Source: Klebsormidium nitens (taxonomy: Eukaryota > Plantae > Klebsormidiophyceae). Taken from it: 64,000 nucleotides of DNA. Below the pieces are notes generated by a model. The model saw only the letters and a list, made by a program, of their open reading frames with translations, was not told where the DNA came from and searched no databases. The stretch covers positions 100-64,099 of the forward strand of contig DF237476.1 of NCBI GenBank assembly GCA_000708835.1, written 5' to 3'. How positions within the stretch are numbered: position 1 is the stretch's first letter; each line of letters opens with the position of its first letter. Below are positions 1-64,000 of the stretch, one piece after another. A program made the position numbers and the translations under genes.

Positions 1-655
1 GATTTGGCCTATCAACTCTGTGTCGTCTTGCGTAGCCGCTCATACCATATAAGAGGCGAGGGCCAAGCGGTTAAGACTTATCAGCAATTACATAAGTTGA
101 AAAGATTCGAGCAAAAGAAACAAAGGAGAACCAAATGTTAGACAAGAAGGGCTCTTGATGCAAAAAGATCCACTGAAGCGGATGCGAGGAGGTCATGTAA
201 GGCTTTGTCATTGGTTACAATGAAGCAGCACAAATTTTTGAATCATTCCACAGATGCATGCGGCTTGCGAGTTTGCAGTGCAGCTTGACTCCGGGCAGGT
301 CTGCGGCACGTCAGTGACATAACATGCTGAAATCTTGCTGGAGTTCTAAACCTACAAACCACTCGACACGAAACAAGTTAGAACGATGTCCAAAAGGTTC
401 TAAACGATGTCCAATCTCCAATAGGTTCTAAATGAAGGATTTGATTTCATCTACAAGTTTTTGGTTCAAACATTACAATCTGGCGGACATAAATTTTTGA
501 TGGACTTTCAACTTTCTCTCAAACCGTGCATTTATGACACAATGAAAATCAACACCAAAATGCAAGTGGCCATTTATTGCACTAGCAAACCACCCAAGGC
601 CCAACTCCAACACAATGGACAAGAAGTTGGCACACAATTACGTGATGGCTTTAAA

Positions 656-842
656 GTTGCAAACAAAGAGAGCCTAGAAAGGATACCACCATACAGCAGT
701 AGAGCGCATAGCAATGCATGCACATGTGGCACCCCAGTCACGGTGACCGCCGAGGCTTTAGGCCCAATTTTTAATGATGGAGACAAAACGTTCAGTTTAG
801 CTGGGGCCTTGACAAACAAAGAAAGCCTAGAAAGGGATACAT
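656..842 (+). repeat. Imperfect ~30-bp direct repeat
   Basis: 'gttgcaaacaaagagagcctagaaaggatacca' (~656-688) vs 'ttgacaaacaaagaaagcctagaaagggataca' (~809-841). Confidence 0.7.
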
Positions 843-1299
843 AGTGTGTGAATCCCAATGCTGCCCTCGTGTCAACTGCAAGCCCGCGTATCAAACCCAA
901 GTTGCTTCAAAACACTGTGCACACTTTGAAGGCAAGGTGGTGTGTTTTACAAGCAATGTGGTCAACCCAGATGCAAAAACCAGAAGGCTTTACAATGGTT
1001 ACAAGGGAGCACCAAACGTGACTAGCCTACAATCGTTGACAACGCCACTTCGGACATCTTGGCCCCAACCAAGAAGAATTCATTACTAGTGCAATTCTGG
1101 CGGCCAGGCACAAAGCACCATAAGCAGGCAGTCGAACTTCCAAGCATCAATCAAATCCGCAAGATTTTCTAGCCACAAAAACATCTGATTTAGAATGAAC
1201 ATGGATTGATCAATACTTATATTAGCTAGCGGCCAACAACGAAAACAGCCAACTTTAGGATCTACTTACGCACATTTTCTATGGCCAACGTGGTCCCCT

Positions 1300-4200
1300 T
1301 TGAACGAAGTCAACTTCAAGCCGAAGTTTGATTTGGTGGTGGTTCTAGGGCACTTGGCTAAACAAGCGGCCCTTGAAGTCGTAAAGTTGTTCCACCCTCG
1401 TAGTACTAACGCTTAGAGTACTAAGAGAAACCAGACTCATTTTACTAGGATCCCACTCTATTTTCAGCAAGTGGATCTACGGGCCGAAATAAAATTACCA
1501 TTGTCTGTCTGGATCAATGTGAAAATTGTGCTCCACAAGCTTGGGTAATGACAGATGGGAAGGCTCTGCCACCTTCTCTACCTGTAGACACTTTTTCTAG
1601 AAGGCCCATCTTTCAAGGGCAAGACAGCACTGGGCACTCTCTTGGGCCCAAGTGCTGTCTTGCCCAAACAAATTCACATCTCGTGTGACAAAGCGGTAAC
1701 GATGTCTTCCCTTCGCCGTCCTGCACTTGAAGCAGACTCAAAACCAACGAGTTTGGAAGAGCTTGAAGAGAACCAACTCGCACATATGTATGTCTCTTTC
1801 ACCACAGGGAAAGCCAAATGTGATATATACAGATGAGGTCCAGTAGTGTACAAGGGGATTCTAGCAAGTTTATCCAGCCAGACTGTCAGACTTGTTCTAG
1901 CACTTTGATTGTGCTTTCATTTTTGCCCTAGAAGCTTCTTTACTTGCCTTTGCCGCTTTGTCCAAGCGCGACGAGGCATTGCACACCTTCCTAGACGGCC
2001 TTTGCAATGAAAGAACCACAACCCTCGTGGTCTCTTCCGNNNNNNNNNNNNNNNNNNNNNNNNNNNNNNNNNNNNNNGTGCTGACATACTGTGGGCTGTA
2101 CTTGACCTGTACATGTGTACTTTTCGACCGTACGGGTGTACATTTTCAAAATCTCCGGGTCCACGGACCTACGGGAAGGTCTTGGGTTCGACCCCAACCA
2201 AGATCGCCAAAAACTTTTCTTTCTACCATGCCGCTAGGGAGCTAGGATTATGAGTGCCGGAATTGGCCCTACCTGATCCTGCGAACGCCCATTGGCGCTT
2301 GTTTCCTTCCTTGTGTATACCCTCATTGAGAATCGAAGCATGGGCTTGAAATTCCCTTGCGACTGAAGGTAAACTGGGACCTCCTCGTTTGGCAACAGGT
2401 GTGCTCGGAACCCTTGATTTTGCACGTCCATGCAATCATTTAGAGGACTGGGCTCTCGGTCCTCCTTGTTCTTCGACGTGTTTACCCATATCTTCTTCTG
2501 GAGTCTCTTCAGGAAGTCCCTGTTCAAGTCGTTTCGGTTCCACCCATGAATGGCAAAGCACCAGCTCTTCTTGGTGTCGGCGTTGGGGATTCCTTTTGCC
2601 AACTCCTCAGCAACGACTGCAAGAGCACACCTGTGTTGAAGCTTCCTTCTTGATCCGAACCTCTTACCTCTTCGTTTCGAAGTCACTTTGAAATGCACAC
2701 GTCACTTCCCGCATCTAGCTGCACATGGTTGTATGGCCAACCCACACCGGTGGCAGAATTACCTTCGATAAAAGCTTTTGTGGTCGTGACTCGTGACTCG
2801 ATTGAACCAATTCAACTCTGGAGAGCTCTAACTAGTATGAAACCAATTGTTGACCACAAAAAGAAGATGTGGTTCGTCAGCAAAGAGGTTGTAGCTAGCC
2901 TAGTAGGCAGCAACATTCCTTGAATCATGACTTCGCCACCTTGTAGTCGGTTGGGGGGTAGAAAGCCCGACAACTTGATGAAGGCTAATCGCGTTTCTCC
3001 GTGAACCTTCGACTCTTTTCGACAGTTGCCCGTTTGTACTTTCGTGTGGTGTTGCATGTTTGTGGGCGTTGTGATTCCTTCGTTCTGCTGCCCAAAGCAT
3101 GAGAATTGAAGTCTCCTCTCCAAGAATCTTGACCTTCTTTGGAAGCTGGACTTGATCGGAGACGGGGGCCCTTGGCGCATGCGGGGCCATTTCGGAACAC
3201 GATCCTGCTTGAAACGTCCCATTTGTTCCCAATGTGTTGAGGGGCTGTCACGTTCAATGGTTCATCGTGACTATGGGCGTGTGGGCTCTGCATACCCTTT
3301 ATCTTGCTTGATAGTGACTCAAGGACCAGGAGGACTTTAAGGTCAAAGCGCACCACATTACCTTGTATGTCCCAAGGCCTTGCCCTTGCAAAATCGCATG
3401 AAGACATCCTGGTCGTAGGCCGGCAACCGATCATATGCGTGCCGTCTGATGTAAGGTTGTCCGCTTGGTCGCAGATGGCGAGAATTTCCCTCAACAAGAC
3501 CTGCAAACAAGACAGTAGAGATCAATCCTGGAATAGGTGAAAAAAGGACAACAAAACTCCATGCTGGAATCAACCCGAACAGACCGCACTCTTTTCAAAA
3601 CAAATCTGCAAGCAACCCACATTAAGGTAGTGGACCTTGTGTCTTTGCTTCCATGCCTTACCAGAGGCCAAAAGCACACCAAACGTGCATGCTTGTCCAA
3701 AGGGTACGGAGCATGAGAAGTCAGCTCAAGCCTGGGTGCCCAGAAAGGTTGCAAATTGATGGGGCCACCCAAGATAGCTAGACGTTTGCTATTAATTACA
3801 AGTCAATATATCTCGTCTAAGATAAGTGCATGAAGCATAACCTACCTCATCGTTGGCAGTCTTGGGTGCAAAGAGAACCTGAGCGATGAAGTCGTCGTCG
3901 GTGGGGTGGTCTTCGCTGTTGTGACCATCCGTAGGGGCCGCAAGCTCGAAGGGGATGTTGTAGTCAAGCTCCAGTTTTGAGCAATCTAGTGCTGCTACAT
4001 TGTCCAGTTTAGTGCTTAGCACCATGGGAACTGAAACGACCTGCAAAACGATGCGTGGACAAAGGTTGCGAAGTGCAGGTCGGTTTGTTGAGAGTGAGGT
4101 TTCAAAGTCCTACATAAAAGTCGACTTCGGAGCATGCTTGTTGCTCAAGATAGTCCTCGGGGAATCATGTCCAGACTTGCGGCGAACTTCAAGCATAAAT

Positions 4201-6400
4201 GTGAAAAGAGCATGGCCGACACAGACCAAGCATGCTTTGATTGTACAAAGAGAGACGAAAAAGAACATGAAGGGACGAAGCGGGGACGAAGCATTGTGCA
4301 CACAGCTCGCCAAAGTATATAGCCATTTGCGCAGACGGTCGACATTTTACCAGAGCAGTCTGCATCTCCTGGGTGATGGACTCCACATCCATGTACGACG
4401 GCCCCTCCCAAAATTCTTGCTCCGTCAGTTCAAACTCCCACGAGTGCGGCAATGGTGCTTGAGGAGACCCCGAATCCTGCGTAGGTACCAGGACGTGAAA
4501 GGCATTAGCGGTGCTCACAAGCAGACACAATATTCAACGGCTTTCAACTTCCTTCATCAATATGCTTGCATATTCTCCAAGAGCCCAGAGCCCAGCACTT
4601 AGAGCACTTCTTGGTTACAGACCGATGAGTCTCGTGTTTCAAGCCAAAAAACAGTCCCTAGACTCGGGGTCTGACGAAGTTCGTACATATGGACTTGATT
4701 TTGTCTGAACCTCATAACAATCCTGGTCACTTCCCAACTTGATGGTTTGGAATCACAGGGAACTGTCGGTACTGACACAACATACTAGTACTAAGGCAAA
4801 GAGCGTGTGGTATTAGGGCATATTCCAGAACTGCAGCCACAACGTTTCATGAGCATCTCAGGCAAGGGCAGCCAGAAGCGCCTCGTTCAATCAGTCCAGG
4901 AGCGAAGCCACAACGTATCCATAGATTCCATCAAAACCTCCCTACTCATAGAAGGAATTGTAATCGATGGCTCGACTACCAGGGAACGGCAGCATTTCAG
5001 CAATACATGAATGCAATTTTAAATACGGATGACACGCATCCAGATAGATTGTCAGATTATACTCCTGCCAAAACCCAAAGCCAAACACAGTGAAACACAA
5101 CTTGACCAATCTGATGCAAAAGTAAGTCGTTCAGCTTCATCCCCCGTGCTGAGACATGTGTTGACGTAGTCGCAGAAAACCTGAACACGAGGGAAAGCTC
5201 TGAATTGAAGCTTACCGCCTCAGAGTCAGGGCAGGCATCATCGCCAGTGGGGAGGTTGTCGGAGTCAGGCCCGTCGGAACCACAATCTTCAGAGAGCTCA
5301 GGAAGGTCAGTGTTGACCTCCTTGAAGAACTCTTCTTCTGGTGTCAGCTGCATGAGGAAACAAGAAGAATGATTCAGCAAGTGGCCCTGAATCCCAGGTT
5401 GCAAAGCACAACCAAGAACGACACTGCAGGGACTGAGACTGATGGATGAGTACAGCAATACTGCTGTAATGCACACATGGAAGAATGGAGAGATGGGGCC
5501 TCTGATAGGTGTCAGAAATCCAAAACCGACGGATTGACTTAACAGTACCCTTTCACATGCATATGCTTGAAGTGTCGAGAAGACAGTAAAAGCACTGGCA
5601 TCAAAGTGCGCGAAAGACTTACCCCCCCAGGTTTTGTGGGGTCAGGTTCCAGGCAGTGCATAGACTTCGCCACGTCTGCAAAACAATAGACGGCGGAGAT
5701 GTCACATATCTTTTACAACCAGTGTGGGGTCAGTAGTTTCTGAGCACCTGGCGTCGCGCCTGGCCTGCTTCCCTTGACGAGCGGTGAGTACCAAGGACAG
5801 TGGTTCTGCAGGTGGCAGAGCAAGTAATCGTGCCTACAGGCCTGGGGCATGCTTGCTGCAGTCCACATTAGAGTGACTGCACATTGCTTTTCAGTATTGC
5901 ATTCATCTGCATTGTCAATATCATTGCATGTACTGTGATGTCAACATGAGCTGTGAGTCCATACCTGTGGCCGCATCGTCGGCAGCCAGCCCGTAGGGTT
6001 GGGCGGGCAAAAAGTCAAACCTGCTTGCAATCCTGCTGACTGCTCCCGCGCAACCTTTCTGATAGATTCTCTGTCTTTTGACAGAGTCCTTCTGTAATTT
6101 GAGAGCAGGCGCTAATTGATTTCTGGCGCAGCTGCTACTGCGCTTCCGCTTGGGAATTGTGACCGCGCAAGTGGCCGAAGCAAACATCCTGATTCTGCTT
6201 GCACAGCACAGCCAGTGCCAGCTACGGCAGGTGCCGGGTACAAGGCCTCATCACACAGGAAAGGGACCTGCAGCTCAACATTGACAAAAGCATGCGCCTC
6301 AAGCAGGTGAAGCGTCTGACTGGCTACTGAACTTTCCAAGTTGAGGTCTGCGAAAGTCTGGATATCAGTCAGAGAGAAGGCTTACAAATCCCAACCGGGG
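1300..6400 (-). mobile_element. Decayed transposon-like region, possibly a CACTA/EnSpm-type transposase remnant
   Basis: Fragmented ORFs, no coherent gene model, and few CpGs by eye. Minus-strand fragments loosely resemble CACTA transposase motifs: 'LAILGGPINLQPFWAP' (~3730-3785, cf. IPGP..L..YL.PL), 'RFDLKVLLVL' (~3320-3350) and 'VHGETRLAFIKLSGF..EVM' (~2925-3010). Similarity judged by eye only; no terminal repeats found; boundaries approximate. Confidence 0.3.
2040..2077. other. Assembly gap (38 N)
   Basis: Run of N in the sequence. Confidence 0.99.
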
Positions 6401-7471
6401 CCCGAGAGTCGGGTTGCCGTCGCCGAATCTCCAATGACACAAAACGTATCAACAAGGTCGCAGCACTCACTCTATCAGATCGACGGCTACAGCAAGCGGA
6501 CGTGAGCTCCCATCCCCTCTGCGTTACAGTGGTCCCGTCTCCTCGTAATTGGTAGAACCAGGTCGCCGGACAGGGCCGACAGGCCCTGGCTGACTGGTGA
6601 AATGAGAGCGAGTTCTTGAACGCACTCCCAGACTCTGCAACAATTTAGCCCAACAAACAAGTACTACCATGTGCTACACGTGATGCCCGTACCATTCCAC
6701 CGAGTCGAAGCTGGCCGTCCCATCATGAGCTAGGTAATCATGCTGCGAGCGCGCGCGCGTAGCTTGCAACCTCAGGCGGCGCCCAATATCACTGCTCAGA
6801 GTGCATCATGGCTGGCATGGCTTCACTAAGTGCGACTGAGGCCCGCGGCGCTAACTACGGTACTAGTCACGGTAGCTCCGCTCGCCATCCGATCGTCGCA
6901 CATGCATGCCACGAGTACGAGACCGCGTCGAGCAATGCCGGCGAGCGGGCTCACTGCGCGTATTTTGCTTCTCAATTTAGCTTGACATGATCAGCATGCC
7001 ACAAATGAAGTATGCATGTGCCAGTTTGCATCCTCGGTAGATCCATGTGATGCCCGGCACGATGGCTTGTTCATGGATTATTGATCATCACAGCCGGTAG
7101 CTTCGGCCTAAGGCGGCCGTATGTTTCTTTAGATGCAAGGTTGTCTCTTCAGACGTGCAGAATTGCCTAATGTTCGATCTCGAACCGATCTTGCTGTGCA
7201 TGTGTGGCCCGATCTTTATATCCAGTTTCCCACTCCATCCTAGATAGTAGGATGGTCACATACTTAGGAGGAACAAACAGGTGTCGACCAGCGATTGAGT
7301 GAGGTTGACCAGAAAACACGGAGCCATACTGAAAGATGTGAATCACATCCTGAATCCTGTGACGACGTTGTCTTTGGACAATGGTCACAAAAGCTGTGTC
7401 AAAAAGGGGTCTTACGGTGAACTCAATGAACAAGACTTCGCAAGCGTCTGCCTCTTCTGAAACGCTTGCTG

Positions 7472-10400
7472 TTATCCAGACGGGTACTTCAGCTGCAAAG
7501 GTTGCAAAGCGTCTTGTACTGCACTCAGCACTTTCTTGTTTCGACGGCACACGTCGGAAAGCTCATCGACGGCTGTCGTAAGCTGTTCTCGGTGGTCGCT
7601 ATTGCTAGACGCGACTTGAGCCACCGCCTGGATGAAAGCATCCTTCTCACCGTTGGATAGGGCCGAATCTGGAATCAGCCCCAGCGTCTGCTGCGTCCAT
7701 TGTACAATGGACTGCCCAACTAGGGGCGCGAAGTAGGACAGCGTGTCGATCAACTGTATCACAGAGGAGCGAATTTGTTACGGCCCGTTTGTCCGCTCTC
7801 CTTTTTCACCAGGCGACGAAATGTTGCGATGCGAAATTCAAACAATCGGCGGGTTTCATCTGACCGGCTCGCTTGATATGCAGATCCAACCACTCTGACG
7901 ACGCTGCAGAGTAGCAAAGAAACTCAGTTTCTATCGCTTTCCATAAAGACCTTTCTTGCTCCCGAGAGTGGACGCAAGCTGGGCCTGCCCTCCAATCGAA
8001 ACATGCAGAAGAGCCTCACTTCGTCTAGCCGGGCCTCTGGCAAAGCTCCCGTGATCCCGGCGATGAGAATGCGCAGCAACGTCGGCCCCCGAGGCTGGAT
8101 CGCTGCCTCGACGCTGCTCCTGACGTCAGCGCCCTCCCGGGACTTGACCAGCTCCAGGACTTGTTGCAGGAACGAGAGGATGGACCGGCAGGCCTCCCTG
8201 TCGCACGTAAACAGAAATGAACGGCTTCAGAACAGGGATACGAGGATTCTGGCACGAGCTCTGAGGTTCTGCTACTATTCGACGCCTCTCTTTCAACAGA
8301 AGCGTGAGAGCGGAAGAACAGTCTTCAGGGCGTTGAATCTCCTGCAGTTGTCGCCCAAGCCCCGAAGCGCGGAAAATTCTGGAGAGACAGTGACAGCAAG
8401 CAGAAGCTCCGAGCTCCAATTGCTCGCAAGCAGAACCTGGGCTAAAACCTGCCAGACAAAACACAAACTCGAAAATGGGTCCGCTTGAGTTGCGTCTCCA
8501 TGTGACTCAGGACAGAACTGGGCCGGAAACAGGGCGCACCTGTGCTGCACCGTGATCCCCGTGAGGGCGCAGTCCAGCAGCTGCGGCAGGAGCGGGGAGG
8601 CCCCGATGAGCTGCGGGCAGTAGCGCAGGCACCGCCCCGCTAACAGGAAGCAGTCGTCCGCGAGGTCGGGGTGCGCAGTGAAGTCCTGCGCAGCAGGAGA
8701 GGACTGGTTTAGAAGAGAACGACGTTGCTTGCCTCCAGGGAGGGCGGGTGTGGAGAATAGCGCACAGAATTCCGCAAAGGGGCGCTTCGGTGGCGTTGTG
8801 ATGAGGGAGGACTGACTGGTCCACTGATGGCCTCTTGCCAAGCTGTTGCAGTCAATCCAACACAAAGAGCAGTGACAACAGAGGTCTTTACCGGCCCCTC
8901 TCACTCGGCGTCGAGAGCGGACTACAAAAGAAGTGCACGCAGAGAGGTTGTTTGCTCTCAAGATAAAAGCGCGATGGTTTTTAGAAGCTGGTGGCTGTTT
9001 CTTTAGCGGCCCAAGGCTCACCGAGATGGTCTTGAGAGAGGAGAGCGTTTCGGGGAAGAGGCTGTTGAGGAGGAAGCCGACGGTGTCCTTTTGGGAAGTG
9101 TGCATCCCAAAGACCTGATCCAGACCGGAGAACGTCAGCGTGATTGACAGGACGTTGACCGCACGCAGTCAAGGAACACTAAGAGTGCCGTGTCAAGGCA
9201 CAACAAGACTCAGGTTGCGGCTGACGGGAGTAAACCTCGACGGGCGTCGAACGGAGACAGATGTCTGGGAAGTTCTGATCGTCGACATGCACTGAAATGT
9301 CGGTCTATCCGCTCTCCTTTCCAGTAAAAATAAGGAAATGAAGGCTGTAAGGAGCTGTGCACGCAGATTTGGCCAAAGCTTTCAGCCACTCTCCCGCTGC
9401 CACGTGTCCTCACCTTGACGACCTCGCTGGCGACGTAGAGCAGGCACGACTGGTGCGTCCCCTGGTAGCGCAGCTGCACCTCGTTGGCAATGGCGGGCAA
9501 CATGGGCGCCAGGTCCGTACCGCACGTGCGAAGCTGCACAGTGTGTCCAAAAAAGACGTGAGCCTTAGATTATTTTTAGGTGTCCAAAAGATAACGTCAG
9601 AAGCAGGAGTGGACCAATGAGGTGGCGTCCACTAGTTTCGACTGTTATTGTACACCTTATCGACCCACACCTCAAACAAAAGAACTCTCTTCTTGAGGCT
9701 CTGCACGCAGTTTGGAGCGCCCGCTTTCTGCGCGGGGAGCTTGTACAAGATGGGCAAGGGACGGCAAGGGACGGCAAGGGAAGAGGGTCGATAAGCGCCT
9801 AGAGAGATGCACGCAAGCACGCTCGGCAGGTAAAACATCCCTGCTCTGGGAATACTCTTGAAGAAGACCGTTGAGCTCCGTTGGCGACACGACTATGTTC
9901 TACGTCCTGCCTTGATGAGATGGCAAGAGGAGCGACAATCCTAGAACAGTGCCAGCAGAGTTAGCAGTGACCCGGATGAATCCTATTGTGTGTTCTGTCT
10001 TCTTTCTTTTCAGTTTTTCCTAGGCCCGCGGTACAGAACATGGCATATGACAATTTAGAATCGCACTCACTGCCAGCTTGCACGCCCGGCAGAGCCGCTC
10101 CATAATGCGTGTGTCCCCGCCCTTGAGCGCAAACAGCGTCTGCACCAGCGGCCACATTCGCCCAAACGCATCGGCGAGCGGCCGCGGCGACCGGTAGCAC
10201 CGAAACACTTCGGACAGACGGTCCAAGTGCTGTACGAAGAGTCCGGCGCTCGGCGTGCTCCCCTGCTGCGTCGCCACTGCTAGTTGCTGCAGGGGGGTGA
10301 GAATCGGAACGCAGAGAGACTGTAACAGTTGCTCCCCGCGTTCCGTGGGGAGCTTGTTGACAACTTTGCATACGCCCTCGATCACGTGCATCACGTGCTC

Positions 10401-13400
10401 GTTCTCGAGCCGGATCGGGGGATCCCCCGGGCGCGTCTCGGGGTTGAGGGTCCGCTCGTAGAGGCCCAGGAGGGCGTCCATGTGGCCGCTCGTAGAAGCG
10501 ATATGCACGGAACACGTGTCACACACGTGTTGGAGGGCGACGGCCGCGGCCGAGGGGGCCTCTTCTTGCGCGCTGAGCGCGGTCGCCAGAAGCGTGAGCA
10601 CGGGGGGGAGGAGCGCGGAAACGTTGCGGGCGGAAGCGAGCCACTCGGAATAAGCGGCGATCGTCAGCGCTGACGTGTACAGTAACTGCGGGTGGTGTGG
10701 CGGCACGGACGGCAGCAGCGCCATAATCTCTGGAAGGACTGACGCCTCGGTGGAGGGGACCAATCGCGAGATGCCACGTATGCAGTAGAGGGACGCCTCA
10801 AAGGTCTGCCAGTCGTTGGAAGCGGAGAGGTTTTGGGCGGCCTGGAAGAGGGGCTGCCCGAGGAGTGCGAGGAGGGACTCGCCGCCGAGGACCTCGCCCA
10901 CGTCAAGGAGGACGTCAGCGACGGAATAGCGTGTGTGCTTGAAGTCGGCCTTCTGGTCCTTGCGCCACGTGTCGAAGCCGGGAGGGTACCTGCAACAATG
11001 TTGGAATCAATTGAACGCCGCAGAGCAGCAATGAATTGGCGGAGAGGGGATAATGTCAGGGTTGATGGTACAAACGGAGCATTCGGAAACCCTTGCTTGA
11101 GGCTGCAATCCCTACTTCCTCCTTGCGTTGGCTACTCGCGTTTAGGAGCAGTGAACGCGCGCTTATCGAGGGTGACCGAAGAGGCGATAAGCTGAACCCA
11201 GATGTTAGGAACAGACTAGCCCGTTGCTACTCAGGCAAACTTCCGTTACTGCGCCTTTTCCGGACGGCAACTGGACACGTCGCTTTCTGCTCATTATCAT
11301 GCGCCTCAGAAGAACAAAGAGGAACGCACGAGTTTGGCAAATAGCACTACAGAACCCTATATATCCATCGGTTTACAATACCCTCACCTGACGCGACCAG
11401 TGACAAGGGACACCAGCATCTGGAAGAGGGGTCGGAACAGCGCCAGCCGGCGCTCCTTTTCGTTGATGACGGCGGCGCTCCCGGCGGACCCGCTCGGGGA
11501 GTTCCCCCCCTGCGGCTTGCTGGTGAGCGCGCGGCTCAGCTTGTGCCAAAAGTTGAACGTCGTGCTGGCGATGGTGTCGTCCGGATGAGCCGCCACCTGA
11601 AACGGAGGAGAGGGGCGTTGCCGCACAACCCGATGCGAGGGCGACGAGTTCAGAAGCAACAAGATACCCGTCCAATTGTACAGTCACAAGGACATTTTAG
11701 AGTCTTTATCTGTTTCCTGCCAAACCGCACAACCCTTCCCCTGATAACTGACATCCACTGTCCACGGAGAAAGGTATGCGTCCTCGTCCAGAATCACTCA
11801 AGAGGGCCGTCACAGTGGATATACGCGCGTGGCCAACGCGTAATGACGGCACGACACGCGAGGTGATCATCCTTTATTAGACTTGACTCGTGGTTGCCAG
11901 CCGTCCGAACTGAGGTACACTCACAGGTGCAGACGCCCACTTGAAGAACGCTTTTATCAACTTTCAAGCCCACAGCACAACATTCATAAAGCAAGACAAA
12001 CATCACCCCCACAAAATGACTCGTTCTGACCAGCAAAAGTCCCTCTCTATGAAATGCTAGAGAGACGCACCTCCAGCATCGCCTGCGCCATGATCACCGC
12101 ATCCGGACTGCCGCTCGCGACAAGCTCCGAGTACGCCTCCGCCAGCTCCGCAAAGAGGCGCGCCATTGCCTTGGTCGTATCCTCGTCCTCCTCAACCTGA
12201 TTCTCCGAGTCGACCGGCACCGCCTCGCTGCCCTCGTTCTCGGCCTTCTCCGCGAGCGCTTGTCGGAGGGCGGCGTCGAAGCGGGGGCGCAGCGCCATGA
12301 CGCGGGGCACCAAGACCTGGAACCAGAAAGAGTGACGTGCTTGCTGGGGACGTTTGATTGTGAGTTGTTTGATCAATAGCGCCGCAGGAGAGTCAGAGCT
12401 CAGAAGTAGCTCGAAATTGAATTGTACAGGGTTTGGGCAGATCGTCGCTGGCAGCGACCAGCCAGCTTAGACCAGAGTACAGACAGGTCCCAAAGGAAAC
12501 GAGCGTTGTAAATCACAAGGTAATCATGAGAACCTTTGGGCTCCGATATAGTGCAAACAACCGCCCTGCCGAGGCTGCAACACAACACGGCAGCCATAAT
12601 GCATTGAATCGCTGTGTAGGTATATTCGCCCCCTCACCTGGACGAGCGGCATGTGCGCTAGAAGGTCCCCAAGGCCCTGCCCGCTGACTGTGTACCGGAT
12701 CAGCTCGCACACTGCATCCACCGCCGTGTCAAACGTCGCCTGCTCGTTCAGCCCATCAAGTGCCGCTTTCGTCAGCGGCTGGTTAACCAGGTCCTGTGCG
12801 GGCATGCCGTTGGCCAGCCGCAACCAAGCAGCAAACGCCTGCGAAGTACAGAGAGACAGAAAGCCGTCGTCGACAAGTGTGGACGAAGTAAGACGTACCG
12901 ACGACCAAGACGAAATCAGCAGCGCAGCGTTTTACCTCGTTGTGCCAATTATGTATCCATTAAGTGGGGAAGAAGCGTGAAGAGTGGAGGACAGACAGCC
13001 CCTCCTATGCAAACTAGATTTCCAAAGCGTCACGGCATTTCCATAATATAGGAGTAGGCTTTCCACTCCCTCTGCTTTCCTCTTCCAAGAGTTTCCAAAA
13101 CATCCAAGGAACGCTACAGGAAACCCCTCAAGATGCACGGGTTTTCGAGACAACCAAGAAACGCTACAGGAACCCCCTCACCGAGAGCAGCTTATTCACC
13201 ACTGCCTGGTCCCCCCCCTGCGCCGACAAGAACGCTCCCAGCAGGCCCAAAGCGTCCGGCACCGACGCCACAAGCTCCTCGGAGAACTGGCGCCTCCTAG
13301 CTGGCCGAATCGCAATCTTGTAGCTGGCTGACTCCCGCGGCAGCTCTGCTAGCATCTCCAGGAGGCCAGGCACTGCGCTTGGCTGCTCGTTGAGTTGCCG

Positions 13401-14620
13401 GGCGATCCATTGGACCACGGAAGGCCCCCCAGAGCCATCTTCGGCAGACCATTCGTTGGCAGGGAGGTGGCCCGCGAGTGCGGTCTGTACACACAGAGCG
13501 ATGCTGGACTCACTGCCTGTCGATGCAGGGATTGAGGTCAGGTGTTCCAATCAGTGGAGCACCCTCAAAAGCCAACAACCAACTAGTGCCTTACAAGCAA
13601 AAAGAGGGCAACTCAAAACTTTTGCTCCTCGCTTCGCAGTTTGACCGCAGCTCAGGTAGAAATGTTCAACTGGTCCTCAATTCAACATGTTACTCGGGCC
13701 AGCTTTGAAAGCACAAGCAGAGTTTATGATGCGATTTTTCGAGTGGCCCTTCTTGATCGTGCATAGGCCCAGCCCAAACCAGAAGCTTCCTCTGTCCTGG
13801 GTGCTTGAGAACCTCAATCAAGAAGCTTTTGAGGATTAAAGACAACGCCATACCAGGGCCAGCGCTAGCTGTGCGCGAACGGCCGGCGGCCCCGCCTGGT
13901 AGCGCCCGAGCAGCAGCACCAGAGACTTGCGCAGCTGGTTTGCCGCTCCGGGGGGCAGCTCCTCGAAGTCCCGCTGGATCTTGGTGCGCAAGGTCTGTGC
14001 GCAGAAGTACTGCGCCTCCAGCGAGCTGGACGGGTCATGCAGAATCTGGTCTGACACTGCCCAGGCCTCCACAGTCTGCGAACCAGGGGGACAGGGAGAC
14101 GGTGTCAGGAGCAGAATGGCGCTGCGGTGGTGGTACTTTGAAAAGAATCACTTCTACGTAGTTGGCATCAGACAAGTGCGATGCTTCAGACAATAGAAAC
14201 GTAAGGCTTTGTGATCAAGGCTTGATGCACTTTAAGAAGACATGGCCAAATTGGAAGATACTCACTGAAGTGTATCGGCTCTTGATGCTACCGACCCACA
14301 TTTTTGCCATCGTCTTCGATTGCAAACTTTTCCGCAAAGTATGCTACTATGTTGATCGAACCGTGGCATTGGGAATCATAGGGTCCCATTCAAGCAGTCC
14401 TGTCCCATTCAAGCAGTCCTATCCTTTGAAGTTGCACCATAATCCTCGACCTCAAACCCTTTTGGCATACAACACGCGAATTGTACAAAAGGACAAAGCG
14501 CTTGCGCACCTGCTGGAAGTCCTCCAGCCATCTGCTGGCGGCATCCTTGACCGCCTGCTCCGGGTGGTGGTACAGCGCCTGCAGCGCCTCCAGAAGGACT
14601 GGCGCCACGCCCGGCGTCAT
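7472..14620 (-). CDS. MOS14: Transportin-3 / MOS14 (importin-beta family, SR-protein import receptor), 12 exons, ~1009 aa
   Basis: Exons: 14510-14620, 13854-14075, 13182-13484, 12638-12838, 12071-12316, 11388-11596, 10071-10989, 9414-9533, 9022-9114, 8540-8685, 8020-8197, 7472-7753. All GT-AG, phases consistent, total 3030 nt. Motifs: 'EALQALYHHP..AASRWLEDFQ', 'EAQYFCAQTLRTKIQRDF', 'FNFWHKL', 'HPDLADDCFLLAGRCLRYCP', 'ELSDVCRRN'. Confidence 0.95.
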
Positions 14621-17028
14621 GCTGCTCGCCTCCAGACAATTTGCTGACTCTGTGATACGAACAAATCCTAGTTCGATTACCTTGAAGGTTGCGTGCATTA
14701 GGAGAGACGCATTGAACTTGTATGAGATGAGTGGTTTCAAGGGTTTATGCAGCGGAGCAGCCGGGTTTCTGCACAAAGCAAACAAATGCACGTCCTTTCC
14801 AAAAATCAAAACAAAGACTTCTGAGACCACGTTGGGTTAGCTCCTTTCAATGCAAGCCTGGCAAGGATGACGAGGGGCCAGAGATGACACCTGGAAAACC
14901 TGTTTTATTAAAGGTGGCTCGACTCAAAAAGGTGGAATCCATATGAGAGATTGTTAGGTACAATCAGAACACCGCTTCGATGTACGACAGGGACACTGGA
15001 AAACGCGATTGGTAGTCTCATGAGATTCCACGTGGTTGATTATGGAAAGGTAGGTACCTTGTGGCGGTTGTAGAAACCAGCCCGCGGTTCAAAAACTTCT
15101 TCCAACGTTGCTGGTGCTGCCACTACGCATACACAACGATCACATGAAGCCAGATAGCAGAGTCCCCGCTCAAAGATGAGGCCAGATCAGTTGTGAAATG
15201 TAGCTTCTCAAACAAGGCTACAAGCCTTCTTCGGAGTCGTCAAACCCAACAAAAGCAACATGAAAGTATAAATCAGCCTAGCTAGCTAGCTGATATTAGC
15301 TGCCAGAGCGCATGCCGCTTGGCAGCGCGGCACGTACCGCGCGCGGCCAACTTCGGGGCGGCCGCTTTAGTTGCGCGCGCGCCCGCCTCATTCGAGAGTC
15401 GAGATTCGAGACTCGAGAAATTTCCCACTCCTACTAGATAGGTAGGCCGGCCAGCTGGCACCAGGCAGTGCCCACGTAACCGTACTGTAACCGACTTTTG
15501 TACGGTTAACGGATTTTTAGGCCCCCCGCGAGACCTGGCAGGCTGGCACGCGGCAGCGTCCCTTGAGCGGATCAAGCTCCGGGCGCCAGCCAAATCATTG
15601 CCCCGCGTGTGATGATGTCAAACTGTCCAAGCCTTGCGCATCTGTCTACCAAATGGACGATCGGACGGCTCTGACACATCGCGGATCACAGAGCTGGCAG
15701 CCATTGTACGGAATGATGCGTCGGAAACGGCGTCGGGACTCGGGAATCGGTCGGCGATCATGCATGCTAGCTATAGGCTTCAGTTCTGTCCGAGCACTGG
15801 CGCATTGCAGTTGAACTCTTTCCAGTCTGTCGAGCGCTGAGCCGCCATGCAAGCCTTGAATCAAGCTCAGCTCTGTTGTGTCAGCGCTTGTCTCCATATT
15901 GCATGGCCGCAAGCGACGCTCGGAGTCGAACTGAGGGAGGCCTCCGGAAGGCTCCACCAGCTTTGTCTCACGAGGCGCTTTGATACTCAAAACCAAGCTC
16001 GTTTTCTCATTTGCATTCGCTGGTTTGATTGGTGATTATGGTGGTCACATTGGCTATCCCTCCCATATGCTGACGCCTGCTCTAGTGCTTGTTACAATCT
16101 GCACCAACTGGCATTCCGTAGACAGCCCACTAGAGCACAAGCTGGCAGGGGAAAATAGTTGCAGAGCAGATTTGCCTTTCCAGTGACATTCACTGGCATA
16201 AAAGACGTGAGTAAGAGGTAGGTGCAAAACATGCAAAGCAACTGCCGAAGTGGAAAATTGTAGGGGAAGTTGTAGACGTTGCATTGAGCTCAGCTGCCTT
16301 ATACTGATGCTGTACTTATTGTCAATTCTTAGGGCTGCAGCTTGTAAGCGAAATACTCTGATGGCAAAACTGGGTGGTGTATCAGCGACCTGTGAGGGAC
16401 TTGATGAATTGTCAGGACATCCTTTGAATGTATCAAAACTCTTTGGTACGGTGTTAGAGGTGGTACGACTTACCAACTAATTAAAGCGAGGCCTGGCTAT
16501 TTGTTGGCTGAAGGCATTGGCACAGTTGGGTGGTGGTTGCTTGGTTGTGAGTTTTCTGTGTTCCTTTTACTGAAAGATTCCAGAATTGCGGGATATCACT
16601 TGTCTGGTGTACCCCGTTCAGTCTAAGAGGCCTGCATGTTAAATCTCTCCACCAAACTATTGCTGAACAGGCACCAAAAGATTGGCTGCCTTACAAATGA
16701 GAGTCAGAAGACAATGCAACCAGCAAAAAGTTAGACAGCTTGCACATGCACAGACTGCCACCAATCTGGCTGTTCAATGAAACTTGAACCCCTGGAAAGC
16801 GTCCTGAGTTTCGATTCAAAGAAAGCTCCTGGCAGCTGACATGCCCACCATAATCGTCCTATTGATTCCAATGACCATCCTGCTGTCAGAAGGTAGTCTG
16901 GCTTGCCTGCCTTACCTACAGTAGGCTTCTGAGAGCTCACCTGATCACCTCTACAGGTCCCAAGTCAGGTCTCGTTTCCTGCAATCCTCTGCAGTCTTGG
17001 TCAATTGTGGTGACATCTTAGTTCCTAG

Positions 17029-17768
17029 TGCAGGTTGTGCTACACCGTGTCCTTATGGCGCCCACACCTGATTCCGTGTCTTCTGAGAAAACGTACCCCG
17101 CCCCCGCGGTATGCGTCGACAGCAAGGGCCGCGACACTCCCTTCACGCCAGTACAAACCTCCGGGCCGTTCTACCCCCTCCATATGAGCCATGAAGACGT
17201 GGACAATGACCTCACCATCACGCACAGAGGCGCCCCGCGCGCGCTCGGCCAAGTGATCTACATCCGGGGACGGGTGACGGACCATGCCGGGCGGCCGGTC
17301 GCGGGCGCGCGGATTGAGGTGTGGCAAGCGTGCGCGAGCGGGAAGTATAATCACCCGGGAGACGACAATCCGCTTCCGTTGGACCCCAATTTCAAGTACT
17401 TTGGCCGTGCGAGCAGCGACGAGCACGGGCGGTACGTGTTCAAGTCCGTCAAGCCGAGCGCGTACGCGCCGAGCCCCGAGGGCGAGTACGGGTACCTTGC
17501 AAAGGACCCCGCGGAGGTGCGTCCCGCGCACGTCCACTTCAAGGTGTACAAGGACGGGTACAAGACGCTGATCACGCAAATGTACTTTGAGGGGGATCCC
17601 TTCCTGAAGACGGACCGGATCGTGCAGGCGCTGGCCCCCGAGAAGAGAGGGCTGGTCATCATTGCGGCGGAGTGGCCGCAGCCGCAGGACGAGCCGGCGT
17701 CACACAGCTACGCGTTCAACATCGTGATGGAGCAGCAAGACATGCCGGACGGCGCGGCCGGGGCGTGA
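17029..17768 (+). CDS. Intradiol ring-cleavage dioxygenase (protocatechuate 3,4-dioxygenase beta / PcaH-like); 5' end uncertain
   Basis: Uninterrupted coding block with 'TSGPFYP', 'DNDLT', 'GRVTD..GRPVAGARIEVWQACASGKYNHP', 'KPSAY', 'RPAHVHF', 'LITQMYFEGDP'. The two Tyr and two His Fe(III) ligands and the Arg are present. In-frame ATG at 17055; candidate acceptors end at 17028 and 17033; stop at 17766-17768. Confidence 0.92.
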
Positions 17769-19845
17769 GGGACGGGAGTTGCTGTTGTGAGAGGAACCGT
17801 GTAAGGTTGGTTGCATGGAACTTTTAGTCGTGGATGGTTGCGCAAGCAGAAGCTATAGGCGCTAGTCAAAGCTGCATTTGAGGAAGACGCATTCCGATCA
17901 TAGCGTTTTTGTAATTAAGGCTAGATAGGCCGGCTGCAGTAGAGTGGAAGTCAAGAGTCAGTGTCTGATACCATAGAAGGCCCGGTTGCGAGTGAGCATC
18001 TGGGCAAGGTCCTTGCAATATAACCTAGCTTGCTATGTTTCTGAACGCTGTACAGTATATCAAGTATACAAAGCATAGAAAGTATATATAAAGCATAGAT
18101 TGGCACTGAGGCCCTTAGTAGAGGTTGTATAGTGATCTGCATAGTCGACAGTCAAAACGCCAAATTTCGGTGACGGTATACTCACCAAGGAAGTGAGAGC
18201 AGCTGCTTAGGATCGAACAGGCATGACCAATATTACGCCAGCGGTACAAGAATCAGTCATTGAAATGTATATCATTCTGGAGCGCATCCAGGCCAACTGC
18301 ACTTTATCACAATAAGTTTCCTGAATTTTGTAGATGCGGCCGGATTAGTTCGAGCCGTTGGCGGGCTAGCACCACTTTCGAAATTGTCAAGGCTTTGACA
18401 CTAGTCGGATGCCAGCACAGTATCAAGCTAGCCAGGCTCCTGTATATTAATTGGTGGATCAAATGATGATCGCGGATGTGGTTATGTACGTCCCGCAGAA
18501 GGGGCTCCGGCCGGCCGCGCCGCGCGGCGGCCATGCGTTATGCAGCACAACACACCGTGTTGCTCAGCTTCAAAATTCCGCAGTACGGTCTCTCAGTGGT
18601 CAACGCTTCAACCTCGAGACGAAGTGCAACAGACAGGAAATTTGCAGCGCAATCTGGCCTGCCGCGCCACATGTGCAGTAGTTGCTTATTTTAGTGCAAA
18701 AATTAAGAGTGATGTCTATCTAAGAACTCTCCCATGACAAACCATCTCGCACGATAGATACCGTCCCGGGAGCGGTTAATGCATGCATGCCATTGATCTT
18801 TGTTTACAACTTTGGTTCCGGGCGGCGCCGACTCACTGAAGGCTTATATGGACGTACGGCCTCCACCACGGTGCAGCTGCCGTCTGAAGAACAAAACTCT
18901 TACCATATTCACGTCATGAAGCTGCATGCAGTATACTCATGTGCAATGACTAGCTGCATGTGATGGCCAAAGCTGTACTAAGCGGCCGACGTACTGGATC
19001 ATAAATATATACGTAATGTACGCTAAGTTAAATGGTCATGCACTCCGATTGAACATGGTCCGTAGCCGCCTACGTTTAAGGCAACAATCAACCGACGGTC
19101 GAATGCAGTGCGTAATGATTTACTTCAATCGATCGATCGGAATTGTATATACTTAGCTTTGCCACGTAAAGGACCCATACTATGATATCAACGATGATCG
19201 ACGTAATTAATTGGCCATGTGCGCCATGATGAATTACTGAGAGCTGCATCCAATTGCCAATGTATTGCAAATTAATACACATGCAATGATTGCATGACAT
19301 ATTTACAGCCTGCAACTTCATCGTATACTGGACGGTCACCGGCACCATATGCCAACCGTATGTGCAGACTATAAGTGCAGTGGATAGTTTGCCCGTGCAC
19401 CAACATGCAAACATTGATTTAAGGAGCGAAACCTTCCATGTCAAATCGACTTTCAAGCCGCCGCTCATGTTGGTGAGTTCAGCTGAATGGCTTATGCCAG
19501 GACTCAGGTCATTTAAGGGTCCAAGCACGATTGCACTGCATGCCCAGCCGCAGTTTTGCTCGGCTCTTCAAGTTCGAGCTCGAACCTACACATGAAATCT
19601 TCAAGATGACACAGATATCCTCACCGAGCGACTGCAATGTTAGTACAAAAGGCAAGAATCCGCAGCAACAACTCGCGAACCGTACTCATAGACGGGCGTT
19701 TCAATTGCATAGGATGTAACTTCGGAGTTCAAAGAAGTACCAAACCTAACCGGAAGCAGGTACTTTGACGGCAGTCTCGACCACCCTCAAGACATTACAA
19801 AGACAAAATTGGGCCCCGCTCCAATTTACACGGAATATGCACCAC

Positions 19846-22800
19846 CTACTGCCGCGGCGTCGCCCGCCCTTTCTTCCGCCCCGGCCGCCCCTTCGGCGAC
19901 GTCATCAACCCGCTACCGGCAATGTTGCTCACGCTCGCCAACGTCTGTGGCCCCTCCCCCATCCGGTAACTATCCAGCCCCTCGACATCGACTCGCAGGT
20001 CCCGGGGGCGCGGCCGCGAGACTTTGTACCCCTCGAAGAACGGCCCATGCACCGGGTCAAAGTCGACGTCATCCTCGTCGTCATCCAACGACAGGGCGCT
20101 TACACTGCACGCCCCAGTCCCCTTCCGGCGCGCCCTCGCGCCAGCACCATCCCGGCTTCCTCCCCCCTCCATGTTTAACCTACTCGCCGCTTCGAGCTCT
20201 TCCATGGGCCAGATGTCGAGTCCCTGCTGCCCAATATCCTGACCCCACACCCGCTTTTCCTTCCATAGCTGCCGTTCCCTTTCCAGCAACGCCGGCAAGT
20301 CGATTGACAGCAGCGGATCGGCGGCCTCCAGACTGTATGCCGCATGCGCTTCCGCCCCTTCGTTTGCGGCCTTCTCCGCCCCCCCCAAGAGAGCATCCGG
20401 GATGCCGTCCGCTTCCGGAATCCCCGCCAACTCCTCCGCGCTCCGAATATCCGCCGGGGTCGTAAGAACGACCAGTTCTCGATCCAGCTCATCCTCCTCC
20501 ATCTCGTCCCCGCTTCCCACGTCCACGTGAAGCCCTTTAGGGCGTCCCGACTCTCCCCCCCCCTCCTCCGCCCCCTCAACGGGCCCCCCCAGGGCTGCCG
20601 TTTCTGCCGGCGCACCCCCCGAAGCTTGCCCCGACTTCGGCCGGCCTCGCGCCCCCTTCGCCGACCCCCCCCGGCCCCTCCCCTTCGCCTGAGGTAGGCT
20701 TTTCTGCTCCACGGACGGCTCTGCCGGGGGCGGCGGCGGTTCCGTCGTAGGTGCTGCCCGAGCGGCAAGCTCCTTTTCGTACAGCTCTTGGCACTCCGCC
20801 AGCGCGTGAGCGGCGCGGATCATGGCGGCGTCAGCCACGGCCGCCATGAACTGGGCGTGCGTGCGCAGCTCCCGCGCATGGGCCACCGCACGAGCAGCGA
20901 TCTGCGCGATCGTTTCTTTCTTGGGGCTGTAGGTTTGGATGCGCTTGCGCTTGCGGGGTCGCCGCCCGTCGGTGGGGAAGTGCCTGAGATGACGTAAACG
21001 AGAAGCAGTCAGAGAGAGAGACACAAGAAAAGGTTTCATGCAGGTGCAAGAAACTGAGGGCCTGCCGAGGGGCGATAGTGCAGAACCTCCACCCTCTTAC
21101 ATGCAGCGCAAGTCGGCTTCAGAGGTGAGCGCAAGCAGCTTGTTTCATCAAAAGGCTGACACAATGTTCAGAAACGAAATGGGACCGCTCTACTCGAACG
21201 ATTCTCAGCAGTACGAACTTACTTCAAGCATCGTGGTTCGCACAGCCTCTTGCCAAAGCACACCGGCACAGCGCGCTCCACAGCACGTTGCTACCAACCA
21301 GCCCGATCTCACAAAGCGTAAGTTCGCCTGTGTCTAACCAACATTACATTGTCAAACTCACAGAGTATCTTTTCTGAATCATAACCTCCCACTCTCGTGT
21401 CTTACCTGGGAAACTTCCCCTGCGCCGCCCGCAGCGCCGCTTGCTTTGCCGCCTTTGCCGCCCTTGCCGCAGCCGTCCTGGCCTTGATTCCGACTCCCCC
21501 TGGCATGCTGCGGGCCATTTTGCGGGCCGCACTGCTCCCGGACAGGGCCTCGGGACTCCACGGCGCTTGGTAGAGGCCCTCGCTGGGCACCTCGGAAGCG
21601 AAGGGGTCGGCAAGGCGCGAGCGCTTTGAGGGCCCTAAGGGGCCGAGGGCGCTGCGCTTACGGGTCGCTTCGTGGGCGAGGTAGTCGTCGAAGCCTGGGG
21701 GAAATAAGTGGTTGGTTTAGTGAACAGGAGCTTTTGCCGGCAGTCGTATTGCGCTTTGCGCTTGTCGGCCATCGGTAGATTGGGCACACGTTGTGCCTTG
21801 GAAAATTAGTTGAAGTTTGACCCGGTCGTCTAAACAGCCGACTGTTGACATGATTATGCGAATGAACTGAGGCCCTCGTCGGCAAGCCGTTGACACTCCC
21901 GTCAACTGACTTACTGGTGTCAAAGTAAGCACAGAGCCAAGTCTCCGAGTGGGCAGAGCCTCTGCTTACTCAGCAAAAGCTTCCTCTTTAACCGGCCCAT
22001 GAGACACACCTACTCTTCCAACGTCGGAATGCTCCATTATCCTCCAGATCACAGAAAAAAAAGCTCTATCCATCAAAAGGACCAATCTAGCAGACTCCTT
22101 ACCGAGCCCTTCTTCTTCCATGTAGCCTTCCCCTTGGCCGCCCTCGTCCCCCACGCCAAACTCGCCCCCGCTGACTGGTGTGAACTCGCGCCCCGGACTG
22201 GGGGTGTGCAGCGACCCCAGGGGGCGGTACTGGGGGGACCAAAGGGGGCCCAACCGGCTGGCCGAGGCGGCAGAGGACGCCTTGCCGCGCACGGCCTTCT
22301 TGCCTGCAAACAGCAAGTGCACGTCTAAAAGCCCGCCCTTGAGCATCAAGATATCACTGGTCATGCAATAGGCATGGTTTTGAGAAGCAGAATCCGCATC
22401 CCTTGAGCAGCCCAGTGTCTGCTGGATGCTCCAGAGGAATCAAATCTCGTTCGGAACAATTGCTGGCATCTGCTTGGTGGTCCGCTGCACAGGCACCTTT
22501 GCAGCTACATTGCAATGGCCATGAGGTGCTAACGGACACACAGGATTACCAGACTCTCGTCGCAATCATTTAAGAAGCACCACTGATAAGTTGATGAACG
22601 CAAAGCAGACTGTGGCGCATGTCACTGAAGACCCCAGCCGTGCCCACTCACCAAACCTGCGTTTGAGGCTGGTCCTGGGCCGCCCAGGGCTGTTCCCCGT
22701 CTTGCGCTGCAGGCGGCGCTGCTCCTTGCTGTACGACGTGGGCCGCAGCGAGAACGCGTCAAGGGGGGGTTTCTTGGTGGCTACAAACGGGCGGCCCTCG

Positions 22801-25800
22801 CGCTGGCACGCTGCACGGCGGGCAGCTTCGCTCTCCTGCCACTCCTTCACGAGCTGCTGGTAGCGAGACCAGGGGGTGGGCTGCGAGGGGAAACGGTGGG
22901 GGGTGTGTGAGAGCAACCCACAGAACGAAAGCTCAAAGAGGTTTGACGGGGGAAGTATAGCTTGGTGCACCCATTACAGAAAGTTGCCAGGTTAGAGGTA
23001 TGGGGGATGTTTGCAGTACTCGCGCACTTCAGCAACGCAACCATCGAGATATTGGCTTGGTTGGCATAGCAGGTATCAAGAAGCAAAGCGAGCGCTGACG
23101 CAAGGAGTAAGGGGAACACAACCGATTGGGCTGCGCGTTCAAGGACAGCTGGCACTCTTTTTAACGTCTGTCATGCATCTAATGACCCCAACAGAAGCCA
23201 TACGCTGAAGAATCAACCTTCTAGTGTACGGATGAGGGACAGCTGCCCAGGTCCATTCCCCAGCAAGCATTGCCCGCATCAAAGCAAGGCCAGTGACAAA
23301 CAACAGGTGAGCACCGCCCTACCTGGAAGTAACGGATGAGCGCCTTCCCCAGCTTCTGCCTCCTGCCCCGCCAATGCGCATACACCGTCCTCACCAGGTC
23401 CCCAGGCGCCAGCCCCTCGCACGCCCGGTACCCCTCCTGCTTTGACACCACAACTCCCGCCAGAGCCGACGCCTTTTCTAGCTTGTCCACGATGCGCTCC
23501 AGAGTGTCAACGTCGATCGCCTGGCTGCACGGCTGCAGACTCAGCGCCTCCCAGTCCTCCTCCACGAGGCCCCGTTCTGCCGGCGACCGCTCTTCCGCCG
23601 CTGCCTTCTCTGCACCGGGCCCTCCTTCCACAGGGCCTTCCGACTTTGGTACCAAGAGGCCCTGTGAAGCTGGCGGAAAAGGGCCCCCTGCGGCTGTGCT
23701 TCTGCCATCTGCCCCGCCATCGACAAGGCCTTCCAGCTTCGAGACCTGGGGGCCCTGTCCCGCCGGAGGTCGCTCCTCTGCCGCTGCCTCCTGCCCACCA
23801 GCCCCGCCTCCAACAAGGCCTTTTGGATTCAGGCCCTGCTCAACCGGCTGCTGCTCCCCTGCTGGTGCTATCTCCACATCGAACTGCCCTTCTACAGGGC
23901 CTCCTGATTGCGCAATCGCAAGAGGGGGAGCGTCGATGTGTGGCACCGGAGCTGAAGGTGCTGCTTCTGTGCTCAAGCCTTCTGCTGACAACGCATCAGG
24001 CTTCTTGTCAGCAAGCAACCTCTCGCCGACAGCCACCTCAGCGCCCGCCGTCTGCTCTTCAGCGGACATCCTTTCTATCTTTTCGAGGGACTCAAGGTGC
24101 CCCGTGTCTGCCGGCGCCTCGCTTGACACCAGCCCAGACACACCAGCAAGCTCTGCCCGCTCAGGGGGAGCTGTGTCACAGCCCCCAATGCTAGACGCCA
24201 GAGCCCCCAGCTCCGCTCCTGCCCCTTCCACCTGATTTCCAGTCCCTACTCCTGGCATGACCTCCGAGCTCACTGTTCGATCCGCACCCTCCGCATCGTT
24301 TCCAGGCGCGCTCTCCTGGCCCGTATCCCATAGAAGACAACCCATCATTTCGCCCAGCACAGCATCGCCCCCCACTAGATCATCAGTCTCCCCGCTGCCC
24401 CCCTCCAAAACAACGCTGGGAGGCCTAACTTCTGCCCCCACACCCCCAAGCCAATCCTCCGACACCGGTGCAGCGACAAAGCCACTGGCAGCGCTCGCAC
24501 GGTTTACCTCTTCTAGCCACTCCTCATCCTCACTGTCCGCGTCGTACAGAACAGTTGCCGACTTTCGCGCCAGGCTCGCATCGTCCTCCGCATGCTTGAT
24601 GTACGCCCCTTCTCCCCGCACGTCTGCCCCAGGGGGGTAGTTTGCCTCGTAGTTCTCCACTTCGACCACCCCCGGGATCGGGATCTTCTTGCTCCGCGCC
24701 GCCTTGCGCACCTTCACCAGGACCTGGTCATGCAAGTCCTTGAACCGGTGCCAATCGATCCGCGCGTTGAACACCAGCGACCAATGCGGCCCCTCAGGCT
24801 TCTCGCTCGCGCTCCAAACCACCGCGCCAGTCATTGGCACAATCCGCCCCTCAGGCCCATACCTCTCCGGCAGATACGTCTTCACTACTTCCCCCCCCCT
24901 CAGCACAGCCAGCCGCCAGCCCCCCGCCCCGTCTTCTTGCTCCTCCACGATGACATCGTCACCCAGACCCTCCCCGCCTTCTTTCAAGAGGAGCACCGCA
25001 CTGCACGGCCCTTCGAGATCCTCGTACTCCTCCTCGTATCCGTCCCAGCTCTCGTCCGGCCCCTCCGCAGCCCCGAGCGCCAACACCCCGACATTGACCC
25101 CCCCCTCTGCCGGGCTCATGCTGCGCTTCCCTGGCGGCCGGCCAACCTTCCGCCGTGGCTCTCCCTCCACGTAATCCCTCGGAGTCCGCTTCCGCTTGCT
25201 GCTTTGCGCAAACAGCCCAGTCTCCGGGTCCAGCCCCCGCTTCTTCTTCTTCCCTTTCGTGCGGACCTTCTTCACGCCCTGCGGCGGCTCCCACTGGTTG
25301 CCCCCCTGAGGCAGAAGTGGAGGTGCGCTCTCCGACTTGGCGCTCGTGCTCGGCCCCGCCATATCAGCCGAGGGTGCTGGCGGCGAAGGCGGCCCCGGTT
25401 CGGGGGGGAGCAGTTCCCACTGTGAGCGGTCCGTCACAGAGCGCTTCAGCTTGAGGAGATAAGTCATGGGAGCGGTGCGCGACAGCGTGCCCCCATCTTG
25501 CACCTCCCGCTTCCGCGGCTTGCTCCGCTTCTTCTTGCTCTGGTAGTACACGTTCGGGCCAGAAAGCAGCATCCCAGGGTGTGCGTCCGGCACCCGGGGG
25601 GGCAGCACCGGGGGAGCATCAGCCCCTCCTGAGCCGTGCATTTCTGCAGGAACGCCGTCACCCCCCTGAGGGCGCACCTCAATGGTCTCTGGCTGCTGCC
25701 TGATGACTGTCACGCCCGCAGTAAGCCCAGGCAATGCTGCTGCAGAAGGCCCCCTGGGGAGAGAAGGCTGGCCGGGGGAGACCGCTATTTGCTGCGAAAC

Positions 25801-27389
25801 CACGTCGGGGGGGACCGCCCCTGCGACCCGCTGCACAAGGCCACTGGACACGCCACGGTTCTGAATCACAGGTGTCAGCCGGATTGCCGCTCCTGAGGTG
25901 GGGGCCANNNNNNNNNNNNNNNNNNNNNNNNNNNNNNNNNNNNNNNNNNNNNNNNNNNNNNNNNNNNNNNNNNNNNNNNNNNNNNNNNNNNNNNNNNNNN
26001 NNNNNNNNNNNNNNNNNNNNNNNNNNNNNNNNNNNNNNNNNNNNNNNNNNNNNNNNNNNNNNNNNNNNNNNNNNNNNNNNNNNNNNNNNNNNNNNNNNNN
26101 NNNNNNNNNNNNNNNNNNNNNNNNNNNNNNNNNNNNNNNNNNNNNNNNNNNNNNNNNNNNNNNNNNNNNNNNNNNNNNNNNNNNNNNNNNNNNNNNNNNN
26201 NNNNNNNNNNNNNNNNNNNNNNNNNNNNNNNNNNNNNNNNNNNNNNNNNNNNNNNNNNNNNNNNNNNNNNNNNNNNNNNNNNNNNNNNNNNNNNNNNNNN
26301 NNNNNNNNNNNNNNNNNNNNNNNNNNNNNNNNNNNNNNNNNNNNNNNNNNNNNNNNNNNNNNNNNNNNNNNNNNNNNNNNNNNNNNNNNNNNNNNNNNNN
26401 NNNNNNNNNNNNNNNNNNNNNNNNNNNNNNNNNNNNNNNNNNNNNNNNNNNNNNNNNNNNNNNNNNNNNNNNNNNNNNNNNNNNNNNNNNNNNNNNNNNN
26501 NNNNNNNNNNNNNNNNNNNNNNNNNNNNNNNNNNNNNNNNNNNNNNNNNNNNNNNNNNNNNNNNNNNNNNNNNNNNNNNNNNNNNNNNNNNNNNNNNNNN
26601 NNNNNNNNNNNNNNNNNNNNNNNNNNNNNNNNNNNNNNNNNNNNNNNNNNNNNNNNNNNNNNNNNNNNNNNNNNNNNNNNNNNNNNNNNNNNNNNNNNNN
26701 NNNNNNNNNNCTGAGGTGGGGGCCACGCCTAGTTCCAGCGCGTGCTGCACGGGGGGAAACCCCGCCCACGGCTCCTCTCCTGCGGACCCCGCTCGTGCTT
26801 CGTCCCCGGGGCCCCCGTTCAGGTCAGGCAGGGGGATCATCCTTGGTGGCTCCGTCCGCTGCGATTGCACCCCATTCGGCTGAGGCACGTCCCTGCCGGT
26901 CCCCAACTCCGGTTGCAACGGCGGCCCCAGGGAAAAGTTGTCCAGGCCCCCCTCCCCCGCACTGACCTGCGGACTCCCCCCGCTAGCGCGCTTCCCGCGC
27001 CGCGGGGAGACTGCGGGGGCCTCGCGGGGCGTCCGCGGAGGTGCGGGCGCTTCCGCCAGCTTCCGCAGGCGCTGCTGCTCGGCCTCAGGCAGGTGTGAAA
27101 GATACTCGTCGCGCAGCTCGCCCTTCTTGGTCTTGAGCATCTGGTCGCGCTTGGGCTGCTTGTCGGTGCGGCGGTACACCATTTCAATGTCCACCACCTG
27201 CCGGATGTGCCCACCCTTCTCGGCAACCCGCTCCGCGTACTTTTCCTGCCGCCTCTCGTTCTGGTCCGCGCTGCCCTGGTTGGCAGACACCTCGATCCCC
27301 CGGGGAAACTCGATGACGTAAAACCGGTATGGAAGCTTTACGGTTGCAATGGGGGTGGGCTTGGGGCTGGGCTTGGTAGGGGACGGGGC
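19846..27389 (-). CDS. Enhancer of polycomb-like (EPL1 domain; plant EPCR-type) chromatin protein; N-terminus incomplete
   Basis: Exons: 23323-27389 (spans the N gap), 22652-22880, 22103-22303, 21406-21694, 19846-20983. GT-AG, phases consistent. Motifs: 'WSLVFNARIDWHRFKDLH..IPIPGVVEVE', 'YDADSEDEEWL', 'LERIVDKLEK', 'VYAHWRGRRQK..LIRYFQ', 'KPPLDAFSLRP'. Several GRP/RGRP AT-hook-like and basic NLS-like stretches. Confidence 0.85.
25908..26710. other. Assembly gap (803 N), probably spurious
   Basis: The identical 15-mer ctgaggtgggggcca sits on both flanks (25893-25907 and 26711-26725). Confidence 0.95.
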
Positions 27390-27608
27390 CTGAAAAGGCA
27401 GGGGAATAGTGAGCTCAGATTGTTCTTGGTTGAGGCTCTGGTGGTCATGACGTTCTTACGGGGCAGCTCTTCTCAGCGGCAGACTCCAGCACATGTGCAT
27501 GCACCATTCTAAATAAGCAGGTCTTCCTGGAAGACCTCAAGCGCTCTAGGGGGTGGTCTAAGTCAAATGACTGTCCTCCAGGAGGGGAGCTCGAGGCTGA
27601 CCTGAGGA

Positions 27609-27624
27609 CTGACTGACTGACTGC
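27609..27624 (+). repeat. (GACT)4 microsatellite
   Basis: gactgactgactgact. Confidence 0.85.
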
Positions 27625-28635
27625 TTGATTTCAGGGACTAAAGGCAAACAGCTGCCAATTCAGAAATGGATAGAAGACCATTGGAAGAGTCCCATTCGAC
27701 CTGATCTGAAAACCACCTCCACTCCACCCAATAGCATGGCAGCTCTGAAAGCCTCATTAGTACTTCCCAAAAAAGTCCTGGAAAGATAGAAGTCCTGGCT
27801 GAACTGTGACCAGTACAGACTGCATCCGCTACTGGCAAGATGCGCAGGGAGCGTTGCCTTACCAAGTGCAACAACCGGTCTGGAGACCCTGGTCCCTGCT
27901 GCAATTGATTAAGGACACCCGTCTGCAAGAGGCAAGGCCCATTTGTGGCTATCAGTGACCGTCTTGGCCCCCGAAAGGAACAGCACTCTTATTGCCACCA
28001 CAATGACTCTACTCGGAGTGCGGATAACAATAAAAAAGAGTCCGGTTTTTCAAGTGGTGACGCTGTTTCCACATGCATTATGATCTGAAACTAGACCCAA
28101 TATGCGCCTGACTCTGAAGATGTATACAACCGTCCACTTTGTATTGCAAGTCAAACTTGCCCCCGCAAAGCATTGGTGGCCGATGCTCTTTCAGCGATCC
28201 AAAGTATGTCAACACCCCACCCTGCTCAATGCAAAACTTGCTGAAAAGTTGTTACCAAACCACTTGCAAAGAATGGCTTTGAATGCATGTGCCATCAAAG
28301 TATCAAGATTGCTTCGGAGCAGCTTATGGCAACATTTGCAAAGACCACCTAATCAATTCAAAAAGTTGGCTGCAGGTTCTCTCTGAATGCTGCTGCTGAT
28401 GCTCCACCCAATGCCATTTGAGAAACTACTTACGACCTCTCACAACCCCCCCTGCAGCTACTCGTTTGGGGGACTGCTCAAAGGCAGCACCTGACACCCA
28501 TCACAAGGTCGCGCGAGCTCAACAATCAACCCTCAGCTCACGAAAAGGTCCAAGATGTGCATCAAAGGTTGATGCATTGAACTGAATTTGAAAAGAAGCA
28601 ATGGCTGAGCACCTGAGCCGTCCTAGACCACTCAC

Positions 28636-28980
28636 GTGCAAGAACGAGCCTGGGCTTCCATTCTCCTCGCTCCCCGCATTTGCACCCCGCTCGGCCAAGG
28701 CCACCGCCCCATCCCCCTCCGCAACACCGCTTATCAGGTCCTCATCCTCCCCACAATTGCCGCCCGCCTCCCTCTCTGAAACAGGGGTCGCCCGCCCCTC
28801 ATCCCCGCTTGCAACCGCGGCCGGCTCTGGCGCTAGCATCTGGAGGCCATTCCAGAAGGCCGCCCCCTCCCTATCTGCGAGAAGCCTGCTCACCGTGTGC
28901 TGGTCAAACAAGGGAGCTCCCTGCTTGCATTCATGAATCCGCTCGTCTCTATCAGCAATAATGTCAGAGAACTGGACCAT
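28636..28980 (-). CDS. Probable first coding exon of the EPL1/EPCR gene (or a separate small gene)
   Basis: ATG at 28980, 115 open codons (MVQFSDIIADRDERIHECKQGAPLFDQHTVSRLL...), strong donor CAC|GTGAGT. Candidate small exons at ~28434-28491 and 27863-27922 could bridge to 27389, but phases are not resolved. Confidence 0.45.
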
Positions 28981-30038
28981 GGTCTACGATGAGCAGCGGC
29001 ATCGGCAGCAGCAGCATCAATGTCAGCGGGCTCTTTGAGAGCACCGGACAATCAGCCGGCGGCGTTTTCAATCTGCAGCGACGCTTGACGGAGAAGCGTG
29101 CAGAATTTCTATAGCAAGAGCTGACCATACGAAGAAGCCGCCGAGCTGCCGCACATGGCTCCTTCAAAAGCTCAGCCAGAAGCGCTACACCTATATCATG
29201 ACTCCTTGCCCGCTATAAAACCGACAACAACTTCCCTTCTGCTAATAGGCCTCCAGGGGAGCTCCTATGATCATTCAACTTCACTTTTCGAATGCGCAGA
29301 CGCCCCTGATTCAACAGCAGTCTCCGCCTTTTCGGAAGTGTTCCAAGAACAGTTGCGGCCGCTGTCCCGAGTCAAACTGTCGAAGATGACAAAATGCACG
29401 CCGTGTCTTTTCGAACGAGGTCCCCCTGTATTTAGGGGTCCGCCTGCAGTGCGGGACCTGGGCCAGATCGCTCCGCCAGGCTCACCGCAACCGACTTCAA
29501 CCGTGCGCTGTCTTTTCCAATCGCAGCCGTTGATAAGAATTGGATTGCTGATTTTTGCTGGCAGACCGTTGGATGAAACAACAAGATCTGTCCGCAGAAC
29601 TGCACCTTCCGTACCTGCCGCCGGAAAGTGCACCCTTCCTTTTCACGACGGCCACATATGATGCAGGGTGGCATCTCGATGCGGCTGACGTCAAGTAACG
29701 GCAGGCGCGGACTAGCATGGCGCAGAAAAGCGAAAGCGATCCACAAACTTTCGGGGGCCCTCAACCAACTTGAGGGGTTGGTGAGGGGTTTACTATCCGA
29801 CGTGGGCTATTTCGGAAGTGCCACGTGGAGTGCTTCCCTCATTCACAAGTCCTGGTGCAGGAGCTTGTGTTTCTGGCATGGTGGCCGCTAGCTCAAAAGA
29901 AGGGGAGTCAGCAGGAGAAGCGTTTGAGGACGCACATTGGCAGCAATGCTGAGCTGCAAGAGCTCCAGGCCACCTCTGAACTGCCCGAAGGTCGTGCCAA
30001 GGCCGTCTGCGGAGGTCTCCACCACTGTTTGTGGGAGC

Positions 30039-33000
30039 ATGCGGCAAGCGGCAGTCCGGCGCCTTTCTGTGCTGGCTGCATCGGTCATCAATAGTCAGAT
30101 TGCGTCTGTTTGTGACTCAGGCGTTCGGAGATCACTGCAGAGTTACGCGCAATGTTCTTCTAGCCCAGGAAACAACACTCACAATGCTGTGACTTCTGGT
30201 TCGTTGACTTCTTCTTGCAGTGCTCCTTACGAATTTCAGCATCTCGCATCTTTTGGAACAAGTAGTTTACACAGAGATCTTGCCAGGGGATCACGTGCGC
30301 AGTTCAGCACACAAGCGGTGTCAACCTCGGAAAAGGGCGCCAACATGGCTTTCCAGGCGGCCTCAGAACCAGACATCTCGTACCTGACCCAAAAGGAAGC
30401 GGCGGCGATTGATGAGGAGCTGATGGGGCCCTTGGGGTTCTCCGTTGACCAACTGATGGTACGCCAGAGCAAATACATAGAAACAATGCATGAGGCGCCT
30501 TTCATTTGAAAGCAGGCTACCACTACCAATGATCACCACTCAGGACTTCTTTTGATTGTTGAAGCTCCTGACGTTCGGGCTTTGCTCTCAACATGATTCA
30601 TTAAAAGAAGTCACCATAACATTGTCCCGTTCTATGTATGTATAAGGACCAGAAGGTTGTCTGTTTGAGTTGAAATAGGACCTGATGCCCAGTTCAATTG
30701 TTCCCCCTCTTCACATGCCACCTCAGAACAAGTGCCATTCGCACCACCCTTTCCAGGAACTAGCGGGCTTGAGTGTCGCGTGCGCCATCTACGAGGTTTA
30801 CCGTCCATCTGAGTACCGGCGCGTGCTGGTGATTTGCGGGCCAGGAAACAATGGCGGAGACGGTTTTGTGTGTGCTCGGCACCTGCACCACTTTGGCTAT
30901 GCGCCGACCATCTGCTATCCAAAGCGTACGGATAAGCCGCTCTACAAAGGCTTGGTGACACAGGTGAATATGCATTTCAACTCCCTCTTTCACTGATGAA
31001 ACCTGTTGAATTCTCGTAGCTTTTAGTCTCAAGCAACAGCTGAGCCAAGGCTTTTCAGATGTCCTCGAATTGGAGATCACACATATCTGAACCTCGGAGT
31101 TTTGAGGTAGCAACGGAATTGGGGTCGACTGTGAGTGCCTGCTTACAGTCTGTCATAATCTGGACATTTTGATGCATACGAATATTAAAAATTACCATGC
31201 GTTCAGTACTAAACTGAAAAGTCAGGTCGCCATTGCCCCTCCGACTGGGCAGCTTATCCTCAATTCCTAAACTCGTTCTCTTGCAGCTAGAGGCGCTGCA
31301 CGCGCCTTTCGTCGACCCCGAGAGCCTCTCGTTGCCTCTGACCGACCACTACGACGTCATAGTGGACGCCATGTTCGGCTTTTCCTTCAAGGGGATCCCC
31401 CGGCCGCCTTTCGACAAGATTGTGAAGATGCTCTCGGTGGGCCCGGACACAAACCCCGCTGAGACCGGCGTTCCTCCGACTGTCTCGATAGACATTCCCT
31501 CGGGGTGGGATGTCGAGAAAGGGGATGTAGAGACCACGGGGTTCCATCCTCCGATGCTGGTGGGTTGCTGAGAACTGTCTCTGAAGAAGTTGATGTAGCG
31601 GTTGCGTTTGGAAATACTTCAACTTCCTGGACGCCGATAGGAGGTGCCTGAATCCTCCCACAAGCAGCATATCCAGTCACGTTGCACTTGTGATTATGCG
31701 AATGACGGTTACAGTGGTGGCTGTGCTCAGGACAGGGATGAGGAGGTGTATGCTAAAGTCCGATTCAATTTCTTTCTTTTTCAATTGACACAATCCATCT
31801 GGAATCCAGCTCTGCGTGATTCACTGCAGATTACATGAGTCGCAGGTGTCGGCTCACATTCACATCCGACTTATAAGGATCAGATTGAGAACGAGCCTCA
31901 GGATGAAACTTTGATGAGACTTTGATTCTCATAAGACGAGGAGAATGCAGTCATCCACATCAAGCCCTCATCTTCCCAGGTTTCGCTCACTGCCCCCAAG
32001 CTGGCCGCCAAGTTCTTCCACGGCCCCCACCACTTCCTGGGTGGTCGGTTCGTCCCCCCGGCCATCGTCGAAAAGTTTCACCTCAGGCTGCCCCCCTTCC
32101 CTGGGACGTCTCAGTGCGTGCGTATTGGCCCGGCCGTCCTCGACGTGGCCGCAATGCGGCTTAGCTATGAGGCGGGGGCGCTAGACGAGGAAGATGCGGC
32201 AAAGGATCCCGTCGAGCAGGTGGTGCAACGAGCTCTGAAGAACGGCTGATGCAATGCCACTGGCTTAGACGCCCTAAGTAGTCTGCGATTTGCTGCTTAA
32301 CAGAAGCAAACAACATGGAAGGATGAGTGTTGAACGATTGGGCTTCCTTCGGAAGTTGGCATTTCCGGTGCGTTTTGAGACGTGGGGGAACTTCGACTCT
32401 GGGGAGCTTCTTACTCCCCTATAATGGTGCTAGGACGAAAGGCTCGGAAAGCTTTCGATGTTTGCCAATGTTAATTCGACCTCGGGTCTCGTTTACTCTC
32501 GTGCCCATCGTTGTTATTTCTGTCACAGAATCACGTTTTGTAGCAGTATCACCGCTTCGATTCACGAGTCTCCAACTGCCGAGGTTGAAGGCACCTTGGC
32601 TGGTTATAATCACTAGACTTCTTGCCCTTTCAACCATTATGAAGGGAGGCTCGTATGTCACGGCAGAATGGCTCCTGAAGTCTTCCCTCTTGCTCCGAAT
32701 AGAAGCCGAAGCGTGATGTCAAGTGGAGTCCGATGAGCCGGGTCGTTTTTTCAAAAACTGTGGGAAACCCTGCAATTGATTCTGCGCACAGAGGCCTGAC
32801 GTTCCCCTACCGTGCACCGCAGTTCTCGCGGTGGTTCAACGACGCGGTTGCGGCCAACATCCACGAGCCCAACGGGATGTCGCTCGCGACCGTGAGCGCG
32901 GACGGGCGCCCCAGCAACCGGTTCGTTCTGCTCAAGGGTTACGACGCGGACGGGTTCAAATGGTACACTAACTACGGGAGCAGGAAGGGGAGTGACCTCA

Positions 33001-34279
33001 GCGAGACGGGGCGCGCCGCGCTCGCCTTCTGGTGGCCGGGGTTGGAGAGGCAGGTGAGGAACCGGTTGAGAGAGGCCCGGTGTGAAAAGGTGTTTGGGAT
33101 GTTGAACACGTTTTGGGGCGTTGTCCGGCTTTGGCACTTGTTGCCGACTGCTGCTGTATGGTTGAACCAGCGTTGTTGGGGCATTGTCTAGGTGAAAGGT
33201 CCGAACGATCGAGTGCCCTCCTTCAACGAAGGCTCCAGATGCGTCGGCTATTTTCGGGTGTGATGGAGACCAGCAGATGTAACGGATGTGTAATTGTCTG
33301 GCAGGTTCGGATCGAGGGCGACGTTGAGAAGCTGCCGTCGGAGGAGTCGGACGCCTACTTCCACAGCCGGCCCAAGGGGAGCCAGATCGGCGCTGCAGCA
33401 AGCCCGCAGGTGAGGAGAACTTCCTGCACACTAACCAGTCGCTTCGCGAAACGTGGAGTGACGGATGTGCTTATAGAACATTAGACTCCAAACATTCTCT
33501 GATAGAATCTCCGTAGTGGCAGCTAACTTCGTTCAGCGGCAACTGTCGAAAATGGTCTGCCTAATCATCGCTTGGCTTCGCTACATTCGAGCCAACGCCA
33601 TGTCTGCACACCCCCTCTGCATTGGTTGCCTCTTATCGGTAAGGCGTTGTCAGCCGCCGCGGCGTGCTAAAAGCCTTTCATTAGGGGGCATTGTTGAGTC
33701 CGGAAGGTTTCATTTTCGTGCTTTTCAAGGCAACCTTTCGCCGCCTGTAAGCGTTGTTCACCTTTTCCACGTCCGCTGGCGTGCCCAGAGCTCGGTGGTC
33801 CCCAGCCGGTCGACCTTGGAGGACATGTACAAGCAACTAGAGGCGGAGTACCAAGATAAGGAGCTGCCCCGGCCGGAAACCTGGGGCGGATTCCGGTTGC
33901 GGCCCCAGCGGATCGAGTTCTGGCAGGGGCGGCCCAGCCGGCTGCACGACAGGTGCGGTTCTCGGGCGTCCTGAATCTACTATTGCTTCACCGTTCATGT
34001 TGTCTTGGGCATTTCTCTTCATTTTGTCCAATCTTGAACCCAATACTAATGGCTCCTGGTGAAACTTCATCCGTGTGCAGACATTCCTGGTTGTCTCAAT
34101 TCTGTTTCACAGGTTGTTGCTCACGGAATGGGTCAGCGTTTGCGAGCTTGAGTAACCTCGTGAGCTTTTCTATTGCCCGTGCACGCAGAGGCTGAAGCAT
34201 GTGATACTTTCCCTTTGAACGCAGGCTAGTGTACACGCAATCCGATGGCGAGTGGAAGATCGAACGTTTGGCACCATAG
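30039..34279 (+). CDS. PDX3: NAD(P)HX epimerase (YjeF_N) - pyridoxine/pyridoxamine 5'-phosphate oxidase fusion, 8 exons, ~564 aa
   Basis: Exons: 30039-30458, 30757-30963, 31287-31559, 31980-32219, 32823-33053, 33305-33409, 33789-33952, 34225-34279 (1695 nt). YjeF_N motifs: 'GPGNNGGDG', 'DAMFGFSF', 'SIDIPSGW', 'SLTAPK'. PNPOx motifs: 'EPNGMSLAT', 'RFVLLKG', 'YTNYGSRKG', '[13 protein letters not shown]', 'WKIERLAP*'. Confidence 0.95.
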
Positions 34280-35296
34280 GGCTTATTTGCGCTTATAGGA
34301 GTGTGCCGGTCACGTGCGAGCATGACGGTATTTCGCTGAGGGTCAGTATTGACAGTCATCAAGGGAGAAAACATCATGTGTTGAACAGGACGCCATCAAT
34401 ATTTCTGAGCATAGTCGTCCTGTCCGTTTACAAAACATGGTCCGACATGGTCATCGGAAAACTCATGCTGAGCTGGGCCGCATGGTGTTCGCATGGTAAA
34501 TTCAGTGCGGGTGGAGCAGCTCGTGCCAGCTTGGCCCGGCCGAAGCTGCATCTAGCTGCCGGGCCGGGCATCAATTGCAGGCATCGAGCTCATAGAATGG
34601 ACTGATGTGAAGCTCAGACTCACACATGTGATCATGTGCACAATCCCTGGCATGCATATACCTTTATCATTTGGATGATTGCATATATATGCCATGCTGG
34701 CCTTAATTTGCGCAACCCGCCGCCGGCCTCAATAGTCGCGCCGCCATATAGACCCAAGCCATAGATTGCATTCCATGACTAGAGCTCGAGGCGCGCAAAG
34801 GCATCGATGAGTACAGGATTGGATGGTAAGCTCTACACCCGAGCGCAACTGAGTCAGTATTGGACTTCTATATCCGATAGAAAAATTGATTTCCGAGTGC
34901 ATGCCATGGCCTGGACCGTCGACAGTGGCGGGCCCGGGGTGCAATTGTAACTGGCAATCTGCCAGGCGTACCGTACGTGCGCCAACGTGCTGCGATAATG
35001 TAAGGGCCCGCAATCAACCACCTCACCTGTGCTTGCAAGTATACACTACGTAAAGTCTAATGGAGCTTTTATTGAGTCCTATCTGTAAAAAGCAAAGCTT
35101 CTCATTCACTTGTATCAGTGTCGAAGGATATGAAACGATGCCGGCCGGGCCGCTGCGGTGCTCAGCTTGCATATAGTATACCCTTGCTGCTGATTCATTG
35201 ACAGTCGCCTGGGTTTCCCTCTGCTATCGCACTATGCACTGACTTTCATCACACTCTCCTAACAACAGAGCGGATCATAATCGAGAAAATCAACCT

Positions 35297-41189
<5,893 letters not shown>

Positions 41190-41346
41190 TTTCTTACGAA
41201 TGTTGCTTGACCAGAAGGACCACCTAGCTGGCGCTACGAAGTGCAAAGATCTTTTAGAATTTTGCTCTACAAGGTGTTTTCCATATGCGCCCTGGGCCCG
41301 CTAGCTGATGTTGATCAACACTGCAGCAGGTGTTGGTTGCACAGCT

Positions 41347-41364
41347 TAGGGTTTGTGAACCCTA
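41347..41364. promoter_or_regulatory. Inverted pair of telo-box-like motifs between divergent GH31 and FAP genes
   Basis: TAGGGTTT (41347-41354) followed by AACCCTA (41358-41364). TAGGGTTT also occurs at 50091-50098 and 63569-63576. Function inferred from the plant telo-box AAACCCTA. Confidence 0.4.
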
Positions 41365-41709
41365 GTTTCATCTTCCGGCCCAGATTCTCCGATTCGTGGG
41401 TGTGAATGAGCGCCCTGCGGGGAGGCCGGCCGCCGGGGGAGCTAGATTCAGGCACATGCAATGTGCATGTGCATGGAATCTCTGGTCCCTTCCGCAAGGT
41501 TTTGCTGCCCACATCAGAATTGCGCATGCCCATTGCGGCATGATTGCCCACTCAAGTTCAGCGAGAGCACATCCCTGTGAGCCCTGCTGATCCGCTGTCG
41601 ATCAGTTTGATTCAGCTCACGGGCAAGCAATAGCTTGCAGAGGAATGCTCCTCAAGGCGGATGCGAACCATACCATTGTGTGAGAAGGGTGGGCGACGGA
41701 AGGTCGTCG

Positions 41710-44571
41710 ATGGAGGGCAGATGGAGTGACATTGCACGCTCACGCTACGCACCTGGAGCGGCTGACAACTGGGCTCTCAGGCCAAGTCACTACTGGAAAG
41801 AGGCCATGTCAATTCCCTGGGTAGCAAAGCATACGCTTCTGATCGCACGCTTGGTTGCAGTGCAAACTCATCATCCTCACCAGCCCCATCAAAACTTCCA
41901 GCAGAATGCCACTCGCGAGGTTCGCAATCATGGTCATGGCCCATTTCAAGCACTTGCTGTTCAGGCGGCTGAGGCTGCTGCTGGCTTTTCAAAGCTTCCT
42001 TGGGCAGAGATGAGCAGTGTCAAGAAAGGGGTGTCAGCGGCCCTGGCATGTCTGGCAGTGGTTGTTCCGATGGGAGATCTGAGGTAAGGCAGACAGCTTC
42101 CAGAACATTTACTAGATCCGCAGATCTCTGCGATATGTGTATCGTCCAGTCTTGCAGCACATCAGACCGAGGCTACATTACAGTGCAATCTGTACTACTC
42201 CCTGCAATTGCAACCCATTGAAATGTATCTTCTGCTGTCAATTATTGCTGTGAACAACGGTGTTGAAAAGGCAGCTTTGAAGGCTGAACTCAGTCATGCC
42301 CTTTTGTTCTGTAGCAGTATATCTCATTAGCTTTGGGTCTCTGAGGGAATTGTTTTTCTATTTATGTGCAGGGTTTTGGAAAGTGACGTCCAGGAGGCTC
42401 TCAGTTGTCTCGCCTCAGAAAAGGGCCTGACAGCTACGGCAGAGGGAAAAGTGGTCGAGCCAATGACAAAGCTTGAGTTTGAGTCTGTTATTTGCGATGG
42501 GAGTGGTGCCGACTGCAAGGTGAGTTTTCAGTGGTCACTCCTCATACGTGCGATCAGGTTCTCCTGCTATATTCCAGCCGGTCATTGCAAGTCCGCTTGA
42601 ATCTTTCTTAGGGTGTTGAACTCTTCTGTTCCAACTCCTATGACGGGGTGTAAGTATCTAACAGATTCCTTGTTTTTGCAGATATTGCTTGGAGTCGGCC
42701 ATCGCAGCAAGAGTCTCCTGAGGATGAAGAACCTGAGGATATATGCATTTGGCTTATGTAAGTCAGCTGATCCTTGATGATGACCTGCTTCTGAAAATGA
42801 TGATCTTCTGATCAGCAGAGGCGTGTGCTTAATCTGATGGAAAACCGTAGCTTGAGATTGATCCTCTCCCAGCCTTATAGATAGCCTTTATTAAATTGGC
42901 CACACTTCTGAAGCCTGCTTCGAAGCCGGAACCTGGACCTGTTGCTGTTTCGATGAAAATAACCTTAGTAAGATTTCAAGTTTGATTTCACTCGTGCTCT
43001 TTCGTCGTTCGTCAACTTGGGACATAGATTGTCAAGTGTATCTGACATGCCGGTCTGCCCATGCAGATGCTGACCCAAACCTGATCCGCTCTCAATTTGG
43101 TTCCAAGTATAAGGGAGTATCTCCAGAGGACTTGAGGAACAACCCGCAATTCTACCAAGATGTGTTGACGTAAGTCCTGCATCTTCGGGACCTTCGCAAC
43201 TCAAGAAGCCTTCTGTCCATCTTCAGATATTTGATTTTCTGCTTTCTGTTTTCACTGTTCCTGACAATCTTGATGTGTCAACCAGGCACTTTGCTACTCC
43301 GTCCAATGCTTGGGTCTGGCTGTGGTCGACCTAGACAGCACTGGGGGATTGGATTGTCAGGATGCGTCCCCTCTCTACTTGAAACCAACGTCTGCAATAC
43401 TGTGCCAGAGGCGAAGAGAGTGCGTTGATGTTTCTCTTCCTCCTGTTGTCGCACCTGCAGGCACGAGTGCGATCTGACCGTTCGGTTGATCGTGCACTTC
43501 AAGGGCTTGACCATGGACAAAGTGAAGGAGGCGTTCGAAGGCTCTTTGAAGAGGCGCCTTTTCAAGGTCAGAGCAACCCGTCTGAATACTTGCACGTCAT
43601 GATGAACCAGGCTGAGCCAGACTGGTTTTGTTGCACCACCTCGTCTCTGTCTGTGCAATCGAGAGAGCGCTGATCAGCTCATCTGTTTTTGAGTACTGTT
43701 AGCCTCAAGATTCACCTGCTCCTGGTCTAATGTGATTGTCTTTTGTTGCAGATTACTGGCCGGGAGGATCATGAAGAGTTGGTCAAGTTCTCAAGTTACT
43801 TCAACAAGCCCATGAAAATCAAGAGGGTGAGCTCGTTCTCTTCCTGCAATTGTTAAACAATATTCGTGAAGGCTTTTTTTTTCCTTACGCTGCTCTGTAT
43901 GGTTTCCTACAGTTCGATGGTGCTGGAAAGCCGGTGTTGATTGTTTGTTACTCTTATTGATGGTGAGCTGGCTCTCAGCAACTTTGGTCATTCTGATGGA
44001 GTAGACTTTGACATGTCCGTCCACATGCCCGTTCAGGGAACAACGATCGACTTTCGATGGCATCCTGGGGGCAAGCTCTCCACCAGAAGTGAGTCTTGCT
44101 TGCGTCCTTCACGCTCGTTAATATTGTGGCTACAACCTTCATAACGTAAGCGGGATTAGCCGGATCTGCACTGAGGGATCTCTTGGAACCGCTGTGCATC
44201 GTTGGTCTTCGTATCAGAACGAAGACCCGGACGGAATGTCTCTTGATGCACCGCTGTCATTCAGTGCAAGCGTACACAGGAGACGTGTTTTCACCTCCTG
44301 TTGACTGCGCTGGTTCTCAATTGGCTGAACGACAGCTTTGTTCTGCAACAGGTTTCAAATTATGCTACATGCATCCAGAGTCCTCTGATCATTAGGGCTC
44401 TCTTCAACAACCTCTTTTGTGATGCTTGCAGTTGCAGGGAAACAGATTGGCGTCATCGAGAGTGGGGTGTTCTGCAAGGCTTTCTTTGATATGTACGTAG
44501 GAGATCCGCCTGTGCTGCAGTCCGCAAAGGAGGAATTTGGTGCCAATCTAGCTCGAGTTCTGTCTTGTTAA
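41710..44571 (+). CDS. Chalcone-isomerase-fold fatty-acid-binding protein (FAP family) with long N-terminal extension; start uncertain
   Basis: Exons: ~41710-42083, 42372-42519, 42682-42757, 43067-43169, 43461-43566, 43752-43826, 44037-44088, 44432-44571; phases consistent. Motifs: 'LLGVGHRSK', 'IYAFGLY', 'LTVRLIV', 'AFEGSL..R', 'GTTIDF', 'FCKAFFDMYVGDPPV..AKEEFG'. Confidence 0.88.
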
Positions 44572-45678
44572 CGATGCAAGTTTACTGCCACCAAGGAGCG
44601 CCTTCTGGTAGTACGGTTTACCCTCGAGTACATATTGCAAGAGCGCGGATCTTAAGGAACGACAATGCGAGAGCGCAGGCCGGATCAGATATCACAGAGA
44701 TTTTGGCAAACGGGCAGAGAAGCTCGTCAGGGGCGGCACCGACGCAAGCGTTCCAAGCTGTACATTGAACAATGTTCTGCGCAGCAGAAGTCCATGCATT
44801 CAACCCCACAAGCAACCTATGGTGGGTATCGGCGGTCTCGATCGCGCGACGATCCGGTCACAAATTTGAATCACCGGTGTGTCGCGTCGCGACAATTACT
44901 GTACGCGGTACTGACGACCGTGCAGACCGGTACTTGAGAATCCGGTCCGAGTTCATAAATTAGAATCTGTCTGACATTCCGATCGTCAGAAACTTCCGGA
45001 GTTTCCGGCGGTACGGTACCGATCAAGTCTGACCGTACGTGAAATTTGAAAATCATGGTTTCGATCGGAAGTTCCGACTCGAACCACCCTAGAGTACCGC
45101 GGTACCTAACTTGAAAGGAGAGTGCAGAAGATGGAAACGGGAGTGTAGGGAATGGCGCTTTTTAGAAGCAAGCAATGGCGGCCAACTTTGCAGCCACGAT
45201 GGTGCTTCTTCCGATTTGTCCTCAACATAACAAGATGTTGGAGCTTCGAAGGAGCCTTCATGACGCTCTCCCAACATTTTTTTCTGCTTGTCAGAGGTTT
45301 TTATAAGCTGCATATGGCTCTTCTTTGCGTGCCAATTTGATGCTCCTCTCAAAGTGTAAAACCTGACACTGTCTAAGAATCTCCTCACACTTACTTACGG
45401 CCCGGCAAAATTTTTCTGAGTATTTGTACCGCCCGAGTAACATAAACCTGAGTAGCCGTGACGCGAACCGCCGGTAACACTGACGATATTCGATACGCGC
45501 TAAATCGATTTTGTGGCGGCCGGAGTCGGAATCGACTCGGCCGGTACCCACCATAGGTAGCTTGTGCCTAAGGTTTCTCGATATATCCACGATTATTCCA
45601 TGTACTCCGGGCAGCAGCAACTGACAAAAGAGAGAGACTTTTGGAGAAAGTCCAGTTTGACAGAGCGCAATGGACGTG

Positions 45679-45727
45679 CCTCTTCTAAGGGACGCTAAGT
45701 CAATCCTCTTCTAAGGGACGCTAAGTC
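45679..45727 (+). repeat. Tandem duplication, 23-bp unit, 26-bp period
   Basis: cctcttctaagggacgctaagtc at 45679-45701 and 45705-45727. Confidence 0.95.
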
Positions 45728-46990
45728 GATCAATTGGTCCCATCCGGCGTTCAAATGGATGCATGATTGGATCACTTCGGAATAAAAGTTCTTCTTATTT
45801 TGATCATCATCCGTGTTGAGTTCGCATCATTGGCAGATCGACATGCATGCATGTTTACGATCTGATAAAATGGTTACTCGAGTCAATTAAGTTATTATGA
45901 TAGTGACTTGGGCCCGTACAGGGAGATCCGGCATATGCATACAGCATGAAATGAGCGCCGCCCGCGTGGGAATGCTAGCTGCGGCCTGCATGGCGGCAGC
46001 GGCTCGAGCCCTTCAGCTAATTACTCTCAGTCTGGCCACCCCATCAGTGTGAGATATGTATTGAGTGGAATCCATATGCATATGCTCAGGCTGCACGCCA
46101 CGCGTTAAGCATTAGTATGTACTCTATATGTATACTAGGAATTCAATTGGTATAAAGGACATATTGGAGGAGCCCAGTTTTTGAGTTAAATCGGGCTTTC
46201 AATCAAATATTGAAAGCCGAATAACAGAGTCATGTGCATGAGGACAAGACGGTTGGACTTGATCAAAGTAATGCCGTTAAGTTCGCACTTATAAGCTAAA
46301 AGTTCAGCTTGAGATCTCCATATGGCCTACAGAGTATAGAACTCACTACCGTCGCTATACAAGACTTAGTAGATGGATGCATGTTTCCTGGCTGCGAAGC
46401 AGTGGCTTTCGGAGAACACACGCAAAGTTGGCCATCGACTTCAGAGGCACGGTCGGCTTGCCAAGGCACTTGCTCTAGTCGATATCATCGGGAGTTACTG
46501 TGCCTTCGGACGAGTCAAACAATGCGGACCATGCATATTCGTCAAGTATGCGGTAGTAACTCGAGACGCCCCAGGAAATGAGACTCGTAGGATTCAGTAA
46601 GAAATAAAGCGTGTCAATGTTCCTTATTCGGCAAGCAGATCCGTGCCTTGAATCGTTTCTATATTTGGGACCTGTCGCCTAAGCTTGTTCGCCCCCCCGT
46701 TATTACCAGAGCAAAAGTAAAGCACCCCTCTTGGTTGTCAAAGTCGATTCCTGTTGTAACAATGTACGCCGATCCCCCCTTGTGTCGGCCGTTTCTTCGT
46801 TGAACAAAACACAGGATGGCAACCCAAAGCTTCGCTTCACCTCCGAAAGGTTGACCATAGTACAGCCTATTGAACCTCCTGGCTACCAAATGTATTCATT
46901 CCATGCTCACCAAACCTCCTTCCAATCCTCTCTGACCTTCCAATTCTGTCCCACAAGAATCCACAACAATTGATCGAGCTCACCGTTGCA

Positions 46991-49591
46991 TCACAACCCA
47001 ACATTCTTCTGCGTCTTCTGGATCTGGTTGAGGAAGAGCCAGGTGAACTGCAGAAAACCAAGAATTGTCGCGTCAGACGACAGCAACAGCAATCAGCAAA
47101 AACCAGAGACTCACTATAAGCAATTAATGCAGCATACACTGGTGCCAGACTCACAAAACACAATTGCGCTTGGTACTTTTACAGGCGATGCAAAGATGAG
47201 ACTCGGACAGTAGGCGATTGGGTCCTTTTGGGACATTCAAGCCTTTGCCATGACAGGATCGACTTCTTTCTTCCCAGAACATATGAGCCTTCTGCATCAA
47301 TGTTTCCAAGCCAGTAACACCACACTCACCATCACATGCGGCGCTATCCGCACAACGTAGGTGGGGAACCCAGAGTACAACTTCAGAGGACCATATTGCC
47401 GAATCGTCTTGACGGCACAGTCCAACGAACCCGCAAAGGGCAGCTTCCCGTCAGGCCCTGGCTGCTGCTTCTGGATCTGGGTCTTCACGTAGTCGAAGGG
47501 CAGACTGCAGGCGGCGGCAAAGAAGCCGGAGATGGCGCTGGCACCTGCAAACAGGCAGGTTCCAGATGGCTTATCCACATGGTAAGACCTCCTTCTTAGC
47601 TGCTTTTCCCCCTGGCTGCCAGAGCTGGCTGCTTTTAGGATGTTGTATACAGAAGTTGTTGACAGAATCGCTATCCCACCAGTTGAAATCGTCTGAGTCT
47701 GCCTACACTCCCGCCTTCCCTACAAATGCTACACGTTTCCCGATACAGCATGATACCCACCGCCGTAAGATGGAGTGCCGGACTCTCTTGCCAATAACAA
47801 AGATTTCACCAACTTATATGCCACCGACTTGTCACTTGTCCCGCAGACTGAAGGATGACCGTTTTTTCATTGGGGGTAAACTCCGCCTATCTTCTGGATA
47901 TCTGTTTTAACCATTTCGTGAAGAGAACAGCGAGCCCCAAAACAACAAAGCCCTCTCAAGGTCAAGATCCAAGCGGTCAACTCCGGCATGCGCACCTTTA
48001 TCTGAGAGAAGCTGCAGCAGAGAGGATGGTGGCTCACCCAAGACGGTTTGAATTTCAGACAAGCCTTGGCTTTTGAGACTCTCAGCGGCTTGATCGTATG
48101 AAGCGAGCATCCCCATGTTGAGTGCCATGGCCCTGACGACGGTCGGCCCGGCTCCCCTCCAAAGAGCCAACACCCCTTCGTCCTTTGTGATCCTCGATAG
48201 GGCATGGAAGGCATTCTTGTAGTTTCTCCGTTGCTCAAGAGGAAGAGTGGAATCGGCTTGCATCCGAATAAGAGCGAGATCGGCGGGGCTTCCGACACAT
48301 GCCCCGATGGCACCAGCGCTCAGCCCGCACAGCGCCTTCTGATACAGAGGGAGGGGCTTGCCGTCGTTTGCAGCCTGGGCTTTTGTGGTCAGAATCCTGC
48401 AACCGAACAGCGCCTCCATCAGCACAAACCCTCCTGAATGCAGCTGCTCAAGCAGAAGACTCTACATGTGATGAAGTCCTGTCAACGGGACAAAGTCAGA
48501 GTCTACTCATACAGCCAACTATCCAACAATGCGATTGAAGCAGTGTCGGGTGCCCGGAGAAAACAGCTGACACAGATTCATACCTGAATGATCCAAGCCT
48601 GGCGGTCGTATAGGTGGCCTGTCTGAGAAGTCCGGCAGAGAGACCCTGCAAATAGCACCAAGAAAACCTTCATGATTGGAGGGAAAGGACAATCTGCAGT
48701 CTACTCGTCCACTTTTGTGATGCCCGATGTTTAGCGCAATTCTCATTTGCAACAAATGCAACTTTTTGAACTGGACTTGCATGCACTCGTCAATAAGCAT
48801 TTTGGAGTGGCGCTGGCAGCCATCCGTACCTTGTACATGGCTCCAAATCCTTCCTTAGCAATAATACTTTTCGCCACTTGAACAGGGCCTCCTCCATCCA
48901 ACTGAATCCGGACCTGTCCACACATGTCAAGCAAGCAATGCACAGTGAGCACTGATTTGCTCTTATTCAAGTTTTCTTGTCAATCAATCACCTTGTAGAA
49001 ATAACCAAACCCTTCTTTGGCCATGATCTCCTTCGCTACACCAATGGGGCCTCCACCGGTGAGTTGAATTCGCACCTGCAAAGAGCCAGGTTCAAACACC
49101 ATAGATAGTCAGGGGACGTAATGGCATAAATGAGCTTTCTTGACGAGATACCGAGTGCAAATTCTGGAGGCAGAGCCGGAAACTCATCCAGATGATCGTC
49201 ATCCTAATGTGAACAATCTGCAATTTTGAGATCTGTGCACCATAATGTGATGAGAAAATTGGATTACGTTGCGTTTAAGTTACAAGACCAACAAGATGAA
49301 AGCAATCGACCTGGGCATCCATCACTTGCGGGGGGAATGTCGAGTAGGCATTTCTGAGATCCAGGAAGAAGGCCGTCTGAGCAAGTGCTCATATCAACTC
49401 TGCTACAAGAACGGTCAGATCTCTAGCAACTTGGATCATTACCAGCAAGACAAAGGAACACGTACCTTGACCATGTCAATTGGCTGAATGACACATGTGG
49501 CTGCCATCCCTGACAAGCCTCCATTGAGAAACGGCTTCACTGTTGTCCAAAGAGGTGACAATGCTGGTTTCGGTTTGCTGTCTGTAGCCAT
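46991..49591 (-). CDS. DTC: Mitochondrial dicarboxylate/tricarboxylate carrier, ~300 aa, with duplicated alternative exon 2
   Basis: Exons: 49466-49591, [48992-49075 or 48830-48913], 48584-48645, 48038-48396, 47330-47544, 46991-47047 (903 nt with one exon 2). Three carrier signatures: PIDMVKVR, PADLALIR, PFDYVKTQ. Also 'GLSAGLLRQATYTTARLG', 'RAMALNMGMLA', 'RIAPHVM'. Confidence 0.96.
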
Positions 49592-50450
49592 TGCACTTCA
49601 ATGTAACGCTGATCTTAGAGATTCACCTGAATTGCTCAAGCGAAAGCAAGAGGGCACAAACTTCTTCTACGGTATACACTACCAAATCAGGAATCCTTTG
49701 CCGAATGTGTGCACACTGCGGATCTTAGACTTCCGGAACAGATGTCGTCTCTGAGACCCCGCCAAAAGCACAAGAGGAAGAGGAAAGAATGGAAGCATTG
49801 ATTGAGAATGCCCGCATGATGATGCTGCTGCTCGAGTTAGCGTGGGTAGGAGCCAGATCTAGCTTTGCGTGACAGAAGTCGCCAGTACGCCGCGCGCCAA
49901 AACGGCGAGCCACATTCTCGGCCGACACCCGAGTTCGAGTCAAGCCAGCTGGTCCTAAAATCCACACTGTGTCTATCCAACGGTGCACAACGAATCCGAC
50001 GGCTCAAATTGCAAGGCGGCGAACGTTCTCTGCTGCTACAGTGGCCCGAAGGGTGGCGACGCCAAACACTCCTTCTGGGCTAGCATGTTTTAGGGTTTGC
50101 ACTCCGTCTTGCTTCTTCAGAATCCGCGCTAGCTCTACGATCAGGCTGCTGGATGTGGAGGCCCGCCTGCTACGGTATATTGCATTGATATTGATCCTGC
50201 GCAGAAAAGACTATTAAGGATCTCAGAAGCAGCAGCTCTTGATCAGAAGTCTTGACTGCTGAAAGAGGGGGCCAGCGCACATTGGGGACGCCTCGCTTGC
50301 TTGATCTTGACGAGCGCCAATTGAAAGAAAGATTGCAACAGTAATTCTGCAAGACTACCCAATCGCAATCTGCATCACATCCTTTTCGCTCTGTGCGCAC
50401 AATTAATATTATAGTGCAGGAGTACGTTGCCTGGTTCTTAAGCGCGGAGA

Positions 50451-52987
50451 ATGGCTACCATAGATATCATCACAAGAGTTGATGCGCTGTGTAAAAAGTA
50501 TGAGAAATATGACGTTGATAAGCACAAGCAGGAAGCCATGTCCAGCAGCGACAACTACGTGCGGTTGTTCTCTCAGATAGAGTCGGATCTGGAGGTGGCT
50601 ATGCAGGTGAGCGCATTGCAGGCGGGCGGTCCTCCTCCGGAGGCCCCTTCGGTTTAGCCAGGGCAGATCTGCAGCAAACCGCAGTAGGCACCAATCGATT
50701 CTGCAGTTTGTGCAATTGTTCCAATATGTCTTACAGATGATGCTGTGCCTGTGGACTCTTCTCACGCCCTTCCGATTTGTGGGGTTTTCTACTGCAGAAA
50801 GCTAATGATGCATCAATTGAGAAGAACCGGGCAATTGTCGCGACTCTGAATGCGGAAGTGAGGCGGCAAAAGACGGCACTGAAGGTGGAGCTGCCCAAGC
50901 TTGAAAAGCTGGCGTACAAGAAGGTGAAGCATCAGCGGTACTCCTGCACGCACTTTCGCAGCTTCTGGGGCGAAAAGTTGGCGGCCTCAGAGGCAACAGG
51001 GTCCTTCTTGCTCACTTTGGTGACTTTACATGTGAAGAAGCAGGCCGCGTCAGCATCACGACGGTCCGCATGATGCCTGAAGCTCTGCTTGCCATCCCCC
51101 TGCTTGACGTGTGTCCTCCAGTCTCTGAGCGGCCCAATTGACAGGAAGCATGGTTTCAAAACTTTGGGTCTGTGCTCTTCTGCAGGTGAAGGGGGTACCG
51201 AAGGAGGAGCTCGCCCAGCGGCCAGAACAAGTCAAAGCTCTGGCTGCAAAAATAGACGCAGTGCCTGATGGTGTGACGATCAACAACCGCCGTGCCCAGA
51301 AGGGGCCTGGAAGCATCAGGGAGATCAAAATTGACGCAATCAATCCAGGCAAGGACATGCCCAGCCTGGTAGCTGTTTCAGCTTGAGATTGTGTGAGAGA
51401 TGATCAGTTTTGTGTCCAGCCTCGGCAAGTTTAGTAAACGAGATTCTCTGATCTTGTTTGCTCCTACTGGAAGAAGGGCATTTAGAGAGAAGTAGATGTT
51501 TGGTGGGAAACGAGTTCCAAAGCGGCAAAATTGAGCTGCTCGTCTTCTTTTCTGCAGAGGACATCATGTTGAACCCCGAGCAGTACCAGCATTCAGAAGA
51601 GTCACGGGGGTTCCGGCAAGAGTTTGAGATGAGAAAAATGAAGCAGGTGAGTTGGCCACACCGATTGTCCAGGTTGGGGCCTCTTTTGCTTGACTAGTTG
51701 AATGGTTCAGTGTCTACAGACGAGTACTTCTGCCATTGGTCTCATAAACTACTGGCTGTGCTGCAGGATGAGGGCCTTGACGTCATCTCGTCAGGACTTG
51801 CAACATTAAAGAACATGGCGGAGGACATCAATGAGGCAAGCTGAACACCCCTCGTCCTAACACTAAAAGGAGACTGCTTGTTGTCAACCCGCACTCCCTC
51901 CAGCTTGTGAATTGCTGAACTGCTCAGGTCTTTCCTCTTGAGCAGAATTTTGATGGCCGTTCAAATTGGTAACATAGTGCGCATCTGGCACTGGTGCTCA
52001 GCAGTTCTCGGCCCTTGAATTCATGGTGGGCCTGTCCCTGTTGTCCTTCTGCTGGCTGCTCACATCCTTTGTTGTATGCTCCTCAGGAGCTTGACAGGCA
52101 AGCTCCCTTGGTGGACGAAATCGAGACGAAGGTAGGAACCAATCTTGCTCTGAGGACGCGAAGCTGTTTGACCACTGCTAATCTGGATCTCTGGTCCGGT
52201 TCTTTAACGAGCGTGTCATACATGGCTAGTCGGCTCATGTCGCCTTTGGGCTAGAGATAGAAAGAGGCACACCGTTCATGGGTGCCGTTGCTGAGCTCGA
52301 CGCCTTGTGTGACTTCTCATCATGGTGCAGGTTGACAAAGCCAACGCGGATCTCCGAAACACCAACAAGAGACTGAAAGAGACGGTTTTAAAGGTAGGCC
52401 GTTCTTGTCACTTGCTCTCTAGTCAATTCTGAAGCTCGTCCGAAGCGCCAACAGTACTGTCTGATATTCAATACAAACTCGGACAAACTCTTGCGGTGTT
52501 GTTTTCCTGCCGCTCATCGTATGCACATTGCACATGTACTTGTCTGGCGGGGATTCGCCCTGTATAGGGCACTTCAGGTTCCTCCTGGCAAGGATCGAAC
52601 GCTGTGTTCCAAGAGCACTCGCTTGAAAGGTTGCTTTCCTGCTAACACAATCCCTTTCTTAAGTTCTCTGCCTCTCTTTCCAGATGCGGACAACAAGGAA
52701 CTTCTGCATCGATATCATTCTGATGTGCATTGTTTTGGGCATCATCGGCTATATCTACAAGTAAGTATGTCGATCTTGTGGTCGACCTTCGTAACTTCAT
52801 TCATCTGAACCCTTGTTACCGTTCATTGCTTCAATAGTGTAGGAAGTTCGGACTGGTTTCTACACTTCCCTTTCTTAATCTTGGTCCACTCAAGAGCTGG
52901 CGCTATGCAACCTCCTGAGAATCATGGGTATGGCTACAGACTGACTAACAAACCTTGTTTGAATCTCCTTGCAGCCAAGTGCGTTGA
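50451..52987 (+). CDS. SYP71: Plant Qc-SNARE syntaxin SYP7 family, 9 exons, ~266 aa
   Basis: Exons: 50451-50606, 50798-50923, 51186-51348, 51558-51646, 51767-51835, 52087-52131, 52331-52393, 52684-52760, 52975-52987 (801 nt; two GC donors). Motifs: 'DIITRVDALCKKYEKYD', 'LNAEVRRQK', 'FRQEFEMRKMKQDEGLDVIS', 'ELDRQAPLVDEI', and C-terminal TM 'NFCIDIILMCIVLGIIGYIY'. Confidence 0.95.
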
Positions 52988-54571
52988 CTTGTTGAGGCTT
53001 GTATCTACTGCGCACGTGACCTAGGTCCACCGGACACTTGCAATCTGACGCAAATGTATTCTGGGTCACTCCGTAAACCGCTTGTATCTTGAACTGTATT
53101 CTTTGAAGCAGCCTAAGCTATGCAAGGGACCTTTTCCGAGTTTAAAACATACTTGCAAACACTCCCGCAAATGGGCTCAAGTTGAGGCAAAATGATCGCA
53201 CAATCTGATTGTTTAATGGGTCAGCCATCAGCCTGAACTTATTAATCGTGGCCTTCAATTGATGTAGCCGGCCATTTGATTGAGGTCGCTTCTCAGGATA
53301 TGGGCATCATGCAACACAGGACCGTCAATTTTAACAGTGCATGACGATGCCAATTCAGATCGATAATTGCTAAGGATCAATGCGCATATGTAAAGTGTAC
53401 ACCTGCATGCAGTAGCTGCGTTGGACCATGCACTCAGGCGCTAGCATTTTCGATCGGAGTGTATGAAACCATATCATGTTTAGTATGTGCGCAAGGCTAT
53501 ATGTATCCAATACTAAAGCGTATATTCACTATAGCACATGATATATCATGACCGTATTCACATGTTCACTTACATTCGACATCCCTAGATGGAAGTTGAA
53601 GGCGGCAAGTATGCCAGCTCCACGAACACCTGCGGCGTGGCAAGCCATTTGTTCTCCAACATCGTGAACATGCCCATGCGTACAACTGTTTTGATCGCAG
53701 TATTCAGCAACATCAAGGAAAATGAGTGAGTTACGACTGCGCGGCCACACAGATCGAGGGGAAACTGGCAAGTCGAGTAACAAAGACCACCTCTCGCTCT
53801 CGGGCACTCTTTGTAACCCCCTTCCGGTTGCCTTGGCTGGTCCATCTGCAAAAATCAATAGGCAGTCACGGTCATCATAGACTGAGTTGCCTTTCAAGGA
53901 GCGGACTTGCGACAGGTCAATCGTCTTCCGCAACTGTTACCAAGGTTGAAAGAAGAAGTTCCAGACAACATCGAAAAGCTTTCTCATGCTGATGCCCAGT
54001 TGTGCACCAAACAATTTGTCGCTGGGACATGTCAAGCGATTCACTAGGAAACAAAAAGACTTCCGTTTGAGTTGGCCCAGCTAGGCCATGAGGCAACTTA
54101 TGTTCGCAATGATACATCCTCTGCAGCGTCCTCTGGTACACTACCTATTCTATTACAATCTCCTGGGTCATTTGAGACTCCTCCTTAAAGCAGCTCACAT
54201 CGTACTAGGGACATCCAGCTGCCAGCAACGAAAATGACCAACTAACTTTGTCCCAATTCTTGACTGGTGGTAGACTCCCATTTCCAACCTACACTGCTAC
54301 AGTGGTCGGTGATCAATTCAAAGTCTTAGCAAGCCCGGCCGTACTTGGCCTGACACAGGTGTCAGTGTTGGCATGAGCAGCATTTTGTTGGACTACGTGA
54401 AAGCACAGATTCTGAGCCGGTGTGCTACTTTGATTTATTTTGGGTGGCTGATCTGCCTTGACCTCCATATCAAGGCAGTGGCGCCCACCCTTTGTGAACC
54501 AGCCAGGCCTTGCAAGCTAGAGCTTGCAAGCTCTCAGCGTCACCAGTCCCAACAGTCTAGGTCAAATGCTG

Positions 54572-54784
54572 TCACTTCTTTCCAGGCGCTCCCTTCCCAC
54601 ACGCCCTTTGGAACGCCTGGATTTCTTTTGCGCACATTGCCCCATCGTTGTTGTTCCTCTCCAAGCAAGCCTTCAAAGCTTCCACGTCACAAGGTGACAG
54701 CCCAGCGGCGCCGCTGTCAACCAACGCTCCAGCATGCGAAGCCTCACCTCCTGCGCCAGCCTCGCTTCGATTCAACCTATCCAT
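54572..54784 (-). CDS. Small CHCH/Cox19-like four-cysteine protein, 70 aa
   Basis: 'CDVEALKACLERNNNDGAMCAKEIQAFQRAC' (Cx7C-x10-Cx10C) resembles small plant CHCH-like proteins. A CAG acceptor 2 nt before the ATG suggests a 5'UTR intron. Confidence 0.75.
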   Translation of the reverse strand: MDRLNRSEAGAGGEASHAGALVDSGAAGLSPCDVEALKACLERNNNDGAMCAKEIQAFQRACGKGAPGKK

Positions 54785-55477
54785 GTCTGCTGAACATAAC
54801 CCCAGCCGCCTTCATGAGCTCCATGCGGAGCAAACTGTGGTTTTGTGAACGTAGCCAGAGCTGAGTAAACCAACGCCAATACTGGCAATAGCAATAAAAC
54901 AGGCAACATGGATCCTAGTTTTGTGCTGGCAGACGGCCTCACACGACCGAGAATATATGGTAAATAGACAAGAGAATTTCAGGAGCTCATAAGAATGCGG
55001 CTCTTGCACGAGGTTGAGGCAAATATTGTAAGTAACATTACGCTTTGTTTTATATCACAATTGCAGATTATAAGCGTGCGACTATACAGTCAGTATATCC
55101 CAATATGTTTTTTAAGCTGCATTGCATGTAAATCAGATCTTTAATATCATGGACGCAGGCTCAACAAGGTTAAAGCTGCAAATTGCAATGCCAGCTCGCG
55201 AGTGCCTGCCATTGCTGTGCTCCAGATCGACGAGGTTTATTCAAACACATTAAACTTATCTCCTGCTTTAGCACCTTCTGAAGATTCATCATCTCTCTCT
55301 GCTTCTACACGCCCCATTAGCTACTCGCGAGCTGCATTGTGAAAGAAGCGCATGCCAGTTGTCATAGGTAACAAACTCTCAAGCGCCAGCTCACGCTCTC
55401 GACAAGCCTTAAACATTGAGCTGCTGCATCAAAGGACTGCTGGCGTGAGGGAAGGCACAATCCATTGCTCCGTCCCA

Positions 55478-58400
55478 ATGACAGCTCTAACGTATGCGGC
55501 CCAGGTGGCCCCAGCAGTAAGTCCCCGTTTTCTGACTTTGCCTGACATCACCTTGATTGTCTTTCTCACATTGCTGCTGCATGCAGCCCCCTGGCCTGTG
55601 CGTTCTGCTCACCAGCAATCCAGACATGAAGCCCCAATCAAGGCAAGAATGGCCCAGAACGACACACGCCCCCCGGCATTCCCCAACTTCACAATCTCCC
55701 ATTTCTCTGGAAGTAGCAAAGCAGTAACCAGAGAAGCATGGTGTATAACCGTTCTCTTTGTCCTGCAGCTCGCAGGCTGCGCCTTCGTTCAAACGCACTC
55801 TGCCCCTCGCCAGCGCGCTCCCATCCCAGGTTGTTCCCCCGTTCCATCCAGAAAGGCCCCCCTTCGGCGTGCAGCACTAAGCCACTGGCCCAGGGCTATT
55901 CAGCTGAGCTCATGGAAAAGTCCAAGTGACAAGACCCAGCTAGGACGGCGAACGCGGGTGGTGCACGCTGCAGCGCAGACAGAGGCAGCCCCATTGGACA
56001 AGACATGGTCCAATCCGAGCGGCAATGTGCTGACAGAGGTGGTGCCGGGCCAGGTAAGACGGAGCTGAACGTTTGAGGGCTGTCCTTTGCTTTGAAATGC
56101 AACGCTACGAGAGGCGCCACGACGTTGTGGACTTGATGAGAGTCTCGTGAGTGGCCAGTGGACTTAAGTTGAGCAATGCAGCTCTTTTCAGTAATTGATA
56201 ACCTGCACGATATGCTTTCGAGAAAGTAAGAAGTAAGAGCCAGGTTGGTCTAACGTCGGCCATTGAGACCCGGGTTCGAAAGTTGGCCCCCTGTTGAACG
56301 TATTAGGCTGTTTGTTGAGTTGCTCTACTCTCCTATTTCACCTTCGAACAGTGTGACACTTGGTTGTCAACCAGTGTGACATTTGAAAGGCACGCCGTCT
56401 GCCTTATCAAATCTTGACGGCTTTCCTTCCTTGCCTGGTGTGCAGGTGTGGGCTGCCGAGCGCCCCTTTATGTGGAACGGCATTGACGTGGGTGGCAAGA
56501 TGGGCGTGGTGCGCCTGCGCGACGGCTCCGTGTGGGTGCACAGCCCGGTGCCGCTGGACAATCAGCTGAAAGCAGCCATGGATCAGCTTGGGCCAGTCAA
56601 GCACATCGTGACGCCCAACTACGAGCACGCAGGGTGAGGGGGGCGTGGGAGCAGCCAGCGCAGGAAGGAGAGCAGATCTCTCAGAATGAATTGCTTGATG
56701 ACATTGACGGGCTGTATAAGATGTTGGTTGATGTTGGAGTGGTGATCATCTATCCTGAGCCATCTTAGCATGTGTCGCGTGACGATACTTGTCTTTATGA
56801 CTGAGGTGTCTTCCTTCACCCCCCGGGCGTCAAAGGAGGACGGTACCTGGTCAAACGTCTGCTCGAGTTGAACTGGAGTGCTTGCAGCTTCCGAGCTCCC
56901 TGCGACGTTTCTTCTGAAAGCAAGAATCTTGCGACCTTTTCGGAGCTCTGACATCAAGTACTGTTTGCAGCTTCGCTCAGCAGTGGATCGAAGCTTACCC
57001 GGACGCCAAAGCTTATGGTGAGCGTCTCCTGCGATCGATCACAGCTGGCACGACCTTGTCAACGATGACGACACCCTGGCTGCTTCTCTCAAGGCCACAT
57101 GCCAGGGTGCAAGCTACACAATCATTCTTCCTTCGACGTTCCTTCGACCTCTTTCTCTGATTCGTACAGTCCGTTCTTGAATGAGGCAGATGGCCAGGTT
57201 TTCGAAGTCCAACTTAGGTGTGTCACAAGCTACACAACGGTTCTTTCTCAAAACCATTGGAGGTAGTTTTTGTGTGAGCCTGCTGGTTTTATTCTAGCTC
57301 TTTTGTCGACATTACCTGGCGGACGACAATATTGGAAGGAGACTCCGACTCTGCCATGCTTCGATTGAATCCCAGGTTGGACACGTCGACTTCTCTGCTT
57401 ACACGTTGGTGTCAGTACAAGATTAGATACCCCTTCCTTTGCCCCGAGTGTCCGCTTGAGTGGTGTTAGACGGCTCCGATGCACGTGCTTGTCTGCCCCG
57501 TACCATGTGTAGTTGCCTCTTGGGCTGATAAGGTGCACGAAGCTTCTCCAACCCGCAATCATATTTGGGAGGCCCTTTGGTTGCTCTCTGGATCCCTGGA
57601 ATCGGCCGACATCCCCTTTGCAAGGAATGTGTGTTGTTGGGAACTATCTACAAGAATGTAGGAATTGGCGGGAGACATGTTTTGGGACTTATTACCGAAC
57701 AAACTTTCCTTTCCTCGTGTCGAATCGCTTTCACCTTTTCACGGACCTTAAGCACGTACAAAGTTTGCGCTCTTCCTCGTCACCACCTCCAGCCTGCCCG
57801 GGGCTCCGAGCAAAGAAGCCCGACGTCAGATACGCTGCGGAGATTGGCGCCAACGGAAGCGCCACGCCAGCGGAGTGGGGGGGGGAGTTCTCCTTCGCGT
57901 TTTTCGACTGCGAGCACAACCCGTTCACGCTTAAGCCCTTCTTCAATGAGGTGACACGGACGTTTCAAACGGGACTGTTCGATCAGAACGGTGCTTCACG
58001 TCCCTACCGCCGCTTGAAATCTTGAGCTCGGTCAGATTTGTGCGGGGACCTTGCTCGCTGACCATAGTTCTCCGATTATCTTCCGCAGTCTATATTTTAA
58101 CGGTTTTGCGACCCTTCCAGTCATCGGCCCTGGCGATGCGATTCGTTTCTTCCTTGCTCTGCCCCGTGGTCGTGCTGTGCCCTGTGGTCGAGCTCTGCCC
58201 TGTGGTCGAGCTTTGCGTAGAGACTTGCGGCATTTCATCAATCGGGAGGCATCGTATAGCAATTTCGGCATCGACAATCAAAGCGGTTGACCTTGCCGTG
58301 CTCGGCGTTCAGGTGGTATACGTGCACCATCCGTCGGGGGTGCTGTTCGTGACGGACCTGTTTTGGAACTATCCGGGGAAGGCGGTCCCCCCGGGCACGT

Positions 58401-58588
58401 TCATATGGAAGCAGGGCATGGACAAGGTGTACCTGCCCTTCTACAAATACTTCATGCTCAAGCGGAAAGACAAGTTTGAGCAGAGGTTGAAAACGGTGTT
58501 GAGCTGGGGCTTCAGTATCATCCTTCCCTGTCATGGTACTGTAGTCGATGAGAAGGCTGCCGATGTGCTCCGGAGACACTTCCAATAA
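55478..58588 (+). CDS. DUF4336-family protein with probable plastid transit peptide, 6 exons, ~330 aa
   Basis: Exons: 55478-55516, 55769-56053, 56446-56633, 56971-57017, 57793-57950, 58313-58588 (993 nt). Motifs: 'MGVVRLRDGSVWVHSPV', 'LGPVKHIVTPNYEH', 'PFFNEVVYVHHPSGVLFVTD', 'WGFSIILPCHG'. The Ala/Ser/Arg-rich N-terminus ending 'RVVHAAA' is transit-like. First exon less certain. Confidence 0.85.
58161..58214 (+). repeat. Intronic minisatellite, 3 x 18 bp
   Basis: gccccgtggtcgtgctgt / gccctgtggtcgagctct / gccctgtggtcgagcttt. Confidence 0.9.
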
Positions 58589-59724
58589 TCAGCAGAACTA
58601 CTCATGGTGTTGGATGAGGTTGAGCGGTCGTAATAGTCGAGTGGCGAGCTAGTGCGTAAGTCTAAATAGATTTCTCAAAAGCAGATTTAAGCAATGATCA
58701 GATAGCTTGCATCTCGGTCTGACGGTTAGTTGACTTCGTCGTAGCTGGTCCTAGGAGCGAGGCGATTGCGGTTCGATCCAGATCAGAACAGAATGCGGAA
58801 GCTCAACGGGCGGCTCTGGTCAAATCGGCCGGGGCACCGTGCAGCTCATCTACTCATATGTTAAGTTCGACATCTGCATGGCATATATGCCGCCATCATT
58901 GCATGTTGAGCACGATCGACGATCATGGCTTCGATATATTACATGCATTTGCAGACGCGGTGTTCGGGGCCCCGGCTGCCGCGTCACGGCGTGCCCCCCG
59001 CGCGCGGCGCGGTACTATAGTCGAGCTGGCAATCATCCCCGGCACATGATTCATGCATGATCATGCAAAGGTGACCGCGGCATTACTAGTAAACTATGCA
59101 TGCTAGGCTACTACTGGCAATTGCAATATTATCCTGCACAATTGAGTTGGTTCGACTTGATTATATATAGCATGACTCTGCGCGGACCAGTCCGAATCAT
59201 GCCAGATCATACATGGGAGTTTCAGATCTTATGTCATTCGACGCGGGGGCCGGACTCTTGGTCGCTGTCGATCCCTGATGCGTGAAAAACACCTATAGTA
59301 CGTTGTTACGCACTTAATACATGCCAGCATAAAAGCAATCATGCTGCTTAGCACGGGCCCCGCGCCAGGAAGTCGGACTTGCCATGCCAGCCTTTCCGGC
59401 CGTGCAGATCAAACTTGTGACTCACTGGCGCGGCGCGGCGCGGCGGCCGCTGCTGGCACCAAGGAGCGCACCAACTGAGTTCTTACTCCGACGAGATGGA
59501 GCAGGCAATAATGGAGTGGAGCAGGGAATAGAGACTTTACTTTACGAATGCTTCCCAGCGGGCGATTCAAGTCCAAGATTGGATATGACGGCCGGAGATA
59601 TCCCCAAGGTAAAGCTTTGATGATTGAGGATGTCTTCATGTCTACGTCTCTCACCAATTGAAGGGATCGACACGACTGGAATCTCTTAACGCAACGTCGG
59701 CAGTACGTTATTGCCTGCCGGCAA

Positions 59725-62700
59725 CTACCTGCTGCGCGGGCTCAGACTGATCAACGACTTCGAAGCAAGGTTGGAGATGGAGGTTGCAATGATCTCTGCG
59801 TTGTTCTTTTGGTACCCGCCTGAAGAAAAGCACAAAGCGCGCAGTCAGCGGCACATTATGGTGGTTATAACCAGGCCTGGAACCAATCTGGGAAAGGGAG
59901 CTAAAGCAGTAATTGCCACCTTCAAGGACGGGAAGTTTTGAAGCTTCAACTCAGAGAGGAGATTGCACACCCTCGCAGAGATGGGACCACCTTACACACC
60001 GTCGGACAACGCTTTACAATGGTCTCGTAAAACGAATCTGCTTTGAGAATTATTTCCCGGTGGTTCGCAGCAAACATTGTTCTTGCCTGACGTCAGCATG
60101 ACGATGGGTATCTTGCGCTTGGTCCGCGTGTAGTCAAACACTAGTTCATCACGCTTTACAATGCCCTCTGCCGTCACCTGCACACACCCCGAGCAACAAG
60201 ATGAGAGCCACAGCACTTCGTGCAAAACACTCGACGAGGAATCCGAGCAACGTTTCGACTTTCGACCCGCCGAGACTTGCGCTGTCGCTCAAAGTCGACC
60301 ACCCGGAGCAGGCGCATTGGCAAAGGTCGAACAAGTGAAGCGACCGTTGGCATTTCGCGTCCGAGAAACAGAGCCATCGTTGCCTAAACAAGCCGATAAG
60401 CGAAGCCGTTAAGCACTGGCTTGAGGAAAGGCCAAATCAACGACAGGAGAGGATCGCACAAGGTCCTAAACATAGAATAAGCGGCGACAGGAAGCGAGTA
60501 TCAAGGCGTGCCTGATAGCACTGAGTAAGCGAGAGAGCATCAGTATAGCGTCGCTCACCCGCAGGAGGCCCAGCGGGTCCCCTTCCAGGACGTCCGTGCC
60601 TGCGGCGTACACAATGAGGTCGGCAGGAAACGTCTCCGCAGCCTGCAATAGGCCAAATGGGAAGAAAGTGAATAAAGCGAGGCAGATGAAGGGGACTAGC
60701 AAATAGTCGGAGCATTCGACGTTGCATTTGCATGGAATGTCGCATGTAAGAAACGGAGCGGGCGGCGAAGGGAGGACGAGCCGAGGTCGGCGTGCGGAAC
60801 GAGAAGTGGAAGGGAGCGCCTTGCCTGAAGAGCTTCTGCCACACGCCGCAGGTAGTCAGCGTTGCGGATGCCGCACTGCGCAACGGGAAAAAAGGGGGTT
60901 GAATGAGCGGACGGATCCTCTCGAGTCGCCGTGTTTACAAAGCAGGTTCGCAAATTACTGGTAGGAGACACATCACCAACGACAAACGTACCGAAAACCA
61001 GCAGCCGTCGTTTTTTCTTTCATTCCACCCTGAACGCTGCTGAAACGTCTCGAGGAGTTGTGAGCTTGCAATCTAGCTTCCTGATGTGCCTTCGGACAAA
61101 AGGACAGACCCTCATCGCACCGGGATAAGTAATCAGACAACCGTGGCTTTACTGCGCCAGCGGTCCTTTTTTGTCGAAAAGAAAGGCTCGACCGTCAGCT
61201 CACCGTCAGGCGGATGGGGCCGCGCATGGCGGCCTTGGCAGGGTGGTCCCAGGGGTCGACCTCCTCGTTGTAGGCGTCGATGATGTAAGCATCGTCTGCA
61301 CGGGCCTGTTAGGGCAGCCAGCATTTGGGTAATGGAGACACATGACCGAGACAAGATACGGACCAAGGTGTGAGCCTGGAAAGGCACAGCCCACCAGCAC
61401 TTTACAATGTCTTTTTTAAAACCTGACCTCCAACAACGACCTAGAGCTGCTGAGGAAAACTCCACCGCGCATTCAAATGACTTGGCGAAGGAGATCGACT
61501 TTAGCACGGTCGGTTCTTTCCACAATGGCGCTGAATACAAATATAAGGATCGCTCACCATCTCCAATGAAGTCCCGCTCATGGCCGTTTCCCTGATGGGC
61601 GTCCAAGTCGACGATCAGTACCCTACAACCAGGACGAAAAACTCAGTCGCTCATGAAACCTCTCGTCTTAAATCCAGAGCGGAAGGGGTTGATCGCCAGC
61701 CAAATTATTGCTTTCTGTTTGGCACGTGGGAAGCCGTAACTGTCGTTTGCTTTTGTATTTCCTCACCGACTTCGCTTGCAGAGAGGTCCCACATATTCGA
61801 CTCACTTGCGAATCCCCAGGCGCGAGCGGGCAAACTCGACAAGCATGGTGATGTCAGCGTAGATGCAGTAGCCCCCCTTGGTGCCCATGTAGGCGCAGGC
61901 ATGGTGGAAACCCCCGCCAAGGTTGATTGCCCACCCGCGCTCTACCGCCAGCTTGCCAGCCAGGACGGAGCCCCCCGTCTGGACTGCCACAGCACACACG
62001 GGGGGGCTTACAACCGCTACTTGTTGAAACTCCTAGATACTGTCCGATAAGCGACTAACACCACAATGACTCGGTTCTCCTTCAGGCCTCAATTCTAGGC
62101 TAAGGGCAGGGCAAACCATTCTCAACGGTGGCCAAACAACGAACGAGCAAAGCAGCCAAGTTCCTTCATGGACAAGGAGCGTGGGCCATGTGAGCTATCT
62201 TGGTTTTGCAAACCTGGGCTCAGCCTCAAAAGTCGGCGCACAAGCATTGGTGCGCAGTCCGCTCCCTCTCACCTGTGTTCTGAAAGGCCGCAGGATGCGC
62301 GCTTGGACCACGAACTTGGGCAGGAGGGCCGCAGGCAGGATCTCCAGGATCTGCGCCACCCTGTAGCTCCAGCACAGGCGGGCCAGATAGGCAGGGGTGT
62401 GCACCTGACAGGACGGAAGGGGGCAGTTATGAGGTTCCGTTTGGAAGCAAGAGGAGGCCACAAAGAAGCAAGAACACCCTCACCATCGCCTGGCGGAGGG
62501 CCTGGCGGAGGTTTGCTCATTGAAGAGACGTCTTTCCTGCCCCAGATAGCAGAGCCTCAATGACAAGCCATCAGATTGCCTTGCCACCAGGGGGTGGGTA
62601 AGAAGTAGGGGGGAGGCTATAGGCCGTAATGCCGTGTGCCGCTCACCACAAGGAGGTCAGACTGCGTTGCCTCCTTCGGCTGCACAATCTGGTCCTTGTG

Positions 62701-63481
62701 GACAACGCCCCAGGCAAGGAGGAAGTCGTGTATCCGCCGATACTTCACCGAGTCAAAGGGATGCCTGCACAGATGGCCACAATCAGTTGGTCTGAGAGTC
62801 CTAGAAAATTGTGACAGGTGAATCAGCTCACAGCAACCAGGGCTGTCTATTGAAACAAGGCTTTGTAATGAGGGGGGATGAACGGCCCACGGAAGCTCAC
62901 AGAGGGCAACGCGGTGCACTCACAGGATGGCAAGCAGGGGGTCGAGGATGCCAAAGGAGACATTGTACCCAGGGTGGTACACAATAGGCTCCTGCACCAA
63001 GGGGGTGTGTGACAGGATTTCCTGAGCATGCCTCAGGACAGCGAAAAAGTTGGGCACGCACATCAAATGTTGGCTAGCTGAACCGATAATGTGGGCTTGA
63101 AAGGTGCAATAAATGCAAGATTACTGGCCCTGAAGTAGAAACCCTTTGAAATCAGGCACATGGCCACAACCCTGAGAAAGTTCCCGCAGCATATAATCAC
63201 AATTCAATGAAGCAAAGTGAAAAACTTGAAGATGCGATGATGGTTTCAGGACGAGGCCACCGTACCTTTTCAGGGCCCACATCCAGGTACAGCTCACTTT
63301 CAGTGATCCTTTGCTCCCTCTGCTGCCGCTGCTCGTTTGTGAGCGCTCGGGGAGGGGCATCCAGATCGAAGTACATCATTTCTTCATTTGGAATGCGCAA
63401 GCTCAACCAATCTTCATGATAGTTTGGGGGCGCCCCGCTGGTAGCGCCGGGGTCAGAGACGAGGGGGCCATTGGCCGCCAT
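59725..63481 (-). CDS. HDA2: Class IV histone deacetylase (HDA2/HDAC11-like), 11 exons, ~394 aa
   Basis: Exons: 63266-63481, 62924-62991, 62647-62764, 62273-62404, 61806-61978, 61558-61622, 61204-61295, 60825-60875, 60559-60642, 60087-60177, 59725-59819 (1185 nt; two GC donors). Motifs: 'LHPFDS', 'WAINLGGGFHHA', 'VDLDAHQGNG', 'AGTDVLEGDPLG', 'MLTSGGY'. Confidence 0.95.
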
Positions 63482-64000
63482 GATGCAAACGAGCCAGTCC
63501 TCGACAGCAGGGTCCTGGGCCCTGGCGTTCTGGCTTGTGCCCCCCTCTGCCTTTTTGGCTGATCAGATTAGGGTTTCTACTTGCAAGTTTCACAACTTTC
63601 ATCCATAAGTTCTTTAAGTTATGGAACTCAAGTCAAGTGCAGTCCAGTCAGGAGTCAGGAGCAGACTTCAGCCTCAGGAGTCAGGACATTCAGAGGCCGA
63701 GAAGGATGCTGACAGTGATACATTTCAACTGTAAAATTCCACATTTCCGCATGATTCCAATCACCTTTTATCAGGAGTTCCGCTGCATATATACCCCTTT
63801 CTAGAGATCGCCGTTTTTGTAGCCGTATAGTACCGTACTGCTTTTTAATATCGGCACCTTCGACGCAAAATAGTTAATTATGAAACGTTTGAAACTTTCG
63901 GCAGACCCAGCGTTACCTGCTAAAATGAACCGTTATCGACCATTATCGCCCTTGAATAATTATTTTAAATTTTCAGCAGGCCAAATAATTATTTAATTTT

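What the first reader, a model, noticed from the sequence alone, without database searches (positions are those of the whole stretch)
48830..49075. Tandem-duplicated, probably mutually exclusive exons in the mitochondrial DTC carrier
Seen in sequence: between exon 1 (ending PIDMVK) and exon 3 (GLSAGLLRQ) lie two 84-nt phase-0 exons, each with an AG acceptor and GT donor. 2a (48992-49075) encodes VRIQLTGGGPIGVAKEIMAKEGFGYFYK and 2b (48830-48913) encodes VRIQLDGGGPVQVAKSIIAKEGFGAMYK. They are 21/28 aa identical while many synonymous positions differ (GTG/GTC, CGA/CGG, CAA/CAG, CTC/TTG), which suggests selection on both. The intron between them is only 78 nt, the shortest I found in the window, and a candidate branch point (CTCAC) lies ~46 nt from the upstream donor, close enough for steric exclusion. 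Established knowledge: one copy gives a normal ~300-aa carrier, both copies would duplicate the first matrix loop/helix, and homologous mutually exclusive exons are considered rare in plants. Inference: two DTC isoforms differing in the matrix-side segment after signature motif 1, possibly in regulation or transport properties.
Basis: partly seen in the sequence, partly recalled or inferred. Interest (0 to 1): 0.88.

Follow-up and report, generated by a model that had tools for sequence, protein, structure and literature searches.

The report
Mutually exclusive exons in algal DTC carrier
A mitochondrial organic-acid carrier gene of the alga Klebsormidium nitens has two tandem copies of one 84-base exon, and RNA data show that transcripts carry one copy or the other, giving two protein isoforms of which only one is in the public annotation.

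Summary
The gene lies on the minus strand and is the Klebsormidium nitens DTC/2-oxoglutarate-type mitochondrial carrier (GAQ89476.1). That annotation is exactly the exon-2a isoform; no 2b isoform is annotated.

Exons 2a (48992-49075) and 2b (48830-48913) are both 84 nt, phase 0 and AG/GT-flanked. They are 21/28 aa and 54/84 nt identical.

All four RNA runs laid on the gene show E1-2a-E3. One run also holds an E1-2b-E3 contig at about 35% of the bubble depth. No 2a-2b or E1-E3 joint was seen.

A related Klebsormidium genome keeps both exons intact (dN/dS 0 for 2a, 0.07 for 2b) with a 75-nt intron between them. Three independent full-length spliced mRNA contigs of a close relative carry 2b only.

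Chara and Closterium have the same exon as a single copy, and the Physcomitrium gene has no introns, so the duplication arose in the Klebsormidium lineage.

The exon encodes the end of helix 1, the matrix loop and matrix helix h12.

Steric exclusion is plausible: the short intron is conserved and its branch-point candidate lies 43-46 nt from the 2a donor. It is untested.

This is a new member of a known kind, comparable to SLC25A3 exons 3A/3B and Volvox cyn23. The scan also noted this same stretch in an overlapping window.

The parts
49466..49591 (-). Exon 1, coding part (ATG at 49591; 42 codons ending PIDMVK, the PX[DE]XX[KR] signature of carrier repeat 1). The 5'UTR extends to about 49750.
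   Evidence: Joints 49464/49073 and 49464/48911. Pfam Mito_carr hit.
48992..49075 (-). Exon 2a, 84 nt, phase 0. It is the default alternative exon and the one in the public annotation.
   Evidence: E1-2a and 2a-E3 joints in all 4 runs. P0271/GAQ89476.1 is identical to the 2a isoform. It is 28/28 aa identical in relative L002, with 10 synonymous and 0 nonsynonymous changes.
48914..48991 (-). 78-nt intron between 2a and 2b. It is 72% identical to the 75-nt intron of the relative, while the flanking introns are 40-44%.
48945..48949 (-). CTCAC branch-point candidate inside the conserved block TCAGTGCTCAC. Its A is 46 nt from the 2a donor and 32 nt from the 2b acceptor (43 and 32 nt in L002).
   Evidence: This is a prediction only; the branch point has not been mapped.
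48830..48913 (-). Exon 2b, 84 nt, phase 0. It is the alternative exon, unannotated, and has a weak G-rich acceptor context (tgtgtggacag) that is conserved in the relative.
   Evidence: E1-2b and 2b-E3 joints on one 136-nt contig of run X9, depth 96 against 178 for 2a. Its orthologue in L002 is intact, with dN/dS 0.07. 2b-only mRNAs L004-L006.
48584..48645 (-). Exon 3 (GLSAGLLRQATYTTARLGSF..), the start of helix 2.
48038..48396 (-). Exon 4 (carrier repeat 2).
   Evidence: Pfam PF00153, E 1e-21.
47330..47544 (-). Exon 5 (carrier repeat 3).
46991..47047 (-). Exon 6, coding part with the TGA stop. The 3'UTR runs to about 46530.

Best explanation
The K. nitens DTC/oxoglutarate-type mitochondrial carrier gene contains a pair of homologous, tandemly duplicated exons, and each mature mRNA carries one of them. 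The two resulting 300-aa isoforms differ at 7 residues, all in one structural module: the last turn of helix 1 after the signature motif, the matrix loop, matrix helix h12 and the EG...YKG linker. Exon 2a is the default in laboratory cultures. Exon 2b reached about a third of transcripts in one run, and it is the only form assembled in three samples of a close relative. The duplication is old, because synonymous sites between the copies are saturated. It is specific to the Klebsormidium lineage, and both copies are kept by purifying selection. Those steps are shown. Two further steps are inferred. First, exclusion is enforced at splicing, most likely by steric hindrance. The only well-placed branch point for the 2b acceptor lies 43-46 nt from the 2a donor in a length- and sequence-conserved 75-78-nt intron, so 2a cannot be joined to 2b. 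Second, choosing 2b requires skipping 2a, whose acceptor is the stronger. The isoforms probably differ in kinetics, lipid interaction or regulation, not in substrate class.
For: Gene model and exon pair. Splice joints: one search shows E1-2a and 2a-E3 in 4 of 4 runs. In run X9 there are paired 136-nt bubble contigs, 2a at depth 178.5 and 2b at 96.3, beside flanks at about 301. Identity: P0271 (GAQ89476.1, K. nitens) is the 2a isoform. Conservation: L002/L003 hold both exons with AG/GT sites and a 75-nt intron. dN/dS is 0 for 2a, 0.07 for 2b and 0.03 for the rest of the CDS; paralogous pS is 0.72-0.80. 2b-only full-length spliced mRNAs occur in three samples. The exon is single-copy with the same boundaries in Chara and Closterium, and the Physcomitrium CDS has no introns. 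Intron identity is 72% against 40-44% for the flanking introns. In the AlphaFold model (pLDDT 77), residues 43-70 cover the end of H1, the loop, h12 and the linker. Co-inclusion stays in frame, so NMD cannot enforce exclusion. All donors are U2-type.
Against: The RNA evidence comes from assembled contigs, which show presence but not absence, so low-level co-inclusion or double skipping is not excluded. Exon 2b was seen in only 1 of 4 K. nitens runs, and the conditions of that run are unknown. The branch point is only predicted. Land-plant spliceosomes are generally held to handle introns of roughly 70-90 nt (from memory, not checked here), and I found no intron-length distribution for K. nitens, so 78 nt may not be too short. 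No functional difference between the isoforms has been measured. No 2a transcript of the relative species was seen, so a species difference cannot be separated from condition-dependent regulation.
Confidence: 0.85

Rival explanations
1. The pair is real and alternative, but exclusion is not steric. It would result from splice-site competition and trans-acting regulators: the strong 2a acceptor against the weak, conserved G-rich 2b acceptor, with a factor binding the conserved intron blocks.
For: The 2b acceptor context tgtgtggacag is poor in pyrimidines yet conserved between species. Usage differs sharply between runs and samples. Introns of about 78 nt are generally considered spliceable in land plants (from memory, not checked here).
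Against: The short intron length is conserved (78 and 75 nt) while all the other introns of the gene are at least 177 nt. The branch-point block is conserved at 43-46 nt from the donor. No 2a-2b joint was seen although both exons are used in X9.
Confidence: 0.3
2. Exon 2b use in K. nitens is splicing noise or a relic. The relative has switched to constitutive 2b and K. nitens to 2a, so this is a difference between species and not regulated isoform switching within one organism.
For: Three of four K. nitens runs show no 2b contig. Only 2b mRNAs were found for the relative, and only 2a proteins for K. nitens and K. subtile.
Against: 2b makes up about 35% of the bubble depth in X9. Exon 2a in the relative's genome is intact, with 10 synonymous and 0 nonsynonymous changes. 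Exon 2b in K. nitens is intact, with dN/dS 0.07. Each species therefore keeps the exon it supposedly does not use.
Confidence: 0.1
3. Exclusion depends on competing RNA structures (docking and selector sites), on U2/U12 splice-site incompatibility, or on NMD of the co-included form.
For: RNAalifold pairs the 2a donor GGUGA with the branch-point block UCACY in both species.
Against: That helix is 5 bp in a weak fold (-14.9 kcal/mol, two sequences only). No complementary 7-mer is shared between the same segments in both species. The 11-nt inverted repeats are not conserved in L002. All donors are GT with U2-type context. 84 nt is a multiple of 3, so co-inclusion creates no premature stop.
Confidence: 0.05

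Closest known systems
SLC25A3 (mitochondrial phosphate carrier) exons 3A/3B in mammals
   Same: Both are mitochondrial carrier family genes with two homologous, tandem, mutually exclusive exons in repeat 1. Both give same-fold isoforms that differ little in sequence, with one broadly expressed form and one regulated form (PMC5740500; PMC13252106).
   Different: It is a different carrier subfamily in a different kingdom, and the duplication was independent. From memory, the SLC25A3 exons are about 41-42 codons and cover mainly helix 1, whereas here 28 codons cover the H1 end, the loop and h12. Its regulation is tissue-specific; here the trigger is unknown.
Volvox carteri cyn23 exons 4/5
   Same: It is a homologous pair of equal-length tandem exons (106 nt) spliced mutually exclusively in a green alga, verified by RT-PCR (PMC4378016).
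   Different: It is a chlorophyte cyclophilin gene. Its 106 nt is not a multiple of 3, so co-inclusion would shift the frame, whereas here co-inclusion stays in frame. No cross-species conservation was shown there as far as I read.
Alpha-tropomyosin exons 2/3, the steric-hindrance class of mutually exclusive exons
   Same: The branch point of the downstream exon lies close to the donor of the upstream exon. The criterion used for human MXEs is under 50 nt (PMC5740500); here it is 43-46 nt.
   Different: The mechanism is proven there, as I recall it. Here it is only predicted, and the minimal donor-to-branch-point spacing for streptophyte spliceosomes is not established.
Land-plant DTC and animal 2-oxoglutarate/malate carrier
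   Same: The protein is 70-78% identical to land-plant proteins named DTC and has three Mito_carr repeats.
   Different: Land-plant, Chara and Closterium genes have one copy of this segment, and the Physcomitrium CDS has no introns. Transport by the Klebsormidium protein has not been tested.

Membership tests
Mitochondrial carrier family (SLC25, Pfam PF00153) | Three tandem Mito_carr repeats of about 100 aa in a protein of about 300 aa | tested here: met
   Pfam hits on exons 1, 4 and 5. 300-aa protein. Six long helices plus three matrix helices in the model. PDB sequence hits to UCP1, UCP2, OGC and AAC.
Mitochondrial carrier family (SLC25, Pfam PF00153) | PX[DE]XX[KR] signature at the end of the odd-numbered helices | tested here: met
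   PIDMVK at the end of exon 1, PADLALIR in repeat 2 and PFDYVK in repeat 3. P37, D39 and K42 are invariant in a 40-sequence alignment.
DTC / 2-oxoglutarate carrier subfamily | Orthology to characterised plant DTC | tested here: met
   The best full-length hits are land-plant proteins named mitochondrial dicarboxylate/tricarboxylate transporter DTC, at 70-78% identity. JGI names relatives solute carrier family 25 oxoglutarate transporter 11.
DTC / 2-oxoglutarate carrier subfamily | Exchange of dicarboxylates and tricarboxylates in reconstituted liposomes | not testable with these tools
   This needs a biochemical assay.
Homologous mutually exclusive exon pair | Adjacent exons of the same length and phase, with sequence homology and their own splice sites | tested here: met
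   84 nt each, phase 0, AG/GT flanked, 75% aa identity.
Homologous mutually exclusive exon pair | Transcripts containing each exon alone | tested here: met
   E1-2a-E3 in 4 runs and E1-2b-E3 in run X9. 2b-only full-length mRNAs in a relative. 2a-only transcripts in K. nitens and K. subtile.
Homologous mutually exclusive exon pair | Absence or rarity of transcripts with both exons or with neither | tested here: inconclusive
   No 2a-2b or E1-E3 joint in the contigs of 4 runs, although species at 1-2% depth (retained introns) were assembled. Contigs cannot prove absence, and raw-read counts were not available.
Homologous mutually exclusive exon pair | Both copies maintained by selection in related species | tested here: met
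   L002/L003 hold both copies intact, with dN/dS 0 and 0.07 at dS 0.7-0.85.
Steric-hindrance class of mutually exclusive exons | Donor-to-branch-point distance too short for spliceosome assembly (under about 50 nt in the animal studies) | tested here: inconclusive
   The predicted CTCAC branch point lies 46 nt (K. nitens) and 43 nt (L002) from the 2a donor, inside a conserved block. The branch point is not mapped, and the spacing limit for this organism is unknown.
U2/U12 incompatibility class | One intron with U12-type and the other with U2-type splice sites | tested here: not met
   The donors are GTACGT, GTGATT and GTACGG, with no ATATCC or GTATCC consensus.
NMD-enforced exclusivity | Exon length not divisible by 3, so co-inclusion shifts the frame | tested here: not met
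   84 nt equals 28 codons. Both the co-included and the double-skipped forms keep the reading frame.
Docking/selector RNA-structure class | Conserved competing intronic base-pairings | tested here: not met
   No complementary 7-mer is shared between the two species in the same segments. The inverted repeats are not conserved. Power is limited, with only two species.

The most novel reading that the evidence does not exclude
The pair is a regulated, environment-responsive isoform switch of the main mitochondrial organic-acid carrier in an early-diverging streptophyte. It would be enforced by a steric-hindrance intron. Exon 2b, which is closer to the family consensus, would be the dominant form in field conditions. 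Exon 2a, a derived module with the unique T48 and Y67, would be the form of culture conditions. The isoforms would differ in kinetics or cardiolipin interaction. This would be a convergent counterpart of SLC25A3-A/B, and one of several such pairs in a genome unusually rich in tandem exon duplications.
Probability: 0.3. Interest if true: 0.72.

Novelty: new member of a known kind. Interest (0 to 1): 0.58.

Why it matters
Well-supported pairs of homologous mutually exclusive exons are few outside animals. This one has several lines of support:

- transcript evidence for both forms
- conservation of both copies in a second species
- a conserved short intron that gives a directly testable mechanism

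It also corrects the public annotation, which lists one isoform only. The exon swaps one defined structural module (matrix loop, helix h12 and the EG...YKG linker) of a carrier central to malate, 2-oxoglutarate and citrate exchange. That offers a natural experiment on what this module contributes to carrier function. It parallels the medically important SLC25A3 3A/3B pair by independent evolution. Because Chara has two DTC genes and Klebsormidium has one gene with two exons, it also bears on how far alternative exons substitute for gene duplication.

Tried and rejected
- **Inverted repeats.** The repeats in the E1-E3 region (48587-48597/49430-49440 and 48786-48796/49137-49147) are not conserved in L002, so I treat them as chance.
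- **Shared pairings.** A search for complementary 7-mers present in both species found none.
- **Conserved fold.** RNAalifold of the short intron with its flanks gave only a weak fold.
- **Other mechanisms.** U12 incompatibility and NMD enforcement are excluded by the sequence itself.
- **Junction peptide search.** A 63-aa E1/2b/E3 query found no short K. nitens fragments.
- **L001.** This DNA contig of another relative starts inside intron 3 and lacks exon 2.
- **Intron-length statistics.** Three look-ups for K. nitens gave nothing usable.
- **Sample accessions.** They occur in no paper in the library.
- **Closterium.** Extra exon-like hits in its DTC locus are degenerate fragments with stops, not a second exon pair.
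- **Papilio.** The OGC isoforms X1/X2 differ in the last repeat, not at this position.
- **Full-length isoform B.** It could not be used as a query because a spliced protein has no reference and I did not type long sequences. I used P0035 (172 aa, region 1-75) and P0388 instead.

Full report
**Observation**

The gene lies on the minus strand. Its coding exons are E1 49591-49466, 2a 49075-48992, 2b 48913-48830, E3 48645-48584, E4 48396-48038, E5 47544-47330 and E6 47047-46991. Both are 84 nt, phase 0, preceded by AG and followed by GT. They share 21/28 residues and 54/84 nucleotides, and 13 of the 21 conserved residues use different synonymous codons. The intron between them is 78 nt; the other introns of the gene are 390, 184, 187, 493 and 282 nt. 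With one of the two exons the CDS is 903 nt (300 aa). Including both (328 aa) or neither (272 aa) also stays in frame. The whole window holds no third copy.

**Identity of the gene**

Exons 1, 4 and 5 match Pfam Mito_carr. The 2a isoform is identical to P0271, which NCBI holds as GAQ89476.1 'Mitochondrial substrate carrier [Klebsormidium nitens]'. So the organism is K. nitens, and the public annotation holds only the 2a form. The nearest full-length relatives are land-plant proteins named mitochondrial dicarboxylate/tricarboxylate transporter DTC, at 70-78% identity. The closest solved structures by sequence are UCP1, UCP2 and the 2-oxoglutarate/malate carrier.

**Transcript evidence**

Twenty RNA runs hold the gene.
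- All four runs show the joints E1-2a (49464/49073) and 2a-E3 (48991/48644), as well as the downstream introns.
- Run X9 also has a 136-nt contig (depth 96.3) that joins E1 to 2b (49464/48911) and 2b to E3 (48829/48644). Beside it is a 136-nt 2a contig (depth 178.5), and the flanking contigs have depth about 301. This is the assembly bubble expected for two alternative exons used at roughly 65:35.
- No run has a 2a-2b joint or an E1-E3 joint.
- In X1 and X5, contigs of retained introns at 1-2% of exon depth were assembled, yet depth over 2b and its flanks is zero. So 2b use there is low.
- Contigs show presence, not absence, so strict exclusivity is not proven.

**Conservation**

P0272 led to two metagenome contigs (L002, L003) from a related Klebsormidium, 82-88% identical in the exons. 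Both exons are present there with AG/GT sites. Exon 2a is 28/28 aa identical to the window's, and 2b is 25/28. The intron between them is 75 nt.

| Comparison | Synonymous changes | Nonsynonymous changes | dS | dN/dS |
|---|---|---|---|---|
| 2a, K. nitens vs L002 | 10 | 0 | 0.85 | 0 |
| 2b, K. nitens vs L002 | 9 | 3 | 0.70 | 0.07 |
| Rest of the CDS, K. nitens vs L004 | - | - | 1.24 | 0.03 |

Between 2a and 2b, synonymous sites are saturated (pS 0.72-0.80) and dN is 0.2-0.26. The duplication is therefore much older than the species split, and there is no sign of gene conversion.

The 90% cluster of P0271 contains P0386 and P0388, which read E1-2b-E3. Their contigs L004, L005 and L006 come from two JGI samples and one SRA run. 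They are full-length, fully spliced mRNAs with UTRs, 97-99% identical to L002 in the exons, and they carry 2b and no 2a. K. subtile (P0387) has the 2a form.

**Age and origin**

In Chara braunii (L008:8612-8695) and Closterium (L009:4297-4380) the homologous 84-nt exon has the same boundaries and is single-copy. The Physcomitrium DTC coding sequence has no introns. So the exon is ancestral in streptophyte algae, and the duplication arose in the Klebsormidium lineage. Against 37 other family members, 2b is closer to the consensus (V53, Q54, I60, A67). Exon 2a carries T48 and Y67, which none of the 37 have. Even so, 2a is the more strictly conserved copy within Klebsormidium.

**What the exon encodes**

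An AlphaFold model built on a 40-sequence alignment (mean pLDDT 77, pTM 0.74) has H1 at residues 13-48, a loop at 49-51, the matrix helix at 52-62, a short helix at 65-69 and H2 from residue 72. Exon 2 (residues 43-70) therefore covers the last turn of H1 directly after the PIDMVK signature, the GGG loop, all of matrix helix h12 and the EG...YKG linker. The seven differences are T48D, I53V, G54Q, E58S, M60I, Y67A and F68M. From established knowledge of carrier structure, this module lies on the matrix face, moves during the transport cycle and contributes to cardiolipin binding. A difference in kinetics, lipid dependence or regulation is therefore the most likely consequence. That is inference only.

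**How exclusion may work**
- NMD cannot enforce exclusion, because co-inclusion stays in frame.
- All donors are U2-type.
- No intronic pairing is conserved.
- The short intron stands out. It is 72% identical between the species, against 40% and 44% for the flanking introns. Its conserved blocks are GTGATT, TCAGTGCTCAC, TTGCTTGC and TGTGTGGACAG, and its length is conserved at 78 and 75 nt.
- CTCAC is the only YTNAY motif at a usual distance from the 2b acceptor (-32). The other introns of the gene have such motifs at -22 to -38. It lies 46 nt (K. nitens) or 43 nt (L002) from the 2a donor.
- The human survey used under 50 nt as its criterion for steric interference (PMC5740500).
- The 2b acceptor is poor in pyrimidines but conserved, while the 2a acceptor is stronger.

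The model that follows: when 2a is recognised, its donor cannot pair with the nearby branch point, so it splices to E3. When 2a is skipped, E1 splices to 2b. I found no intron-length distribution for K. nitens, and the branch point is not mapped, so this remains a hypothesis.

**Comparison with what is known**

Homologous mutually exclusive exons are well known in animals, including the carrier gene SLC25A3 with exons 3A/3B. One pair has been verified in the green alga Volvox (cyn23). Searches combining mutually exclusive exons with Klebsormidium, with mitochondrial carrier and plants, or DTC with alternative splicing found no report of this pair. I file it as a new member of a known kind.

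The scan's first readers flagged this same stretch in an overlapping window. They also flagged tandem-exon candidates in other K. nitens genes. One of those was followed up, and its second copy was found to be mostly unproductive. I did not check these notes. They suggest that a genome-wide survey would be worthwhile.

**Verdict**

Both exons are functional and alternatively used. The exclusion mechanism, the conditions that trigger 2b, and any functional difference between the isoforms remain open. No read-tool refusals occurred.

Noticed in passing
L009:5635-6893 (Closterium sp. NIES-53, GCA_949281275.1): The Closterium DTC locus holds extra high-identity copies of parts of exons (aa 171-206, 208-234, 251-283) inside its introns. 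Some have stops or truncations. They look like degenerate duplicated exon fragments, not functional alternative exons.
   Followed up: partly
P0395 / P0397 (Papilio polytes 2-oxoglutarate/malate carrier isoforms X1/X2): The two annotated isoforms from one contig differ only in the last ~50 residues (third repeat). That suggests alternative homologous 3' exons in an insect member of the same carrier subfamily.
   Followed up: no
window 47048-47329, 47545-48037, 49076-49465: Contigs of retained introns 1, 4 and 5 appear at about 1-2% of exon depth in runs X1 and X5. Nothing covers the 2a-E3 interval (2b and its flanking introns) in those runs.
   Followed up: no
L010:4001-4942 (Physcomitrium patens): The moss DTC coding sequence has no introns, whereas Chara, Closterium and Klebsormidium share at least the exon 1/2/3 boundaries. 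This points to intron loss, possibly by retroposition, on the way to land plants.
   Followed up: no
window 42151-48448 vs L001: L001 (Logan SRR12418002) is a DNA contig of another Klebsormidium relative. It is collinear with the window across the DTC gene and the downstream neighbours, at 77-90% identity.
   Followed up: partly
window 16841-17768: Earlier first-reader notes flag a bacterial-type PcaH-like intradiol dioxygenase here as a horizontal-transfer candidate. I did not examine it.
   Followed up: no
other pieces of the same genome: First readers of the scan noted tandem duplicated, possibly mutually exclusive exons in several other K. nitens genes: a MUT9-like kinase, a MATE transporter, an NHX antiporter, a GH29 fucosidase, an AMBRA1-like gene, an SDR and a Kazal protein. 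If they are real, this genome may be unusually rich in such pairs.
   Followed up: no
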